Origin: a virus
Lineage: Duplodnaviria; Caudoviricetes
Length of the DNA: 52,955 bases
Direction: 5' to 3' (one strand)
Virus record (IMG/VR): IMGVR_UViG_3300050166_000081
Coordinates: 1 to 52,955 of that record
Both the position numbers and the translations under genes were made by a program. Under the pieces are notes generated by a model. The model searched no databases and was not told where the DNA came from. It saw only the letters and a list, made by a program, of their open reading frames with translations. Numbering within the stretch: the first letter of the stretch is position 1; the number at the start of each line of letters is the position of its first letter. This document shows, piece by piece, positions 1 to 52,955 of this stretch.

Positions 1-54
1 AATAGTACCCCTTTCAATTGAGAAATTATGTTTATTTTGGATATGAGTACCAAT

Positions 55-90
55 AAAAAACCCTTTAAATCATAGGATTTAAAGGGTTTT
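55..90 (-). terminator. Hairpin terminator outside the left att site
   Basis: AAAACCCTTTAAATC-ATAG-GATTTAAAGGGTTTT inverted repeat, downstream of the duplicated tRNA 3' end on the minus strand. Confidence 0.6.
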
Positions 91-110
91 AGTAGGGTTT
101 TTGAAAAAAC

Positions 111-127
111 CAGCGGAGAAAGAGGGA
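111..127. repeat. att core, left copy (CAGCGGAGAAAGAGGGA)
   Basis: Exact 17-bp match to 52827-52843, the 3' end of tRNA-Ser. Confidence 0.95.
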
Positions 128-207
128 AACTGTAAAGTTGATTTTATAAAAATTAAGTAATTGATTTTAAATAACTTACAAACATTAAAAAATAGGTTAA
201 TATTTAA

Positions 208-230
208 TTTTGTTCACCTTTTTGTTCACC
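208..230. repeat. Probable integrase arm-type sites (TTTTGTTCACC x2)
   Basis: Tandem 11-mers at 208-218 and 220-230; related TTTTGTACTCT/TTTTGTTCACT at 52755-52776 inside the other att end. Confidence 0.7.
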
Positions 231-254
231 GGTTACAGCTTATAATTATTTGAT

Positions 255-1220
255 TTAATCCTTTTTTAATCTCTTATTAAATTCAGATAAGTTTTTTCTG
301 TTGGCTCCTAAAATATCCTTTTTTGATTCTATTTCTATTTCATCTGGAGTTAGATTTTCAGCATTAAGATATGTTGTAGGTTCTGACTTCTTAATTGATT
401 TAATCATATCTACTTTATCAAATTTTTCACGTTGTTCAATTGCCATGTTATGAAGTAGCTTAAATCGATCCTTTTTTGGAGTATTTAACTTTATCATTTC
501 GGAATTAAGAGACTCAAGATTAGACATTATTAATAGATCTGTAATGCTTGAAAAATCACGCATATTTTTACCATTTAAAGCATGTTCAGGATTTGCTTCT
601 TTCCATTGTTTAGCAGTATACCCATACAGTGCTACATTAAGTAAATCAGCCTCATTTGCATATTCTATACCTTGTTTTTCAATAGGCAATATACTTTTTG
701 GAATAATGTGTTTTTGTACTGCGTCTGTATGTAGCACATAGTTTACTTTTGTCATTAGGCGTCTAACATCCCATTCTAGATTATAAGTATTTGACTCTAC
801 ATCTTTAAGTCTTTGATATTCTTTTACAATGTAAAGTTGAAAAACAGGACTTATCCACATTCCAAAATGAAAAGCAATATCCTTGTGCGCATAAGTTCCG
901 CCGCCTGATCCAGCTTTTGAAACAATACCTTTAGCATTAGTAGCTTCAACCCATTTTTTAGGTGTCATGTTAAAACTATTTAGTCCTGCCTCTTTTTTAA
1001 AGGTGTCGAATTCGACACCTTTAAAGTTTTTGTTGTATAAACCTTCCCACGTGCCTAGATACTCAATAGTATTTCTATTTCGCATCCAGTTTCTTATATG
1101 GTCATTACCTTCTTCATTTTTAACCATTTCAGTTAACGAAATATAATCTTCATTACCAATTTTTATAACTGATATACTATTTCCTTCAACATTTATTATT
1201 CTTTTTACCATAATATGCAT
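255..1220 (-). CDS. KilA-N domain DNA-binding protein
   Basis: YISLTEM...IRNWMRNRNTIEYLG...GGTYAHKDIAFHFGMWISP is the KilA-N/APSES signature. Confidence 0.9.
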   Translation of the reverse strand: MHIMVKRIINVEGNSISVIKIGNEDYISLTEMVKNEEGNDHIRNWMRNRNTIEYLGTWEGLYNKNFKGVEFDTFKKEAGLNSFNMTPKKWVEATNAKGIVSKAGSGGGTYAHKDIAFHFGMWISPVFQLYIVKEYQRLKDVESNTYNLEWDVRRLMTKVNYVLHTDAVQKHIIPKSILPIEKQGIEYANEADLLNVALYGYTAKQWKEANPEHALNGKNMRDFSSITDLLIMSNLESLNSEMIKLNTPKKDRFKLLHNMAIEQREKFDKVDMIKSIKKSEPTTYLNAENLTPDEIEIESKKDILGANRKNLSEFNKRLKKD

Positions 1221-1230
1221 GATTAAATTT

Positions 1231-1488
1231 TTACACTGCTAATTTCACATTCTTATCACCAATGAATACGTATGGTGTAATTCCAAAAATCCAATTAGCA
1301 TCTACATTATATACATTACAAATATTTTGAATATGTGTAACTGTAAAGTGCGCCTGATGATTTCTTATTTTATGGATAGTTTGGTATATGGTACCAATAT
1401 TTTCGCAAAAATCATTTTGGGTTTTTATTTTTTGTTGATGTTTCAAAACATCAATCAATTTCAGTATTCTTTCGTCTGGGGTTGTCAT
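1231..1488 (-). CDS. XRE/CI-like helix-turn-helix protein
   Basis: TQNDFCENIG...TIHKIRN...VDANWIFG pattern typical of phage HTH domains. Confidence 0.75.
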   Translation of the reverse strand: MTTPDERILKLIDVLKHQQKIKTQNDFCENIGTIYQTIHKIRNHQAHFTVTHIQNICNVYNVDANWIFGITPYVFIGDKNVKLAV

Positions 1489-2010
1489 TTATTCGATACA
1501 CTTTAATAATTCCTTTAATTTTTTATCTCTCTTGTCTTTAATTTCATCATCTATAAATCCATCTGAAGTGTAAAGTCTTAACTTTGATATAGGTTCTTGT
1601 AATAATCTAGTATAATTTTCATCAGAAATCGGAATTAAAATAAACTCATACCATATTGTGCTTCTTGAAGAAGAATTATATTGTGGCTGTAAAATGACTG
1701 TTTCAGAAAATTTTAAAGAAATAGGATTATCATTATTTGTTTTAAACATAATTTCATCGCCAGCTTTAATTGTTAATATTTTTGGACTAGAAATGTTTAA
1801 TTTTAAATATCTATTCTCATTTACTTTCTTCAGGTTATAACTTGTAGAAAAACCAAAACCCATTCCAGAAACAGTTAGTAATTCTTCTTTTGTTTCTAAA
1901 ATTTTATTTTTTGTGAATTCATCTACTTCGTTTGTTTTGTATTTACAATTTTGTCCGAAAGAAGAAATTGATAAAAATGTCGTGAATAATAATAGGGCAA
2001 TTTTTTTCAT
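1489..2010 (-). CDS. Exported protein with Sec signal peptide, co-transcribed with the repressor
   Basis: MKKIALLLFTTFLSISSFG-Q signal peptide with Gln+1; VDEFT motif. Confidence 0.75.
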   Translation of the reverse strand: MKKIALLLFTTFLSISSFGQNCKYKTNEVDEFTKNKILETKEELLTVSGMGFGFSTSYNLKKVNENRYLKLNISSPKILTIKAGDEIMFKTNNDNPISLKFSETVILQPQYNSSSRSTIWYEFILIPISDENYTRLLQEPISKLRLYTSDGFIDDEIKDKRDKKLKELLKCIE

Positions 2011-2030
2011 TTGATTTGGATTTTTTTGGG

Positions 2031-2741
2031 TTAAAATTTAATTTTTCTTTCAACTAGTTTTTTTACATAAAAAAGCTGAATTATATCTTCAAAGCAAATT
2101 TCATAGTCTTTGTGAAGCGGGTTAAAAGAGTGGCAAACTACGCAACCTCTTTCAATGTCCTGTTCTACTATTTGCTTACATACAATACCTTCTCGGCTTA
2201 CTATAATAAATAGGTTATTTCTATAGGGGAGTGTCTTTTGGAGGTAGTCACCGCCTTCAATTTGTTTTAGGAGTAATTTATCTCCATCGCATATTGAACG
2301 GTTTGTTCCGTCATTCATACTATCACCTTCGATCTCTATAACTTTATAGAAACCTTTTTCAAATTCTTTTGGGACCAACATTTTCTTAAGTTCTATTGGG
2401 TGGTTATCTTCAAGTCCAGCTAAATACCCTGCTTGTGCAGTTACGGGTAAGTATTCCGCCTCCATGAATTCATCAAATCCTACTTCTTTTATCTCTGATT
2501 TTAATTTTTGTTTTGAATCGTTAAGCATTTCTCCTTCCCCTGTTAGAAGCCATGTGTAATTTACTTCTGGGAAATTGTCTTTTATTTTGTTTAAAGTTTT
2601 AGGGCTTGGTTGTGATTCTTCATTATTTAATAAATTGTATAGTGTATCTGGTCTTGAATTTCCCATTTTTTTTGAAAATTCATAGGGAGTCATATTCAAT
2701 TTTGATATCACATGACTTATTCTTTTATTTATAGTTTCCAT
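2031..2741 (-). CDS. cI: CI/LexA-like phage repressor (HTH + S24 peptidase)
   Basis: N-terminal HTH ending WLLTGEGEM; AG cleavage site (TAQAGY), catalytic GDSM serine and CKQI lysine. Confidence 0.92.
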   Translation of the reverse strand: METINKRISHVISKLNMTPYEFSKKMGNSRPDTLYNLLNNEESQPSPKTLNKIKDNFPEVNYTWLLTGEGEMLNDSKQKLKSEIKEVGFDEFMEAEYLPVTAQAGYLAGLEDNHPIELKKMLVPKEFEKGFYKVIEIEGDSMNDGTNRSICDGDKLLLKQIEGGDYLQKTLPYRNNLFIIVSREGIVCKQIVEQDIERGCVVCHSFNPLHKDYEICFEDIIQLFYVKKLVERKIKF

Positions 2742-2746
2742 TTTAT

Positions 2747-2768
2747 TACATTTTCATTTGTACATTTG
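2747..2768 (+). promoter_or_regulatory. Operator/promoter box TACA-N8-TGTA with -7 element TACATTTG
   Basis: 21/22 identical to 3672-3693; adjacent to the cI start codon. Confidence 0.65.
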
Positions 2769-2798
2769 TAAAAATTTTTAATCTAAAACTATTCTATT

Positions 2799-3032
2799 AT
2801 GGCAGAAATATTAACTATTACATTGTTTGTTATTAAATACAAAAACGGCACACAAGAAATAAAAATATTTGAAAACACAGAAGCTAGTAGTTCAAATGGT
2901 AAATATAGCTTTGAAATTTTTTGTTTAAAAAACCCTGAAATAGAAAGCTATAAAATATATCTAGCACATGACCATACTCATGAACCAGAAATGGCTTTAA
3001 AAATGGCTAGACGTTATTTGTTTGACGATTAA
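2799..3032 (+). CDS. Hypothetical protein
   Basis: 77-aa ORF downstream of a TAnnTTTG promoter. Confidence 0.55.
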   Translation: MAEILTITLFVIKYKNGTQEIKIFENTEASSSNGKYSFEIFCLKNPEIESYKIYLAHDHTHEPEMALKMARRYLFDD

Positions 3033-3094
3033 ACTATCTATTTATTAAATCTATATCTATTCTTGTTATTTATTCTTTATTTAACCAATCTATT

Positions 3095-3403
3095 ATGTCT
3101 AAAAAAACTAAAACCAAAAAAGAGTTACTTTCTGAAATTGATGAGTTAAAAAAAACTAAAACTATTCTAGTCAAAAGAGACAGAGCGTTGCGAGAACGCT
3201 TTGCTTATATGATGTGGCTACAGTTTATAGATAATTTTAATTGTGATGAATCCGCAACAGTAAAAGAACTAGATAGGCTTGATAGTTGTTATCAACAAGA
3301 TCAAGAACTTAAAACTGAAAAACCAGATATAAAATTATTCTACTTGAATCGCAATTGGTTTGTAAACAAACATCTTGATGCTTTTCTTTCTCAATTTAGT
3401 TAG
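3095..3403 (+). CDS. Hypothetical protein
   Basis: 102-aa ORF with AT-rich initiation region. Confidence 0.6.
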   Translation: MSKKTKTKKELLSEIDELKKTKTILVKRDRALRERFAYMMWLQFIDNFNCDESATVKELDRLDSCYQQDQELKTEKPDIKLFYLNRNWFVNKHLDAFLSQFS

Positions 3404-3615
3404 CCAAAATCCCCTATATCATTAAAATCTTCTGGCGTTTCATTTCCTGTATGCTTTAACATCTGATACTTTTTAAGTATCAAAGCAGGAATTGATTCGC
3501 CATTTTCATATCCTTTTATCTCATCGACAGTTATATGAAATGTTTTAGCTAACCACTCCTGTGTTACTCCCAAACTTTCTCTAAAAGCTTTCGCTTCTTC
3601 TTTTCCAAAAACCAT
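3400..3615 (-). CDS. XRE-family HTH regulator
   Basis: FRESLGVTQEWLAKTFHIT..EIKGYENGESIP is a classic HTH_3 pattern. Confidence 0.85.
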   Translation of the reverse strand: MVFGKEEAKAFRESLGVTQEWLAKTFHITVDEIKGYENGESIPALILKKYQMLKHTGNETPEDFNDIGDFG

Positions 3616-3621
3616 TTTCTT

Positions 3622-3640
3622 ATTTAGAATTATTTTAAAT
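3622..3640. promoter_or_regulatory. Fur-box-like palindrome ATTTAGAATTATTTTAAAT
   Basis: Imperfect palindrome 6 bp upstream of the XRE gene; related copies at 3758, 27480, 41625 and 50111. Confidence 0.55.
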
Positions 3641-3671
3641 TACAAAAACTATTACATTTTTGTTTGTGTAA

Positions 3672-3693
3672 TACATTTTCATTTGTATATTTG
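3672..3693 (+). promoter_or_regulatory. Early rightward promoter/operator (TACA-N8-TGTA, -7 TATATTTG)
   Basis: Bacteroidota TTTG...TAnnTTTG pattern; near-duplicate of 2747-2768. Confidence 0.7.
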
Positions 3694-3865
3694 CGTAACA
3701 ATTGTACATCAATTGTAAAAATAACAAAAAATGTTCTTTGACATATTGAATACAACAATTTAGAATCACAATAAATAAGGTGGTGGGTTTAAGACAACCT
3801 TTTTGAGAAAGCCTGTAAAATAAAAACAATAAATATTGCCTGTGGGAATTACACGCCCTCGTAAA

Positions 3866-3937
3866 ACGGCTGAAACGAAAATAGTATCACAAAAAATAGC
3901 CCTTGCGGTTCAGCCGTAGCATCGAAGCACCAAGGGC
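3866..3937 (+). ncRNA. Candidate structured leader RNA (pseudoknot or alternative pairing)
   Basis: ACGGCTGAA(3866-74)/TTCAGCCGT(3909-17) interleaved with GCCCTTG(3899-905)/CAAGGGC(3931-37); GC-rich island in an AT-rich leader. Confidence 0.5.
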
Positions 3938-3965
3938 ACAAAGTATTATAAACCTTAAATTTTTA

Positions 3966-4253
3966 ATGATCATGAAAAAATCAATTTTTAAAAGAGCTTG
4001 GGTATTGTTTAAACAATATAGCATCAATTTCAGTCAGGCATTAATTAAAGCCTGGAACGATTACAAAAGAGAGCTTCTAATAAAAGCACATCAATTGATT
4101 CCATCTACAGCACAATACAAAAAGAAAAAAGAAGCTGCACATAATTTATGGAGAAGTTTTAAAGGAGTTGATTTTGAATGTCGATTAAGAAATGTGGTTG
4201 CTAATTCTGGAGCAGCAGCATATTACGGTAAAGGATTGTATAACGCAGATTAA
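3966..4253 (+). CDS. Hypothetical early protein (start at ATG 3966 or 3972, not TTG 3903)
   Basis: IFKRAW...FSQALIKAW motif of small phage proteins. Confidence 0.7.
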   Translation: MIMKKSIFKRAWVLFKQYSINFSQALIKAWNDYKRELLIKAHQLIPSTAQYKKKKEAAHNLWRSFKGVDFECRLRNVVANSGAAAYYGKGLYNAD

Positions 4254-4258
4254 ATATC

Positions 4259-4459
4259 ATGGAGGCAAAAATAAGAGTAATATCAATTAAAGGAGTTTGT
4301 GAAATTTTTAATTGTTCAAGAATGACTTTTTACAACAAATATTCACAACGGCTTACACCTGTTCCAAATGTTTCTGGTAGGATTTTATATCGAGAGGAAG
4401 AAGTGTTGGGATTGAAAGAAAAGGTTGAAAAGGATAAGGAATTTTTAATAGTGAAATAG
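4259..4459 (+). CDS. Excisionase/AlpA-like HTH protein
   Basis: ISIKGVCEIFNCSRMTFY...GRILYREEEV winged-HTH pattern. Confidence 0.75.
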   Translation: MEAKIRVISIKGVCEIFNCSRMTFYNKYSQRLTPVPNVSGRILYREEEVLGLKEKVEKDKEFLIVK

Positions 4460-4461
4460 TC

Positions 4462-4701
4462 ATGCAAAAGACGATCACAATTCCCATTAAAGAACTAAAT
4501 GTTTTGAGGAAGACATTTAACGAAGCGCTATTAATCATTAATAGCCTTGGTGGAGAACAAAGAGGGGTAGCAAGTGAGAGCCGCTCCTCTAGTTCTAAGC
4601 CTAGAGAAACTAAACGTCAAGCAATTAATAATTATAAGAATAAAATTGCTTTAGGCGAAAGGGTTAAAAAACCAGACTACTTAAAAAGTAAAAGCCACTA
4701 A
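4462..4701 (+). CDS. Hypothetical protein
   Basis: Tightly packed in the early operon. Confidence 0.6.
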   Translation: MQKTITIPIKELNVLRKTFNEALLIINSLGGEQRGVASESRSSSSKPRETKRQAINNYKNKIALGERVKKPDYLKSKSH

Positions 4702-4768
4702 CGAGCAGAAAGTGGCTTTTATCAATCAAATTTCAATCTGGGACATCGAGTTCCGCAAATCAAATATC

Positions 4769-4987
4769 ATGGCAAATTTAGTTGAAAAGTTTCATAAAAC
4801 AACAATTTCAGATCCAAAAACAAAATTACTTCTCGGTAAGTGTTTGAAAAAAGCATTTGACGAAAATATAAGCGATGCGTTAGAATCTGAAAACATATTG
4901 GCTTTAGCTTGGAAGTTCCAAGTTCCACAATTTGATGAAATGTTTCAGGATCATCAAAATCACGATTATTTACCCTTTGAATCTTAG
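4769..4987 (+). CDS. Hypothetical protein (probable start ATG 4769)
   Basis: In-operon ORF. Confidence 0.6.
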   Translation: MANLVEKFHKTTISDPKTKLLLGKCLKKAFDENISDALESENILALAWKFQVPQFDEMFQDHQNHDYLPFES

Positions 4988-4990
4988 ATC

Positions 4991-5209
4991 ATGGCAATAC
5001 TTAAAAATCAAGTCTATAAGACTCAAACAGGAAAACTACTAAAAGTAGTTGAGGTTAGAGAAAGCGGCTCCCATCATTTTATCGAAATAGACGCTAATGG
5101 TAACGAGTTACCAGAAAAAAGAAACTCTTTCGGGCATGTAGTACACAGGACTAAAATTGTCTATTCAGAAGAAACAATTCAATCTTTCAAGTTATGGAAA
5201 TCGAATTAA
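4991..5209 (+). CDS. Hypothetical protein
   Basis: In-operon ORF. Confidence 0.6.
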   Translation: MAILKNQVYKTQTGKLLKVVEVRESGSHHFIEIDANGNELPEKRNSFGHVVHRTKIVYSEETIQSFKLWKSN

Positions 5210-5388
5210 AAAATGGAAGATGGCAAACAACTGACGGACGTCAATTTAAAGAGCTAAACGCAGTTGACAAACTACTTTTTGATGTGCTTATCGGTTATCA
5301 AAAAATACTAGTTAGACACAATCTAATTACGATAGACTTAACCCCAATTCAGGAATTCTTTTTAAAAATAGGAATAGAAATAGATTAA
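5194..5388 (+). CDS. Hypothetical protein
   Basis: Overlaps the previous ORF in operon fashion. Confidence 0.55.
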   Translation: MEIELKNGRWQTTDGRQFKELNAVDKLLFDVLIGYQKILVRHNLITIDLTPIQEFFLKIGIEID

Positions 5389-5407
5389 TAATTATAAACG
5401 AGCAAAA

Positions 5408-7426
5408 ATGAAGACAATTCAAATCATCGAAATTTCCCTTTTAAACTTTAAGGGAATTAAAAGTCAAAAGATAACTTTTGACAAAAACACAGACATTCAT
5501 GGTGCCAATGGAACTGGTAAGACAAGTATAGCAGACGCTTTTACTTGGTTACTTTTCGGAAAAGACACCACGGACAGAAAAGACTTTGAAATTAAAACTT
5601 TAGATCAGAACGGAAAAGTAATTCCAATGATTGATCACGAAGTTTCAGCTTCTCTTTTAGTTGATGGCGAATCCTTAACCATCAAACGAATTCTAAAAGA
5701 AAACTGGGTTAAAAAAAGAGGAAATGAAGAAAGAGAGTTTTCTGGGAATATAACGGAGCTGTATTGGAATGATGTTCCAATGTCCGTTACAGAATTCACT
5801 AAAAAAGTAAACGATGTTCTGAATGAGCAAGTTTTCAAAATGATCACTTCTCCTAATTACTTCAACTCAATTAAATGGCAAGACCGAAGAAACCTTTTGA
5901 TTGACATTTTTGGCGAAGTATCAAATGAAGATGTTGCAAAAGGAAATACGGCTTTTCAAAAACTACTTGAAAAACTAACACAGGGTAAAAGTCTTGAAGA
6001 TTACAAAAATCAAATTTTAGCTTCAGTAAAAAAAGCAAAAGAAGATTTAAAAAATATTCCTTCTCGAATTGATGAGGTTTTCAGAGGCAAGCCCGAAGCG
6101 CAAGATTTTGAAGCTTTAGAAAAAGAACTATCTGAAAATCAAAAATTGCTGAACACATTAGATACTGAAATTTCGGATGTGAATAAAGCGTATGATTCAA
6201 AATTAGAGGCACAGAGAAGTTTAAAATTAAATGTAAACAATCTGAAAAGCGAAATCGAAATCATTGAACAGAACGCTAAAAAAGAAGCCGAAAGTAGATT
6301 GAAGCCTGATACTTCAATTCTTGACAATTTAGTTAAGCAAAAAATTGATAAAGAACAGGAACTACAATCTTTTGAAAATGCCATCAAAACGCTTCAAACT
6401 AAAAAAGAGGGTATTGTTTCTCAAATTGCATCTACAGAAAAACAAATTGAAGATAAGCGCCAGCAATGGCATGATGAAAATGCTAAGGTTTTAGAATTCA
6501 AAGATGATGATTGTACTTGTCCGACTTGTAAGCAAGCACTCCCTTCTGGTGATATTGAAGCTAAGAAATCACAAGCAATTACAAACTTCAATACTGAGAA
6601 GTTAGCGCTAATGAGAAGTATTGAATCGCAAGGTCAAAATTTAGCCTCTCAAAAGGATAATCTAACCTCTGAATTAGCAACTATTGATTATAGAATTGAA
6701 ACCGTTGAAAGTTCAATAACATCAACCAAAAACCAACTACAGGGAATTATTAATAAGATTGATATTGAAAACTCACAATCAACGACTGGCGGTTTAGAAT
6801 TGCAATCCATTGAAAGTATAGTTGAATCCCTTTTAGCTTCAAACAACAATTACCAAGAAAAACTACTTGAGTTAAATGCGGTAGAAAGTTCAATCGAAGA
6901 TATTCCAACTGTTAATACTTCTGAACTAATTGAAAAAAGAAAATCATTAGTTGCTGAAATTGACACTCTGAAATCAAAACTTCAAAGCAAAGCACAAATT
7001 GAAGCTGCTGATAAACGAATTGAAGAGCTTCAAAATGAAGAAAAAACATTGGCTCAACAAATTGCAAACGTTGAAAAAGAACAGTTTGTGATTGAAAACT
7101 TCATCAAAGCCAAAGTTGATGCTCTGGAAAATGTAGTGAATAGCAAATTTAAGTTTGTGAAGTTCAAAATGTTTGACGAGCAAATAAATGGCGGGCTGCG
7201 TGAAACTTGTGAAGTAATGGTCAACGGAGTTCCTTACTCTGATGCAAACACTGCTTCAAAAATTAACGCTGGTTTGGACATTATCAATGTGCTTTCGGAA
7301 CACTACCAAATTTCAGCACCAATATTCATTGATAACCGAGAGTCGGTAACTGAACTTATTAAATGTGAAAGTCAAATAATCAACTTGATTGTGTCTGCAT
7401 TAGATAGTCAACTTAGAGTCGCATAA
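5408..7426 (+). CDS. Rad50/SbcC-like coiled-coil ATPase
   Basis: Walker A GANGTGKT, long coiled coil with CPTC zinc hook, Walker B IFIDNRE. Confidence 0.9.
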   Translation: MKTIQIIEISLLNFKGIKSQKITFDKNTDIHGANGTGKTSIADAFTWLLFGKDTTDRKDFEIKTLDQNGKVIPMIDHEVSASLLVDGESLTIKRILKENWVKKRGNEEREFSGNITELYWNDVPMSVTEFTKKVNDVLNEQVFKMITSPNYFNSIKWQDRRNLLIDIFGEVSNEDVAKGNTAFQKLLEKLTQGKSLEDYKNQILASVKKAKEDLKNIPSRIDEVFRGKPEAQDFEALEKELSENQKLLNTLDTEISDVNKAYDSKLEAQRSLKLNVNNLKSEIEIIEQNAKKEAESRLKPDTSILDNLVKQKIDKEQELQSFENAIKTLQTKKEGIVSQIASTEKQIEDKRQQWHDENAKVLEFKDDDCTCPTCKQALPSGDIEAKKSQAITNFNTEKLALMRSIESQGQNLASQKDNLTSELATIDYRIETVESSITSTKNQLQGIINKIDIENSQSTTGGLELQSIESIVESLLASNNNYQEKLLELNAVESSIEDIPTVNTSELIEKRKSLVAEIDTLKSKLQSKAQIEAADKRIEELQNEEKTLAQQIANVEKEQFVIENFIKAKVDALENVVNSKFKFVKFKMFDEQINGGLRETCEVMVNGVPYSDANTASKINAGLDIINVLSEHYQISAPIFIDNRESVTELIKCESQIINLIVSALDSQLRVA

Positions 7427-7427
7427 A

Positions 7428-7640
7428 ATGAAAAAAGGAGATTTAGTATCAAAGAACTTTATTCTTGACGAGCAGATTAATTCAATTGCCGATTTGCTAT
7501 TAGTGCTTCAAAATGAAAAATCATTGTTTTGGAGACACAGAGTACACCCAACAGCATTTTTTTTATCATGGCCTTTGAGATTAATAACACAAACTTTAGA
7601 AGGAGGTCATTTTTGGACAATTAAAAAAAATAGTAATTAA
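7428..7640 (+). CDS. Hypothetical protein
   Basis: In-operon ORF. Confidence 0.55.
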   Translation: MKKGDLVSKNFILDEQINSIADLLLVLQNEKSLFWRHRVHPTAFFLSWPLRLITQTLEGGHFWTIKKNSN

Positions 7641-7657
7641 TCAAATTTTAAATAAAA

Positions 7658-8539
7658 ATGAGCACACAAAACACAGATGTAGCAGTAGTAAAGAAAGACA
7701 TTTCTACTCAAGTATTGGCTAAAATTGAAGCCTTTCAAAATTCGGGAGAATTAAGCATCCCAAAAGATTATAACGTAGAAAACGCTTTGAAATCAGCATA
7801 TATAATGCTTTCAGATCCAAAGAATAACATTTTAGCAAAATGTGATAAATCCTCAATAGCAGAGGCTTTATTAAAAATGGTTGTTTACGGAGTAAGCCCG
7901 ATTAAAAAGCAATGCTACTTTATTCCTTATGGCGAAAAATTAGAATGTTCTATTTCTTACGCTGGAAACATTGCTATTGCCAAAAGATACGGGAATCTAA
8001 AAAGCATCAAAGGGAATGCGATTTTTGAAGGCGATACTTTCGAATTTGAAGTTGACCATACAACTGGGAGAAGAAAAGTTATCAAACACATTCAAACCCT
8101 AGATAGTGTTGGAACAAACAAAATCAAAGGCGCTTATGCAGTTTACGAACTTAATGATGGTTCAGTAGATGTAGAGGTAATGAATATTAGCCAAATCCAA
8201 ACTTCTTGGAATCAAGGAGGCTCAAAAGGAAACTCGCCAGCGCACAAAAACTTTGCGGACCAAATGGCAATCAAAACGGTTTTAAACCGTGCTTGTAAGT
8301 TATTGATTAGCTCTTCGGACGATTCGGTTTTATACGACCCTTTAGAAGACGACAAAGTGATTGACGTAACAGATGCAAACGTTCAACACGAAATCAAAAC
8401 AAAGGCAAACAAAGAGTCTTTGAGTTTCGATAATATTGAGGAAGCCGAAGTAGTAGAAGAAATAGTTATTCCAAACGGAACTCCAGAAATGGCTTTTGAA
8501 ACGGTTGTAGAAGAAACTAAAACTACTCCAGGCTTTTAA
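7658..8539 (+). CDS. recT: RecT-family single-strand annealing protein
   Basis: KKQCYFIPYG, IKGAYA, F.DQMAIKTVLNRACK motifs; acidic C-terminus. Confidence 0.92.
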   Translation: MSTQNTDVAVVKKDISTQVLAKIEAFQNSGELSIPKDYNVENALKSAYIMLSDPKNNILAKCDKSSIAEALLKMVVYGVSPIKKQCYFIPYGEKLECSISYAGNIAIAKRYGNLKSIKGNAIFEGDTFEFEVDHTTGRRKVIKHIQTLDSVGTNKIKGAYAVYELNDGSVDVEVMNISQIQTSWNQGGSKGNSPAHKNFADQMAIKTVLNRACKLLISSSDDSVLYDPLEDDKVIDVTDANVQHEIKTKANKESLSFDNIEEAEVVEEIVIPNGTPEMAFETVVEETKTTPGF

Positions 8540-8541
8540 TT

Positions 8542-9282
8542 ATGAAACTCAAAGTAATTGGCACAGGTAGTTCAGGAAATGCTTACATCCTCAGTAATGG
8601 GGATGAAGCACTTTTAATTGAAGCGGGAGTAAATATCAAAGAAATTAAACAAGCATTATATTTTGATTTTTCAAAAGTAGTTGGATGTTTAATTACTCAC
8701 GAGCACATGGATCATTGCAAATCAGCCAATGAAGTTATGAGATTAGGAGTAAATGTTTATTCTGGAGCCAAAACTCATCAATCTATTAATGGCGATGTAG
8801 TACATAGAGCTTTACCAATTTCCTCTCGCCAGACTATCAAAATAGGAAACTTCAAAGTAATGGCTTTTGATGTTAAACACGACGCTGCAGAACCTTTAGG
8901 ATTCTTGATAGAGCATAAAGACTGCGGAAAAGTTTTATTCTTAACTGACACCTACTATTGCAAGTACACTTTTCCTGGACTTAACAACATTATAATTGAA
9001 GCCAACTATTCAAAGGAAATCATTGATAAAAAGTTTGGACCAGACAGTGACAAGGAATTTTTGAGAAATCGAATATTAAAATCGCATTTCTCTTTAGCCA
9101 ACTGCAAGGACATACTTTCAGCAAATGATTTGAGCCAAGTAAACAATATTGTGCTAATCCATTTATCAGATAGTAATTCAGACGAGAAGCAATTCAAAAA
9201 AGAGATTCACGAATTAACTAATAAAAATGTAATCGTAGCTAGTAATGGCATGGATATACCGTTTTTAAAAACGCCTTTTTAA
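8542..9282 (+). CDS. MBL-fold metallo-hydrolase (putative exonuclease)
   Basis: GTGSSGN, THEHMDH, HD, TDT, HLS motifs. Confidence 0.9.
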   Translation: MKLKVIGTGSSGNAYILSNGDEALLIEAGVNIKEIKQALYFDFSKVVGCLITHEHMDHCKSANEVMRLGVNVYSGAKTHQSINGDVVHRALPISSRQTIKIGNFKVMAFDVKHDAAEPLGFLIEHKDCGKVLFLTDTYYCKYTFPGLNNIIIEANYSKEIIDKKFGPDSDKEFLRNRILKSHFSLANCKDILSANDLSQVNNIVLIHLSDSNSDEKQFKKEIHELTNKNVIVASNGMDIPFLKTPF

Positions 9283-9283
9283 A

Positions 9284-9718
9284 GTGATATACAACCCAGA
9301 AAATAGAATTGAAGTTAATAGAGCAATTGAAAAACTCAAATATTTTATTTCTGAAGGTAAAATATTCGAACTAAAAGCGAAAAGGGAAAGAAGGACAATA
9401 AGTCAGAATTCATATTTACACCTCTTATTCTCTTGGTTTGCTTTAGAAACTGGATATACCACCGATGAAGTAAAACAAGAGATTTTTAAAAAAATAGTCA
9501 ATCCAAATACTTTTTACGAAGGCGAGTTCGGAAGATTTATAAAGATTGAAAGATGGCGTAGCACCGCTAGTTTAAACACAGAAGAAATGAGTTTATGTAT
9601 CAATCGATTTAGAGATTACGCTTCCAAAGAAGCTGGTATCTATCTTCCAGAGCCAACGGATTTAGTAATGATCCGACAATTAGAAATAGAAGTAACCAAT
9701 AATCAACAATATCTATGA
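9284..9718 (+). CDS. NinB/Orf-like recombination-associated protein
   Basis: RTISQNSYLH...RSTASLNTEEM...GIYLPEP motifs. Confidence 0.7.
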   Translation: MIYNPENRIEVNRAIEKLKYFISEGKIFELKAKRERRTISQNSYLHLLFSWFALETGYTTDEVKQEIFKKIVNPNTFYEGEFGRFIKIERWRSTASLNTEEMSLCINRFRDYASKEAGIYLPEPTDLVMIRQLEIEVTNNQQYL

Positions 9719-10002
9719 ATCAGCAAATATTAGATTTTGAAAATCTTTCACATCGTGAAAATAACATTGGAAGTCAAGAGCATTTTGAAGCCAATAAATC
9801 GAAGTTCTCAAGACAATGCAAAATAGTCTATGCGGCTCTTTTAAGGGGGGAGAAATTGACCACAACAAGAGCGCTTTTAGAATATGGAATTGGCGATTTG
9901 CGTCGAAGAATTAAAGACCTAAAAGATATTTGGAAAGTTCCTGTTCAGGACAAATATGTGGAAGGCAAATTCAAAGAGTATTTTTTAAACCTTAATAATT
10001 AA
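9715..10002 (+). CDS. Winged-HTH protein
   Basis: LLRGEKLTTTRALLEYGIGDLRRRIKDL pattern. Confidence 0.7.
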   Translation: MNQQILDFENLSHRENNIGSQEHFEANKSKFSRQCKIVYAALLRGEKLTTTRALLEYGIGDLRRRIKDLKDIWKVPVQDKYVEGKFKEYFLNLNN

Positions 10003-10006
10003 CACC

Positions 10007-10600
10007 ATGGCAGAAGAAAAAGTAATTAAAATCGATTCGAAAGTAATTGAAAATTTAGTAGATCGATTTGAAGAAGAAAAGGATGTAGAAATAAAAAGCG
10101 CTTCTTTAAAAGATGCGGTTTGTAATTATTCCTATGAATTATTAACTGGGAGGACTGTTGGAGATATATTGAATAGAAGGGGAAACCATATTATTCATGA
10201 TGACCTTCAAGAAGCTTTCAAAAAATTTAATGTGTTTTTAGCTCATTTAGATGATGCTTACACTGGGAATGATAATTCTACAAAATTATCATTTTTAGAA
10301 TCCGAGAGCGAAACAGAATTATATACTGTTTCATCATTTAAAATTACTGGTGTTGAAGAGAATAAGGCAATAATTCTTTCGGGTAACAAGTATGTTACTT
10401 CAGGAGTAATTGCTTTTGATGCACCAAAAGTTAAATTAAACGGATCCTACATTTACCTATCAGAGTTATTGGAAGTTTTAGCCAATGTAATTGAAGAGGT
10501 TGAAAAATACATGGATGGAAAAACAGCTCCTCAATATGAGCAGACCTACATGGATTTTGCAAGTGAAGACGGAGCATTTGAACAAGGTAAAGTTATTTAA
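10007..10600 (+). CDS. Acidic hypothetical phage protein
   Basis: 197-aa in-operon ORF. Confidence 0.7.
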   Translation: MAEEKVIKIDSKVIENLVDRFEEEKDVEIKSASLKDAVCNYSYELLTGRTVGDILNRRGNHIIHDDLQEAFKKFNVFLAHLDDAYTGNDNSTKLSFLESESETELYTVSSFKITGVEENKAIILSGNKYVTSGVIAFDAPKVKLNGSYIYLSELLEVLANVIEEVEKYMDGKTAPQYEQTYMDFASEDGAFEQGKVI

Positions 10601-10602
10601 AT

Positions 10603-11763
10603 ATGGCTTTTCAATTACGACCATATCAAAGTGAATCAATCAATAAAAGTGTTGATTTTCTTTCTAGAAACTCTTCTAAAAAAAGTGGATTAGTAATCCT
10701 TCCTACGGGTTCTGGTAAATCAGTCGTTATTGCTAAAATTATTGAACCGCTGGAGGGCAAAACAATTGTTCTCCAGCCTTCAAAAGAAATTTTAGAACAG
10801 AATTTTGAGAAATTTTCTAATTATGGGAAAGCTTCGATTTATAGTGCTTCAGCTGGAGAGAAAAGAATTGACAAAGTAACATTTTGCACCATTGGCAGTA
10901 TAATTAATAAAAAGCATTTATTTAAAGGATTACAAAATATTCTTATAGATGAATGCCATTTAGTTAATTCAGATGCTGGGATGTATCAGGAATTTATCAA
11001 AGCATTTCCAGAGGCTAAGGTTTTAGGTTTAACCGCAACTCCATATCGATTAGAACAAACTTCTGAAGGTCCTCAATTAACATTTTTAACTAGGAGTAAT
11101 CCTAGAATTTTTGATAATGTTTTATACTACGTACAAAATGATTTGTTGTTTAATTCAGGTTTTTTGGCTGAGTTAGAGTATTACAATTTTGATGTAATTG
11201 ACAGATCAAAATTAGAAGTAAATAGTTCTGGAACTGATTTTACACAAAATTCATTAAGGAGATATTATAAGTCAATTGATATGCCTTCTCGAATAGCAAA
11301 AACTGCTTTTTCTATTTTAAGTAAAAGAAAAAATGTACTTATTTTTTGTTCTCTAATCGAAGAAGCAATTTTAGTACAAAAGCGAATACCCGATTCTGCT
11401 ATATTAACTGGAGAAACAAGAAAAGAAGAACGAGAAAAGATTTTAAGCCAATTTAAAAAAGGCACTATACGTTGTTTGATAAACGTTGGTGTTCTTACTA
11501 CAGGATTTGATTATCCTGCCTTAGAATCGGTATTAATGGCTCGTTCAACTATGTCTTTGTCTTTATACTATCAAATAGTTGGTAGAGTAATGCGGATTTA
11601 TACTTATCCAGATGGAACAAAGAAAAAAGGCTGGTTTATTGATATGGGAGGTAACATCAATTTTTTTGGAAAAATTGAAACCATGAAAATAGTTGAAAAT
11701 GAAAATGGATTTTCAATATGGAATAATGGAAGACAATTAACCAATACACCATTTAAAAAATAA
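10603..11763 (+). CDS. SF2 DExH helicase
   Basis: LRPYQ, PTGSGKS, DECH, TAT, TGFDYP, QIVGRVMR. Confidence 0.95.
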   Translation: MAFQLRPYQSESINKSVDFLSRNSSKKSGLVILPTGSGKSVVIAKIIEPLEGKTIVLQPSKEILEQNFEKFSNYGKASIYSASAGEKRIDKVTFCTIGSIINKKHLFKGLQNILIDECHLVNSDAGMYQEFIKAFPEAKVLGLTATPYRLEQTSEGPQLTFLTRSNPRIFDNVLYYVQNDLLFNSGFLAELEYYNFDVIDRSKLEVNSSGTDFTQNSLRRYYKSIDMPSRIAKTAFSILSKRKNVLIFCSLIEEAILVQKRIPDSAILTGETRKEEREKILSQFKKGTIRCLINVGVLTTGFDYPALESVLMARSTMSLSLYYQIVGRVMRIYTYPDGTKKKGWFIDMGGNINFFGKIETMKIVENENGFSIWNNGRQLTNTPFKK

Positions 11764-11765
11764 TT

Positions 11766-12566
11766 ATGGCAAGAGAGCAAAGAAAAGATGTTGATTATTT
11801 TCCTCATGACTGTACGCATGGACGTAAAATGCATATCATAGAAACAAGATATGGTAATGATGGATACGCAGCATGGTTTAAGTTATTAGAACAGCTAGGA
11901 AAGGCTAATAATCATTATATAGACATATCAGATGATATGACCCTAATGTTTTTAACATCAGTTTTCAAAACAGATGAAGAAAAGACTATTTCAATTTTAT
12001 CAGATTTAGCAAAATTAGGAGCAATTGATAAGTTTCTTTTTGAGGAGCATAAGATAATTTTTAGTCAAAAATTTGCTGATAGTATTCAAGATGCATATCG
12101 AAAAAGGAAAAGTGAAATGTTTCAATACTCCGACATATTGAATGAAATAAATCAAAAAAACGGTCAATCAGGCGGAAGTTTGACTGAAATACATGTCAAT
12201 CAGGCGGAAGTTATCCTTAAAGAAAAGAATAGTAAAGTAAAGGAAAGTAAAGAAGAGGAAAGAATAGAAAATTATAATGCCAGAAAATTAAAATTTTCTT
12301 CCTCCCTAGAGCCATTTTTAAAAATTTACGGAAAAGATTTTTTAAATGATTTTTATAAGTATTGGACCGAGCCAAATAAATCTGGAACAAAATTTAGACA
12401 AGAACTTGAAAGAACATGGGACTTAGAACGTCGATTAGATACTTGGGCTAGAAATGATAAAAATTTCAAAAAAGATACAAATGGAAAACCAATTACAGCA
12501 AATACAAAGCAGTCCTACGAATTTAGCGTTGACAGGGTTATCGAGACCTACTCTGGCGATACTTAA
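11766..12566 (+). CDS. Phage replication initiator (DUF4373/Lin1244-like N-terminus)
   Basis: VDYFPHD...YGNDGYA.WFKLLE N-terminus; internal iterons plus purine-rich tract; FY.YW...W C-terminal domain. Confidence 0.8.
   Translation: MAREQRKDVDYFPHDCTHGRKMHIIETRYGNDGYAAWFKLLEQLGKANNHYIDISDDMTLMFLTSVFKTDEEKTISILSDLAKLGAIDKFLFEEHKIIFSQKFADSIQDAYRKRKSEMFQYSDILNEINQKNGQSGGSLTEIHVNQAEVILKEKNSKVKESKEEERIENYNARKLKFSSSLEPFLKIYGKDFLNDFYKYWTEPNKSGTKFRQELERTWDLERRLDTWARNDKNFKKDTNGKPITANTKQSYEFSVDRVIETYSGDT
12163..12270. repeat. Probable replication origin: 18-bp direct repeat plus purine-rich tract
   Basis: GTCAATCAGGCGGAAGTT at 12163-12180 and 12195-12212, followed by an A/G-rich run at 12221-12270. 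Confidence 0.65.
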
Positions 12567-13299
12567 CGAGGATTATCCAAAGGTTAAAAGCATTGAATCA
12601 AAGCAGGAAATTAACGGATTAATAAATTATTTAATTACAATTCTAAACATAAAAGTTTCAAGTGAAGAAGAAAAATTGCAATTAGATAAGCAAATGATTT
12701 TAATTTTTGATTTGATAAAAACAAAGTTTGGAAGCTTAACCGTTCCTGAAATAAAGGAGGCTTTTAAAATGTTTGTATCTGGTGAGTTTCCAGAATTAAA
12801 AGTATTCCGAATGCTTGACTGTATTGTGGTTTCAGATGTTTTGAATGCATTTAAGGATTATAGAAGCGACATTCTTCGGGGATATGATCAAAAGAAAAAA
12901 TTATTACTTGAACAACCAAAACCAAAAATAGAAGAGGAAATCAAACAAACACAAGAGGTTTTAATTAAAATGGTTTTCGATGATTTAAATACAAGTGGTT
13001 TCAGTTCTGATGCTTGGTTGCTTTATGATAAATTAGATAGCAATGGATTTATTACAATTTCAAATCAAGAAAAGAAAGAACTCTATGCACAGCAGGCTAA
13101 AATTTATTTAGTTGAAGTTATTCAAGAATCTGAACAGAGATACTTTAAATCGGCAAAATTCGTAATTGAAGATGCTCGAAATAAAATTTCAAAAGGTAAG
13201 ATCATTCAATCAGTTGCTAATAAATGCAAAAGCATTGTAGTATGTAATTTTTTAAAAAATTACTTAACGGACTTTGAAGAGTTCAGAAATAAATTGTAG
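12481..13299 (+). CDS. Hypothetical replication-associated protein (position of a helicase loader)
   Basis: Overlaps the initiator 3' end; LTVPEIKEAFKM..GE motif; ATG 12481 preferred. Confidence 0.6.
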   Translation: MENQLQQIQSSPTNLALTGLSRPTLAILNEDYPKVKSIESKQEINGLINYLITILNIKVSSEEEKLQLDKQMILIFDLIKTKFGSLTVPEIKEAFKMFVSGEFPELKVFRMLDCIVVSDVLNAFKDYRSDILRGYDQKKKLLLEQPKPKIEEEIKQTQEVLIKMVFDDLNTSGFSSDAWLLYDKLDSNGFITISNQEKKELYAQQAKIYLVEVIQESEQRYFKSAKFVIEDARNKISKGKIIQSVANKCKSIVVCNFLKNYLTDFEEFRNKL

Positions 13300-13300
13300 G

Positions 13301-13459
13301 ATGAACGCTATTTCCCAACGAAACAAAATAGAAAAGCAATTACATGACTATGTAAAATTCATGCCTGAATGCCCTCAAAATAGTGTTGTAAAGCTTTCAA
13401 AAGAAATAGTAAAACTTGGACAACGACTAGAAGAAATCAAGAAAATGGACTTGAAATAA
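13301..13459 (+). CDS. Small hypothetical protein
   Basis: ATG immediately after the upstream stop codon. Confidence 0.45.
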   Translation: MNAISQRNKIEKQLHDYVKFMPECPQNSVVKLSKEIVKLGQRLEEIKKMDLK

Positions 13460-13527
13460 CTCAATGCAGAGGTTGTTTTTCATTTTGAAACAAAACAATC
13501 TCAAATGAATAAAATCAATTTTTAATC

Positions 13528-14247
13528 ATGATCGAAATAAAACCAAAACCATGCAACGGAACAGGATTAGCTAAAGGATACGGTTGTGGACATAAAACAA
13601 TACACCGGATTTACGGCTTAGGAAAAATGTGTGGCTGCTATTCTAACTGGCTTTTAAGTTCTGAAGCAGGAAAATTAAAGCTTAAAAAAGCCGCTGCAAT
13701 AGGAAGAAAAAAAGTAGAGCGTGATAATTCTAAAAAAAGCTCCGAAGAAAAAAAGCGAATAAAGCTTGAATTAATGTCTCCAGATAAATACCGATCAGAA
13801 GTAGTTCAGCCAATTATCAACGAAATATCAAGAATTATTGATTTTGGAAACCCATGTATTGCTACTGGGAATTACGGAAAAATGAATGGTGGGCATTATA
13901 TCAGCGTTGGGGCAAATAGAACCACTGCTTTAAACTTACACAACATTCACATCCAATCCTTCGAAAGTAATCATTTCAAAAGCGGAGATCCTATTCGATA
14001 CAAGCAAGGCCTTATCGATAGATACGGATTAGGTTATTTTGAATTTGTTGAGTTTCTACAAAGACACAAACCGCTGCATTTGTCTAAAGGTGATTTAATT
14101 GAAATTGCATTAAAAGCATCTTCAATTCGTTTGAAATTAAAACGCGAAGAGTGCCAAAAAACACCTCATGAAAGAATTGAGTTAAGAAACGAAATTAACT
14201 TACAATTAGGTATATACGATTTAGAATTTTGCGAATATAAATTTTAA
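13528..14247 (+). CDS. ninG: NinG/Rap-like endonuclease
   Basis: IDFGNPCIATG...GGHYISVGAN...LHNIHIQ...N.FKSGD...Y.QGLI.RYG. Confidence 0.85.
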   Translation: MIEIKPKPCNGTGLAKGYGCGHKTIHRIYGLGKMCGCYSNWLLSSEAGKLKLKKAAAIGRKKVERDNSKKSSEEKKRIKLELMSPDKYRSEVVQPIINEISRIIDFGNPCIATGNYGKMNGGHYISVGANRTTALNLHNIHIQSFESNHFKSGDPIRYKQGLIDRYGLGYFEFVEFLQRHKPLHLSKGDLIEIALKASSIRLKLKREECQKTPHERIELRNEINLQLGIYDLEFCEYKF

Positions 14248-14327
14248 ATAAACTTCAAAAATTACTTTCACAGTAAAAATTGTCAACCCAATATTGCTTA
14301 ACGTTTAACACCTAAAAAAGCAATATT

Positions 14328-14537
14328 ATGGCTACACTACTTTTCACCCCAAGAACTACAATTGACGCAAACGTTTTTCAATTTAGGTTAGATAATTCTT
14401 GTTATCATGCCCAATGGAATATACAAACCGGTGCTTATGAATTTCAAGAAGAAGAGGAAAATATAGATCAATTAGAAGAATTAATAACCAATTCATTAGC
14501 CTACGATATTAACGGGTATTTTGAATTAGAAAACTAA
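14328..14537 (+). CDS. Small acidic hypothetical protein
   Basis: 69 aa, E/D-rich C-terminal half. Confidence 0.6.
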   Translation: MATLLFTPRTTIDANVFQFRLDNSCYHAQWNIQTGAYEFQEEEENIDQLEELITNSLAYDINGYFELEN

Positions 14538-14542
14538 ATTTT

Positions 14543-14950
14543 ATGAAATCAACAGAAGCTTTTAAAAAAGTAATTCAAAACCATTTGAACGAAACTGCTG
14601 CAAATGATCCATTGTTTGCCGATACACTTAAAAAAGAAAATAAAAATATTGATGAATGTATTAACTACATTCTTGAAACAGTTCAAAAATCGGGCTGCAA
14701 TGGTTTTGCAGATGAAGAAATCTTTGGAATGGCAAAACACTACTACGATGAGGATGATTTAAAATCCAGCAAAAAAATTAACGCAAATGTGGTTGTTAAT
14801 CATGTGGTAGAACTTTCAGAAGATGATATTGCAAAAGCTAAACAGGACGCAAAGGATAAAATAATCAGTCAAGAAATGGAGCGAATGAAGAAAAAATCAG
14901 CTCCAAAAAAAGACGAATCAAAAGAAAGTGTACAACCAACTTTATTTTAG
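14543..14950 (+). CDS. pcfK: PcfK-like protein (family containing AcrIIA9)
   Basis: FKKVIQNHL...DPLFA...KENKNIDECINYI...SGCNGF.DEEIFGMA.HYYDED...VVVNH.VEL. Confidence 0.88.
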   Translation: MKSTEAFKKVIQNHLNETAANDPLFADTLKKENKNIDECINYILETVQKSGCNGFADEEIFGMAKHYYDEDDLKSSKKINANVVVNHVVELSEDDIAKAKQDAKDKIISQEMERMKKKSAPKKDESKESVQPTLF

Positions 14951-14952
14951 CT

Positions 14953-16275
14953 ATGAAGCCAAAAACAATACTTCAGAAAAGAGTTGTCGAAATAAGCCAA
15001 TGCCTTCCTAAAATATTGGACCATCAAAAGCAATGGGCTTACAAAGAATGTTTAGAACATCGAGGTTATATGACCAAAAGCAGAGTGCTTTGTCTTGATT
15101 GTGGGGAAACCTTCTCCCCAAATTTAGTGAGTAGAAAAAGGGCAACTTGTCCGCATTGTAAAACAAAGCTTCAAATCAAAGAATCGCGTTGTACTACCGA
15201 TACTCAAAAAAACTATTTTGCAATTTGTGATACTCTTTACGAATTCCAAATAGTTAGAAACTTTGAACTCATTGCCCACTACAAAAAAGGTCAACCAGTT
15301 AAGTACTTACTCCATGAAATTTTGCAGTACTGGATTCAGCCTAATTTAAAAGTTACCATGTTTGGCCTACAACATAACACACAAGCTTTTTGTGATTCTT
15401 GGGGAGGTAATATGGAGATTAGAGTTGAAAATACAAGAAGGTGGAGAGATAAATACGATGTGTATGCTAGAAAGTATCACCCTGATTCAGAAATTAAACC
15501 TGAATATAAAAAATTCGGTATTGACTGCAATTTAAGAGGATTGACTTTTCTTGAAGCGGTGAAACTGGTTCCGCACAATTCAAAGTTGGAAACTCTACTC
15601 AAAGCAAAGCAATACAACTTGCTTAGAATGGGTAATTCATATAGGGTAAATATTTATTGGAACACATTTAAAATTTGTATTAGGAACAACTACAAGCCAA
15701 ATGACTATACAATTTATATTGACTATTTAGACCTATTGCAATACTTCAAAAAGGACTTACTGAACGCTAAATTAGTATGCCCAAAAAACCTAAAATTAGA
15801 GCATGATCGGCTAATGAAAAAGAAACGTGAAATATTAGCACGTGAAGAAAGACAGCGCCAACGTCAGGAAATAATCAAGCGCCAGCAAAATCTTGAAAAA
15901 GCAATTAAGGAATATGTGGAGCGAAACAAAAAGTTTTTTGGTTTAGAAATTAAAGATAAAAACATTTCAATTTCAGTTCTAAAAAGTGTTGAAGAATTTA
16001 AAGAAGAGGGCGACGAGCTTAATCATTGTGTTTATACAAATGAGTACTATTTAAAGGAAAAATCGTTGATACTATCCGCAAAAGTAGATGGAAAAAGAAC
16101 AGAGACAATTGAGTTGATTCTCCCAACTTTAAAGATAGAACAATCTAGGGGTTTGAATAACAACCTAACGCAACATCACCAAAAAATAATTCAATTGGTA
16201 ACTAAAAACCTTACCAAGATCAAGAAATTAGAATGCCCAACGCACAGAAGTCGAAAAATAAAACAAGTATCCTAA
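14953..16275 (+). CDS. pcfJ: PcfJ-like protein
   Basis: CxxC/CPHC zinc finger, DYLDLL...PKNLK.EHD, EG..L.HCV motifs; follows PcfK. Confidence 0.88.
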   Translation: MKPKTILQKRVVEISQCLPKILDHQKQWAYKECLEHRGYMTKSRVLCLDCGETFSPNLVSRKRATCPHCKTKLQIKESRCTTDTQKNYFAICDTLYEFQIVRNFELIAHYKKGQPVKYLLHEILQYWIQPNLKVTMFGLQHNTQAFCDSWGGNMEIRVENTRRWRDKYDVYARKYHPDSEIKPEYKKFGIDCNLRGLTFLEAVKLVPHNSKLETLLKAKQYNLLRMGNSYRVNIYWNTFKICIRNNYKPNDYTIYIDYLDLLQYFKKDLLNAKLVCPKNLKLEHDRLMKKKREILAREERQRQRQEIIKRQQNLEKAIKEYVERNKKFFGLEIKDKNISISVLKSVEEFKEEGDELNHCVYTNEYYLKEKSLILSAKVDGKRTETIELILPTLKIEQSRGLNNNLTQHHQKIIQLVTKNLTKIKKLECPTHRSRKIKQVS

Positions 16276-16276
16276 A

Positions 16277-16636
16277 ATGCAGCTATCACAAAAACACCAA
16301 ACCGGTTATAATCTAATTGAACTTAGAATATTAATGCAACGCGCAATTGAAATTCTGGACGATTTAGATTTAAGTAAAAATCCAATGGCAAACAAACCAT
16401 TGAAAACACAGCTCAAAGGTATTTATGCTCCATTAGATAAGCAGACAAAACAGTACAACGAAATCTTTGAAGCTTCTCCAGAAGGCACCATGCACTTTTA
16501 CAATGTGGTTAAAAACAATGCCGAGTTTGTGATGAAAAACCACTTATTAAACAAAGCTTTGATTTGTAGTTTTTTAATGGCTCACGAACGCAATCCAAAG
16601 GCTATGGAGGGAATTATTGAAAAGATATTGAAGTAA
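16277..16636 (+). CDS. Hypothetical protein
   Basis: In-operon ORF. Confidence 0.65.
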   Translation: MQLSQKHQTGYNLIELRILMQRAIEILDDLDLSKNPMANKPLKTQLKGIYAPLDKQTKQYNEIFEASPEGTMHFYNVVKNNAEFVMKNHLLNKALICSFLMAHERNPKAMEGIIEKILK

Positions 16637-16863
16637 TGATCTCTCACATTCAAAACTGCTACTTCATAAGCAGAGAAAGTAATATAATTTATGCTAATCT
16701 GGTTGACGGAGAGAAAGTACCATTAATCAGGTTAAAGCAAAAATTCATAGATATTACGATACTTGGTGGTCAATCTTTTGACTACATGAATAGGTATTTA
16801 GAAATGTTCCCTAACCTATGGGAGCCAGTTCAGGAAGAACAAAAACAATTATCACTTTTTTAA
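16636..16863 (+). CDS. Hypothetical protein with C-terminal QLSLF motif
   Basis: TAATG coupling; ends in the sliding-clamp-binding consensus. Confidence 0.65.
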   Translation: MISHIQNCYFISRESNIIYANLVDGEKVPLIRLKQKFIDITILGGQSFDYMNRYLEMFPNLWEPVQEEQKQLSLF

Positions 16864-16875
16864 AACGAGAAAAAC

Positions 16876-17079
16876 ATGGGACTAAAATTAAAACCTAAGA
16901 AGCCACGCTGTTATAACTGCAAATATGCAGGAAAACAATTTAAAGTAGGAAGTTTTACTTACTTACACTGTGAAGATGAAAAACAATATCCAAAAGAAAA
17001 ATGGGAAAATGGCGAGTTGACCGCTTGGGATTCACTACAAAAATTTAGTGATAGTTGTAAGTTTCACGAGTTCAAATAG
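16876..17079 (+). CDS. Small Cys/His-rich protein
   Basis: CYNC...HC...C..H. Confidence 0.6.
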   Translation: MGLKLKPKKPRCYNCKYAGKQFKVGSFTYLHCEDEKQYPKEKWENGELTAWDSLQKFSDSCKFHEFK

Positions 17080-17103
17080 AAATAACCAAAAAAAATAGAA
17101 ACC

Positions 17104-17577
17104 ATGAACAGAGAAATAAAATTTAGAGGATTAAGCCTAATAAATAACACATGGGTATTTGGATTTTATAATAAATCTAGACTGTCTTGTCAATTTGAAA
17201 AAATCACTTCGTCTGATAAAATATTATCTGGAGACGATAACTTATTTGTATTTCCTGATACTGTTGGTCAATTCACAGGCCTAAAAGACAAAAATGGAGT
17301 TGAAATTTATGAAGGAGATATTGTTGAGTTCGTTGGCGGAACTTGTGATTTTCTTACAGATAATTATTCAAGACACAGCATAGGAAAAGTATTAGCTGTA
17401 AAATTATTAAAAAGCGGTTTTACTTTAATTCCTACTCCTGCCAATTATAAATCAGAAACTCCAAATACTTGTGGCTTTATCGGAAATTATCAATTATGGA
17501 ATAATGCCAGAAGTTTAAATATCATCGGCAATATCTATCAAAACCAAGAACTTTTAAATAATAACCAAATCAAATAG
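17104..17577 (+). CDS. YopX-family protein
   Basis: REIKFRG...VGQFTGLKDKNGVEIYEGDIV...IIGNIYQN.ELL. Confidence 0.93.
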   Translation: MNREIKFRGLSLINNTWVFGFYNKSRLSCQFEKITSSDKILSGDDNLFVFPDTVGQFTGLKDKNGVEIYEGDIVEFVGGTCDFLTDNYSRHSIGKVLAVKLLKSGFTLIPTPANYKSETPNTCGFIGNYQLWNNARSLNIIGNIYQNQELLNNNQIK

Positions 17578-17581
17578 ACAC

Positions 17582-17998
17582 ATGAAAGCAATAGTAAAAA
17601 TTGAAAAAGAAGTTGAATTAAAAACCTTAGTCGTAAAAGCAGGAGTTAGATATTACGAAGATGCAACCGTTAATGGTGTTGAAGACACAGAAGGTAATTT
17701 AATACCTTGTAAACAAGGCGAATTGTGGTGCCCAATTATTGACCTTGATAGCGGGATAATTACCAATTGGAAAGAAGGTGTAAAAGCTAAAGTACACTAT
17801 AAAGTTTGCGATGCAGGAAGCTATTATTTGCAAGACGAAGAAGGAAATACTGTTTTATCTATTGAAGAAAATTATGTTCCAGACATTATGTGTCCGGGAG
17901 GTCGAGGTTATGGAGATTACATAATTATGGATATTGACGAAAATGGGCAAATTGCTAACTGGAAAATAACCCTTGATGGATTTATTGATGAAGATTAA
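17582..17998 (+). CDS. Acidic hypothetical phage protein
   Basis: WCPIIDLDSG.I.NW, HYKVCDAG.Y, GYGDYIIM.ID.NG.I.NW. Confidence 0.75.
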   Translation: MKAIVKIEKEVELKTLVVKAGVRYYEDATVNGVEDTEGNLIPCKQGELWCPIIDLDSGIITNWKEGVKAKVHYKVCDAGSYYLQDEEGNTVLSIEENYVPDIMCPGGRGYGDYIIMDIDENGQIANWKITLDGFIDED

Positions 17999-18025
17999 AA
18001 ACAATTTTAAATTAAACTCAAACCC

Positions 18026-18229
18026 ATGAAACAAATACTAGACCTTTTAAAAGAAATCGACGATGCCAATCCAGAAAACAAACTTTGCAGCATTAAATTC
18101 TATCAGGATGAAAGCGGAGTTATTTATAACGAAGAAACAGAAATAGCTGGATTCGATACTTGCGAAGAAGCTGTTGCCCAATTAACGGATATTCTAAACA
18201 TTCATCTTAAATCAAAAGCTAGTGCGTAA
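18026..18229 (+). CDS. Small acidic hypothetical protein
   Basis: In-operon ORF. Confidence 0.6.
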   Translation: MKQILDLLKEIDDANPENKLCSIKFYQDESGVIYNEETEIAGFDTCEEAVAQLTDILNIHLKSKASA

Positions 18230-18557
18230 AGAGACAATTGAAATTCCTATTTACGAGTGTAAGTTAACTATGATACTGGATGACGACTTCTCTTATATTC
18301 AGAAAGAATATAAAATAGAAAAAGACTTATCTAATTACGGCGCTGTAACTCTAGATAAAGAAGCTGGATTTAGAAATTATGTCGTGTCTTTTACTGACAA
18401 AAATCACTTAAGCAATATAGCACACGAAATAGTTCATATAAAGAACGCGATATATTTAGATTGTGCTATGAAGCTAGATAGGGAAAAAGATGAACACGAA
18501 GCTTACCTAACTGGTTGGCTATTTAACGAAATTGATAAATTTTTAAAAAAGAATTAA
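18222..18557 (+). CDS. HExxH zincin-like small protein
   Basis: IAHEIVH followed by DEHEAYL. Confidence 0.7.
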   Translation: MRKETIEIPIYECKLTMILDDDFSYIQKEYKIEKDLSNYGAVTLDKEAGFRNYVVSFTDKNHLSNIAHEIVHIKNAIYLDCAMKLDREKDEHEAYLTGWLFNEIDKFLKKN

Positions 18558-18560
18558 ACT

Positions 18561-18770
18561 ATGGAATACAAAGTAAAATTACAACCGCCTCTAATGCCTG
18601 ATTACATAAGTACTGAAACAAATCCAAGAAAGAGAGGTAGAGGATTTCAAGACAGTAAAATAAGCGTTTGCGAATTAACAAAAGAACAAGCCGAAGAATT
18701 TGGCGAGTTAATGAAACAAGCATTTATTAAGCACCATAAGGAACGTGTCGCAATGGATAAAAACATTTAA
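18561..18770 (+). CDS. Hypothetical protein
   Basis: In-operon ORF. Confidence 0.6.
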   Translation: MEYKVKLQPPLMPDYISTETNPRKRGRGFQDSKISVCELTKEQAEEFGELMKQAFIKHHKERVAMDKNI

Positions 18771-18783
18771 AAAGAAATAAGAT

Positions 18784-19023
18784 ATGATTTTAGAATTAAG
18801 AATTTTCGCTTTTTGGCTATGCTTACTTTCATTTTTTTATGTAGTGGCAAGATTAGACCACCATTTTAGCCAAACCAATGTTTACTTTAAGTTTTATGAT
18901 AGTATGATTCATACTGTATATTATACTATTAAAATATTTGGGTTTATCATATTAGGCTTTTGGATTTTCATTCAATTTACCAACTATTTTTTTAAAGGAG
19001 AATTTATATTTATAAATAGTTAA
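18784..19023 (+). CDS. Small two-TM membrane protein
   Basis: Two hydrophobic segments. Confidence 0.55.
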   Translation: MILELRIFAFWLCLLSFFYVVARLDHHFSQTNVYFKFYDSMIHTVYYTIKIFGFIILGFWIFIQFTNYFFKGEFIFINS

Positions 19024-19036
19024 AGACAAAGTAATT

Positions 19037-19324
19037 ATGAAACTATTTTTATTAACACAAAATGTAGTAGACGGATACGATACTTATGATTCTGTAATTG
19101 TTTCTGCTGAAAATGAAACAGACGCAAGAAATATACACCCATCTACTTTTGTTACCCATGTTACTAATGGCCAATGGCATGGTACTTGTTCAAAAGGCGT
19201 AGAATACGAGACTGAGTCTTATGATTGGGTTGAATATTCACAAACTCATCGTATAAACGTTGAATACTTAGGAGAAACAGAAAAAGATAGAGGGGTTATT
19301 TTAGCTTCTTTTAATGCTGGATAA
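19037..19324 (+). CDS. Hypothetical phage protein
   Basis: GYDTYDS.IV.A.NE..AR.IHP...GVILASFNAG motif. Confidence 0.75.
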   Translation: MKLFLLTQNVVDGYDTYDSVIVSAENETDARNIHPSTFVTHVTNGQWHGTCSKGVEYETESYDWVEYSQTHRINVEYLGETEKDRGVILASFNAG

Positions 19325-19348
19325 TAGTAATTTAAAAAGACAAATAAG

Positions 19349-19462
19349 ATGAAAAAATATAGATTTAGGGAACGTGTTATTACTATTATAATATGCATAT
19401 TATTACTATTACAAATGTCAAACATAATAATCGGTATTAATAAATTACTAATTAATAAATAG
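19349..19462 (+). CDS. 37-aa single-TM peptide (not in ORF track)
   Basis: MKKYRFRERVITIIICILLLLQMSNIIIGINKLLINK fills the gap and abuts the next ATG. Confidence 0.5.
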   Translation: MKKYRFRERVITIIICILLLLQMSNIIIGINKLLINK

Positions 19463-19876
19463 ATGAAAAAACTAATATCAATGACCGACTTTGTGTTGGA
19501 TTTAGAAAAATCAGATGAATATAAAAATTGGGGAACCGAATCAGATGAATGGTTTAATAGATGTACATATTATGCAAACTTCTTAAAACAACCTCTTGAA
19601 ATAGGAATGTTTGTTCCAGTAGATGAAGACGGAAATATTTTGGACGAACCACATAATTTTGGATTGTTGCATACCTATCCAACAGGCAATAAATTAATGG
19701 ACTTAACTTTTGAACTAGCTTTGAAATACCAAAAAGCTAAGGAAAAAGTTTTGCTTATAGGAATTAAGATAGACGCTGTAAAATACCATGTTTCAATGGG
19801 AAGAAATGTTGAATACTTTGCGTCTTTTAGTGGATTAGAACTAACCGAATCAGCAATCAAACAATTAGGACTATGA
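19463..19876 (+). CDS. Hypothetical protein
   Basis: LISMTDFVL...YANFLKQPL.IGMFVP.DEDGN.L.EP. Confidence 0.7.
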   Translation: MKKLISMTDFVLDLEKSDEYKNWGTESDEWFNRCTYYANFLKQPLEIGMFVPVDEDGNILDEPHNFGLLHTYPTGNKLMDLTFELALKYQKAKEKVLLIGIKIDAVKYHVSMGRNVEYFASFSGLELTESAIKQLGL

Positions 19877-20247
19877 AAGCACAAGAATTAAGAATTAGAA
19901 ATTTAGTTGAATGCTTCGAAACAAGAGAAGTAGTTGCTATTAAAAAGAATAAAATAAAAGTACAACACGAATCAAAAAAAGGGCATTTTATTATTGAATG
20001 GGTTCCTATCGATTCATTATCACTAAAACCAATCCCAATAACGGAAGAATGGTTATTGAAGTTTGGATTTGAATCTAACCCGTATCAAGATAGATACGAA
20101 AAAAGAGATATACATATTGAATGTATCAAAACAAGCGGAACAACTAAATTATGGATTGAAAAAATGGCACACATTAAATACTTCCACCAACTTCAAAACC
20201 TTTACTTCGCATTAAGTGGAGAGGAATTAACTATTAAAGAAAATTAA
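19873..20247 (+). CDS. Hypothetical phage protein
   Basis: KPIPITEEWLLKFGF...IKYFHQLQNLYFAL.GEEL motif. Confidence 0.75.
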   Translation: MKAQELRIRNLVECFETREVVAIKKNKIKVQHESKKGHFIIEWVPIDSLSLKPIPITEEWLLKFGFESNPYQDRYEKRDIHIECIKTSGTTKLWIEKMAHIKYFHQLQNLYFALSGEELTIKEN

Positions 20248-20276
20248 TATATTTACATCAACCTAAATTTTAAACC

Positions 20277-20492
20277 ATGAAAAAATTCATTGCCCTTGGA
20301 ATGTTGCTTGTTTTAGCATCATGTTCAAAAGATTCGCCTAATTGTGATGCAGAAAAAGCATCAATAACTAAAGATTATGAAGCAAAAATGGACTATGTAC
20401 GCAATAATCCTGGACCAACAGGAATTGATTACAGGCAAATAACATTACTTCAAACAGAAATGTCAAAAAAGATAGCCGCCGCTTGTAATTAG
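20277..20492 (+). CDS. Small lipoprotein (moron)
   Basis: MKKFIALGMLLVLAS-C lipobox; followed by a terminator. Confidence 0.75.
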   Translation: MKKFIALGMLLVLASCSKDSPNCDAEKASITKDYEAKMDYVRNNPGPTGIDYRQITLLQTEMSKKIAAACN

Positions 20493-20517
20493 TTAAATAT
20501 CTAAAAATCAAATAAAT

Positions 20518-20545
20518 AGCCACTCATAATCGGGTGGCTTTTTTT
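20518..20545 (+). terminator. Rho-independent terminator ending the early region
   Basis: AGCCACTC/GGGTGGCT stem plus T7. Confidence 0.85.
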
Positions 20546-20564
20546 ATGCCTTGTTTTAAATAAG

Positions 20565-20604
20565 AACATATTTTGTTTAAAATAAAACAAATTTTGTTAC
20601 TTTG
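20565..20604 (+). promoter_or_regulatory. Late-type promoter with two AACAWATTTTGTT boxes
   Basis: Boxes at 20565-77 and 20586-98 (21-bp period), followed by a -7-like TACTTTG. Confidence 0.7.
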
Positions 20605-20640
20605 TTGCATCTTATTTCCAAAAGAAACAAAAAACATACT

Positions 20641-22110
20641 ATGTCAGAGCAACTTATCACATCAAGGGTATTAAAAACGGTTCCAATAAAATGGGAAGAA
20701 TTACAATTTGTACAGCAAGAAAACTTCAAGGAGTGGAATAATAACGGCGATAAAAAGCTATTGGATTCAATACTAAAATATCAGTTTGTTGATCCATTTA
20801 AGGTTTGGGAAAGCGAAGGCAAGTTATATTGTTTAGATGGTCGCCACCGGTTCTTAGATTTACAGAAAGCAAAAGAAAGTGGCGTTGATGTTCCTGTTAT
20901 GCTTCCAGCTACTTTTATTGATTGTAGCAATATCAAAGAAGCTGCCGAATTGGTTTTGGTGTATTCATCTGCCTATGCAAAAATAACCCAACAAGGATTA
21001 CTTGATTTTGTACAAAATTTTGATTTGGATTTTCCAGAGATGCAATCGATGTTAAATATTCCTGAATTTGATGAAATTGCATTCCAGGGAATGTTGAATA
21101 ATTCAGGAAGCAATACTGAAAAAATAATTCCATCATCATTAAAAGATAGCTTTATTTTTCCTCCATTTTCTATTTTAGATACACGTTCAGGAGTTTGGCA
21201 AGAACGTAAGCGTAAGTGGGTAGAGCTTGGTTTTAATTCGCAAGAAACACGCGAAGATGTAGAATTGATTGCTAAAAGCGGTCAGTCAACAGGCATTTAT
21301 GAATTACGTAATAAAATGCGCGAATCATTACAGAGAGAGCCTAGCTGGGATGAAATTATAGATTATGCCAAACAAAAAGGAATGCACGTTTATGAAGGTG
21401 CGAGTATCTTCGATCCTGTTCTATGTGAATTGTCCTATCGTTGGTTTTGTACAGACGGAGGAAGAATACTAGACCCATTTGCTGGTGGGTCCGTTCGTGG
21501 TATTGTTGCTGGTGTACTTGGGTATCAATATGCTGGAATTGATTTGCGTTTGGATCAAGTGGAAGCGAACAGAAAACAAGCTTCTATTTTGGATGTTAAA
21601 AACGTAGATTGGTTTGATGGTGATAGCAATGAAGTGCTCGATGAGGTAGAATTCAAAGACTTCGACTTCGTTTATTCTTGCCCACCGTATGCTGACCTTG
21701 AAAAGTATAGTGACGACCCGAAAGACTTATCTAATATGGATTATGCCGATTTCAAAGAAGTTTACTTTTCAATCATTAAAAAATCAGTTGCTCAACTAAG
21801 ATACGACCGTTTTGCGTGTTTCGTTGTTGGTGATGTGCGCGATAAAAAAGGTTTCTATTACAATTTCGTGAGCGATACTATTCAGGCATTTAAAGATGCT
21901 GGAATGGAGTTATATAATGAAATAATTTTGGTTAACGTTGTCGGTTCCTTAGCGGTTCGTGTAAGGCGCCAATTCAATGGAGGTCGTAAGGTTGGTAAAA
22001 TGCATCAAAACGTTTTAGTTTTCTACAAAGGAGACCCAAAAAAGATAAAAGAAAACTTCCCAGAATTAAACATTGGAGATGATTTTGAAAATATAAATCA
22101 AGAAATATAG
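20641..22110 (+). CDS. ParB-like N-domain fused to an amino (N6-A/N4-C) DNA methyltransferase
   Basis: LDGRHR ParB-like motif; DPFAGGS motif I; CPPY motif IV; ATG 20641 preferred because the TTG start lies in the promoter. Confidence 0.85.
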   Translation: MSEQLITSRVLKTVPIKWEELQFVQQENFKEWNNNGDKKLLDSILKYQFVDPFKVWESEGKLYCLDGRHRFLDLQKAKESGVDVPVMLPATFIDCSNIKEAAELVLVYSSAYAKITQQGLLDFVQNFDLDFPEMQSMLNIPEFDEIAFQGMLNNSGSNTEKIIPSSLKDSFIFPPFSILDTRSGVWQERKRKWVELGFNSQETREDVELIAKSGQSTGIYELRNKMRESLQREPSWDEIIDYAKQKGMHVYEGASIFDPVLCELSYRWFCTDGGRILDPFAGGSVRGIVAGVLGYQYAGIDLRLDQVEANRKQASILDVKNVDWFDGDSNEVLDEVEFKDFDFVYSCPPYADLEKYSDDPKDLSNMDYADFKEVYFSIIKKSVAQLRYDRFACFVVGDVRDKKGFYYNFVSDTIQAFKDAGMELYNEIILVNVVGSLAVRVRRQFNGGRKVGKMHQNVLVFYKGDPKKIKENFPELNIGDDFENINQEI

Positions 22111-22161
22111 TGTTTAAAGTTTTGCTTACTTTTACTGCCATTAAGCAAAACTAAATTAAAG

Positions 22162-22398
22162 ATGGCAGAAACTAATTATCAAATACTTATTGAGATGAGA
22201 AATTCTATTATCGAATATTTAGAAGCAGAAAAAGAAATAAACGAAAAGGCATTAACTGCTTATGATCCAAAACCAATTCAGGATCAAGACGCAGAAATTA
22301 GAATAATGCGCGAGAAAGAGGCAATAAAACTCCGAGATAGGATAACTGAACTGTCCCGTCACATTTCGGTTATTAAACGAATGTTTCCCAATAATTAA
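22162..22398 (+). CDS. Small coiled-coil protein
   Basis: 78-aa helical ORF. Confidence 0.6.
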   Translation: MAETNYQILIEMRNSIIEYLEAEKEINEKALTAYDPKPIQDQDAEIRIMREKEAIKLRDRITELSRHISVIKRMFPNN

Positions 22399-22403
22399 TT
22401 AGC

Positions 22404-22856
22404 ATGGCAGGTATAAATAGAGCTTCAAAGCTGGAAACAGAAAAGCGTGTTTTTACTATTCAGGGCTGGATAATTAATGGGATTCAAGACTATTTAATCT
22501 TAAAAAATATTGAGCAGGAGTGGGGTGTTTGTAGACGCCAAAGTAAAAACTTACTTCAAAAGGCTTATAAAATTTGGCACGAGGACCAGGAAGCAACAAT
22601 AGAACAAAAAAGAGCTCTTCGCATAGCTGAATTAAAGCAAAACATTAGATCGATGAAAGAGCAGTATCGAGGTACTCCTCAAGGAATGACTGCTATAAAT
22701 CAAATTCAAAAGGAAATCAATAAACTAGAAGGCATTTATCCATCACGAAAGATTGTTCTCCAAGGAGATGAAGATAAGCCTTTAGTGATTAATAATTCTG
22801 CTGATAGAGAGTTAAGAATTAAGCAGTTGATTGAAAAGGCAACAAAAATAGGGTAA
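22404..22856 (+). CDS. terS: Terminase small subunit (putative)
   Basis: HTH-like N-terminus, INKLEG.Y and LQGDEDKPL tail; upstream of TerL. Confidence 0.75.
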   Translation: MAGINRASKLETEKRVFTIQGWIINGIQDYLILKNIEQEWGVCRRQSKNLLQKAYKIWHEDQEATIEQKRALRIAELKQNIRSMKEQYRGTPQGMTAINQIQKEINKLEGIYPSRKIVLQGDEDKPLVINNSADRELRIKQLIEKATKIG

Positions 22857-22877
22857 CTATTTTTTTGAATATTTAAG

Positions 22878-22918
22878 AACATATTTTGTTATGTATTAAA
22901 CATATTTTGTTACTTTTG
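22878..22918 (+). promoter_or_regulatory. Promoter of the RNA cluster with two AACATATTTTGTT boxes
   Basis: Boxes at 22878-90 and 22899-911; -7 TACTTTTG at 22911-18, 11 nt before tRNA-Met. Confidence 0.75.
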
Positions 22919-22929
22919 AAAAATCAAAT

Positions 22930-23002
22930 CGCGAGATAGAGCAGAGGCTAGCTCGTCGGGCTCATAACTCGAAGGTCGTGGGTTCGAATCCTACTCTCGC
23001 TA
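22930..23002 (+). tRNA. tRNA-Met(CAT), initiator type
   Basis: Full cloverleaf; C1:U72 mismatch; TCGGG-CTCATAA-CTCGA anticodon arm; TTCGAAT T-loop; no encoded CCA. Confidence 0.92.
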
Positions 23003-23116
23003 CTAAGTTGATTGGGGTCAACTTTAAACATAGTCACGTTCTTACAACAATTCATTCAAAGGATTTGGGATATTTTTTTACTTCGGGTTTTTATTATGTT
23101 TTCCGAAGTTTTTTAA

Positions 23117-23263
23117 GGCTAAGTGGCGGAATTGGTAGACGTAAAGGGTGGCATTTATGTCTAAAATTTATTCTTATTTACCAAAATAGAATAAACTAAA
23201 ACACTCTTCTAGATTGGTATATTCTAGTACTAAGATTTATAGGTTCGAATCCTATCTTAGCCA
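23117..23263 (+). ncRNA. 147-nt tRNA-like RNA: Leu-type scaffold with a structured insert replacing the anticodon loop
   Basis: Acceptor GGCTAAG/CTTAGCC+A; D-arm GCGGAATTGGTAGACGT; stem AAGGGTG/CACTCTT enclosing 51 nt; CTAGA/TCTAG variable arm; ATAGG-TTCGAAT-CCTAT T-arm. Confidence 0.8.
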
Positions 23264-23268
23264 CGAAT

Positions 23269-23386
23269 GCAGTTCGATTCTGCTCGCTTATTGAGAATTG
23301 GTATTTAAATGAGGTTCAATTCCTCCTCGCAAGTCGAGATTAGTAGCCCGTGGTATGGGTCAATATGACAGCTTGGAAAGACAAGC
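23269..23386 (+). ncRNA. Element with T-loop and D-loop mimic hairpins
   Basis: GCAG-TTCGATT-CTGC; TTGAG-AATTGGTA-TTTAA; GAGG-TTCAATT-CCTC; GCCCG-TGGTA-TGGGT; GCTTG-GAAAGA-CAAGC. Confidence 0.55.
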
Positions 23387-23391
23387 AAAAT

Positions 23392-23474
23392 TGAAGTGAT
23401 GGTAAATGTGGTTAAATCAGCAGACTGTAAATCTGTCGCTTTCAGCTTTGGGGGTTCGATTCCCTCCACTTCAA
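23392..23474 (+). tRNA. tRNA-Tyr(GTA), atypical
   Basis: TGAAGTG/CACTTCA acceptor; GCAGA-CTGTAAA-TCTGT anticodon arm; long variable arm; GGGGG-TTCGATT-CCCTC; U1:A72 and A8 are non-canonical. Confidence 0.85.
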
Positions 23475-23478
23475 CAAC

Positions 23479-23670
23479 AAAAGTAATTTATGCCGATAAG
23501 TCGGAACATCGAACTTTCTGGTCTTGTAGAATGGGTCATTAAATCATTCGGTGATGTGCGGATTGTAAGTTTGGCGCATAGACAATTTGGATCGTATGGC
23601 GTTAGGATTGAAAGCTTTAACATTTTCTGCTAATTCAATCCTTATAAAAAACCAGATGTAAATTACTTTT
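23479..23670 (+). ncRNA. Candidate ~190-nt multibranched structured RNA
   Basis: 12-bp terminal stem AAAAGTAATTTA/TAAATTACTTTT; internal TCTGGT/ACCAGA, CCGA/TCGG, GAATG/CATTC, TGTGCG/CGCATA, AGGATTGAA/TTCAATCCT; no ORF in the track. Confidence 0.6.
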
Positions 23671-23684
23671 TTTAATCTAAAATC

Positions 23685-23834
23685 ATGATTGAAATATCAA
23701 ACGGAAAAATTTTTATTGATGGTATAGAAACAACCAATCCAGAATTAATCGGTTTGGCTTTACTTGATTTTGCAGAGGAACAGGCAGAAGATGATTCTAA
23801 GATAATTCTAATTGATGGCGAAATTGAAAACTAA
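23685..23834 (+). CDS. 49-aa acidic protein (not in ORF track)
   Basis: MIEISNGKIFIDGIETTNPELIGLALLDFAEEQAEDDSKIILIDGEIEN; AT-rich initiation region; 6 nt before the next ATG. Confidence 0.6.
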   Translation: MIEISNGKIFIDGIETTNPELIGLALLDFAEEQAEDDSKIILIDGEIEN

Positions 23835-23840
23835 AATTAT

Positions 23841-24092
23841 ATGCTAAAAAAACTCAAAACAGTTTCGCTAAAAAGACTAATTCTTTTGACTGAAAAAAGA
23901 AGAAAGCAGCGTCTAATTAATTCCTATATAGAAACTCACAATCTTAATGATTTAGAGGAGCAAAGGCACATCATATCTCAATATAATTTAATGCATGAAA
24001 GCAAAAGGTATTTTTGTAGAAAGTACCGAGAGGAGTTGCAGGAAAAAGTAAGTTTCATGATAAGACATGAAATAATTAAGGTTAAAGTATAA
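23841..24092 (+). CDS. Basic hypothetical protein
   Basis: Abuts the TerL start. Confidence 0.6.
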   Translation: MLKKLKTVSLKRLILLTEKRRKQRLINSYIETHNLNDLEEQRHIISQYNLMHESKRYFCRKYREELQEKVSFMIRHEIIKVKV

Positions 24093-25541
24093 ATGCTAAC
24101 TGACAAAGAAATATTAGAACTTGAAACCCTTTTGAAAGAAAGGGAAATTGATATTTCACGCAGTAGGCTGACCAACTTTGACGAAAATACTAATCCAAAC
24201 TACGAATTCCTTCATTCGGCAATTCTTCAACAAAACTACAACGAGCGAGGAGAATTGATTAGCGGTTTCCGTGGATGTGCACTAGAAGGTTCCTCTCGTT
24301 CTGGAAAAACTTGGTCCGGTGTAGATTTAATAGTTTGGCTTTGCTTATATGTTGAAGAAAGCTGCACTATAAATATTTACAGACAAACTTATAACGAGTT
24401 TAAGACTACTCTTTATGATGATTTCAAAAGAAGGCTAGATGATTACGGACTTCCAAATCCATTTCACAATGCCAAAGAGGTTAAGAGTTTTAGAATTGGT
24501 AAAAGCACTATTTATTTTCTTGGAGATGGAAAGCATGGTGGAGGATGTGATTATGCTTTTTTCAATGAAATTATGTTTATCAATCAATCTGTTTTTGACC
24601 AGACAGAAATGCGTTGTAGAAAGTTTTGGTGGGCTGATTATAACCCGAGCGTTACCGAGCATTGGTTTTTTGATAAAGTTCTTACAAGGCCTGATGTTGG
24701 ATTTTTACGCACAACTTACCTTGATAACAAATTCGTATCTGTTCAGGAACGCAACAAAATATTATCATACGATCCTTGGAAACCAAACTCTTATATCGTC
24801 AAAAATAATGTTGTTTGTTGTTACAATCCATTAACTAAAAAAGTAGAACCGGTTTCAAAAACAAATCAACCGCCACCACACCCTACAAATATTCAAAACG
24901 GTACAGCAGATGAGTTTATGCATAAGGTTTATGCTCTAGGATTACGTGGTGCAATGAAAGGAATTATTTTCCCTTTTGTAGAATATATTGATAAATTCCC
25001 AGACCATGTAGCCCACATACATGCCAATGACTTTGGATTTACTACAGATCCAAATGCTTTAGTAAAATACGCTGAAGATGAATATAATATATGGGTTGAG
25101 CTTTTATGTTATGAACCTATTGAAACTCCAGATGAGCTTTCCAATTTATTAGAAGCCTTAAACATTGAGAAATCATTGCCTTTGCCTTGTGATAGTTCAG
25201 ATAAGTATACGGGTGAAAATAAGGGAACCGTTGAAATGGTCAAAGGACTTAAAAGCAAAGGATGGAAAGCTTTTAAAATCAGTAAAAATAAAAGTGTAAT
25301 GTATTGGCTTGGTTCGATGAAGCAAAAGAAAATACACATTGTTAAAAATCATTTGTATTCCCATGCTAAAAAGGAGCAAGAAAATTATAGAATGAAAGAA
25401 ATTAATGGAATTGCAATAAACCAGCCAATTGATAAATTTAATCACTTCTGGGACGCAACTCGTTATGGTCACATGGCATATAACAATAAGTCTAGAACTT
25501 ACGAAATGAGCGAAGAAGAAAGTAAAAATATAACCTATTAA
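24093..25541 (+). CDS. terL: Terminase large subunit (PBSX/SPP1-like)
   Basis: Walker A GSSRSGKT, Walker B FFNE, DYNP coupling motif, DFGFTTDP and DKFNHFWDATRY nuclease motifs. Confidence 0.93.
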   Translation: MLTDKEILELETLLKEREIDISRSRLTNFDENTNPNYEFLHSAILQQNYNERGELISGFRGCALEGSSRSGKTWSGVDLIVWLCLYVEESCTINIYRQTYNEFKTTLYDDFKRRLDDYGLPNPFHNAKEVKSFRIGKSTIYFLGDGKHGGGCDYAFFNEIMFINQSVFDQTEMRCRKFWWADYNPSVTEHWFFDKVLTRPDVGFLRTTYLDNKFVSVQERNKILSYDPWKPNSYIVKNNVVCCYNPLTKKVEPVSKTNQPPPHPTNIQNGTADEFMHKVYALGLRGAMKGIIFPFVEYIDKFPDHVAHIHANDFGFTTDPNALVKYAEDEYNIWVELLCYEPIETPDELSNLLEALNIEKSLPLPCDSSDKYTGENKGTVEMVKGLKSKGWKAFKISKNKSVMYWLGSMKQKKIHIVKNHLYSHAKKEQENYRMKEINGIAINQPIDKFNHFWDATRYGHMAYNNKSRTYEMSEEESKNITY

Positions 25542-25549
25542 AAAGAATT

Positions 25550-26965
25550 ATGGAATTATTAGAATTACTAAAAACGGACCCGTCATCAGCTATAAATAAA
25601 ATTAAAGCTCAGACAAAAGACATTAAAAAAATCGATGACTATATCAAAGAATACAAAGACTTTGACAGAAAGCAAAGAGAAGGTCAAATTGAAAAAATTC
25701 AAATTGATAAAGCATTAGGTGACGGCAAGATGTCGAAAATGGTAAAAATATATTTAAACCACGCTCAAAACATTGTTGAAACTTTGGCGGCTTTTGTTAT
25801 TGGAAACCCAGTCACTTTAATTCCTTCTGAAAACAATGACTTAGCTAAGTTGGTGAAACAAATTTGGCGTGTAAACAGAATGGATTCTAAATTATTAGAA
25901 GCTACTATTTTAAAGTTTTCTCAAACCCAAGTAGCGGTTCAGTTCTATATTGAGGACAGTGGAAAAACATCTTTGCTAAATAAAGTATTGGCATTTCTTG
26001 GTATGAAAACACAAGCTAAGGAAATAAAAGCGAAAGTACTTGACAACACAAAAGGAATTATGACGCCTTATTTTGATGTAAGCGGAGACATGATAGCGTT
26101 TATGTGGGAGTACAAATCTAGTGAGGATGGGAAAGACCTTAGCAACGTCCAAATTTGGGACCAAAACAATTACTACTATTTAAACAATAAAGACGGAGGA
26201 TTTATACTTCAATCAAATCCAATTCCTCACGGTTTTGATAGAATACCAGTAGTGTATGATTATCAAAATGAACCACAATGGTATACTGTTAGATCCGCAG
26301 TTGATAGACATGAAGTTGCTTTGTCAAAACTTGGTGATGCAAATGATTATTCTGGACACCCTATATTATTAACTTATGGTGAGGTTAAGACTATGCCTTT
26401 GAAAGAAGAAAGTGGTAAGCATTTTAATATTCCAATAACTATCGATGATGAGGGAAAAGAGGTAAAAGGAGATGTGAAATTTTTGGAGTCCACAACAGCA
26501 CCAGAAAGTAATAAGTTAGAATTAGACAAGTTGGAAGATGCAATTGCATACGGTTCTGGAGTGCCTAATTTATCATTAGATAAGTTAAAATCATTAGGGA
26601 ATGTTGCTGAAAAAACGGTTAAATTAATGTTTTTGGCTACAAATGTAAAGGCTTCTTTAAAGCAATTGGAAACAAAAACCTTCATCGAAAGATGTTTGAA
26701 CATCATTATATCAGGAATAACTCAAACAACCAATACTGCATTTTCAAAAGAAGGATCTGCTTTATATTATGATATTCAATTTAATTCAATTTTACCGTCG
26801 GATATAAAAGAAACAGTTGATGTACTTACTTCGGCTGTTCAAAGTAAAATCATAAGTCGTAAAACATCTGTTGGAATTTTGGATTTGGTCGAAGATGTTG
26901 ATGCAGAATTGAAATTAATAGAAGAAGAAAGCCCAGTACAACCAATTACTACATCAGCTCTATAA
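25550..26965 (+). CDS. Portal protein (SPP1 gp6-like)
   Basis: PHGFDRIPVVY, DANDYSGHPIL, KLMFL, FNSILPSD; follows TerL. Confidence 0.92.
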   Translation: MELLELLKTDPSSAINKIKAQTKDIKKIDDYIKEYKDFDRKQREGQIEKIQIDKALGDGKMSKMVKIYLNHAQNIVETLAAFVIGNPVTLIPSENNDLAKLVKQIWRVNRMDSKLLEATILKFSQTQVAVQFYIEDSGKTSLLNKVLAFLGMKTQAKEIKAKVLDNTKGIMTPYFDVSGDMIAFMWEYKSSEDGKDLSNVQIWDQNNYYYLNNKDGGFILQSNPIPHGFDRIPVVYDYQNEPQWYTVRSAVDRHEVALSKLGDANDYSGHPILLTYGEVKTMPLKEESGKHFNIPITIDDEGKEVKGDVKFLESTTAPESNKLELDKLEDAIAYGSGVPNLSLDKLKSLGNVAEKTVKLMFLATNVKASLKQLETKTFIERCLNIIISGITQTTNTAFSKEGSALYYDIQFNSILPSDIKETVDVLTSAVQSKIISRKTSVGILDLVEDVDAELKLIEEESPVQPITTSAL

Positions 26966-27172
26966 TTGAAACAGCCTATCGCAAATAGTGATCAAATAAT
27001 TGAAGTAATAGCAACAAAAAACGACAAGCATTACATTCAATATATGACTATTTCGGAATGGGATAGTTTCAATAAACAAAAAAGAAAAGCAGGTTACAAT
27101 TATAAAGCATTTCAAAAAGGATATTCACAATTTAAACTAGAAACAATAATAGATCATGAACTTAGAAATTAA
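26966..27172 (+). CDS. Hypothetical protein
   Basis: In-operon ORF. Confidence 0.55.
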   Translation: MKQPIANSDQIIEVIATKNDKHYIQYMTISEWDSFNKQKRKAGYNYKAFQKGYSQFKLETIIDHELRN

Positions 27173-27431
27173 AGGTAAAGTTTACTTCAAAGGAGAAGTT
27201 GAACTGATTGGAGCTAACCAACTTAAAAAACAAATTTTAGTAGTTGAAACTAACGAGGAATACCCTCAAAAGGTTCCTGTAGAATTTATGAAAGACAAAG
27301 TTGACTTGTTAAACAATCTATCAGTAGGCCATGATGTAAGTCTCAATGTCAATATTCGGGGAAATGAATATACAGATAGAAATGGACAAACTAGATTTGG
27401 TTTGTGTTTTCAAGGCTGGAAATTAAATTAG
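27156..27431 (+). CDS. DUF3127-like OB-fold protein
   Basis: KKQILVVET.EEYPQK...DKVDLL...NIRGNEY...QGWK. Confidence 0.8.
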   Translation: MNLEIKGKVYFKGEVELIGANQLKKQILVVETNEEYPQKVPVEFMKDKVDLLNNLSVGHDVSLNVNIRGNEYTDRNGQTRFGLCFQGWKLN

Positions 27432-27433
27432 AT

Positions 27434-27465
27434 AAAAAACCGCTGCAAATAGTAGCGGTTTTTTT
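27434..27465 (+). terminator. Rho-independent terminator
   Basis: AAAAAACCGCTGC/GTAGCGGTTTTTT. Confidence 0.85.
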
Positions 27466-27477
27466 ATGTAAAAAAAA

Positions 27478-27521
27478 TTATTTAGAATAAATCTAAATAG
27501 AACATATTTTGTTACATTTGT
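27478..27521 (+). promoter_or_regulatory. Head-operon promoter: Fur-like palindrome + AACATATTTTGTT + TACATTTG
   Basis: 42/44 identical to 41623-41666. Confidence 0.8.
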
Positions 27522-27555
27522 AATCTAATAATCAACAATTTAAAACATTGAAACT

Positions 27556-28227
27556 ATGGCAGTAGAAAAAGCAAAAGTGATCGCTAGACTTAAAGCATTA
27601 TTTCCTAAGGCTAATCTATCACAAACAAGGTTAGACGCAATCGCGGATAAACTGGCTAAAAAACCAGCTGATGATGCTGATGAAGCAGCTATTGATGCAG
27701 TGATTAACGATTTCAACGATATTTTAAGTATCGAAGATATTGCAAAAGGGGACGATAGAACTCGCACTCTTGAGGCAGAAAAAAAGAAAGCGGAAGAACT
27801 TGCAGCAAAGAAAAAAGGTAATTCATCTAAAGATGATGAAGAAGAGGAAGAAGCTATTGAAGTAGATAAAGATGCTCCAGCTTGGGCTAAAGCACTTTTG
27901 AAACAAAACGAAAAACTTACTTCTGATTTAGAGGCTTTAAAATCAGGCAATATCAAGCAAACTAAGTTAGAACAAGCAAAATCATTACTTGAAAAATCGG
28001 AAGTTTTCAAAAAACTTGATGAAGGAACAAAAGGGTTTATGCTTAAAAATGTTGAACTAGATTCTGAAACGCCATTTGAAGAGCAAATAACAAGCTTGGA
28101 AGGTGTATTTTCAAAAATGGTTCAGGTTTCTGCTGATGCAAATCAATATGGACCTGGTGCTGGGCAAGGTGCTCCAGCTGGTGCAGTTGATGAAAAATTA
28201 GTGGGTGACATTGTTGAGAGTATGTAA
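27556..28227 (+). CDS. Capsid scaffolding protein (putative)
   Basis: Charged helical protein with PAWAK motif; precedes the capsid genes. Confidence 0.75.
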   Translation: MAVEKAKVIARLKALFPKANLSQTRLDAIADKLAKKPADDADEAAIDAVINDFNDILSIEDIAKGDDRTRTLEAEKKKAEELAAKKKGNSSKDDEEEEEAIEVDKDAPAWAKALLKQNEKLTSDLEALKSGNIKQTKLEQAKSLLEKSEVFKKLDEGTKGFMLKNVELDSETPFEEQITSLEGVFSKMVQVSADANQYGPGAGQGAPAGAVDEKLVGDIVESM

Positions 28228-28257
28228 TTAATTATTAACAAAAACACATTAGAAATT

Positions 28258-28659
28258 ATGTCGAACACAAAGGGCGATCTAACTAATACACCTATTCAAG
28301 TTGATACAACTTTGGATTGTATTGTTATCAAAAAAGTAGACCATGATATTCCAGGAGGTAAAACATTGGATGTTACAGGTGTTACTGAAGAAGTATTAAA
28401 AGCTGGTAGAGTTATCATTGTTGAGGATGCAACAGGAGTTTACAAGCCATTAGCTATTTCAAATGGAGCTTATGGAAGTTTACCTTCAGGTCATACTTAC
28501 AAAGGAATTTTAACTGCTACTATTCTAACTAAAAGACCATTTGCGTCTGTTATGTTAGCAGGAGATGTTAATCAAGGAGCAGTAATCAATTATGGTTTGC
28601 CTGCAATTCCTTCTGGAGCAAAAACTGCATTATCACAAATTTTATTCACTCAAGATTAA
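28258..28659 (+). CDS. Head decoration protein (putative)
   Basis: IPGGKTLDVTG...LKAGRVII; lies between scaffold and major capsid genes. Confidence 0.7.
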   Translation: MSNTKGDLTNTPIQVDTTLDCIVIKKVDHDIPGGKTLDVTGVTEEVLKAGRVIIVEDATGVYKPLAISNGAYGSLPSGHTYKGILTATILTKRPFASVMLAGDVNQGAVINYGLPAIPSGAKTALSQILFTQD

Positions 28660-28669
28660 TTATTGAATT

Positions 28670-29956
28670 ATGGAAAAATCATTATTCCCGCAATGGGTGG
28701 ATAAATATTTCAAATTATTTGCCCAAAAAATTATTGAAAAACTTAATGGAACCACAAACCCATTAACGTATCTTCATAGATCTATGTTGAAAAAAGAATA
28801 TTCACCAACACTTCGTTGGGGTTCTTTATCTTCAGCAAATACTGTTGTATCTGCTGATGTAGTAGCAATGGATTCTAGCTTGCCATTGAAAAAAAGAGAT
28901 TCTATTAAAAAAGCAGATGGTGAGATTCCAAAAATCGGAATGAAATTGGCTTTGAACGAAACTACTATGAATGAATTAAACATTCTTTTAGCTGTTGGAG
29001 GTCAAGATTCAGAAGTTTTAAGAAAGCTTTTTGCTGACACCAGTAAAGCCGTATCAGGTGTTTGGGAGCGTCTTGAATTTATGTTTCATCAAGCTTTATC
29101 TACAGGTATGATTTTAGTTGCTGATGATGATAACCCTGGTCTTGGAATCAGAGTAAACTTCAATCATCCAGCATCTAACAAATTTGGAGTCTCAAAAGGA
29201 TGGTCGGATTCGGATGCTAAGCCAATTGATGATATAGATAGAGTTATTGAAGCTGCTCGTCCAGCTGGTAATACAATCAGATATGTCTTAATAGATAAAG
29301 CTACTTGGAATAAGTTTAAGGTTAATCAACAAGTACGTGAGCAATATGCTTTCTATCGTGATTTTGTTGGTTCAAATATTCCGCCGGTACAATCTGTTGA
29401 AAAAGCAAATGAGTTCTTACAGTCTGCTTACGGAATTACAATTCAAGTTGTAGACAGACACGTTTTGGTTGAAAAAGACGGAAAACAAAAACCTGTTAAG
29501 CCTTGGGCTGATAATGCAGTTGTTTTCTTAACCGACTTAAATGTAGGTTCTTTAACTTACGGAAGATTAGCTGAAGAAACTTTCCCTGACAAAGCTGTTG
29601 ACTACCAAAAAGTAGATGACTTTATTTTAGTTTCTAAATACCATAAAAACGATCCTATTAAAGAGTTTACTTCTTCTCAAGCAATTGTATTGCCTGTAAT
29701 AAATAACATTGACAACATCTATATTTTAGATTGTGAAGAAGCAACTGCTTCTAAAGATGTTCAAGTTGAAGGAAATACAACTTACTTGTATGAAGGAGTT
29801 AACTATACAAAAGCTTCTGTAATTACAGCAATTAATATTGCTCTTGAATCTAACAAAGCTAAATCAAATAATACCGATGCTAAATTAGCCCAGTATATTG
29901 ATGAGCTTTCTGAAGAGCAAGTATTAGTCTTTAAAGCTAATATCGTTGCTGCCTAA
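28670..29956 (+). CDS. Major capsid protein (lambda E-like) with C-terminal extension
   Basis: ADVVAMDSSLPLKKR, GEIPKIG, W...DAKPIDDI; size and position. Confidence 0.88.
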   Translation: MEKSLFPQWVDKYFKLFAQKIIEKLNGTTNPLTYLHRSMLKKEYSPTLRWGSLSSANTVVSADVVAMDSSLPLKKRDSIKKADGEIPKIGMKLALNETTMNELNILLAVGGQDSEVLRKLFADTSKAVSGVWERLEFMFHQALSTGMILVADDDNPGLGIRVNFNHPASNKFGVSKGWSDSDAKPIDDIDRVIEAARPAGNTIRYVLIDKATWNKFKVNQQVREQYAFYRDFVGSNIPPVQSVEKANEFLQSAYGITIQVVDRHVLVEKDGKQKPVKPWADNAVVFLTDLNVGSLTYGRLAEETFPDKAVDYQKVDDFILVSKYHKNDPIKEFTSSQAIVLPVINNIDNIYILDCEEATASKDVQVEGNTTYLYEGVNYTKASVITAINIALESNKAKSNNTDAKLAQYIDELSEEQVLVFKANIVAA

Positions 29957-30537
29957 TGTATAGTAATGAATCCATATTGGCTTTAGAAACTAGAATTGGT
30001 TGGGAAAAGCCGTTAAATAGTCAATTCGGTATTGAATTATCAGAAGAGAATTTAACGGCTAATTCTGGTCGAAAAGTCAATATGTTTCACCAACTAGTTA
30101 CGGTTGAGAATGTTTATTCTGCAGTATCTGAAATAGATATGGAACTCGTTAAATTCAACGAGTTCCTTTCTTCTATTAGGAAACAATGCGCAAAAGAGGT
30201 AGTTACTAATATTATCGATAAAAGTGAATTGTATAATGCTTCTATAGATTATTCTCAAACAATTTTAGATAAAAAAGCTTTGTTTGATGATGCCATTGGT
30301 TATTGTGTCGCTATTAAAATGTTAGAGCTGTTCATTTCATCTAGTAGAAGTAATCTTCAAGAAAGAAATGCTAAACTATCTTTTCAATCGCTTAAGCTAG
30401 AACTCGAAGGAGTTAAAAACGACAATGGAATTGTAATGGCGCAAGGGATTCAAAGTAAGTATGAAATAGCAATAAAAACTGCTAAAAAAATAATTTTTCC
30501 AAAATCTATTTCGGTTCAATCTGGTAACTCTTGGTAG
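29956..30537 (+). CDS. Head-tail connector (putative)
   Basis: Position after the capsid gene, TAATG coupling. Confidence 0.6.
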   Translation: MYSNESILALETRIGWEKPLNSQFGIELSEENLTANSGRKVNMFHQLVTVENVYSAVSEIDMELVKFNEFLSSIRKQCAKEVVTNIIDKSELYNASIDYSQTILDKKALFDDAIGYCVAIKMLELFISSSRSNLQERNAKLSFQSLKLELEGVKNDNGIVMAQGIQSKYEIAIKTAKKIIFPKSISVQSGNSW

Positions 30538-30538
30538 T

Positions 30539-31075
30539 ATGAATTATAATCAATATCCATCAAAAGGAATAGACAATAAAATTAAGATCATCCAAAATAT
30601 TTTGGCAACTAATCTATGTTTAAAAGACGTCAATTATTATGGGCGTGTAATTAAGTCAATTTCAAAAGATGGAAAATCATTAATTCCAGAGGTATATACT
30701 TCTAATTCAGAAAGAAAAGAAGTGTATTATGATGACATTACTGCAGCTGGTGGAAATGTTTTTTTCATCGAATCAGATGACGAGCACAAAACAAAAGATG
30801 GAAAATTATTTACAGCAAAAATTAAAATTGTTTTCATGCTGAACTTGGAAAAACAAATACCAGGGAAATCATATCGAGTGGATTCAGAGATTCATGACAA
30901 GTGCATGAAACTAATACAAAAATCTAAAGCAATTGAGATTACAGGCTTAGAAAAAGGGATTAAAAACGTGTTTAAAGATTTTGATACCACACGTATCAAA
31001 TTGAGCGATACCAGTCCCTATCACATATTCTCAATTAATGGGGATTTGAAATATCAATTTAATTGTAACCAATAA
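30539..31075 (+). CDS. Neck/tail completion protein (putative)
   Basis: Synteny. Confidence 0.55.
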   Translation: MNYNQYPSKGIDNKIKIIQNILATNLCLKDVNYYGRVIKSISKDGKSLIPEVYTSNSERKEVYYDDITAAGGNVFFIESDDEHKTKDGKLFTAKIKIVFMLNLEKQIPGKSYRVDSEIHDKCMKLIQKSKAIEITGLEKGIKNVFKDFDTTRIKLSDTSPYHIFSINGDLKYQFNCNQ

Positions 31076-31086
31076 AAAAATACACT

Positions 31087-31956
31087 ATGAGTTTAATTGT
31101 AGAGTGCTCAAAAGACGAGACAAAAAACAAAAATACAGGCGCAAATGAGCAATGCCTTGAAGGAATGGTAATTCGCCATGCCTTAGCAATCGATGCGCAA
31201 GAATTCTCCACAGCAGCTGATGCAAAGTCATTAGCAAAATGGAAAGAACAAGTTAATCTAAAACAGATCATTCCTCTTTTTGAAATTGAAGAATTAGCTG
31301 CTGCCGATACAGAGGATACCTATTTTGAAGGTCGTGTAAAAAAATACCGCACCGCTACAGGTAAAAAAGTAAGAACATTCAATTGTTTCTTAGGCCTTTG
31401 TTCTCATAATGCTTTGAAATCATATTCAGGTAGAGAAATGAGAATTTATGAGTTTACAGAAACTCAAGAAATCAAAGGAGTTACTCCAGATGGAGTTAAA
31501 GTGAAAGGTCAGTTAGTAACTATTGAAGTTGGAAAACGTGTTGATGCAATGAAAGACAAACCAGCGCATACACCAGTTACTTTAACTTATTCTGATTACA
31601 ACGATTTTGAAGACAATGGAGTTGTATTGAAACCTACTTGGAGCCATCTTGAAGTACAAGGAATTTTTGATGTTGATATTACTTTAGTTAGCGCAAGCGC
31701 TACTTCGATTAAATTCAAAGTAGATGCTGGATGTGCTGGAGAAGTTGTGAAATCATTGACTGATTCAGATATTACCTTGAAAACAGCTTTAGGAGCACCG
31801 GTTACACATACGTTTGTTCCTGCCGATTCAAGCGGAGTTTATCAATTAACAGGTACTGGCTTTGCAAATGGATTAATCTTAGGATTAAATGGCGTGGTAG
31901 CTCAAACCGAAGCCTCTTACGAAGCAGTCGATACGTTAGTAATTTCAGGTATCTAA
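31087..31956 (+). CDS. Major tail tube protein (putative)
   Basis: Beta-rich 289 aa with Ig-like C-terminus; synteny. Confidence 0.7.
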   Translation: MSLIVECSKDETKNKNTGANEQCLEGMVIRHALAIDAQEFSTAADAKSLAKWKEQVNLKQIIPLFEIEELAAADTEDTYFEGRVKKYRTATGKKVRTFNCFLGLCSHNALKSYSGREMRIYEFTETQEIKGVTPDGVKVKGQLVTIEVGKRVDAMKDKPAHTPVTLTYSDYNDFEDNGVVLKPTWSHLEVQGIFDVDITLVSASATSIKFKVDAGCAGEVVKSLTDSDITLKTALGAPVTHTFVPADSSGVYQLTGTGFANGLILGLNGVVAQTEASYEAVDTLVISGI

Positions 31957-31957
31957 T

Positions 31958-32170
31958 ATGCCTAGACTTAAATACAAGGGTATTGCATTTGAGCCAAATT
32001 ATTCAAGAACTTTTGAGCAGTTCAGAGCAGAATTTGAAAATGTTTGGATTTTTGCGCAAATGCCAGAAAAAGAACGCTTATCAGAACTAAAAAAAGCTTT
32101 TAAAATTGCAACAACAAAAAATGTTAGCGATATAGAAGTTAAAGGTATTGAAGTAGTTAAAGCAAAGTAA
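31958..32170 (+). CDS. Hypothetical tail-region protein
   Basis: In-operon ORF. Confidence 0.6.
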   Translation: MPRLKYKGIAFEPNYSRTFEQFRAEFENVWIFAQMPEKERLSELKKAFKIATTKNVSDIEVKGIEVVKAK

Positions 32171-32190
32171 AAATTAAATTTTATTGTAGA

Positions 32191-32228
32191 AGAGGTCGCA
32201 GGGAAATTTTCCTTGGCGACCTCTTTTT
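32191..32228 (+). terminator. Terminator after the tail tube genes
   Basis: AGAGGTCGC/GCGACCTCT stem plus T-run. Confidence 0.75.
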
Positions 32229-32239
32229 GTTTAAAAATT

Positions 32240-32689
32240 ATGGCATCATTCAATCAACAATTACAAAAAGCAATAGCTATTCAGCCAGAAAAACTATCAA
32301 ATGAATTATTCCAATTCATTAAGTCTTTAAGTGCTTACATGGTTGAAATGAATAAAAAACAGATAAATGAGAATAGCAAGGATATTTATGGAAAGGCTAT
32401 TGGTTTCTATTCCAAAGCAACAGAAATAATTACTAATGGGGCAAAAGGAGCTGGCGAACCATTCACGGGTAAAGATACTGGCAACTGGCTTAATAGTTTT
32501 TATGTAACAGTACAGGATAACACCTTTTATTTTGGTTCTACGGACCCAAAGACAGATGATATTTTAAATTCTCCACATTGGCTTTCTTCAAGTCTTTTTG
32601 GATTGACAGACGAGAATTTAAACCTTTTGATTGAAACAAAATTAAAACCATTTGTATTGGATTATTACAGACAAAAATTAGACCTATGA
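32240..32689 (+). CDS. Virion morphogenesis/neck protein (putative)
   Basis: G.YS..T...KDTG.W..SF...FGLTDEN motif; ATG 32240. Confidence 0.65.
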   Translation: MASFNQQLQKAIAIQPEKLSNELFQFIKSLSAYMVEMNKKQINENSKDIYGKAIGFYSKATEIITNGAKGAGEPFTGKDTGNWLNSFYVTVQDNTFYFGSTDPKTDDILNSPHWLSSSLFGLTDENLNLLIETKLKPFVLDYYRQKLDL

Positions 32690-33270
32690 TTTATAAAACA
32701 CTACGAACACTCCCAATGGTAACTCTAATCGAAATAATCGAGACAGGGGATATTTCATTGTTGTCAGACGAAAGTATTCCAATTGAAGAACTGGTTGAAT
32801 TATGGGAAATAATTTTTGAAGACTATAAAAACAGATTTGATTCAGATAATACCAGAAAAATATTTAATCTCTCAAAAGAGATTGAATATTTAGAACAAAA
32901 ATATTTGATAATTAAAATGTCAATAGAGGCTTTAAAATTTGAAGTTAATGACGATTTAATCCAAATATTAAATGACTATGGGTATTCATTTGACAAAAGT
33001 AAATACTTCAAAGAACTAGAAAAGATAGATCGCGAATCAAAAGGAATTGAACAAAAAATATCCCTTTTCAAGTCACAACTTCCACAACAAAGCGAAGAAA
33101 AAAAAGACCAAAAACAGAGCAATTCAATTATTAACATAATGGCTGGATATGCTGCTATTTTAGGGTTTGACTTTGATTTTTATAGTATTTCTGTTGAGAA
33201 GTACTATTCATTAGAAAATCAAGTGAAAAGTAAAATAACAGCTATTGAAAAGCAAAATTCAAAAAAATAG
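32686..33270 (+). CDS. Tail assembly chaperone-like protein (putative)
   Basis: Immediately upstream of the tape measure gene. Confidence 0.55.
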   Translation: MIYKTLRTLPMVTLIEIIETGDISLLSDESIPIEELVELWEIIFEDYKNRFDSDNTRKIFNLSKEIEYLEQKYLIIKMSIEALKFEVNDDLIQILNDYGYSFDKSKYFKELEKIDRESKGIEQKISLFKSQLPQQSEEKKDQKQSNSIINIMAGYAAILGFDFDFYSISVEKYYSLENQVKSKITAIEKQNSKK

Positions 33271-33275
33271 TAGCT

Positions 33276-36200
33276 ATGGCCGAAGGAACAATCACGCGCA
33301 AAGATGTAATATCAGATGACACCCTAAATTGGGGTGCCGAATATGCAAAAACAGTTGATGCTGCAATTGGAAAGAACAAGGAATTTGTAACAGCTATTGT
33401 ATCTCTTGCAGATGCTAATAACAAATTGCGTGGCTCATTCAATGCAGCTGATTTTGCAGAAAATCAAAAAAAAATAAATTCAGCCAATAATGAAGCAATT
33501 GGTATTTGGAAGGAGCAAATTCAATTAGAAAACTCTTTAGTTTCTACTAAAAAGAAAATAGAATTGGCATCTGAAGGAACTAATAGAGCTTTAGTTAAGG
33601 AGCGCCTAGAGCTCGCATTAATAAATAAAGAAGTAAAGCAAGAACAATTAGAACGCCTAGGTTTAGTTTCTGCTTACACTAAGTTAAATAATGCTAGAAC
33701 AGAAGCCAAAAATAAACTTCGTGATTTAATTGCTTCTGAACAGGCTTCAACAGCTGAAATTAAAAAAGCTTCTGTAGAATTTGAAAAATTAGATAGTAAA
33801 GTAAAAAAAGCAGATCAGGCAGTAGGTGATTTTTCTAAAAACGTTGGTAATTATCCATTATCTAATATAGCTAGTGGACTAAAAAATCTTATATCTGCTT
33901 TTGGAGTTACTGGAGGAATTGTAGCTTTTGCAAGTGCAATGAAAGGAGCGTATGAAATAGTTAATACTTTTGAACAAGGTGTAGCTGATTTAAGTGCGAT
34001 AACAGGTGCTACAGGTAAAGATTTAGAATATTTAAAAAATCAGGCAATTGAATTAGGTCAAGAAACAAAAGGTGGAGCTTCAGCAGTTGTAGAAGCTTAT
34101 AAATTGATAGCATCCGCAAAACCTGAATTGCTAAATAATGTTCAAGCTTTAAATCAAGTAACAGAGGCAACATTATTATTGGCAAAAGCAGCAAATATGG
34201 AAATGCCTGCAGCTGCAACAGCACTTACAGATGCTATGAACCAGTTTGGAGCAGGTGCAGAAGAAGCTCAATATTATGTTGATGCATTAGCGAATGGAGC
34301 TAAATATGGTAGTGCTGAAATACCTCAATTAACAGAAGCTGTTTTGAAATTTGGTGCAGTTTCAAAAAGTAGCAATATTAATATCAAAGAAAGTGTTGCT
34401 TTGGTAGAATTATTAGCCGAGAATGGATTGAAAGGCGCTGATGCTGGAACAGCAATAAGAAACGTATTACTTAAAATATCAGCTCCTGATGCTCTACCAA
34501 GAAGAGCAAGAGAAGAAATGGAAAGATTAGGTATTTCTTTTGATATGCTTAAAGATAAAACTATTCCAATTGCAGATAAACTTGAAAATTTAAAACCTTT
34601 ATTAAAAGATAATGCATCAATTGTAAAAATATTTGGTTTAGAAAATGCAACTGCAGCTATTAATATTTTATCTCATACAGATAGGTTAAAAGATTTAACT
34701 TCTAAAATGGGAGAATATGGCACAGCAAATGAACAAGCTCGTGTTAGAATGGATACAGTACAAAATAAAACAGGATTAATGAAGTCAACTTATGATAGTT
34801 TGATTTTATCAATTGGTACTGGAAAAGGTGTTATTTCTGATTTTTTTGGTACAATGATAGATGGTATCACAGGAGGCCTTAAAGATCTAATACGATTAAA
34901 TACTTCATGGGATGAATTAAATTTAAAAGCAAAAGGACAAGGGCAAAAATCAGGAGTTAAAATGTTTTCTGAACAATTTCAAAATTTGCAAGGTACTGGT
35001 TCTGATGCCGATATAGCAAAATCAATTAAAACTGTTGCAGAAAGAGACTACAAGGTTTTGCAAGGGGCTTATAAGAAAAACGAAAAAGCAATCAAAGAAT
35101 TTAATCCTTATGCTTTACAAAATCCACTTGGAAAAAGTGGTAAGGATTTAAAACTTGAAAAAGAGAGATTAATAAAAGATATTAATGAGAAAGCCCAAAT
35201 TATAAGAGAAGCAAATAAAAAAATATCCCCAACTATAAAAAAACCTGATAGTCCAGTAATCCCAACAGGTAGTACAGAGGAAGATAAAGATGCTGAAAAA
35301 AGAAGAAAAGCAGAAGCTAAAGCATTAAAAGAAAAATTAGAAAGAGAAAAAAAGGCATCAGATGACCTTTACAATTTAGAAAAACAAAGACTTGATAGAA
35401 GTATTCAATTAAATAATGAAGTTGCTAAAGACGATAAAGAAGCCGACGATGTTAGAATAGCTGCTTTAGAACAAAGCCAATCAAAACAGATTGAACTTGC
35501 TAATTTGAGCAAACAACATTCATTAGACGCTGATAAATTTGTGCTAGAAAAAGATAAGTTAAATGTAAGTGAGCGTACTAGAATTAAAGAAGAAGCAGCA
35601 AACAAAATCGTTGATATTGAAAAGAAAACAGCTGAAGAAATTGATAAAATAAATCAATTTGATCCTAAGGTTTACGAAGCTAATTTAAAAGAAGGAGTTT
35701 CAAAGCTAGAAATAGCTATGAATGAAGAATTAGCAGCAGAGGAAGAAAAATTCAAAGCATTAGGTGATTTGTCAAAGTTAAATGATAGTGCAAAAGAAAA
35801 AGCTACTAAAGATCATGAGCAGAAAATTTTTGATATTAAAAAAGAATTCGCAATTGCTACAGCTAAACTTCAGATAGCCAATTTAGAAGCTGAATTATCT
35901 GCATTCAAATTACAATCAGATGGATCTAAAGAATCAAATGCTATTATTTTAGAAACTGAAAAAAAGATTTCAGATGCAAAACTAAAATTAAAACAAACTG
36001 AGGTAGATACGTTTGATAAAGGAGAAAAGAAAAAAGTATTATCAGCGAAGGAACAGGCTACTTTGATTCTTGAGATTTCTTCTGATATGACTGGCGCATT
36101 GACTGATTTAGCTGGGGCATTTTTTGAAGCAAAAATTCAACAAATAGATGATGAAATTACTAAAAATAATGAGTACTACGATAAACAACTAGAACTAGCC

Positions 36201-36872
36201 GGAAACGATGAGCGTCAGAAAGACTTATTAAATAAGGAAAGAGAAAAAAAGAATAAGGAGTTAGAAGACAAAAAGAAAAAAGAGCAACATAAACAAGCAG
36301 TTTTCAATAAAGCGTCTGCTTTAGCACAAGCCGCAATAAGTACTGCATTAGCGGTTCTTAATGCTTTAAATACAAAGCCATTTTTACCATTAGGACCTAT
36401 TATGGCTACAGTGGCTGGAGCTATGGGAGCTATACAAATAGGGACAATTTTAGCTACTCCAATACCAAAATACAAACATGGTCGTAAAGGTGGAAAAGCT
36501 GAATTTGCAGAAGTTGGGGACGGATATGTAAGTGAGGTTATTACCAAAGCTGATGGTTCTAGTCCAAGAATTACTCCAAATAAACCAACACTTACTTTTC
36601 TTAAACAAGGTGATATTGTACATAAATCAGTAGATGATTATAACCGCTATATGAGGGCTTCAATTTTGAATAAGTTTACCAGAGATAATGAAATGGTTAA
36701 GGGTTTTCAAGCCAATAATATTTATGATAGTTCTTATGGAAAAGAAAGTTTATCGGTAATGAAAGAAACTTTGAGAGCCATTAAAAATCAAAAAAAATCA
36801 ACAGTAGTTAATCTTCCTAAAATTGATATTAATTATCATTTATGGAGAAACAATAATTTAAACTGGAAGTAA
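33276..36872 (+). CDS. Tail tape measure protein (TP901-family core)
   Basis: FEQGVADLSAITGATG..L, G.KGADAGTAIRNVLL, long helical repeats, IPKYK.GRKGG..E.A.VG. Confidence 0.93.
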   Translation: MAEGTITRKDVISDDTLNWGAEYAKTVDAAIGKNKEFVTAIVSLADANNKLRGSFNAADFAENQKKINSANNEAIGIWKEQIQLENSLVSTKKKIELASEGTNRALVKERLELALINKEVKQEQLERLGLVSAYTKLNNARTEAKNKLRDLIASEQASTAEIKKASVEFEKLDSKVKKADQAVGDFSKNVGNYPLSNIASGLKNLISAFGVTGGIVAFASAMKGAYEIVNTFEQGVADLSAITGATGKDLEYLKNQAIELGQETKGGASAVVEAYKLIASAKPELLNNVQALNQVTEATLLLAKAANMEMPAAATALTDAMNQFGAGAEEAQYYVDALANGAKYGSAEIPQLTEAVLKFGAVSKSSNINIKESVALVELLAENGLKGADAGTAIRNVLLKISAPDALPRRAREEMERLGISFDMLKDKTIPIADKLENLKPLLKDNASIVKIFGLENATAAINILSHTDRLKDLTSKMGEYGTANEQARVRMDTVQNKTGLMKSTYDSLILSIGTGKGVISDFFGTMIDGITGGLKDLIRLNTSWDELNLKAKGQGQKSGVKMFSEQFQNLQGTGSDADIAKSIKTVAERDYKVLQGAYKKNEKAIKEFNPYALQNPLGKSGKDLKLEKERLIKDINEKAQIIREANKKISPTIKKPDSPVIPTGSTEEDKDAEKRRKAEAKALKEKLEREKKASDDLYNLEKQRLDRSIQLNNEVAKDDKEADDVRIAALEQSQSKQIELANLSKQHSLDADKFVLEKDKLNVSERTRIKEEAANKIVDIEKKTAEEIDKINQFDPKVYEANLKEGVSKLEIAMNEELAAEEEKFKALGDLSKLNDSAKEKATKDHEQKIFDIKKEFAIATAKLQIANLEAELSAFKLQSDGSKESNAIILETEKKISDAKLKLKQTEVDTFDKGEKKKVLSAKEQATLILEISSDMTGALTDLAGAFFEAKIQQIDDEITKNNEYYDKQLELAGNDERQKDLLNKEREKKNKELEDKKKKEQHKQAVFNKASALAQAAISTALAVLNALNTKPFLPLGPIMATVAGAMGAIQIGTILATPIPKYKHGRKGGKAEFAEVGDGYVSEVITKADGSSPRITPNKPTLTFLKQGDIVHKSVDDYNRYMRASILNKFTRDNEMVKGFQANNIYDSSYGKESLSVMKETLRAIKNQKKSTVVNLPKIDINYHLWRNNNLNWK

Positions 36873-36873
36873 A

Positions 36874-39099
36874 ATGGGAAACATAAATCCAGCATACACG
36901 GATAGAGTTCGTTATACTATTTATAGCAAATCACAAGGATCATTGATAATTGATAAGCCAGAGGGATGGAATAGTGATGAGAAAGAACTTGCTAGAAATG
37001 AACAATATTTTGGCATTGTTTCCAGATTTTCAAATTCTTCAAAGTTTGTAGGTAGTGGAAAAGAGTTTATACAATTAGTCTATGACATTGAGGGAATCAA
37101 TGCCGAAATTCAATTAAAACGAGAAGAAAGACATCCACAAACTGATATTTGGACTTTGAGTTATTCAGGTTATCTAGATTTATCCACTTGGGAAACTGAA
37201 GGGGATAAAATATCTATCAAATTCAATTCTGGCGGTTTAGAACAGGCTTTGAAATCTAGAGAATCTGAGCAAGTTGAAATTGATAGAGAAACATCTATCG
37301 ATGGCAAACCAATTCCAGCTTTAAATCCAATTACAGTTAATTTAGAAGGTAGAAAAGTATTTCTGAAAACAAAATATGGTGTTTCTACAATTGAAAATAC
37401 AGTTGAATTATACAGACAGACTAATGGGCAAACAAGAGGTCAATCTGCACCAATTCCATTAATATTAGAAACTAAATCACATGAAGTTGCACAAAGCCCT
37501 ATTGTTTCAAGTAGAGTAGATGAAGATTCATGGGAAAGAAGCGGTCCTGGAGAATTAGGATTACTTTTTTTTGCAGTAAGTGATAGGGAAAGAACTTTTA
37601 GGTTAAAGCTTGATCTTAGTTTTTACTCTAAAGTTTTAGAAAACGATGATATAAATTTTTTCAAGTTTTTTGTTAGACTAGCTAAATTTAATGGAGCTTC
37701 TGATTATTTATTCAAAACAAATCAAGTTTTATTTGAAACTGACGATTATGGTAAAATAAGCAATAAAACTATTACAATTTCGATTGATCAAAATATTACA
37801 GTTTTAGCAGGAGAAAGTTTAGGTTTAATTGTTGACCAAAACCACGATGGTAGAAATGGTTATAGTTCCCATTTGAGAATTAACCTAAGCAATATCCAAG
37901 CTAATTTAATTTTGGAAGAAAATTCATTTTTTGAACCATCACAAACAAAAGCAATTTTAGCACATGAATTTATGGATCAATTAGTAACCATAAATACTAA
38001 TAAGCAAAAAGCATTTTATTCTGAATTTCTAGGACGCAAAGATTTAGGATATGCCGATGATGGGAAAGGAGCTTTTATGGGTCTAACACATGGGTTTTGG
38101 GTACGTCAATTTGATAAGTTTCCAATTCCAACAGAAAACCCAAAAGTAGAAAATCTTTTCAAACCTTTAACTACTTCTTTTCGAGACACAGTTCAATCAT
38201 TGAATGCGCTTTGGAATGTAGGTGTTGGCATTGAAAGAGTTGGTTACAAAGAAATATTACGTTTGGAAGACAAATCCTATTTCTTTAATAATAACGTTAC
38301 AATTAGGCTTCCAAATCAAGTAAAAAATGTTAAACGATCAGTAGCGGCTCAATATTATTATTCTTCATTAGAATTTGGACCCGAAAAAGGAGGAGATTAC
38401 GAAGAGGCAAATGGACTAGATGAATACAATACCAAGTCAACATACACCACTGTAATCAATCGAATTAAAGAAACCTATTCTATGATTTCTAAATATAGAT
38501 TTGATTCCTATGGTTTAGAATTCGCAAGAAGAAAGCCAAAATTTTTAGATGATACAGCCGATACAAAATACGATAGTGATGTCTTTATTTTAGACTTAAA
38601 AAAGGGAACTTCAAATACCTATGACCAACGTAAGTGGCAGGATGATTTTTCAAAAGAACCTACAGGAGTTTTTGATCCCTCATCGGCAACAAACTTGCGT
38701 TTTTCTCCATTTAATTGTTTGCTTCGTCATTCTTGGTGGTTTTCTGGAGGTTTTCAAAAATACATAACCGATTATGTTCGCTATGGTAGTTCGGTAGCCA
38801 ATAGCCAATTGAAAACAAAATTGATAGGAAAAAACGAATATGCTGAAAATGGGAACATTGTAAATTCAGAATTATCAAAAGCAAGATTCTTCCCAGAATG
38901 GATTGAATTTGAACATATTGTTGATTTTGATATTGCGCAACATTTGGAAGGAACATCCACTATTTTAGGAAAAAAAATACCTAATTTTTATGGATTAGTT
39001 GAATTTATTAATGAGAGAAACGAAACCGAAAAAGGCTTTTTATTTAGCGTAAAGCCAAATGGAAAAGGACAATGGAAAATTTTAAAGTCTAACAGATAA
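36874..39099 (+). CDS. Tail tip/hub protein (putative)
   Basis: PEGW, GLDEYNTK, NLRFSP..CLLRH motifs; follows the tape measure gene. Confidence 0.7.
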   Translation: MGNINPAYTDRVRYTIYSKSQGSLIIDKPEGWNSDEKELARNEQYFGIVSRFSNSSKFVGSGKEFIQLVYDIEGINAEIQLKREERHPQTDIWTLSYSGYLDLSTWETEGDKISIKFNSGGLEQALKSRESEQVEIDRETSIDGKPIPALNPITVNLEGRKVFLKTKYGVSTIENTVELYRQTNGQTRGQSAPIPLILETKSHEVAQSPIVSSRVDEDSWERSGPGELGLLFFAVSDRERTFRLKLDLSFYSKVLENDDINFFKFFVRLAKFNGASDYLFKTNQVLFETDDYGKISNKTITISIDQNITVLAGESLGLIVDQNHDGRNGYSSHLRINLSNIQANLILEENSFFEPSQTKAILAHEFMDQLVTINTNKQKAFYSEFLGRKDLGYADDGKGAFMGLTHGFWVRQFDKFPIPTENPKVENLFKPLTTSFRDTVQSLNALWNVGVGIERVGYKEILRLEDKSYFFNNNVTIRLPNQVKNVKRSVAAQYYYSSLEFGPEKGGDYEEANGLDEYNTKSTYTTVINRIKETYSMISKYRFDSYGLEFARRKPKFLDDTADTKYDSDVFILDLKKGTSNTYDQRKWQDDFSKEPTGVFDPSSATNLRFSPFNCLLRHSWWFSGGFQKYITDYVRYGSSVANSQLKTKLIGKNEYAENGNIVNSELSKARFFPEWIEFEHIVDFDIAQHLEGTSTILGKKIPNFYGLVEFINERNETEKGFLFSVKPNGKGQWKILKSNR

Positions 39100-39110
39100 A
39101 ATATAGAATT

Positions 39111-41075
39111 ATGATAACAAAAATAATATTTGAAAATAAACCCGTAAATGGGGATTTTATAAAGTTTACAAGAAATGGTGTTGTATATACATTTACTTAT
39201 TCAAGTACTGTAAATCTATCAACTAGACCACAATTCTCATTATCTATTCATGGAGGTTCTAATGGTTCTCAAGCGGTTCAGACAGGTGATCAAATGATAA
39301 TTGATTGTGCTTTTTTAGCCGCTGAATCATTTAATACTTATTTTGCTAATTCTCCTGGTTGGATTATATTTGATACTAATGACGGCTCAGTTTTAACTGA
39401 CTTTGAACTAAGTTCAAATTTTGCATATTTAGAATACCCAATTTCAATAACAACCGTAGTATTTTCATCCGCAACCAATGACAAATGCCAAAAAGTAAAG
39501 GCTACAGTTACCACAAGTGAATTGGCAACTAAAATAATATCGCCTTTTCAATTAAATGGAAATACTGAAAATCCTTTTACTTTCGAATGGGTTCGTGGGC
39601 AGATAATTACTTTAGAAGTAGAAAATAGTAGTAGAGGAAAAGCAAATAGATCAATAACTTTTCCCGATTCGCTTAATGCTGCAAATTTTACAATTCAAGT
39701 AAATAATAGTCCTAATGGCGCATCTGTAATTGTAAATAGTACTTTGATAAACGGCTTGGTTTTACAATACTCAAAAGATGGCACAAATTGGCAAACTTCC
39801 AATGTATTTTCTGGAATTCAAGCAGGAAATCATACTATTTATGTAAAGGATCAATACGGCTGTTCGTTTGAAAAAGAGTATTTGGTGGACGAATTAGGAA
39901 TAACCGAACCTTTTTTTTACATCTCAAAAGCTAATTCAATCCGATATGCAGAAAGGATAATTTTTGGCAATAGTACCAATTACAAAAATGATGAAAACAC
40001 ACTAAGTTGTGAGGTAGATGCTAAGCTTCCGTATATGGAAATACAACCATTTCAAACCTCCGACTTAATCACAACGCAATTCAAATCCAATTATAAAAAC
40101 ATATCCGCAAAAATCATAAAATCGAATAATTCAGAGATTGAATTATCTGTAGAAATAAAATCAAATAATATCGGAATCAAAGACAAACGGGACGCCTTGA
40201 AGTACGGTTTAGGTGGCGGAAAAAGCGGTATTTATTTCAATGCGGGCAACAAGTACGATTATGATGCTGGAACCGTTTCAGATTCCTATTCACTAAATGG
40301 ATTATTACCAGAATGGGCTCAAATTGGTAGTTATTTCAGCATCAATTCAGTTTGGTACAAAATAGACCAAATCGTTTTTGACGAAAATAAGAGCGCAGAT
40401 GTGATTGTGTTTTCAGATAATTACACTGGTGCCGATACTCCTATAATAGTAGGTGCGATTTATAATCGATTTGAATATGAAGTGTATGAATTTCAGGTTG
40501 ATATGTCACTTTATGAAAATGAATATTTTAGGGTTAAAATTATTAATTCAGACCCTAATTTTGGAACTAAAACACATTTAAGTGAAAAGATTTATTGTTT
40601 GGATAGACATAAAAATACGCTCGAAATTAGATACAGTAACTCATCCAATACAGACATTTTTTACTCTACAGGAATCGAACATTTAATCAGAGTTTTTTAT
40701 ACAAATATCAAAGGGAAAACAGAAGAAGAATCTGAAACCTACAAAACAGATACCAATGCAAAATTATTGAATGCCGATTTATTTGAGGTAGACGATTTTA
40801 TTTTTGAGCCATTAACTAAAGAGATGTGGCGCAAGCTAGCTCAGGCACTATCTCATGAGAAAGTGACAATTGATGGTGTTGGATATGTTAAAAGTGGTAA
40901 TTTCAATACTGAAGGACCATTGAATGATTCAAATCTTTATGTGTTAACCGCTACTATGATTAAAACAGGAAATGTTTATAATTCTAAAACTTCTGGAGGT
41001 TCAATTGAACTGGTTGATGATGCTATTGAGGTACCAAACTTAATAACTACAAATACTGGATTTATTAGTTATTAA
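39111..41075 (+). CDS. Tail/baseplate protein with SprB/Ig-like repeat
   Basis: QYSKDGTNWQTSNVFSGI.AG.HTIYVKD.YGC repeat. Confidence 0.7.
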   Translation: MITKIIFENKPVNGDFIKFTRNGVVYTFTYSSTVNLSTRPQFSLSIHGGSNGSQAVQTGDQMIIDCAFLAAESFNTYFANSPGWIIFDTNDGSVLTDFELSSNFAYLEYPISITTVVFSSATNDKCQKVKATVTTSELATKIISPFQLNGNTENPFTFEWVRGQIITLEVENSSRGKANRSITFPDSLNAANFTIQVNNSPNGASVIVNSTLINGLVLQYSKDGTNWQTSNVFSGIQAGNHTIYVKDQYGCSFEKEYLVDELGITEPFFYISKANSIRYAERIIFGNSTNYKNDENTLSCEVDAKLPYMEIQPFQTSDLITTQFKSNYKNISAKIIKSNNSEIELSVEIKSNNIGIKDKRDALKYGLGGGKSGIYFNAGNKYDYDAGTVSDSYSLNGLLPEWAQIGSYFSINSVWYKIDQIVFDENKSADVIVFSDNYTGADTPIIVGAIYNRFEYEVYEFQVDMSLYENEYFRVKIINSDPNFGTKTHLSEKIYCLDRHKNTLEIRYSNSSNTDIFYSTGIEHLIRVFYTNIKGKTEEESETYKTDTNAKLLNADLFEVDDFIFEPLTKEMWRKLAQALSHEKVTIDGVGYVKSGNFNTEGPLNDSNLYVLTATMIKTGNVYNSKTSGGSIELVDDAIEVPNLITTNTGFISY

Positions 41076-41093
41076 AATCAACCTTATTTAAGC

Positions 41094-41127
41094 AAAAAGC
41101 CGCTAAACTTAATTAGCGGCTTTTTTT
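41094..41127. terminator. Bidirectional terminator
   Basis: AAAAAGCCGCTAA/TTAGCGGCTTTTT between convergent genes. Confidence 0.85.
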
Positions 41128-41130
41128 AAC

Positions 41131-41370
41131 CTATTTAGAGATTTTTATATTTTGTCTACAATAATTTAAAATTCTAATTATTTCTGTATTGTCTAAAGGT
41201 ATTTTAATGATACTTTTTTCTTGAATTTCATGATCAAAAAGTATCCATTTTTTACTTTCTCTTTCAAAACTAATTAGGATATTTTCATTAGAAAAACCAT
41301 CTTTAGTTTCTCCCCAATTAAAAGCTATTTTACTTTTAATTTCATCATATCCAATTTCCTCAATTTCCAT
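41131..41370 (-). CDS. Hypothetical moron protein
   Basis: Minus-strand ORF coupled to 41372-41581. Confidence 0.6.
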   Translation of the reverse strand: MEIEEIGYDEIKSKIAFNWGETKDGFSNENILISFERESKKWILFDHEIQEKSIIKIPLDNTEIIRILNYCRQNIKISK

Positions 41371-41371
41371 T

Positions 41372-41581
41372 TTATTTTTTTTCTCTCAATTCAAAAACTT
41401 TCTTCCTCGTTTGTTCATCAATAATATTTATGCTTTTATGTTCATGATAGTGATGATGAACTGACCTATCTATATATGTTGTTTTTTCGTCTGGAAACAA
41501 AGTATTCCCAATCGATTTTCCTATAGAATAACCTCCTCCGACAAAAATAACAAACAGTATAAGTAGAAATATAAACATCAT
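41372..41581 (-). CDS. Single-TM protein with His-rich HHHYHEH motif (moron)
   Basis: N-terminal TM helix; minus-strand TAATTTTG -7 element at 41583-90. Confidence 0.65.
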   Translation of the reverse strand: MMFIFLLILFVIFVGGGYSIGKSIGNTLFPDEKTTYIDRSVHHHYHEHKSINIIDEQTRKKVFELREKK

Positions 41582-41622
41582 TCAAAATTACAAAAATTGA
41601 TTTTAAATAAATTTAAATTTTA

Positions 41623-41666
41623 TTATTTAGAATAATTATAAATAGAACATATTTTGTTACATTTGT
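41623..41666 (+). promoter_or_regulatory. Fibre/lysis-operon promoter: Fur-like palindrome + AACATATTTTGTT + TACATTTG
   Basis: 42/44 identical to 27478-27521. Confidence 0.8.
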
Positions 41667-41686
41667 CAAATAAAACATTCAGTATC

Positions 41687-42094
41687 ATGAGTTTTCAAAA
41701 TTTTGTCATTGGTCGTTTAACTGCTCTAACTAGCGCAATTAATTCAATGGTTACTAATGCAAAGAATATTGAAGACTTACCACACCAAGATATTTATAAT
41801 CCATTATCAAAAGTTCATGTTTCAAATGCTGGAGTTTCTCAACATTTAACCATACAAGATATAGTTTCAAAAGCAGATTCAAGACCTATTGATTTCATGG
41901 AACTTCGAATTATCGCTCGTGGAGGCGGAAACACTACAGGCACAGATCAACCAGGAGATTTTGTATCAGGTTGGGGAACTTGGGATTCAGATACAAATAC
42001 TGGAGTTTATTGGGATAAGGCAATTTGGAATGGAGGAAACCGAAGTGACAGGACTAACTATACAGTTTTACAATTTACAGAAATAGGAACTTAA
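41687..42094 (+). CDS. Hypothetical tail-associated protein (ATG 41687)
   Basis: First gene after the promoter. Confidence 0.6.
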   Translation: MSFQNFVIGRLTALTSAINSMVTNAKNIEDLPHQDIYNPLSKVHVSNAGVSQHLTIQDIVSKADSRPIDFMELRIIARGGGNTTGTDQPGDFVSGWGTWDSDTNTGVYWDKAIWNGGNRSDRTNYTVLQFTEIGT

Positions 42095-42110
42095 AATTAA
42101 TTATACAAAC

Positions 42111-43565
42111 ATGAAAAAGTACTTTTTTTTATTGCTATTCACAGCAATTTCTTTCGCTCAAACAACAGGAGTAACAAAACTTAAGATTACATCAAATCCT
42201 GAAAAAACAGCCGCTACTCGTGTAATGGTTCAAGATGCTACAACTGGTGAGGTTGGGTATGTAGATAAAACCACGATTTCCCAATCAATAAAAACCACCA
42301 AAACAGTTCGCAACCAAACAGGCTCAACTTTAACTAAAGGAACGGTGGTATACCAAAGCGGAGTGTCAGGGGGTAAATTATTAGTAGCTAAGGCGCTTGC
42401 ATCGGTTAGGTTCATGAGCGAGACTACACTTGGTATTGTAGAAAATGATATACCTAATAATACTGATGGGAATGTAGTTACATCAGGCACATTTACAGGC
42501 TTCAATACGGCTAGTTTTTTTGAAAACTCAACTCTTTATTTGTCGGACGTTACAGCAGGCACTGTTACGGCTACAAAGCCTTCTTCTCCTAGTTATGGTA
42601 TTAGTTTAGGCGTTGTAACGGCTGTTGGAACAACTGGAAGCATTGATATTAGAATAGGTAGCGCTATCGTCAGTAAGTTAGATGTAGGCTTAAGTAATGT
42701 AGACAATACTACTGATGCAAACAAACCTATTTCAACAGCTACACAAACAGCTTTGAATTTAAAAGCTAATGATAGCGAGGTAGCTAAATTAGCAGGAAAT
42801 CAGATTATAACTGGTAGTAAAGAATTTGCAAACGACATCACAGTTAATGGCTTAATTATTGGGCGGGGACATAATAATGTTTTAGGAAATTCTGTGTTTG
42901 GATTCAATGCATTAATGAACAATACTACTGGAAGTGCAAATATAGCTATTGGTTTTTCTTCTTTGTATTACAATGCTTCTGGGGATTCTAATTTAGCCAT
43001 AGGTCCTGGCGCTCTTTTTTCAAACACTTTAGGGTCTGTAAATGTGGCAATAGGAAATGCAAGCCTTTCTAATAACATTTCGGGAAATTCAAATGTTGCA
43101 ATAGGACCATCATCATTAGGTAATAATCAATATGGTTATGGAAATATAGCTATAGGTGAGGCTTCTGGTACAGATTCAGTAGCTAATATTACTAATCAAA
43201 ATAGTCAAATAGTAATGGGAAATAACAGTCATACAAATGCCTACATTAAGATTGGATGGACTGTAACTTCGGATGCTCGAGATAAAACAAATTTCGCTCC
43301 AGTTCCTTACGGTTTATCCTTTGTTAATTCTTTACAGCCCATAAAATACCAATTCAAAAAATCAAGAACAGATAGTACGCCTGTAGGGGATATTAAGTAC
43401 GGATTCAAGGCACAAGATATATTGGCGCTTGAGGGAGCTAATCCTGTTATAATTGATGCGAAAGACCCAAATAATCTGAAGTACACAGAATCAAACATGA
43501 TTCCGGTGCTTGTTAAGGCTATTCAAGAACTATCAGCACAAGTCGAACTTTTAAAATTGAAGTAA
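42111..43565 (+). CDS. Tail-fibre-like protein with N.AIG repeats, S74 chaperone and N-terminal signal peptide
   Basis: MKKYFFLLLFTAISFA-Q; VDNTTDANKPISTATQTAL; N.A[IV]G..[AS]L..N..G repeats; TSDARDK...GF.AQD...LVKAIQEL. Confidence 0.85.
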   Translation: MKKYFFLLLFTAISFAQTTGVTKLKITSNPEKTAATRVMVQDATTGEVGYVDKTTISQSIKTTKTVRNQTGSTLTKGTVVYQSGVSGGKLLVAKALASVRFMSETTLGIVENDIPNNTDGNVVTSGTFTGFNTASFFENSTLYLSDVTAGTVTATKPSSPSYGISLGVVTAVGTTGSIDIRIGSAIVSKLDVGLSNVDNTTDANKPISTATQTALNLKANDSEVAKLAGNQIITGSKEFANDITVNGLIIGRGHNNVLGNSVFGFNALMNNTTGSANIAIGFSSLYYNASGDSNLAIGPGALFSNTLGSVNVAIGNASLSNNISGNSNVAIGPSSLGNNQYGYGNIAIGEASGTDSVANITNQNSQIVMGNNSHTNAYIKIGWTVTSDARDKTNFAPVPYGLSFVNSLQPIKYQFKKSRTDSTPVGDIKYGFKAQDILALEGANPVIIDAKDPNNLKYTESNMIPVLVKAIQELSAQVELLKLK

Positions 43566-43566
43566 G

Positions 43567-43932
43567 ATGATTTGCGGAAACGATGAATTAAGACTTCCTG
43601 ATCATAAGAAAGGAACTACTTGGGATGGTATATCATTGGCTTTTTCAAATAAAGAAGAAGGCAATGTTAAGACGCCTATGGATGTAAGCGCTATTGAAGT
43701 GGTAGGTAAGCTAATTAAAGGTCGCCTAGGCTCGACAGCTTTGGAAATGTCAACGGATAATGGTGCTATCGTGATGGGTGATACTGAAAATCCTACAGCA
43801 ACTAACATCATTAGTTTTCTGCCACGCATAATTAATCTTCCGGCTTATGACTATACGTTTGAAATCAAGATTTATTATCCTGACGGCACAAATTATCCAT
43901 TTCCTAAGATTTTTTGGAATATAACTGATTAA
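43567..43932 (+). CDS. BppU-like adapter domain protein (putative)
   Basis: HKKGTTWDG...Y.FEI.I.YPDG pattern. Confidence 0.55.
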   Translation: MICGNDELRLPDHKKGTTWDGISLAFSNKEEGNVKTPMDVSAIEVVGKLIKGRLGSTALEMSTDNGAIVMGDTENPTATNIISFLPRIINLPAYDYTFEIKIYYPDGTNYPFPKIFWNITD

Positions 43933-43936
43933 AAAA

Positions 43937-44158
43937 ATGGAAGTAGTAATCAATCAAACCATTAAAAAAATAGACGTTCAGCTTACTTCTAATCCTAAGC
44001 GGTTCGAAGTAGTAGTATCTTCTAATAAAGTGGATATCGTAGTGGAAATGTCCACATTAGGCAAACAAGGGTTGCCTGGCAAAAATGCTGACCTATCCAT
44101 TCTAGGCAATTATGAACGCGACTTTGCACAAGATTTTTTAATAGCACTTAATACTTAA
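43937..44158 (+). CDS. Small fibre-module protein
   Basis: GKQGLPGKNA collagen-like triplets; C-terminal RDF..DF. Confidence 0.6.
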   Translation: MEVVINQTIKKIDVQLTSNPKRFEVVVSSNKVDIVVEMSTLGKQGLPGKNADLSILGNYERDFAQDFLIALNT

Positions 44159-44163
44159 GAATT

Positions 44164-44670
44164 ATGACACACGAAGAAAGAATAGTAGCCTTAGCGGTTC
44201 AAGCGGCTAATACGATCAAAGCAGTAAATGCAAAAATTGGCAATATCGCTAATTTATCTACTGTTGATAAAACAAGCATTGTTGCAGCTCTAAACGAGTT
44301 GAAATCGAACATCATTGCGTTACCAGCTCCAAGCTCGGTAATTGATGATGCCACTCCAGCCTTAAACAAAACATATAGCTCAACTAAAATCACTTCGTTG
44401 ATTACAACGGCAGTAGCTAATCTAATCAATGGAGCTGGTAGTGACAGTGATACCTTGAAAGAGCTAGCCGATAAGATTGTGGCTTTGGCGCAAACGGATA
44501 CTGGTTTAGTTTCAGTTGCATTGGCGCAGTCTTTCACAGACGTGCAAAAAGCACAGGCACGAACAAATATAGGCGCTGCATCGGCTACCGATTTAGCTGC
44601 TTTAGCGACTAACATTGGCAATACAGATAGAGACTTTGTAGCCGATTTTAACACTGCTTATTTAAGCTGA
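44164..44670 (+). CDS. Fibre-module helical protein
   Basis: IG.IANL.T.DKTSIVAALNEL, TYSSTKI, DTLKELAD, QKAQARTNIGA motifs. Confidence 0.75.
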   Translation: MTHEERIVALAVQAANTIKAVNAKIGNIANLSTVDKTSIVAALNELKSNIIALPAPSSVIDDATPALNKTYSSTKITSLITTAVANLINGAGSDSDTLKELADKIVALAQTDTGLVSVALAQSFTDVQKAQARTNIGAASATDLAALATNIGNTDRDFVADFNTAYLS

Positions 44671-44671
44671 A

Positions 44672-44971
44672 ATGAGTTTAGAAACTAGAATATCGTTAGT
44701 TATCAGTCACATCGCTACGTTGATGAAAGCGATGGCTGTTTCTATTGACAAAAAAGCCAATAAAGAAAACTGGTTTACGCTAGTTTCAGGCTTTTCGTCA
44801 ATTGAAAAACTGCCAGACATTGCTACTGGAAGAGTGGCAAAATACACCTATCCAGGTGGGGGTGTTCGCTATCGATTCATTGCAAACGATAAAAGCGAAG
44901 ATAGTTTCTATACTACATTCCAAAACGGAGTATTAACTGGGCTTACTGCGACCAAAAAAATAATATTGTAG
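44672..44971 (+). CDS. Fibre-module protein
   Basis: MSLETRI N-terminus resembles that of 44164. Confidence 0.6.
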   Translation: MSLETRISLVISHIATLMKAMAVSIDKKANKENWFTLVSGFSSIEKLPDIATGRVAKYTYPGGGVRYRFIANDKSEDSFYTTFQNGVLTGLTATKKIIL

Positions 44972-44972
44972 G

Positions 44973-47312
44973 ATGGCATATACTATTTCAGGATCAATAA
45001 TTACACAGTCTGGGCAAACGAGCTCTACTCGCGACACACCAGCTACTCTTTCGACTTGGGCGGCTGCAAATGGGTTGTCAGCTAATGTTTTTTTGACAGG
45101 GAGACAACTTACTATCCAAGGAAACTATAGACTTCACATTAATGGTTTTTACGACGATACGGGGTATGTAAACAATATAGCATCTGGTTCAAGAATTCGA
45201 TTTGGAGATTCTTGCGACTGGTTGAGTGGTGAACAAGTACATCAATCATCGTCTAATGTTTCAGGATTTCAGGGTATATCAGTCAAGGGAGCTAAGTGGA
45301 TATGCAACTCATGGACAGTAGATGAAAGCATAAATCTTGGAAATGCAGGCAAACTTCGCTGGTATGGTGTGGATATAAATTCTGATAGAAATATAGCTAT
45401 AGGATCAGATACACGTTCTGATCTTATTTTTTCTGGAACAAGTTTGGACGCTCAGTTTTTTGATTGCTTTTTTGTGCCAAGAGGGAATCACCGTTTGACT
45501 GGAAATGCAAATGTAAAAGCAACTGGTTGTTTTTTCGGATTTGGTCCGTTTTATTTTAATGGCGATTTGCAAGGGTTTATTAATAATACCATTGGTAGTT
45601 ATGTAACAAATGAAGTTCGTTGTAATATCGACAACGGAAGAACTATGAAAGGTGCTACATTGAAGTTTCCATTGACAACGACAAACTGGGTATTAAATCT
45701 TGGTGCCACAACCGATATCCGAACCTATCAAGATTTAGGCTTACCATCTACTTTAAATTACGCTGGAGTAGTGGGATATCAAGGTGGAATTGTTAATCTT
45801 ACTCGTAGCTTTTCTTTGCCTATTGTAAAAGCGGAATCCCCAACAACAGCTATTACCACTGCGACTTTATACAGGCAAGAACTTGGCTTATTAGTTTCTT
45901 ATCCATCTGCAAGTCTTCCAGCAACGATGCTAGCATATACTTGGAAATGGACGAATTCTGATTTTTCTTTTAGAGTTGCTCAAGTAACTGAAGATAGACG
46001 CTCATGTAATTATTTTATTGTCGATTATGCAAGAAGCATTGTCACAGGTCAGATAGATGTTTCTAACGGACCGTTTACTGGAAAGGCATTCATGCCGATT
46101 GATAGCTCAATCACCCAATCAAATCAAACAACAGTAGCAGCTTATACATCTTGCGAAACGCCACAAAAAGCATACGATCTGTCAAAGTTGTGGATGGTAA
46201 ATAATTATGCAGGTCAAACAGAGCCAAGCATTTCAAGAACTGGTAATACAATCGCAACGACGAAAAATGTTGTCATAGACCCAACAGCAAGCGCAGCCTA
46301 TTCAGAAAATGCAACAACTATAACACTTAAGGCTACTGCTTTTGCTGGTTCTATAACTGCTCCTAGCGTATCGTTAGTTAATGGTGCAAGTGTTTCTGAT
46401 AATGTGATTATAATAGGCAATCTAGTCTACAACACGAACACTGATATAGTAGTTACATTGACCAATTGCACGATTTCAGGAACAGTTAGCAACTTAGGAA
46501 CTGGAAATGTTAAGTTGAATCTTGTTAACTCAATCGTTAATACTGGTACTCGTGTTGTAGCCCAATTCCCAATCACGATTACAGATGCGGGTAATAATCT
46601 ATTTTCAACGCAAATATGGGTGTACAACGGTGCCGGAAATATCGTAGAGGACACAGGTTTCCAAAGCTTAATTCAATCCAAAACAGTCTATATGCCAGTG
46701 GGTGGAAGTCTGCGAGTGTATAGCCAAGCGTATGGCTACCAATCCAAAATAACCAATACATCGGCTACAAATCCGACTTTGGTAATCACGCACATACCTG
46801 AGACCTTAGTAGATACTAGCTTGCCAACAGCCACTAGAAACACAGTAGCTGGTTATTTTTCATCTATAGTTGAAAATTCATTGTTGTACGTAGAAGTGGA
46901 TACTGATTTGGCAAACTATACCCCTACCGAGGTGTTGAACGCAATGCACTACTTCATCGTATCGAATGGTGGTAATTTTGCAGCGCTTTCATTGCTAGCC
47001 AACACTGTTGGAAGCGTTCAGCTTATTGATGGTGGTTTTCGGGTTTATTCGGCATTTTTTAAAGGTCGTGCAAAGTCAAATCTTAATGCTACCAATACAC
47101 CTTCATTATACATAACATTGCCGCTATACATTGAAGATGCCAGTGGTGTAGCTGGAAATCAGGTTATGGTGCGCAATGCCAACGGAATCGATGTGCATTC
47201 GGCGCTATGGTCTAAGGCTACGGCTAACATCTCACAAAACGATAAGGACAGTATTGCAAGCACCACTTGGAGCCACGACAAACGAACACTAAATGACGCT
47301 CTTTTTGAATAA
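44973..47312 (+). CDS. Tail spike/receptor-binding protein (beta-rich)
   Basis: 779 aa, T/S/N/G-rich, beta-helix-like; C-terminal W...RTL. Confidence 0.65.
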   Translation: MAYTISGSIITQSGQTSSTRDTPATLSTWAAANGLSANVFLTGRQLTIQGNYRLHINGFYDDTGYVNNIASGSRIRFGDSCDWLSGEQVHQSSSNVSGFQGISVKGAKWICNSWTVDESINLGNAGKLRWYGVDINSDRNIAIGSDTRSDLIFSGTSLDAQFFDCFFVPRGNHRLTGNANVKATGCFFGFGPFYFNGDLQGFINNTIGSYVTNEVRCNIDNGRTMKGATLKFPLTTTNWVLNLGATTDIRTYQDLGLPSTLNYAGVVGYQGGIVNLTRSFSLPIVKAESPTTAITTATLYRQELGLLVSYPSASLPATMLAYTWKWTNSDFSFRVAQVTEDRRSCNYFIVDYARSIVTGQIDVSNGPFTGKAFMPIDSSITQSNQTTVAAYTSCETPQKAYDLSKLWMVNNYAGQTEPSISRTGNTIATTKNVVIDPTASAAYSENATTITLKATAFAGSITAPSVSLVNGASVSDNVIIIGNLVYNTNTDIVVTLTNCTISGTVSNLGTGNVKLNLVNSIVNTGTRVVAQFPITITDAGNNLFSTQIWVYNGAGNIVEDTGFQSLIQSKTVYMPVGGSLRVYSQAYGYQSKITNTSATNPTLVITHIPETLVDTSLPTATRNTVAGYFSSIVENSLLYVEVDTDLANYTPTEVLNAMHYFIVSNGGNFAALSLLANTVGSVQLIDGGFRVYSAFFKGRAKSNLNATNTPSLYITLPLYIEDASGVAGNQVMVRNANGIDVHSALWSKATANISQNDKDSIASTTWSHDKRTLNDALFE

Positions 47313-47327
47313 CAAATAATTATAATT

Positions 47328-47504
47328 ATGAAAAATGAAATTCCACGCAGAAACAGACTGGACTTAAATACTCCAGCAGAAAAAGCCATCCACGATGCAA
47401 TGCAAGAGGTTGAAAAAGTAGGTGCAGACCCAAAGCTAACCGATGTGGTTGTAATGCTAGTTAAAGCAAAAGAATTGCTTTCTGACTATGTTGATGGCAA
47501 GTAA
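47328..47504 (+). CDS. 58-aa helical protein (not in ORF track)
   Basis: MKNEIPRRNRLDLNTPAEKAIHDAMQEVEKVGADPKLTDVVVMLVKAKELLSDYVDGK; good initiation context. Confidence 0.75.
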   Translation: MKNEIPRRNRLDLNTPAEKAIHDAMQEVEKVGADPKLTDVVVMLVKAKELLSDYVDGK

Positions 47505-47549
47505 TTTAAGTATTAATATTAATCGGCGAATGCCACAAATACTATAAAA

Positions 47550-47822
47550 ATGAACGAATATTTAATTTACAAAATTTTTACAACGGCACTGATCGCTTCT
47601 ATTTTGATTTATTGGAAGTTGAAATCGAAATCGTCAGACACATCTTATTCCCAGCCCAAAGAAACCGATGACGGTAAATTTGCCATCCCAAAACCCGCCG
47701 ATGAAGATATGGAAGGAATAGACTGTGAGGAAATTAGAACGGATCCAAAATTTAAGGAAAATGCACAATCGTTATCAGCAAGAATTCCCGACCCGAAAGG
47801 AACGCCTACAGTTCGTCCTTAG
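47550..47822 (+). CDS. Single-TM protein with Pro-rich C-terminal peptide
   Basis: N-terminal TM, acidic linker, SLSA-RIPDPKGTPTVRP. Confidence 0.65.
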   Translation: MNEYLIYKIFTTALIASILIYWKLKSKSSDTSYSQPKETDDGKFAIPKPADEDMEGIDCEEIRTDPKFKENAQSLSARIPDPKGTPTVRP

Positions 47823-48384
47823 TCGAATTTCCTTGATTATTTCAGTATTGATATTATTATTTTCAAGCACAATTGCAAATTATAATACTACCGTAAATGA
47901 GGCTTGGATAATTTGGAAGAATCTGAACTACTTCAATTACGTGATTATTTTTTGGGCATTACATAAAGAAGTAATTGAAAAAATTGGAAAAACGGGTTAT
48001 AAAATTGTCGTCAGCTTATTAGTCAATTATTTTATAGATCAATATTTTGAACTGAAAGGCTGGAGTTGGAATGATTTAATAACCGTAGGGTTTATAGTAG
48101 TAGAATTAATTTTTAAAAATAAAAAACACATGAGAACACTTAAAAAATTAGTAGCAAAGCATTGGGCATTGATTGGATTAATCGCTGCCTTTATAGTAGA
48201 TCACTCATTTGATATTTTGAAAAATTCGGGCTTATCACTTACCGAAGTTGATATAATCAAAGGATTAGGAGTGATTGTGGTAGGGTATTTATGGAACCCT
48301 AAAAAAAGTTCGCTAAAGAGCTTGAGCGCTACCTCTGCAATTGAAAAAGGCAATGGTGCCGTAATCCCAAGAAAAGGCTTGTAA
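47725..48384 (+). CDS. Polytopic membrane protein, in frame with a probable second product starting at ATG 48130
   Basis: About four TM segments, then AAAAAACAC-ATG MRTLKK... two-TM unit ending SLSA-TSAIEKGNGAVIPRKGL. Confidence 0.6.
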   Translation: MRKLERIQNLRKMHNRYQQEFPTRKERLQFVLSRISLIISVLILLFSSTIANYNTTVNEAWIIWKNLNYFNYVIIFWALHKEVIEKIGKTGYKIVVSLLVNYFIDQYFELKGWSWNDLITVGFIVVELIFKNKKHMRTLKKLVAKHWALIGLIAAFIVDHSFDILKNSGLSLTEVDIIKGLGVIVVGYLWNPKKSSLKSLSATSAIEKGNGAVIPRKGL

Positions 48385-48385
48385 G

Positions 48386-48700
48386 ATGAAGTATAGCGAA
48401 ATTCCTTTAGTGCTTTTAATGCTGTTTACTTTGTTGTATACGGCTGTTGGAGATCAAGATAGTGAGGTTTGGTCTGGGCTTTATTTTTTCGTTAATTATC
48501 TTACGCAGCTATGGCTGTTTAACGACTACAAAAATAAAATTATCAGAATTGGAGGGATTTCGCTAAACATTTCAATTTTAATTTACGTGGTGTTAAAATA
48601 TTTTCTTCAACTAGAAGTGATGTTGTATTACACCTTTATTCCTTTTATTATTTGTTTAATCACATTAATACGTTACGACTATGTCACACATAAGCGATAG
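48386..48700 (+). CDS. Four-TM membrane protein
   Basis: Four hydrophobic segments in 104 aa. Confidence 0.65.
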   Translation: MKYSEIPLVLLMLFTLLYTAVGDQDSEVWSGLYFFVNYLTQLWLFNDYKNKIIRIGGISLNISILIYVVLKYFLQLEVMLYYTFIPFIICLITLIRYDYVTHKR

Positions 48701-48860
48701 ACTTTACAATTTTGTTACCTACGGATTTACTGTTAGTGGCATAGCGATTTCATTCGGAGATATAAAAAGCTTTATACTATTTATTGGTGGTATTATACTG
48801 CTTTCATTACAAATCCGTCTCCATTTGATCAAGATAAAAAAAGAAAAAGAAAATAAATAG
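48681..48860 (+). CDS. Putative holin, 59 aa (not in ORF track)
   Basis: MSHISDRLYNFVTYGFTVSGIAISFGDIKSFILFIGGIILLSLQIRLHLIKIKKEKENK; TM plus basic tail; 2 nt before the endolysin. Confidence 0.65.
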   Translation: MSHISDRLYNFVTYGFTVSGIAISFGDIKSFILFIGGIILLSLQIRLHLIKIKKEKENK

Positions 48861-48862
48861 AT

Positions 48863-49387
48863 ATGATATCAAAAGAGAATTATAAGTTACTAGCCTTAGA
48901 TTTTGGATTGCCAATATCATCCATTAAGGCTATTGATGAAGTTGAAAGTAGCGGAGAGGGATTTGACCCATCTACAGGAAAAATTAAGATTCAGTTCGAG
49001 CCAAGTTGGTTCAAGAAATTAGCAAAAATTTTAATTCCTAATGGTGTAGAGAATCAAGCTAAAGAATGGCTTGCTTTCAATAAAGCCTATGCGAAAAATC
49101 CGCAGAAAGCAATGGAAAGCACTTCTATTGGGCGTATGCAGGTTATGGGGCTGCATTGGAAGCGACTAGGCTTCAAGTCAGTTGATGCCATGTGGGATTT
49201 TGCAAAGAAGTCCGAAGCAAATCAGCTATGGTTGGGACTAAAGTTCATCCAAACAGATAAACGGCTTTTTAAGGCTGTTTTGGCTAAGGACTGGAAAACC
49301 GTTGCATACCTATATAACGGATCACTTTACTGGCAGAAAAAATACGATGTTAAACTAGCGCAAGCTGAAATAAAAAATAGATCATGA
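48863..49387 (+). CDS. Endolysin, N-acetylmuramidase (DUF3380-like)
   Basis: AIDEVESSGEGF...KIQFEP.WF, STSIGRMQVMG.HW, A.LYNG..Y....YD.KL. Confidence 0.9.
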   Translation: MISKENYKLLALDFGLPISSIKAIDEVESSGEGFDPSTGKIKIQFEPSWFKKLAKILIPNGVENQAKEWLAFNKAYAKNPQKAMESTSIGRMQVMGLHWKRLGFKSVDAMWDFAKKSEANQLWLGLKFIQTDKRLFKAVLAKDWKTVAYLYNGSLYWQKKYDVKLAQAEIKNRS

Positions 49388-50058
49388 ACACACAAACAAA
49401 ACAAATCGACTGGGTAAAGGTATTTTCAATTGTAACTGCGATAGTATTTGCTTTCCTTTGGTTAAAAGGATGCACGAGTTCAAATCCTGAACCGCAAATC
49501 GCAAAGGTTGAAGTAACAGTTCCTGAAGTGCAAGGAAAATTTGCAGCTCAAAAACCTATTAATACTCCAATTGTAAAGTGGTCAAATTCGACAACTTTGA
49601 AAAGCAAATCTAATTTGCCAAAAAATGAAAATACATATTTTGACAAGTATAAAAAAACAATAGTTCAAAATGAGCCTATTGTAGTTAATTCAGAAATTAA
49701 ATCTGATTCAATTGTAAAAAAGCCTTGCGAGCAACAGCTCAATAATTTTTCAACAAAATTCGAAGACGAAAACCTAGAGTTAAATCTTGAAGGAGTAGTC
49801 CAGGGAGAGGTAAAGGAGATCACTCCGAGTTATAAGATCAAGGAAAGAAAGATTGAAACTGCCGTTAAAGAAAAACAAGTGGCCTTTAGAATGCTTGGAG
49901 GGGTAGAAGTAGGGAATACGCTTGTTTTAGATAAGTTCGCAGTCAAAGCAAATCTAATGTTTCAAAATAAAAAAGGGAATATATTTTCGGCTTCTATGGA
50001 TACAAATAAAGCAATTTGGGTAGGGTATAGTGCTAGTATTTTTAGTATAAAACGCTAG
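49384..50058 (+). CDS. Spanin-like/Rz-position membrane-anchored protein
   Basis: TM ending LKG-C; beta-strand C-terminus; overlaps the endolysin stop codon. Confidence 0.55.
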   Translation: MNTQTKQIDWVKVFSIVTAIVFAFLWLKGCTSSNPEPQIAKVEVTVPEVQGKFAAQKPINTPIVKWSNSTTLKSKSNLPKNENTYFDKYKKTIVQNEPIVVNSEIKSDSIVKKPCEQQLNNFSTKFEDENLELNLEGVVQGEVKEITPSYKIKERKIETAVKEKQVAFRMLGGVEVGNTLVLDKFAVKANLMFQNKKGNIFSASMDTNKAIWVGYSASIFSIKR

Positions 50059-50225
50059 GCCACGCATAGAGTAATTATTTAAATTTGAATATAAAAACTT
50101 TATACTTTTTATTTAGATTTTGTATAAATAACATTTTTTGAGTTGTTCGAGAACAATTATAGAGTATGTTACTTTATATTTGTTTCAAAATTAGAACCAA
50201 ATCATTACCTAAAATTAAAAAAGCA

Positions 50226-50435
50226 ATGGGACAAAACACGCTAAATGGACACATTATACTTCAGCCTAAGGGGGATGTATATTTGGGCTTTATAGCTCAA
50301 TATCCAGCAATTTGTGCTCAAGGAGACACAATTGATCAAGTAAAAGATAAGCTGAAAAAATTCGCGAAAAAATATTTCGATTACATGAGTAATAGTAGTA
50401 TTGATGCTAAAAATACTGAATTAGTTGCCTTTTAA
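50226..50435 (+). CDS. HicB-like antitoxin (short, no DNA-binding domain)
   Basis: YLGFIAQYPAICAQGDTIDQV..KL fits the HicB pattern; ATG 50226 follows -7 TATATTTG at 50175-82. Confidence 0.7.
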   Translation: MGQNTLNGHIILQPKGDVYLGFIAQYPAICAQGDTIDQVKDKLKKFAKKYFDYMSNSSIDAKNTELVAF

Positions 50436-50438
50436 AAT

Positions 50439-50681
50439 ATGACTTTTGAGAATTTATCAGAGCATATTAGTGAAGAAGGTTGTAGTATGTTAGAGTTAGA
50501 TACAGATTTATTTTTAGCAAGTAACTGTATAAATGGAAAACAATGTCTAATAGAAAGATTAGATTATTATGGAATTGTTACTTTATGCCATTATATTTTA
50601 GAATTAAATGTTGATGTGCCTGAAGAGATTGAAGATATTTATCAGGTTTACTCCAATGCGAGAAACAAAGATTTAAACTAA
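50439..50681 (+). CDS. Acidic HicA-like partner protein
   Basis: Helix-G-three strands-helix spacing as in HicA but lacking the GSH motif; 3 nt after the HicB-like gene. Confidence 0.45.
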   Translation: MTFENLSEHISEEGCSMLELDTDLFLASNCINGKQCLIERLDYYGIVTLCHYILELNVDVPEEIEDIYQVYSNARNKDLN

Positions 50682-50704
50682 ACCACTCACCGAGTGGTTT
50701 TTTT
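50681..50704 (+). terminator. Rho-independent terminator
   Basis: AACCACTC-ACC-GAGTGGTT plus T-run. Confidence 0.85.
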
Positions 50705-50768
50705 ATGCCTTGTAAAGCCCTATAAAATAAGGGAAAGTGAAAATAATTTAAAAATAATTACTTTTTTA

Positions 50769-50801
50769 TTTGCTTTGTATATCATAAATGATATATATTT
50801 G
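50769..50801 (+). promoter_or_regulatory. Consensus Bacteroidota promoter with overlapping palindrome
   Basis: TTTG(50769-72)-21 nt-TATATTTG(50794-801); TATATCAT-AA-ATGATATA at 50778-95. Confidence 0.75.
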
Positions 50802-50872
50802 TTCTCAGATAACAAGGAAGTTATCACAAACTTTAAAAGAGGCGGCAACTCGTTAATACGGCAAAAAATAAA

Positions 50873-51079
50873 ATGAAAAATTTAAACATTATTACTAAAA
50901 AATTAAATGCTGGGAGATTTGAAATTACAGTTATGGTAGATTTTGAAGAAACGCAAAGATTTGAAACTAATGACATGTCTTTAATTGACGATATTCAAGA
51001 ATGGAAAAATGATGGCAACGAAAGTGAATTAATGAAATTTGAATCTTTTTCTGAATTAGAAAATTATTTTTTAAACTAA
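50873..51079 (+). CDS. Small acidic protein (anti-defence candidate)
   Basis: 68 aa, 15 D/E versus 7 K/R; first gene of an HTH-containing operon. Confidence 0.7.
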   Translation: MKNLNIITKKLNAGRFEITVMVDFEETQRFETNDMSLIDDIQEWKNDGNESELMKFESFSELENYFLN

Positions 51080-51081
51080 AG

Positions 51082-51387
51082 ATGTCACAAAACAAAAATC
51101 AAAACGAGCAATGGATGTTGCTCGTTTTACTTCTTAAAGAAATAGCAGAAAAAAAAGGGGTTACACAAGGACAAATTGCGGAACAAACGGGATTACTTCA
51201 ATCCAACATTAGCCGCTTTTTTTCTTTGAAATATAAACCAACACTTGATACTTTTTTGCAAATTTCAAAAGCTATAAAGGTTAATTTTTTCTTTGAAGAT
51301 CAAGAAAGTAAAACAGATCTAAATGAAGCCATGGAACACGCAATGGAAGAACTAGGTAGGCGTGCAAATAAATTACCTAAAAATTAA
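51082..51387 (+). CDS. XRE-family HTH regulator
   Basis: AEKKGVTQGQIAEQTGLLQSNISRF...PTLDTFLQI. Confidence 0.9.
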   Translation: MSQNKNQNEQWMLLVLLLKEIAEKKGVTQGQIAEQTGLLQSNISRFFSLKYKPTLDTFLQISKAIKVNFFFEDQESKTDLNEAMEHAMEELGRRANKLPKN

Positions 51388-51399
51388 TTACCTTTACCT

Positions 51400-51477
51400 C
51401 AAGATTTGGGATCTTGGCGGTTTGCATACTGGTGGGGGCACCAGTTTAGTATCTCTTACTGCAAACCGCCTTTTTTT
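51400..51477 (+). ncRNA. Branched hairpin ending in T7 (sRNA or complex terminator)
   Basis: GGCGGTTTGCA/TGCAAACCGCC enclosing ACTGGTG-GGGG-CACCAGT and AGT/ACT hairpins. Confidence 0.5.
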
Positions 51478-51495
51478 ATTAATTCTACTATAAAT

Positions 51496-51525
51496 AAAAA
51501 CCGATAGTCTCCTGTCGGTTTTTTT
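51496..51525. terminator. Bidirectional terminator downstream of the integrase
   Basis: AAAAACCGATAG/CTGTCGGTTTTT. Confidence 0.8.
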
Positions 51526-51540
51526 CTTTTAATTAATTTA

Positions 51541-52701
51541 TTAAAGTGCTGGGGAGTTTTCTAAAATATTTTTTCGGTGAACTTCTTTAACAACTCGCGC
51601 ATATTTTTCAGTCATCAAACGGGATGTGTGGCCATAAAGCTCACGCAAGCTATCGATTTCCAATCCAGCAAGTATCTTTCTATCCGCACCTAAATGTTTC
51701 ATTGCGTAAAGATTCATATTAATTCCAAGGCCTTTTTTAACTATTGTTTCCCATCTTCTGGTGGCAGTATCTCGATTAATTTTAGTTGGTCCTGAAATGA
51801 AGTCATTAAATTTTCCAATGTTGCCTTTTCCCGGTTCTCTAAAACTACCAAATAAATAATAATCATTCGGTAAATTTTCAAAATTCATTTTTCGATAGTA
51901 TTCCATTAAATGTTGGTTTATCGGAACAATTCTTTTTCTTTTTGTTTTTGTAATTTCAGCTGGAAGAATTATTTCACTGTTTTTTAAATCAACCATTGCT
52001 AGATTAATTTTTGTAATTTCTTCTGGTCTAATTCCAGTGTGAAAAATCGTGATCACAAAATTATAAAAGTCAGGATGTTTTGCCTCAAGCTCCTTTTTTA
52101 TTTTATTTACATCTTCAACACTTGCTGGTTGGTTCGCATCGCTTTCAGAAACAGGTAAATTTTTAATAGTATGTGCTGGATTGGTTTCTATAATATCCCA
52201 TTGTAAAAGTTCGCTTAAAACCGCTTTTAAATGGTTGAGGTGTTTATTGTATGCATTATTAGACCATTTACGTTGTTCTTTAGCTTTATTGATGATTAGC
52301 CTTATATGAACTCGCTTAACTTCAGTTATTGGCAAACTTTCAAATTCAAGTTTTTTAATGGCTTCTTTTACAAATTTAATTGTCCCATTGTAGCCAGAAA
52401 TTGTTTTGGAGCCCAAGTTTGGAGATTTTTTTTCCATTGCAAAATCTAAAGCCTTTCCAATAGTTAAATCCGTTTGTTCTTGAATTACATCTGGGATAGT
52501 TGGATTCCAACCTTCCTTAAGTTTTTCGTGCAAAGCATCACGAAGCAAATTAGCTTCTTTCTCGCGTTTTTTTAAATCTGTAATATAATTTATTCCGTAT
52601 TTATATCGGAATAGAACCTTGTTATATCTAAAATAGACAAACCAAGGCTTAGAAAGATCATCATATTTGACAACCTTTGGAGTAGAGTAGATTGATTTCA
52701 T
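51541..52701 (-). CDS. int: Tyrosine integrase
   Basis: HTGIRPEEI (R), KTK (K), YAMKH (degenerate HxxR), LYGHTS..MTEKY (H, Y); adjacent to att/tRNA; ATG 52701 preferred. Confidence 0.95.
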
Positions 52702-52786
52702 TTTAATTGTTTTTAAATTAAAATGTTTGAGGAAGACTTTAATCAATCAAAGAGTTTTGTACTCTTTTTGTTCACTTTTATTCTAT

Positions 52787-52822
52787 AAAAAACGGGAAGC
52801 CTATATTTTACAGTACTTCCCG
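52787..52822 (-). terminator. Phage-supplied terminator downstream of tRNA-Ser
   Basis: CGGGAAG/CTTCCCG stem followed by T6 on the minus strand. Confidence 0.6.
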
Positions 52823-52826
52823 ATTT

Positions 52827-52843
52827 CAGCGGAGAAAGAGGGA
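52827..52843. repeat. att core, right copy
   Basis: Identical to 111-127. Confidence 0.95.
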
Positions 52844-52914
52844 TTCGAACCCCCGGACCTGTTACAGTCAACAGTTTTCAAGACTGCCGCATTCGACCGC
52901 TCTGCCATTTCTCC
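52830..52914 (-). tRNA. Host tRNA-Ser(TGA), integration target
   Basis: Reverse complement GGAGAAATGGCAGAGCGGTCGAATGCGGCAGTC-TTGAAA-ACTGTTGACTGTAACAGGTCCGGGGGTTCGAATCCCTCTTTCTCCG; long variable arm. Confidence 0.97.
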
Positions 52915-52955
52915 AATAAGATGCTACCATTTTCTGGTTGCGAGTGCAAATATAA

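Follow-up and report, generated by a model that had tools for sequence, protein, structure and literature searches.

A modular island of tRNA genes, tRNA-like elements and a predicted structured RNA upstream of the terminase gene of a Flavobacterium-type phage

Gene content of the locus

The window studied here is a stretch of 52,955 nt of viral DNA (IMG/VR record IMGVR_UViG_3300050166_000081), the source of which is a temperate, siphovirus-like phage with Flavobacterium-type (Bacteroidota) hosts. No conserved ORF is present between positions 22857 and 23684, and all RNA elements of this interval lie on one strand. The interval and its flanking genes comprise the following features.

22404–22856, + strand: ORF of 150 aa, previously named terS, a label given by position
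22879–22918, + strand: promoter-like motif, ACATATTTTGTTA twice, 21 nt apart
22930–23003, + strand: tRNA-Met(CAT), initiator type (ARAGORN; Rfam tRNA 59.3 bits, gathering score 29)
23005–23024, + strand: hairpin AAGTTGA/TCAACTT directly after tRNA-Met, seen in the sequence
23080–23114, + strand: terminator-like hairpin ACTTCGG/CCGAAGT with T-run, seen in the sequence
23117–23263, + strand: tRNA-like RNA of 147 nt (Rfam tRNA 35.5 bits, gathering score 29)
23266–23391, + strand: R2, predicted RNA of about 126 nt (homology and paired-alignment test)
23392–23475, + strand: tRNA-Tyr(GTA), divergent phage type (ARAGORN; Rfam tRNA 36.1 bits, gathering score 29)
23479–23673, + strand: R1, predicted structured RNA of about 195 nt (about 190–195; covariation, covariance model)
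23685–23834, + strand: orf49, small acidic protein, first gene past the island (homologue in 52 of 58 relatives)
23841–24092, + strand: orf83, small basic ORF abutting terL (ORF list)
24093–25541, + strand: terminase large subunit, terL (phrog_2, E 3e-23; Terminase_3, Terminase_6N)
25550–26965, + strand: portal protein (phrog_64, E 3e-51; SPP1_portal, E 2e-36)

The island is made up of six co-oriented modules, namely tRNA-Met, a two-hairpin spacer, the 147-nt RNA, R2, tRNA-Tyr and R1, and every element listed in a preliminary description of this DNA was recovered where it had been placed. The same description saw no credible ORF here, and this stands: ORFs of 30–73 aa are present, none is conserved, and the 73-aa and 47-aa frames gave no match in a search of PHROG families. 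The 47-aa frame (23490–23633) was also considered as a gene and rejected, being open only in the near-identical relatives L001, L003 and L082, and carrying stops or frame shifts in the distant homologues L029, L005, L041, L044, L034 and L047.

Downstream, both of the small ORFs that had been described as coupled to terL are present, the stop of orf83 lying one base ahead of the terL ATG (24093). Neither belongs to a Pfam or PHROG family; the Atlas gave no usable match for orf49, and the family searches with orf83 likewise returned none, its weak match being to residues 24–67 of a single 115-aa ORF of relative L006 (E 0.002). That orf49 and orf83, which share a frame with a single TAA between them, are joined by read-through was considered and set aside, since this arrangement occurs only in the window, L001 and L003, and the downstream genes of the relatives vary. 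Upstream, the identity of the 150-aa ORF as terS was not borne out: it has no Pfam match and no terminase match in PHROG, and is not similar to the terS annotated in Cellulophaga phage Nekkels_1. Its sole PHROG matches are weak (phrog_34910, unknown function, E 2.4e-4; phrog_645, labelled RNase E, E 7.8e-3), and the nearest named Atlas clusters bear HTH_23 (score 0.91), a weak lead towards a helix-turn-helix protein. The ORF is kept in relatives at 65–78% DNA identity.

Promoter-like motif and spacer hairpins

The second copy of ACATATTTTGTTA extends into GTTACTTTTG, which holds a TAnnTTTG box. A scan of the window found exact copies of the 13-mer at 22879, 22900, 27502 and 41647, and copies with one mismatch at 20566 and 20587. 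The extended motif, AGAACATATTTTGTTAC[AT]TTTG, precedes three gene blocks, and we take it to resemble the Bacteroidota -7 consensus. A late-type promoter had been proposed for the island, and it is this recurrence before other gene blocks that speaks for one. The accompanying idea of a dedicated RNA operon gained no support; no promoter motif was found between R1 and terL to separate the RNAs from orf49–terL. A consensus scan using a sigma-70 model, ill-suited to Bacteroidota, returned 3 promoter-like sites (6.4 expected) and 0 terminators.

The hairpin at 23080–23114 is missing from that terminator scan because its loop is 16 nt long and the scan permits loops of 3–8. A T-run follows this hairpin and another follows the closing helix of R1 (P1), which is A+U-rich with an interior of 165 nt. 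The hairpin at 23080–23114 is conserved in L001, L003 and L082, and with its T-run could end transcription past tRNA-Met, splitting the supposed operon. In L082 the hairpin at 23005–23024 reads AAGTTGC/GCAACTT, a two-sided change that keeps the pairing. Conservation of the spacer between the two hairpins (23025–23079) is limited to close relatives.

tRNA genes and tRNA look-alikes

The tRNA-fMet and the atypical tRNA-Tyr reported previously were both called by ARAGORN and both exceed the gathering score of the Rfam tRNA model. In the cmscan alignment of tRNA-Met the 1:72 position (C with U) carries a non-standard flag, an unpaired 1:72 being the defining feature of bacterial initiator tRNAs, and the anticodon stem sets GGG opposite CTC, giving G-C, G-U and G-C pairs at the site where bacterial initiators have three G-C pairs in a row. 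The anticodon arm of tRNA-Tyr is close to that of the host tRNA-Tyr, with an unchanged loop and one different stem base, and its D-arm, variable arm and acceptor differ from those of the host. The same divergent type is present in six relatives.

The 147-nt element had been described as a tRNA mimic, and its score with the Rfam tRNA model agrees with this. It has an acceptor stem, a Leu-type D-arm, an 'anticodon' stem of 6–7 bp, a long variable arm and a T-arm, and in its acceptor, D-arm and T-arm it conforms to a tRNA. At the anticodon loop it carries an insertion of about 47 nt with its own hairpin, after which the loop remnant CTAAAAC follows; the stem AAGGGTG/CACTCTT encloses about 50 nt. 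A canonical tRNA has an anticodon stem of 5 bp with a 7-nt loop containing U33; the element is not of this kind, as 72 unaligned nt replace the anticodon arm in the Rfam alignment and ARAGORN made no call. The 18-mer of its D-arm is identical to that of the host tRNA-Leu(CAA) in three of three Flavobacterium genomes and, to judge from its sequence, the RNA is derived from tRNA-Leu. Its homologues are of two distinct types, that of the window and that of L006 (3000–3141), which differ by two-sided changes in four of seven acceptor pairs and two of five T-stem pairs. These compensatory changes indicate that the tRNA-like fold is under selection. The insertions of the two types differ in sequence and keep a hairpin of 10–12 bp with ACCA in its loop.

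Other identities for this element were considered. A group I intron was rejected for the insertion, which is about 47 nt long and has no Rfam intron match; the core of such introns takes about 200 nt or more, with P3–P8. A tmRNA was likewise dismissed, given the C3:G70 pair, the absence of an ARAGORN tmRNA call in the window and a tmRNA fragment scoring 6.7 bits in Rfam, and the short ATG frames in the insertion are poor candidates for a tmRNA-like tag, since neither their length nor their sequence is the same in the window, L082 and L006.

Further look-alikes are found among the relatives. In L001 and L003 (flanks 95% identical), a different tRNA-like gene of 104 nt occupies the slot of the 147-nt RNA. 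Relatives, and not the window, also carry RNAs of 96–161 nt with the acceptor GGGGAAG/CTTCTCC, a D-arm of tRNA-Ala type and a long helix replacing the anticodon arm. This acceptor type occurs in 17 of 81 sources, and three such RNAs match the tmRNA model from end to end with 20.6–27.8 bits, below the gathering score of 47. Leu-type look-alikes are present at five loci (the window, L006, L049, L044 and L151).

The R2 element

The hairpins of R2 are one resembling a T-arm, a D-arm with the loop AATTGGTA that lies against a second T-arm, and three more, the last with a GGAAAGA loop. The D/T-loop element recognised previously corresponds to the two T-arm hairpins and the D-loop-like AATTGGTA at 23266–23340. 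Copies 84.6% identical to that of the window occur in the Cellulophaga phages phi19:3 and phi13:2, which belong to another family and have unrelated flanks, the phi19:3 copy lying directly after a tRNA-Cys; more copies are found in L149, L151 and L152. In the alignment of the five distinct sequences on which R2 rests, 90.3% of cells are paired, compared with 36–56% when slid, and 6 of the 25 pairs show two-sided changes. By these comparisons R2 is both conserved and structured.

The R1 RNA family

R1 is predicted to fold as a five-way junction of 51 base pairs. Four stem systems lie inside its closing helix, P1 (13 bp; 23479–23491 with 23658–23670), past which comes a U-tract. Alignment of 19 sequences with MAFFT, independent of the R1 model, showed compensatory changes in 24 of 38 RNAalifold pairs; with P1 added, 93.5% of the cells of the 51 pairs are paired (31–45% when slid), 31 pairs are changed on both sides, and none of 500 shuffles reached the real result. 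Two-sided changes, many of them involving G-U, affect 43 of the 51 pairs in the model-fitted alignment of 39 distinct sequences. About 50 positions are invariant, many of them unpaired, and the covariance model matches the window at 23471–23682 with 202.6 bits. The RNA of about 190 nt noted earlier after tRNA-Tyr is accordingly found in R1, with covariation on its side. The lack of conservation named beforehand as a point against an RNA cassette was not seen in R1 or R2.

Against Rfam 15 the + strand of 23476–23684 gave no match at E up to 10 and none at gathering score in the window, and R1 of seven relatives gave none at E up to 1. By this comparison R1 was rejected as a known riboswitch, ribozyme, GOLLD, ROOL, 6S RNA, Y RNA or RNase P RNA. 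A search of open-access papers and bioRxiv, its scope ending short of the 224 motifs in the supplement of PMC5737381, found no description of R1, R2 or the tRNA-like RNAs. The covariation of R1 is exceptionally clear, and R1 is a new and well-supported RNA family.

The covariance model detects R1 in 39 of 82 sources, in 32 of the 58 relatives having at least 2.5 kb of upstream flank, and in 8 of 32 further sources, including prophages of cultured Flavobacterium isolates. Cultured strains with such a prophage are Flavobacterium cupreum CCM 8825 (L092) and Flavobacterium sp. ZT3R17 (L091), 1355 (L109) and P3160 (L095). Among 151 sampled Flavobacterium genomes two carry it, one being the chosen centre. 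In cultured phages, blastn with the island found tRNA matches and R2 only, at that sensitivity. An IUPAC pattern built from two conserved stretches of R1 occurred in 29 viral-contig stretches, 19 of them new and one (L116) R1 by the model; it was abandoned as unspecific for an unbiased survey of R1 contexts, two matches inspected by eye being coding sequence.

The 3' end of a tRNA or tRNA-like element lies at most 27 nt upstream of the R1 model start at 29 of 43 loci, a hand count that required a real T-arm and 3' acceptor strand (a looser, scripted count gave 31), and no such end is recognisable within 27 nt at the other 14. A genome found independently has a tRNA-Lys(TTT) that ends 5 nt ahead of R1. 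Downstream, orf49 starts 3–49 nt past the model end at 26 of the 43 loci, and the gap is 177–914 nt at 14. Conversely, 21 of 58 relatives have orf49 but no R1, with orf49 directly after a tRNA in, e.g., L004 and L013, and 14 of 58 have no RNA gene at the island site, so the island is dispensable in this lineage. These context statistics are biased because terL relatives anchor most of the loci, and the counts include the near-duplicate pairs window/L082, L001/L003, L039/L040 and L092/L095.

Mobility and mosaicism

In L082 the stretch from tRNA-Met through R1 is present at 97% identity with unrelated genes on both sides, and is followed by a Tad2-like anti-defence gene (PF11195, E 1e-23). By this comparison the entire cassette has been carried into another phage. 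Smaller exchanges are also evident. In the prophage of one isolate 48 nt replace 23266–23364, leaving a joint at 23265/23365; L001 and L003 share a joint at 23139/23471, and L004, L009, L020 and L044 one at 23366. All of these joints coincide with module borders, and it is at the borders of tRNAs that phages swap these modules. The part at 23140–23365 has almost no matches among 80 relatives.

RNA libraries were compared by contigs only, in which uncovered parts are uninformative. One metatranscriptome contig matches 23023–23116 without differences and then joins 23471; its depth is 2.4, and it could be DNA carry-over. The high depth of the RNA run at 22912–23039 is uninformative for the phage because it involves related tRNA-Met sequences with differences.

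Possible functions of the island

The best overall explanation, to which we give slightly better than even weight, is that RNA genes form a modular and accessory island here, at a recombination hot spot just 5' of orf49–terL–portal. With similarly guarded preference we suggest that it is transcribed as one RNA, cut at its tRNA units, and that the released RNAs act in trans. The promoter-like motif at 22879–22918 would drive a single precursor running on into orf49–terL, and host RNase P and RNase Z would cut at the tRNA and tRNA-like units, leaving the non-tRNA RNAs with defined ends. R1 would then begin a few bases past the tRNA ahead of it and end within the U-tract that follows P1, the two ends pairing as in other stable RNAs. 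Once freed, the RNAs may act on host translation or on tRNA-directed systems, the phage tRNAs replacing or supplementing those of the host, and the tRNA-like RNAs and R1 serving as partners or decoys. Punctuation by the tRNAs, already suggested in the preliminary description, is plausible: R1 starts at tRNA-like 3' ends at most loci, and recombination joints (23265/23365) fall at such ends. The 14 loci at which R1 has no such end indicate that punctuation is not the sole way to an R1 5' end. The proposed counter-defence role is circumstantial, and draws on the one copy adjoining a Tad2-like gene and on tRNA-Tyr and tRNA-Lys being nuclease targets in extracts of the literature cited below. Antisense targets of the invariant R1 loops were sought in the window, with only chance-level matches containing 2 mismatches.

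R1 could instead be a cis-acting leader of the orf49–terL–portal transcript, whether it works as an attenuator (riboswitch-like or under protein control), as a processive antiterminator or by stabilising the mRNA 5' end after tRNA excision, with P1 and its U-tract as the decision point and the tRNAs as cargo on a shared promoter. We consider this a real possibility, if a rather unlikely one. It would account for the short distance to orf49 at 26 loci, for the conserved T-rich tail after P1 directly before orf49, for the lack of a promoter motif from R1 to terL, and for the many invariant unpaired positions, which suggest binding of a ligand or protein; orf49 follows R1 even in one prophage with a terminase to which no relationship was detected, and the genes downstream of R1 in L082 are again co-oriented with it. 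However, R1 accompanies tRNAs rather than orf49 in L082, the two are far apart at 14 loci, orf49 does without R1 in 21 relatives, and the Rfam riboswitch and leader families do not match R1. That the ~195-bp element acts as DNA, i.e., as a pac or cos site or a protein-binding site beside the terminase genes, is very improbable, even though it lies just upstream of packaging genes at nearly all loci, with a terS-like gene before it. The two-sided changes in 43 of 51 pairs leave one strand with Watson-Crick or G-U pairs throughout, many of them G-U, which is the signature of an RNA fold; moreover, the L082 copy lies away from any terminase gene.

For the 147-nt element, R2 and the spacer, it might be argued that they are decaying tRNA genes and recombination scars without function. 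The arrays are mosaic and change fast, as seen in the different gene in the same slot of L001 and L003, the replacement of 23266–23364 in one prophage and the nearly unmatched stretch at 23140–23365, and R2 holds fragments resembling a T-arm plus acceptor. We nonetheless find decay improbable, given that the acceptor and T-stem of the 147-nt element have changed on both sides and kept their pairing relative to L006, that the insert hairpins retain their ACCA loop, and that R2 is shared with Cellulophaga phages of another family and has helices with two-sided changes.

A more speculative reading concerns the look-alikes, in each of which an ornate helix takes the place of the anticodon arm. Leucine and alanine synthetases ignore the anticodon, and G3:U70 is the alanine identity element. 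As the typed look-alikes (17 GGGGAAG loci and five with a Leu-type D-arm, others being untyped) represent these two tRNA types with anticodon-blind synthetases, it could be speculated that they form a deliberate class of aminoacylatable, non-decoding RNAs. Together with R1 and R2 these might constitute an RNA-only toolkit, freed by tRNA processing late in infection, that could bind to, or divert, synthetases, factors of ribosome rescue or defence nucleases that cleave tRNAs. We hold this to be unlikely as it stands; if true, it would reveal a new means of phage takeover or of counter-defence.

Several aspects of the locus are of wider interest. Recent work links phage tRNA genes to the evasion of tRNA-cleaving immunity, their travelling companions have been little studied, and RNA biology is poorly known in Bacteroidota phages. 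The locus provides evidence of an exchange of RNA modules between phages in cassettes delimited by tRNA ends, and of tRNA-derived RNAs with rebuilt anticodon arms and with acceptor, D- and T-arms still under selection. If the RNAs are processed and active, counter-defence or translation control in Bacteroidota phages would come to include tRNA mimics and ornate RNAs alongside proteins and plain tRNAs. The occurrence of R1 in prophages of culturable Flavobacterium strains makes it testable at the bench.

Comparison with known systems

A close likeness is to the tRNA region of T-even phages. The T4 tRNA cluster yields two extra stable RNAs. Extracts of PMC11143913 describe dimeric tRNA precursors in T4, a 'catalogue of tRNA-like molecules' in T-even phages, and RNase P processing of non-tRNA phage RNAs such as C4 antisense RNA. 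Like the island, the T-even region has co-oriented tRNA genes, the multimeric precursors being cut by host RNase P according to the same source. Unlike it, the island belongs to a temperate, siphovirus-like phage with a Bacteroidota host, lies in the leader of packaging genes, and has as companions R1, R2 and the Leu-derived RNA, which stand outside the Rfam sequence families (the last scoring with the tRNA model). In organelles, tRNA punctuation and t-elements, i.e., tRNA or tRNA-like structures, set the ends of neighbouring RNAs in long transcripts, as outlined in extracts of PMC1920247, whereas for the island punctuation is suggested by geometry alone. GOLLD and ROOL are, as R1, structured RNAs of unknown function, yet ROOL averages 581 nt against the ~195 nt of R1, which matches neither. 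The tRNA-like domain of tmRNA is resembled by the GGGGAAG RNAs of the relatives, from which the 147-nt RNA differs by its C3:G70 pair and Leu-type D-arm; in contrast to tmRNA, pseudoknots and a conserved tag frame are absent. Phage tRNAs, notably tRNA-Tyr and tRNA-Lys, overcome Retron-Eco7/PtuAB, Septu and PARIS, as stated in extracts of PMC10264068, PMC11555353, PMC11464382, PMC12673091 and PMC13096335; the anticodon loop of the tRNA-Tyr found here is unchanged, in contrast to the loop mutations described in PMC10264068. The island belongs with the phage tRNA islands that carry companion RNAs, among which the R1 family itself is new.

Organization of the RNA island

The packaging genes of this 52,955-base virus record (the window) are preceded by an ORF-poor stretch (the RNA island) that extends from the stop codon of a 150-aa ORF (22404-22856) at 22856 to the start of the 49-aa ORF orf49 at 23685, with all of its features on the plus strand. 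Together with the genes that follow, and the end of the record, the layout is:

22930-23003, plus strand, tRNA-Met(CAT), called by ARAGORN
23117-23263, plus strand, tRNA-like element of 147 nt, the third above-threshold Rfam tRNA match (35.5 bits)
23266-23391, plus strand, R2, an RNA of ~126 nt
23392-23475, plus strand, tRNA-Tyr(GTA), called by ARAGORN
23479-23673, plus strand, R1, a structured RNA of ~195 nt
23685-23834, orf49
23841-24092, orf83, abutting terL
24093-25541, plus strand, terL (PHROG and Pfam matches)
25550-26965, plus strand, portal (PHROG and Pfam matches)
51541-52746, minus strand, integrase (Phage_integrase domain)
52829-52914, tRNA-Ser(TGA), at the end of the record

This anatomy is firm, and the two spacer hairpins that the preliminary description had reported at 23005-24 and 23080-114 are both present. 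ORFs within the island are of 30-73 aa, and the two that were compared with PHROG matched no family. The tRNA-Met has a non-standard 1:72 pair, an initiator-type feature, and the anticodon stem GGG/CTC, which may be another. The tRNA-Tyr is a phage type common to six relatives; its anticodon arm is nearly the same as that of host tRNA-Tyr, with one stem base differing, but its D-arm, variable arm and acceptor are unlike the host's.

The genes orf49 and orf83 share a frame, with one TAA and two codons between them. In the related locus L006 (coordinates after a colon are those within a locus) a single 115-aa ORF, L006:3650-3997, matches orf49 at its N-terminus (E 5e-12) and orf83 weakly in its middle (E 0.002), and the same-frame arrangement is not general among relatives. 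The integrase and tRNA-Ser(TGA) adjoin at the record end (51541-52914), consistent with a prophage excised at its attachment site.

R1 is a conserved structured RNA

A BLAST comparison of 22300-24200 with 80 related viral loci, whose terL genes are 61-99% identical to that of the window, found 23476-23776 kept at 65-75% identity in many of them. R1 is genuinely a structured RNA rather than a gene. In a MAFFT alignment of 19 sequences, the RNAalifold structure has compensatory changes in 24 of 38 pairs; a long-range closing helix, P1 (23479-23491 with 23658-23670), was then added, which brings the total to 51 pairs. In this structure 93.5% of cells pair, a share that falls to 31-45% once the partner is shifted by 1-3 columns, two-sided changes occur in 31 pairs, and the observed values were reached by none of 500 shuffles. 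A model-fitted alignment of 39 distinct sequences gives two-sided changes in 43 of the 51 pairs and 93.7% of cells pairing, figures biased towards the covariance model, a bias of which the MAFFT test is free. Four stems leave the junction that P1 closes: a short hairpin whose GATAAG loop is invariant, a two-tier hairpin in which the internal loop TTAAATCATTC is invariant, another hairpin, and a long arm of three tiers whose tip varies. A T-rich tail comes after P1. No Rfam 15 family matched R1 in the window (E up to 10) or in seven relatives (E up to 1). A 47-aa ORF in this region (23490-23633), considered as a possible gene, is open in near-identical relatives only (L001, L003, L082); stop codons or shifts of frame disrupt it in L029, L005, L041, L044, L034 and L047.

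A covariance model built from the 19-sequence alignment gave 40 matches, in 39 of 82 sources, and R1 was also present in 8 of 32 further sources, among them prophages of cultured strains; bearers include prophages of Flavobacterium sp. ZT3R17, F. cupreum CCM 8825, Flavobacterium sp. P3160 and Flavobacterium sp. 1355. It occurs in two of 151 sampled Flavobacterium genomes, one of these being the chosen centre. By manual reading, a genuine T-arm and 3' acceptor strand end at most 27 nt before the start of the R1 model, which takes in about 16 flanking columns, in 29 of 43 loci (31 by a looser script criterion); in the other 14, no end of this kind was seen within that distance. The preceding gene may be tRNA-Tyr, -Met, -Leu(TAG), -Ala, -Trp, -Cys or -Lys, or an unconventional tRNA-like gene. 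In a genome found through the R1 model alone, whose terminase has no detectable relatedness to that of the window, tRNA-Lys(TTT) ends 5 nt before R1 and orf49 then follows.

Fifty-eight viral loci reach 2.5 kb or more upstream of terL. Of these, 52 have orf49, 32 have R1, 21 have orf49 without R1, 25 have ARAGORN tRNAs, 17 have elongated tRNA-like genes and 14 have no RNA gene whatever; such context counts are biased because the loci were gathered mostly through terL, and several loci are near-duplicates. From these counts the island is accessory, and R1 is an optional and usually last module of it.

tRNA-like elements and R2

Since it lacks a 7-nt loop with a 5-bp closing stem, the 147-nt element does not count as a canonical tRNA; in the Rfam tRNA model alignment, 72 nt occupy the place of the anticodon arm. 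Judged from its sequence, it derives from tRNA-Leu. Its 18-base D-arm has a single occurrence per genome in three Flavobacterium genomes, always inside tRNA-Leu(CAA), and its CTAAAAC and ACTCTT align with the anticodon loop CTCAAAC and 3' stem of host tRNA-Leu, an alignment in which the extra ~47 nt fall after the 5' stem strand and before the loop. A homologue at L006:3000-3141 shares with it an identical block of 34 nt, made up of the loop remnant, the 3' strand of the stem and the long variable arm. The acceptors are GAATAGA/TCTATTC in L006 and GGCTAAG/CTTAGCC in the window, with two-sided changes in 4 of 7 pairs; 2 of 5 T-stem pairs differ, and the inserts differ in sequence yet each forms a hairpin of 10-12 bp whose loop contains ACCA. 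The element is also carried by an isolate's prophage, whose contigs cover 22400-23265.

Relatives carry other tRNA-like genes, of 96-161 nt and uncalled by ARAGORN (L004:2617-2732, L012:2587-2693, L024:3039-3152, L041:2122-2244, L044:2648-2770, L011:536-638, L001:1023-1126, L050:1972-2071, L091:2106-2237, L148:4555-4654 and others); the shortest such gene, of 82 nt in L020, is called tRNA-Leu(tag). These elongated genes have the acceptor GGGGAAG/CTTCTCC, G with T at 3:70, a tRNA-Ala-type D-arm, and D-loop insertions and/or a long helix replacing the anticodon arm. A script search found the type in 17 of 81 sources, and none in the window. With the Rfam tRNA model, elongated genes in 15 loci gave nine above-threshold matches, seven with this acceptor, and three matched tmRNA end to end below threshold (20.6-27.8 bits). 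ARAGORN also calls tRNA-Leu(TAG) genes of 74-75 nt with a Leu-type D-arm (L034:2436-2509, L050:2139-2212, L052:2341-2414, L116:2305-2378, L085:1444-1518), too short to accommodate the long variable arm usual in bacterial tRNA-Leu.

R2 comprises a T-arm-like hairpin, a D-arm abutting a second T-arm, as in a tRNA 'elbow' that lacks the anticodon arm, and three additional hairpins. Pairing across five distinct sequences, with 90.3% of cells pairing against 36-56% when slid and two-sided changes in 6 of 25 pairs, gives moderate support for a structured RNA. In the isolate's prophage 23266-23364 is swapped for 48 other bases, and the last hairpin (23366-23391) accompanies tRNA-Tyr in L004, L009, L020 and L044.

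Exchange, expression and possible function

Whole segments of the island are exchanged. In L001 and L003 the flanks are 94-95% identical to the window and 23140-23470 is replaced by a different, 104-nt tRNA-like gene. L082 has tRNA-Met through R1 at 97% identity, set between unrelated genes. A single metatranscriptome contig, of depth 2.4, matches 23023-23116 at every base and then joins 23471, as expected of an L001-like variant, and weakly suggests that transcription of the region continues through the first hairpin.

Exact copies of the 13-mer ACATATTTTGTTA lie at 22879, 22900, 27502 and 41647, and copies with a single mismatch at 20566 and 20587; at up to two mismatches the window has 13 matches against 7.95 expected. 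An extended motif, AGAACATATTTTGTTAC[AT]TTTG, lies upstream of the island and of two later gene blocks, and contains TAnnTTTG, presumably the Bacteroidota -7 box. No copy of the promoter-like motif lies between R1 and terL, so that the packaging genes are probably read through the island from the same promoter. The second 13-mer pair (20566-20599, one mismatch each, 21 nt apart) directly precedes a 502-aa ParB-like/N6 DNA methyltransferase ORF (20602-22110). Four relatives match the Rfam DUF805b RNA motif at 38-40 bits, above the gathering score, at a distance of some 3-4 kb downstream from where terL starts (L037:7929-7960, L041:7249-7280, L091:7042-7073, L034:7549-7580); at that score the window has no match.

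The preliminary description had proposed that the tRNAs serve as RNase P/Z punctuation in a counter-defence cassette. Its anatomy stands. Processing at tRNA borders is inferred from the geometry and from what RNase P and RNase Z are known to do with multimeric precursors and non-tRNA phage RNAs (PMC11143913). A counter-defence role is an idea with two points behind it, the neighbouring gene in one locus and published work on tRNA-Tyr and tRNA-Lys of phages: in L082, a Tad2-like (Thoeris anti-defence 2) gene (L082:8916-9170, minus strand; PF11195, E 1e-23), with RusA nearby, lies ~30 nt downstream of the transplanted cassette. The main rival explanation is that R1 acts in cis, regulating orf49-terL. 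Of 43 loci, 26 have an orf49 homologue that starts 3-49 nt downstream of the end of the R1 model and 15 have one that starts 177-914 nt downstream of it, and two have none; at the L082 locus no relative of orf49, terL or portal was found.

Relation to known phages

Relatives of terL are found in genomes of Flavobacterium, Chryseobacterium, Myroides, Tenacibaculum and other Flavobacteriales, and the sequencing runs in which the stretch occurs come from freshwater metagenomes and from one isolate. In the closest cultured phage, Cellulophaga phage Nekkels_1 (terL 60%), terS directly abuts terL and the R1 model found no R1. R2 is 84.6% identical to sequences of Cellulophaga phages phi19:3 and phi13:2, members of a virus family other than that of the window; the phi19:3 copy is unannotated and lies immediately 3' of tRNA-Cys. 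Further copies are present in L149, L151 and L152, following tRNA-Trp in L152. On the viral contig L151 (4789-5113), R2 lies between two Leu-type tRNA-like genes with enlarged anticodon arms, a second case of R2 inside a tRNA-like array.
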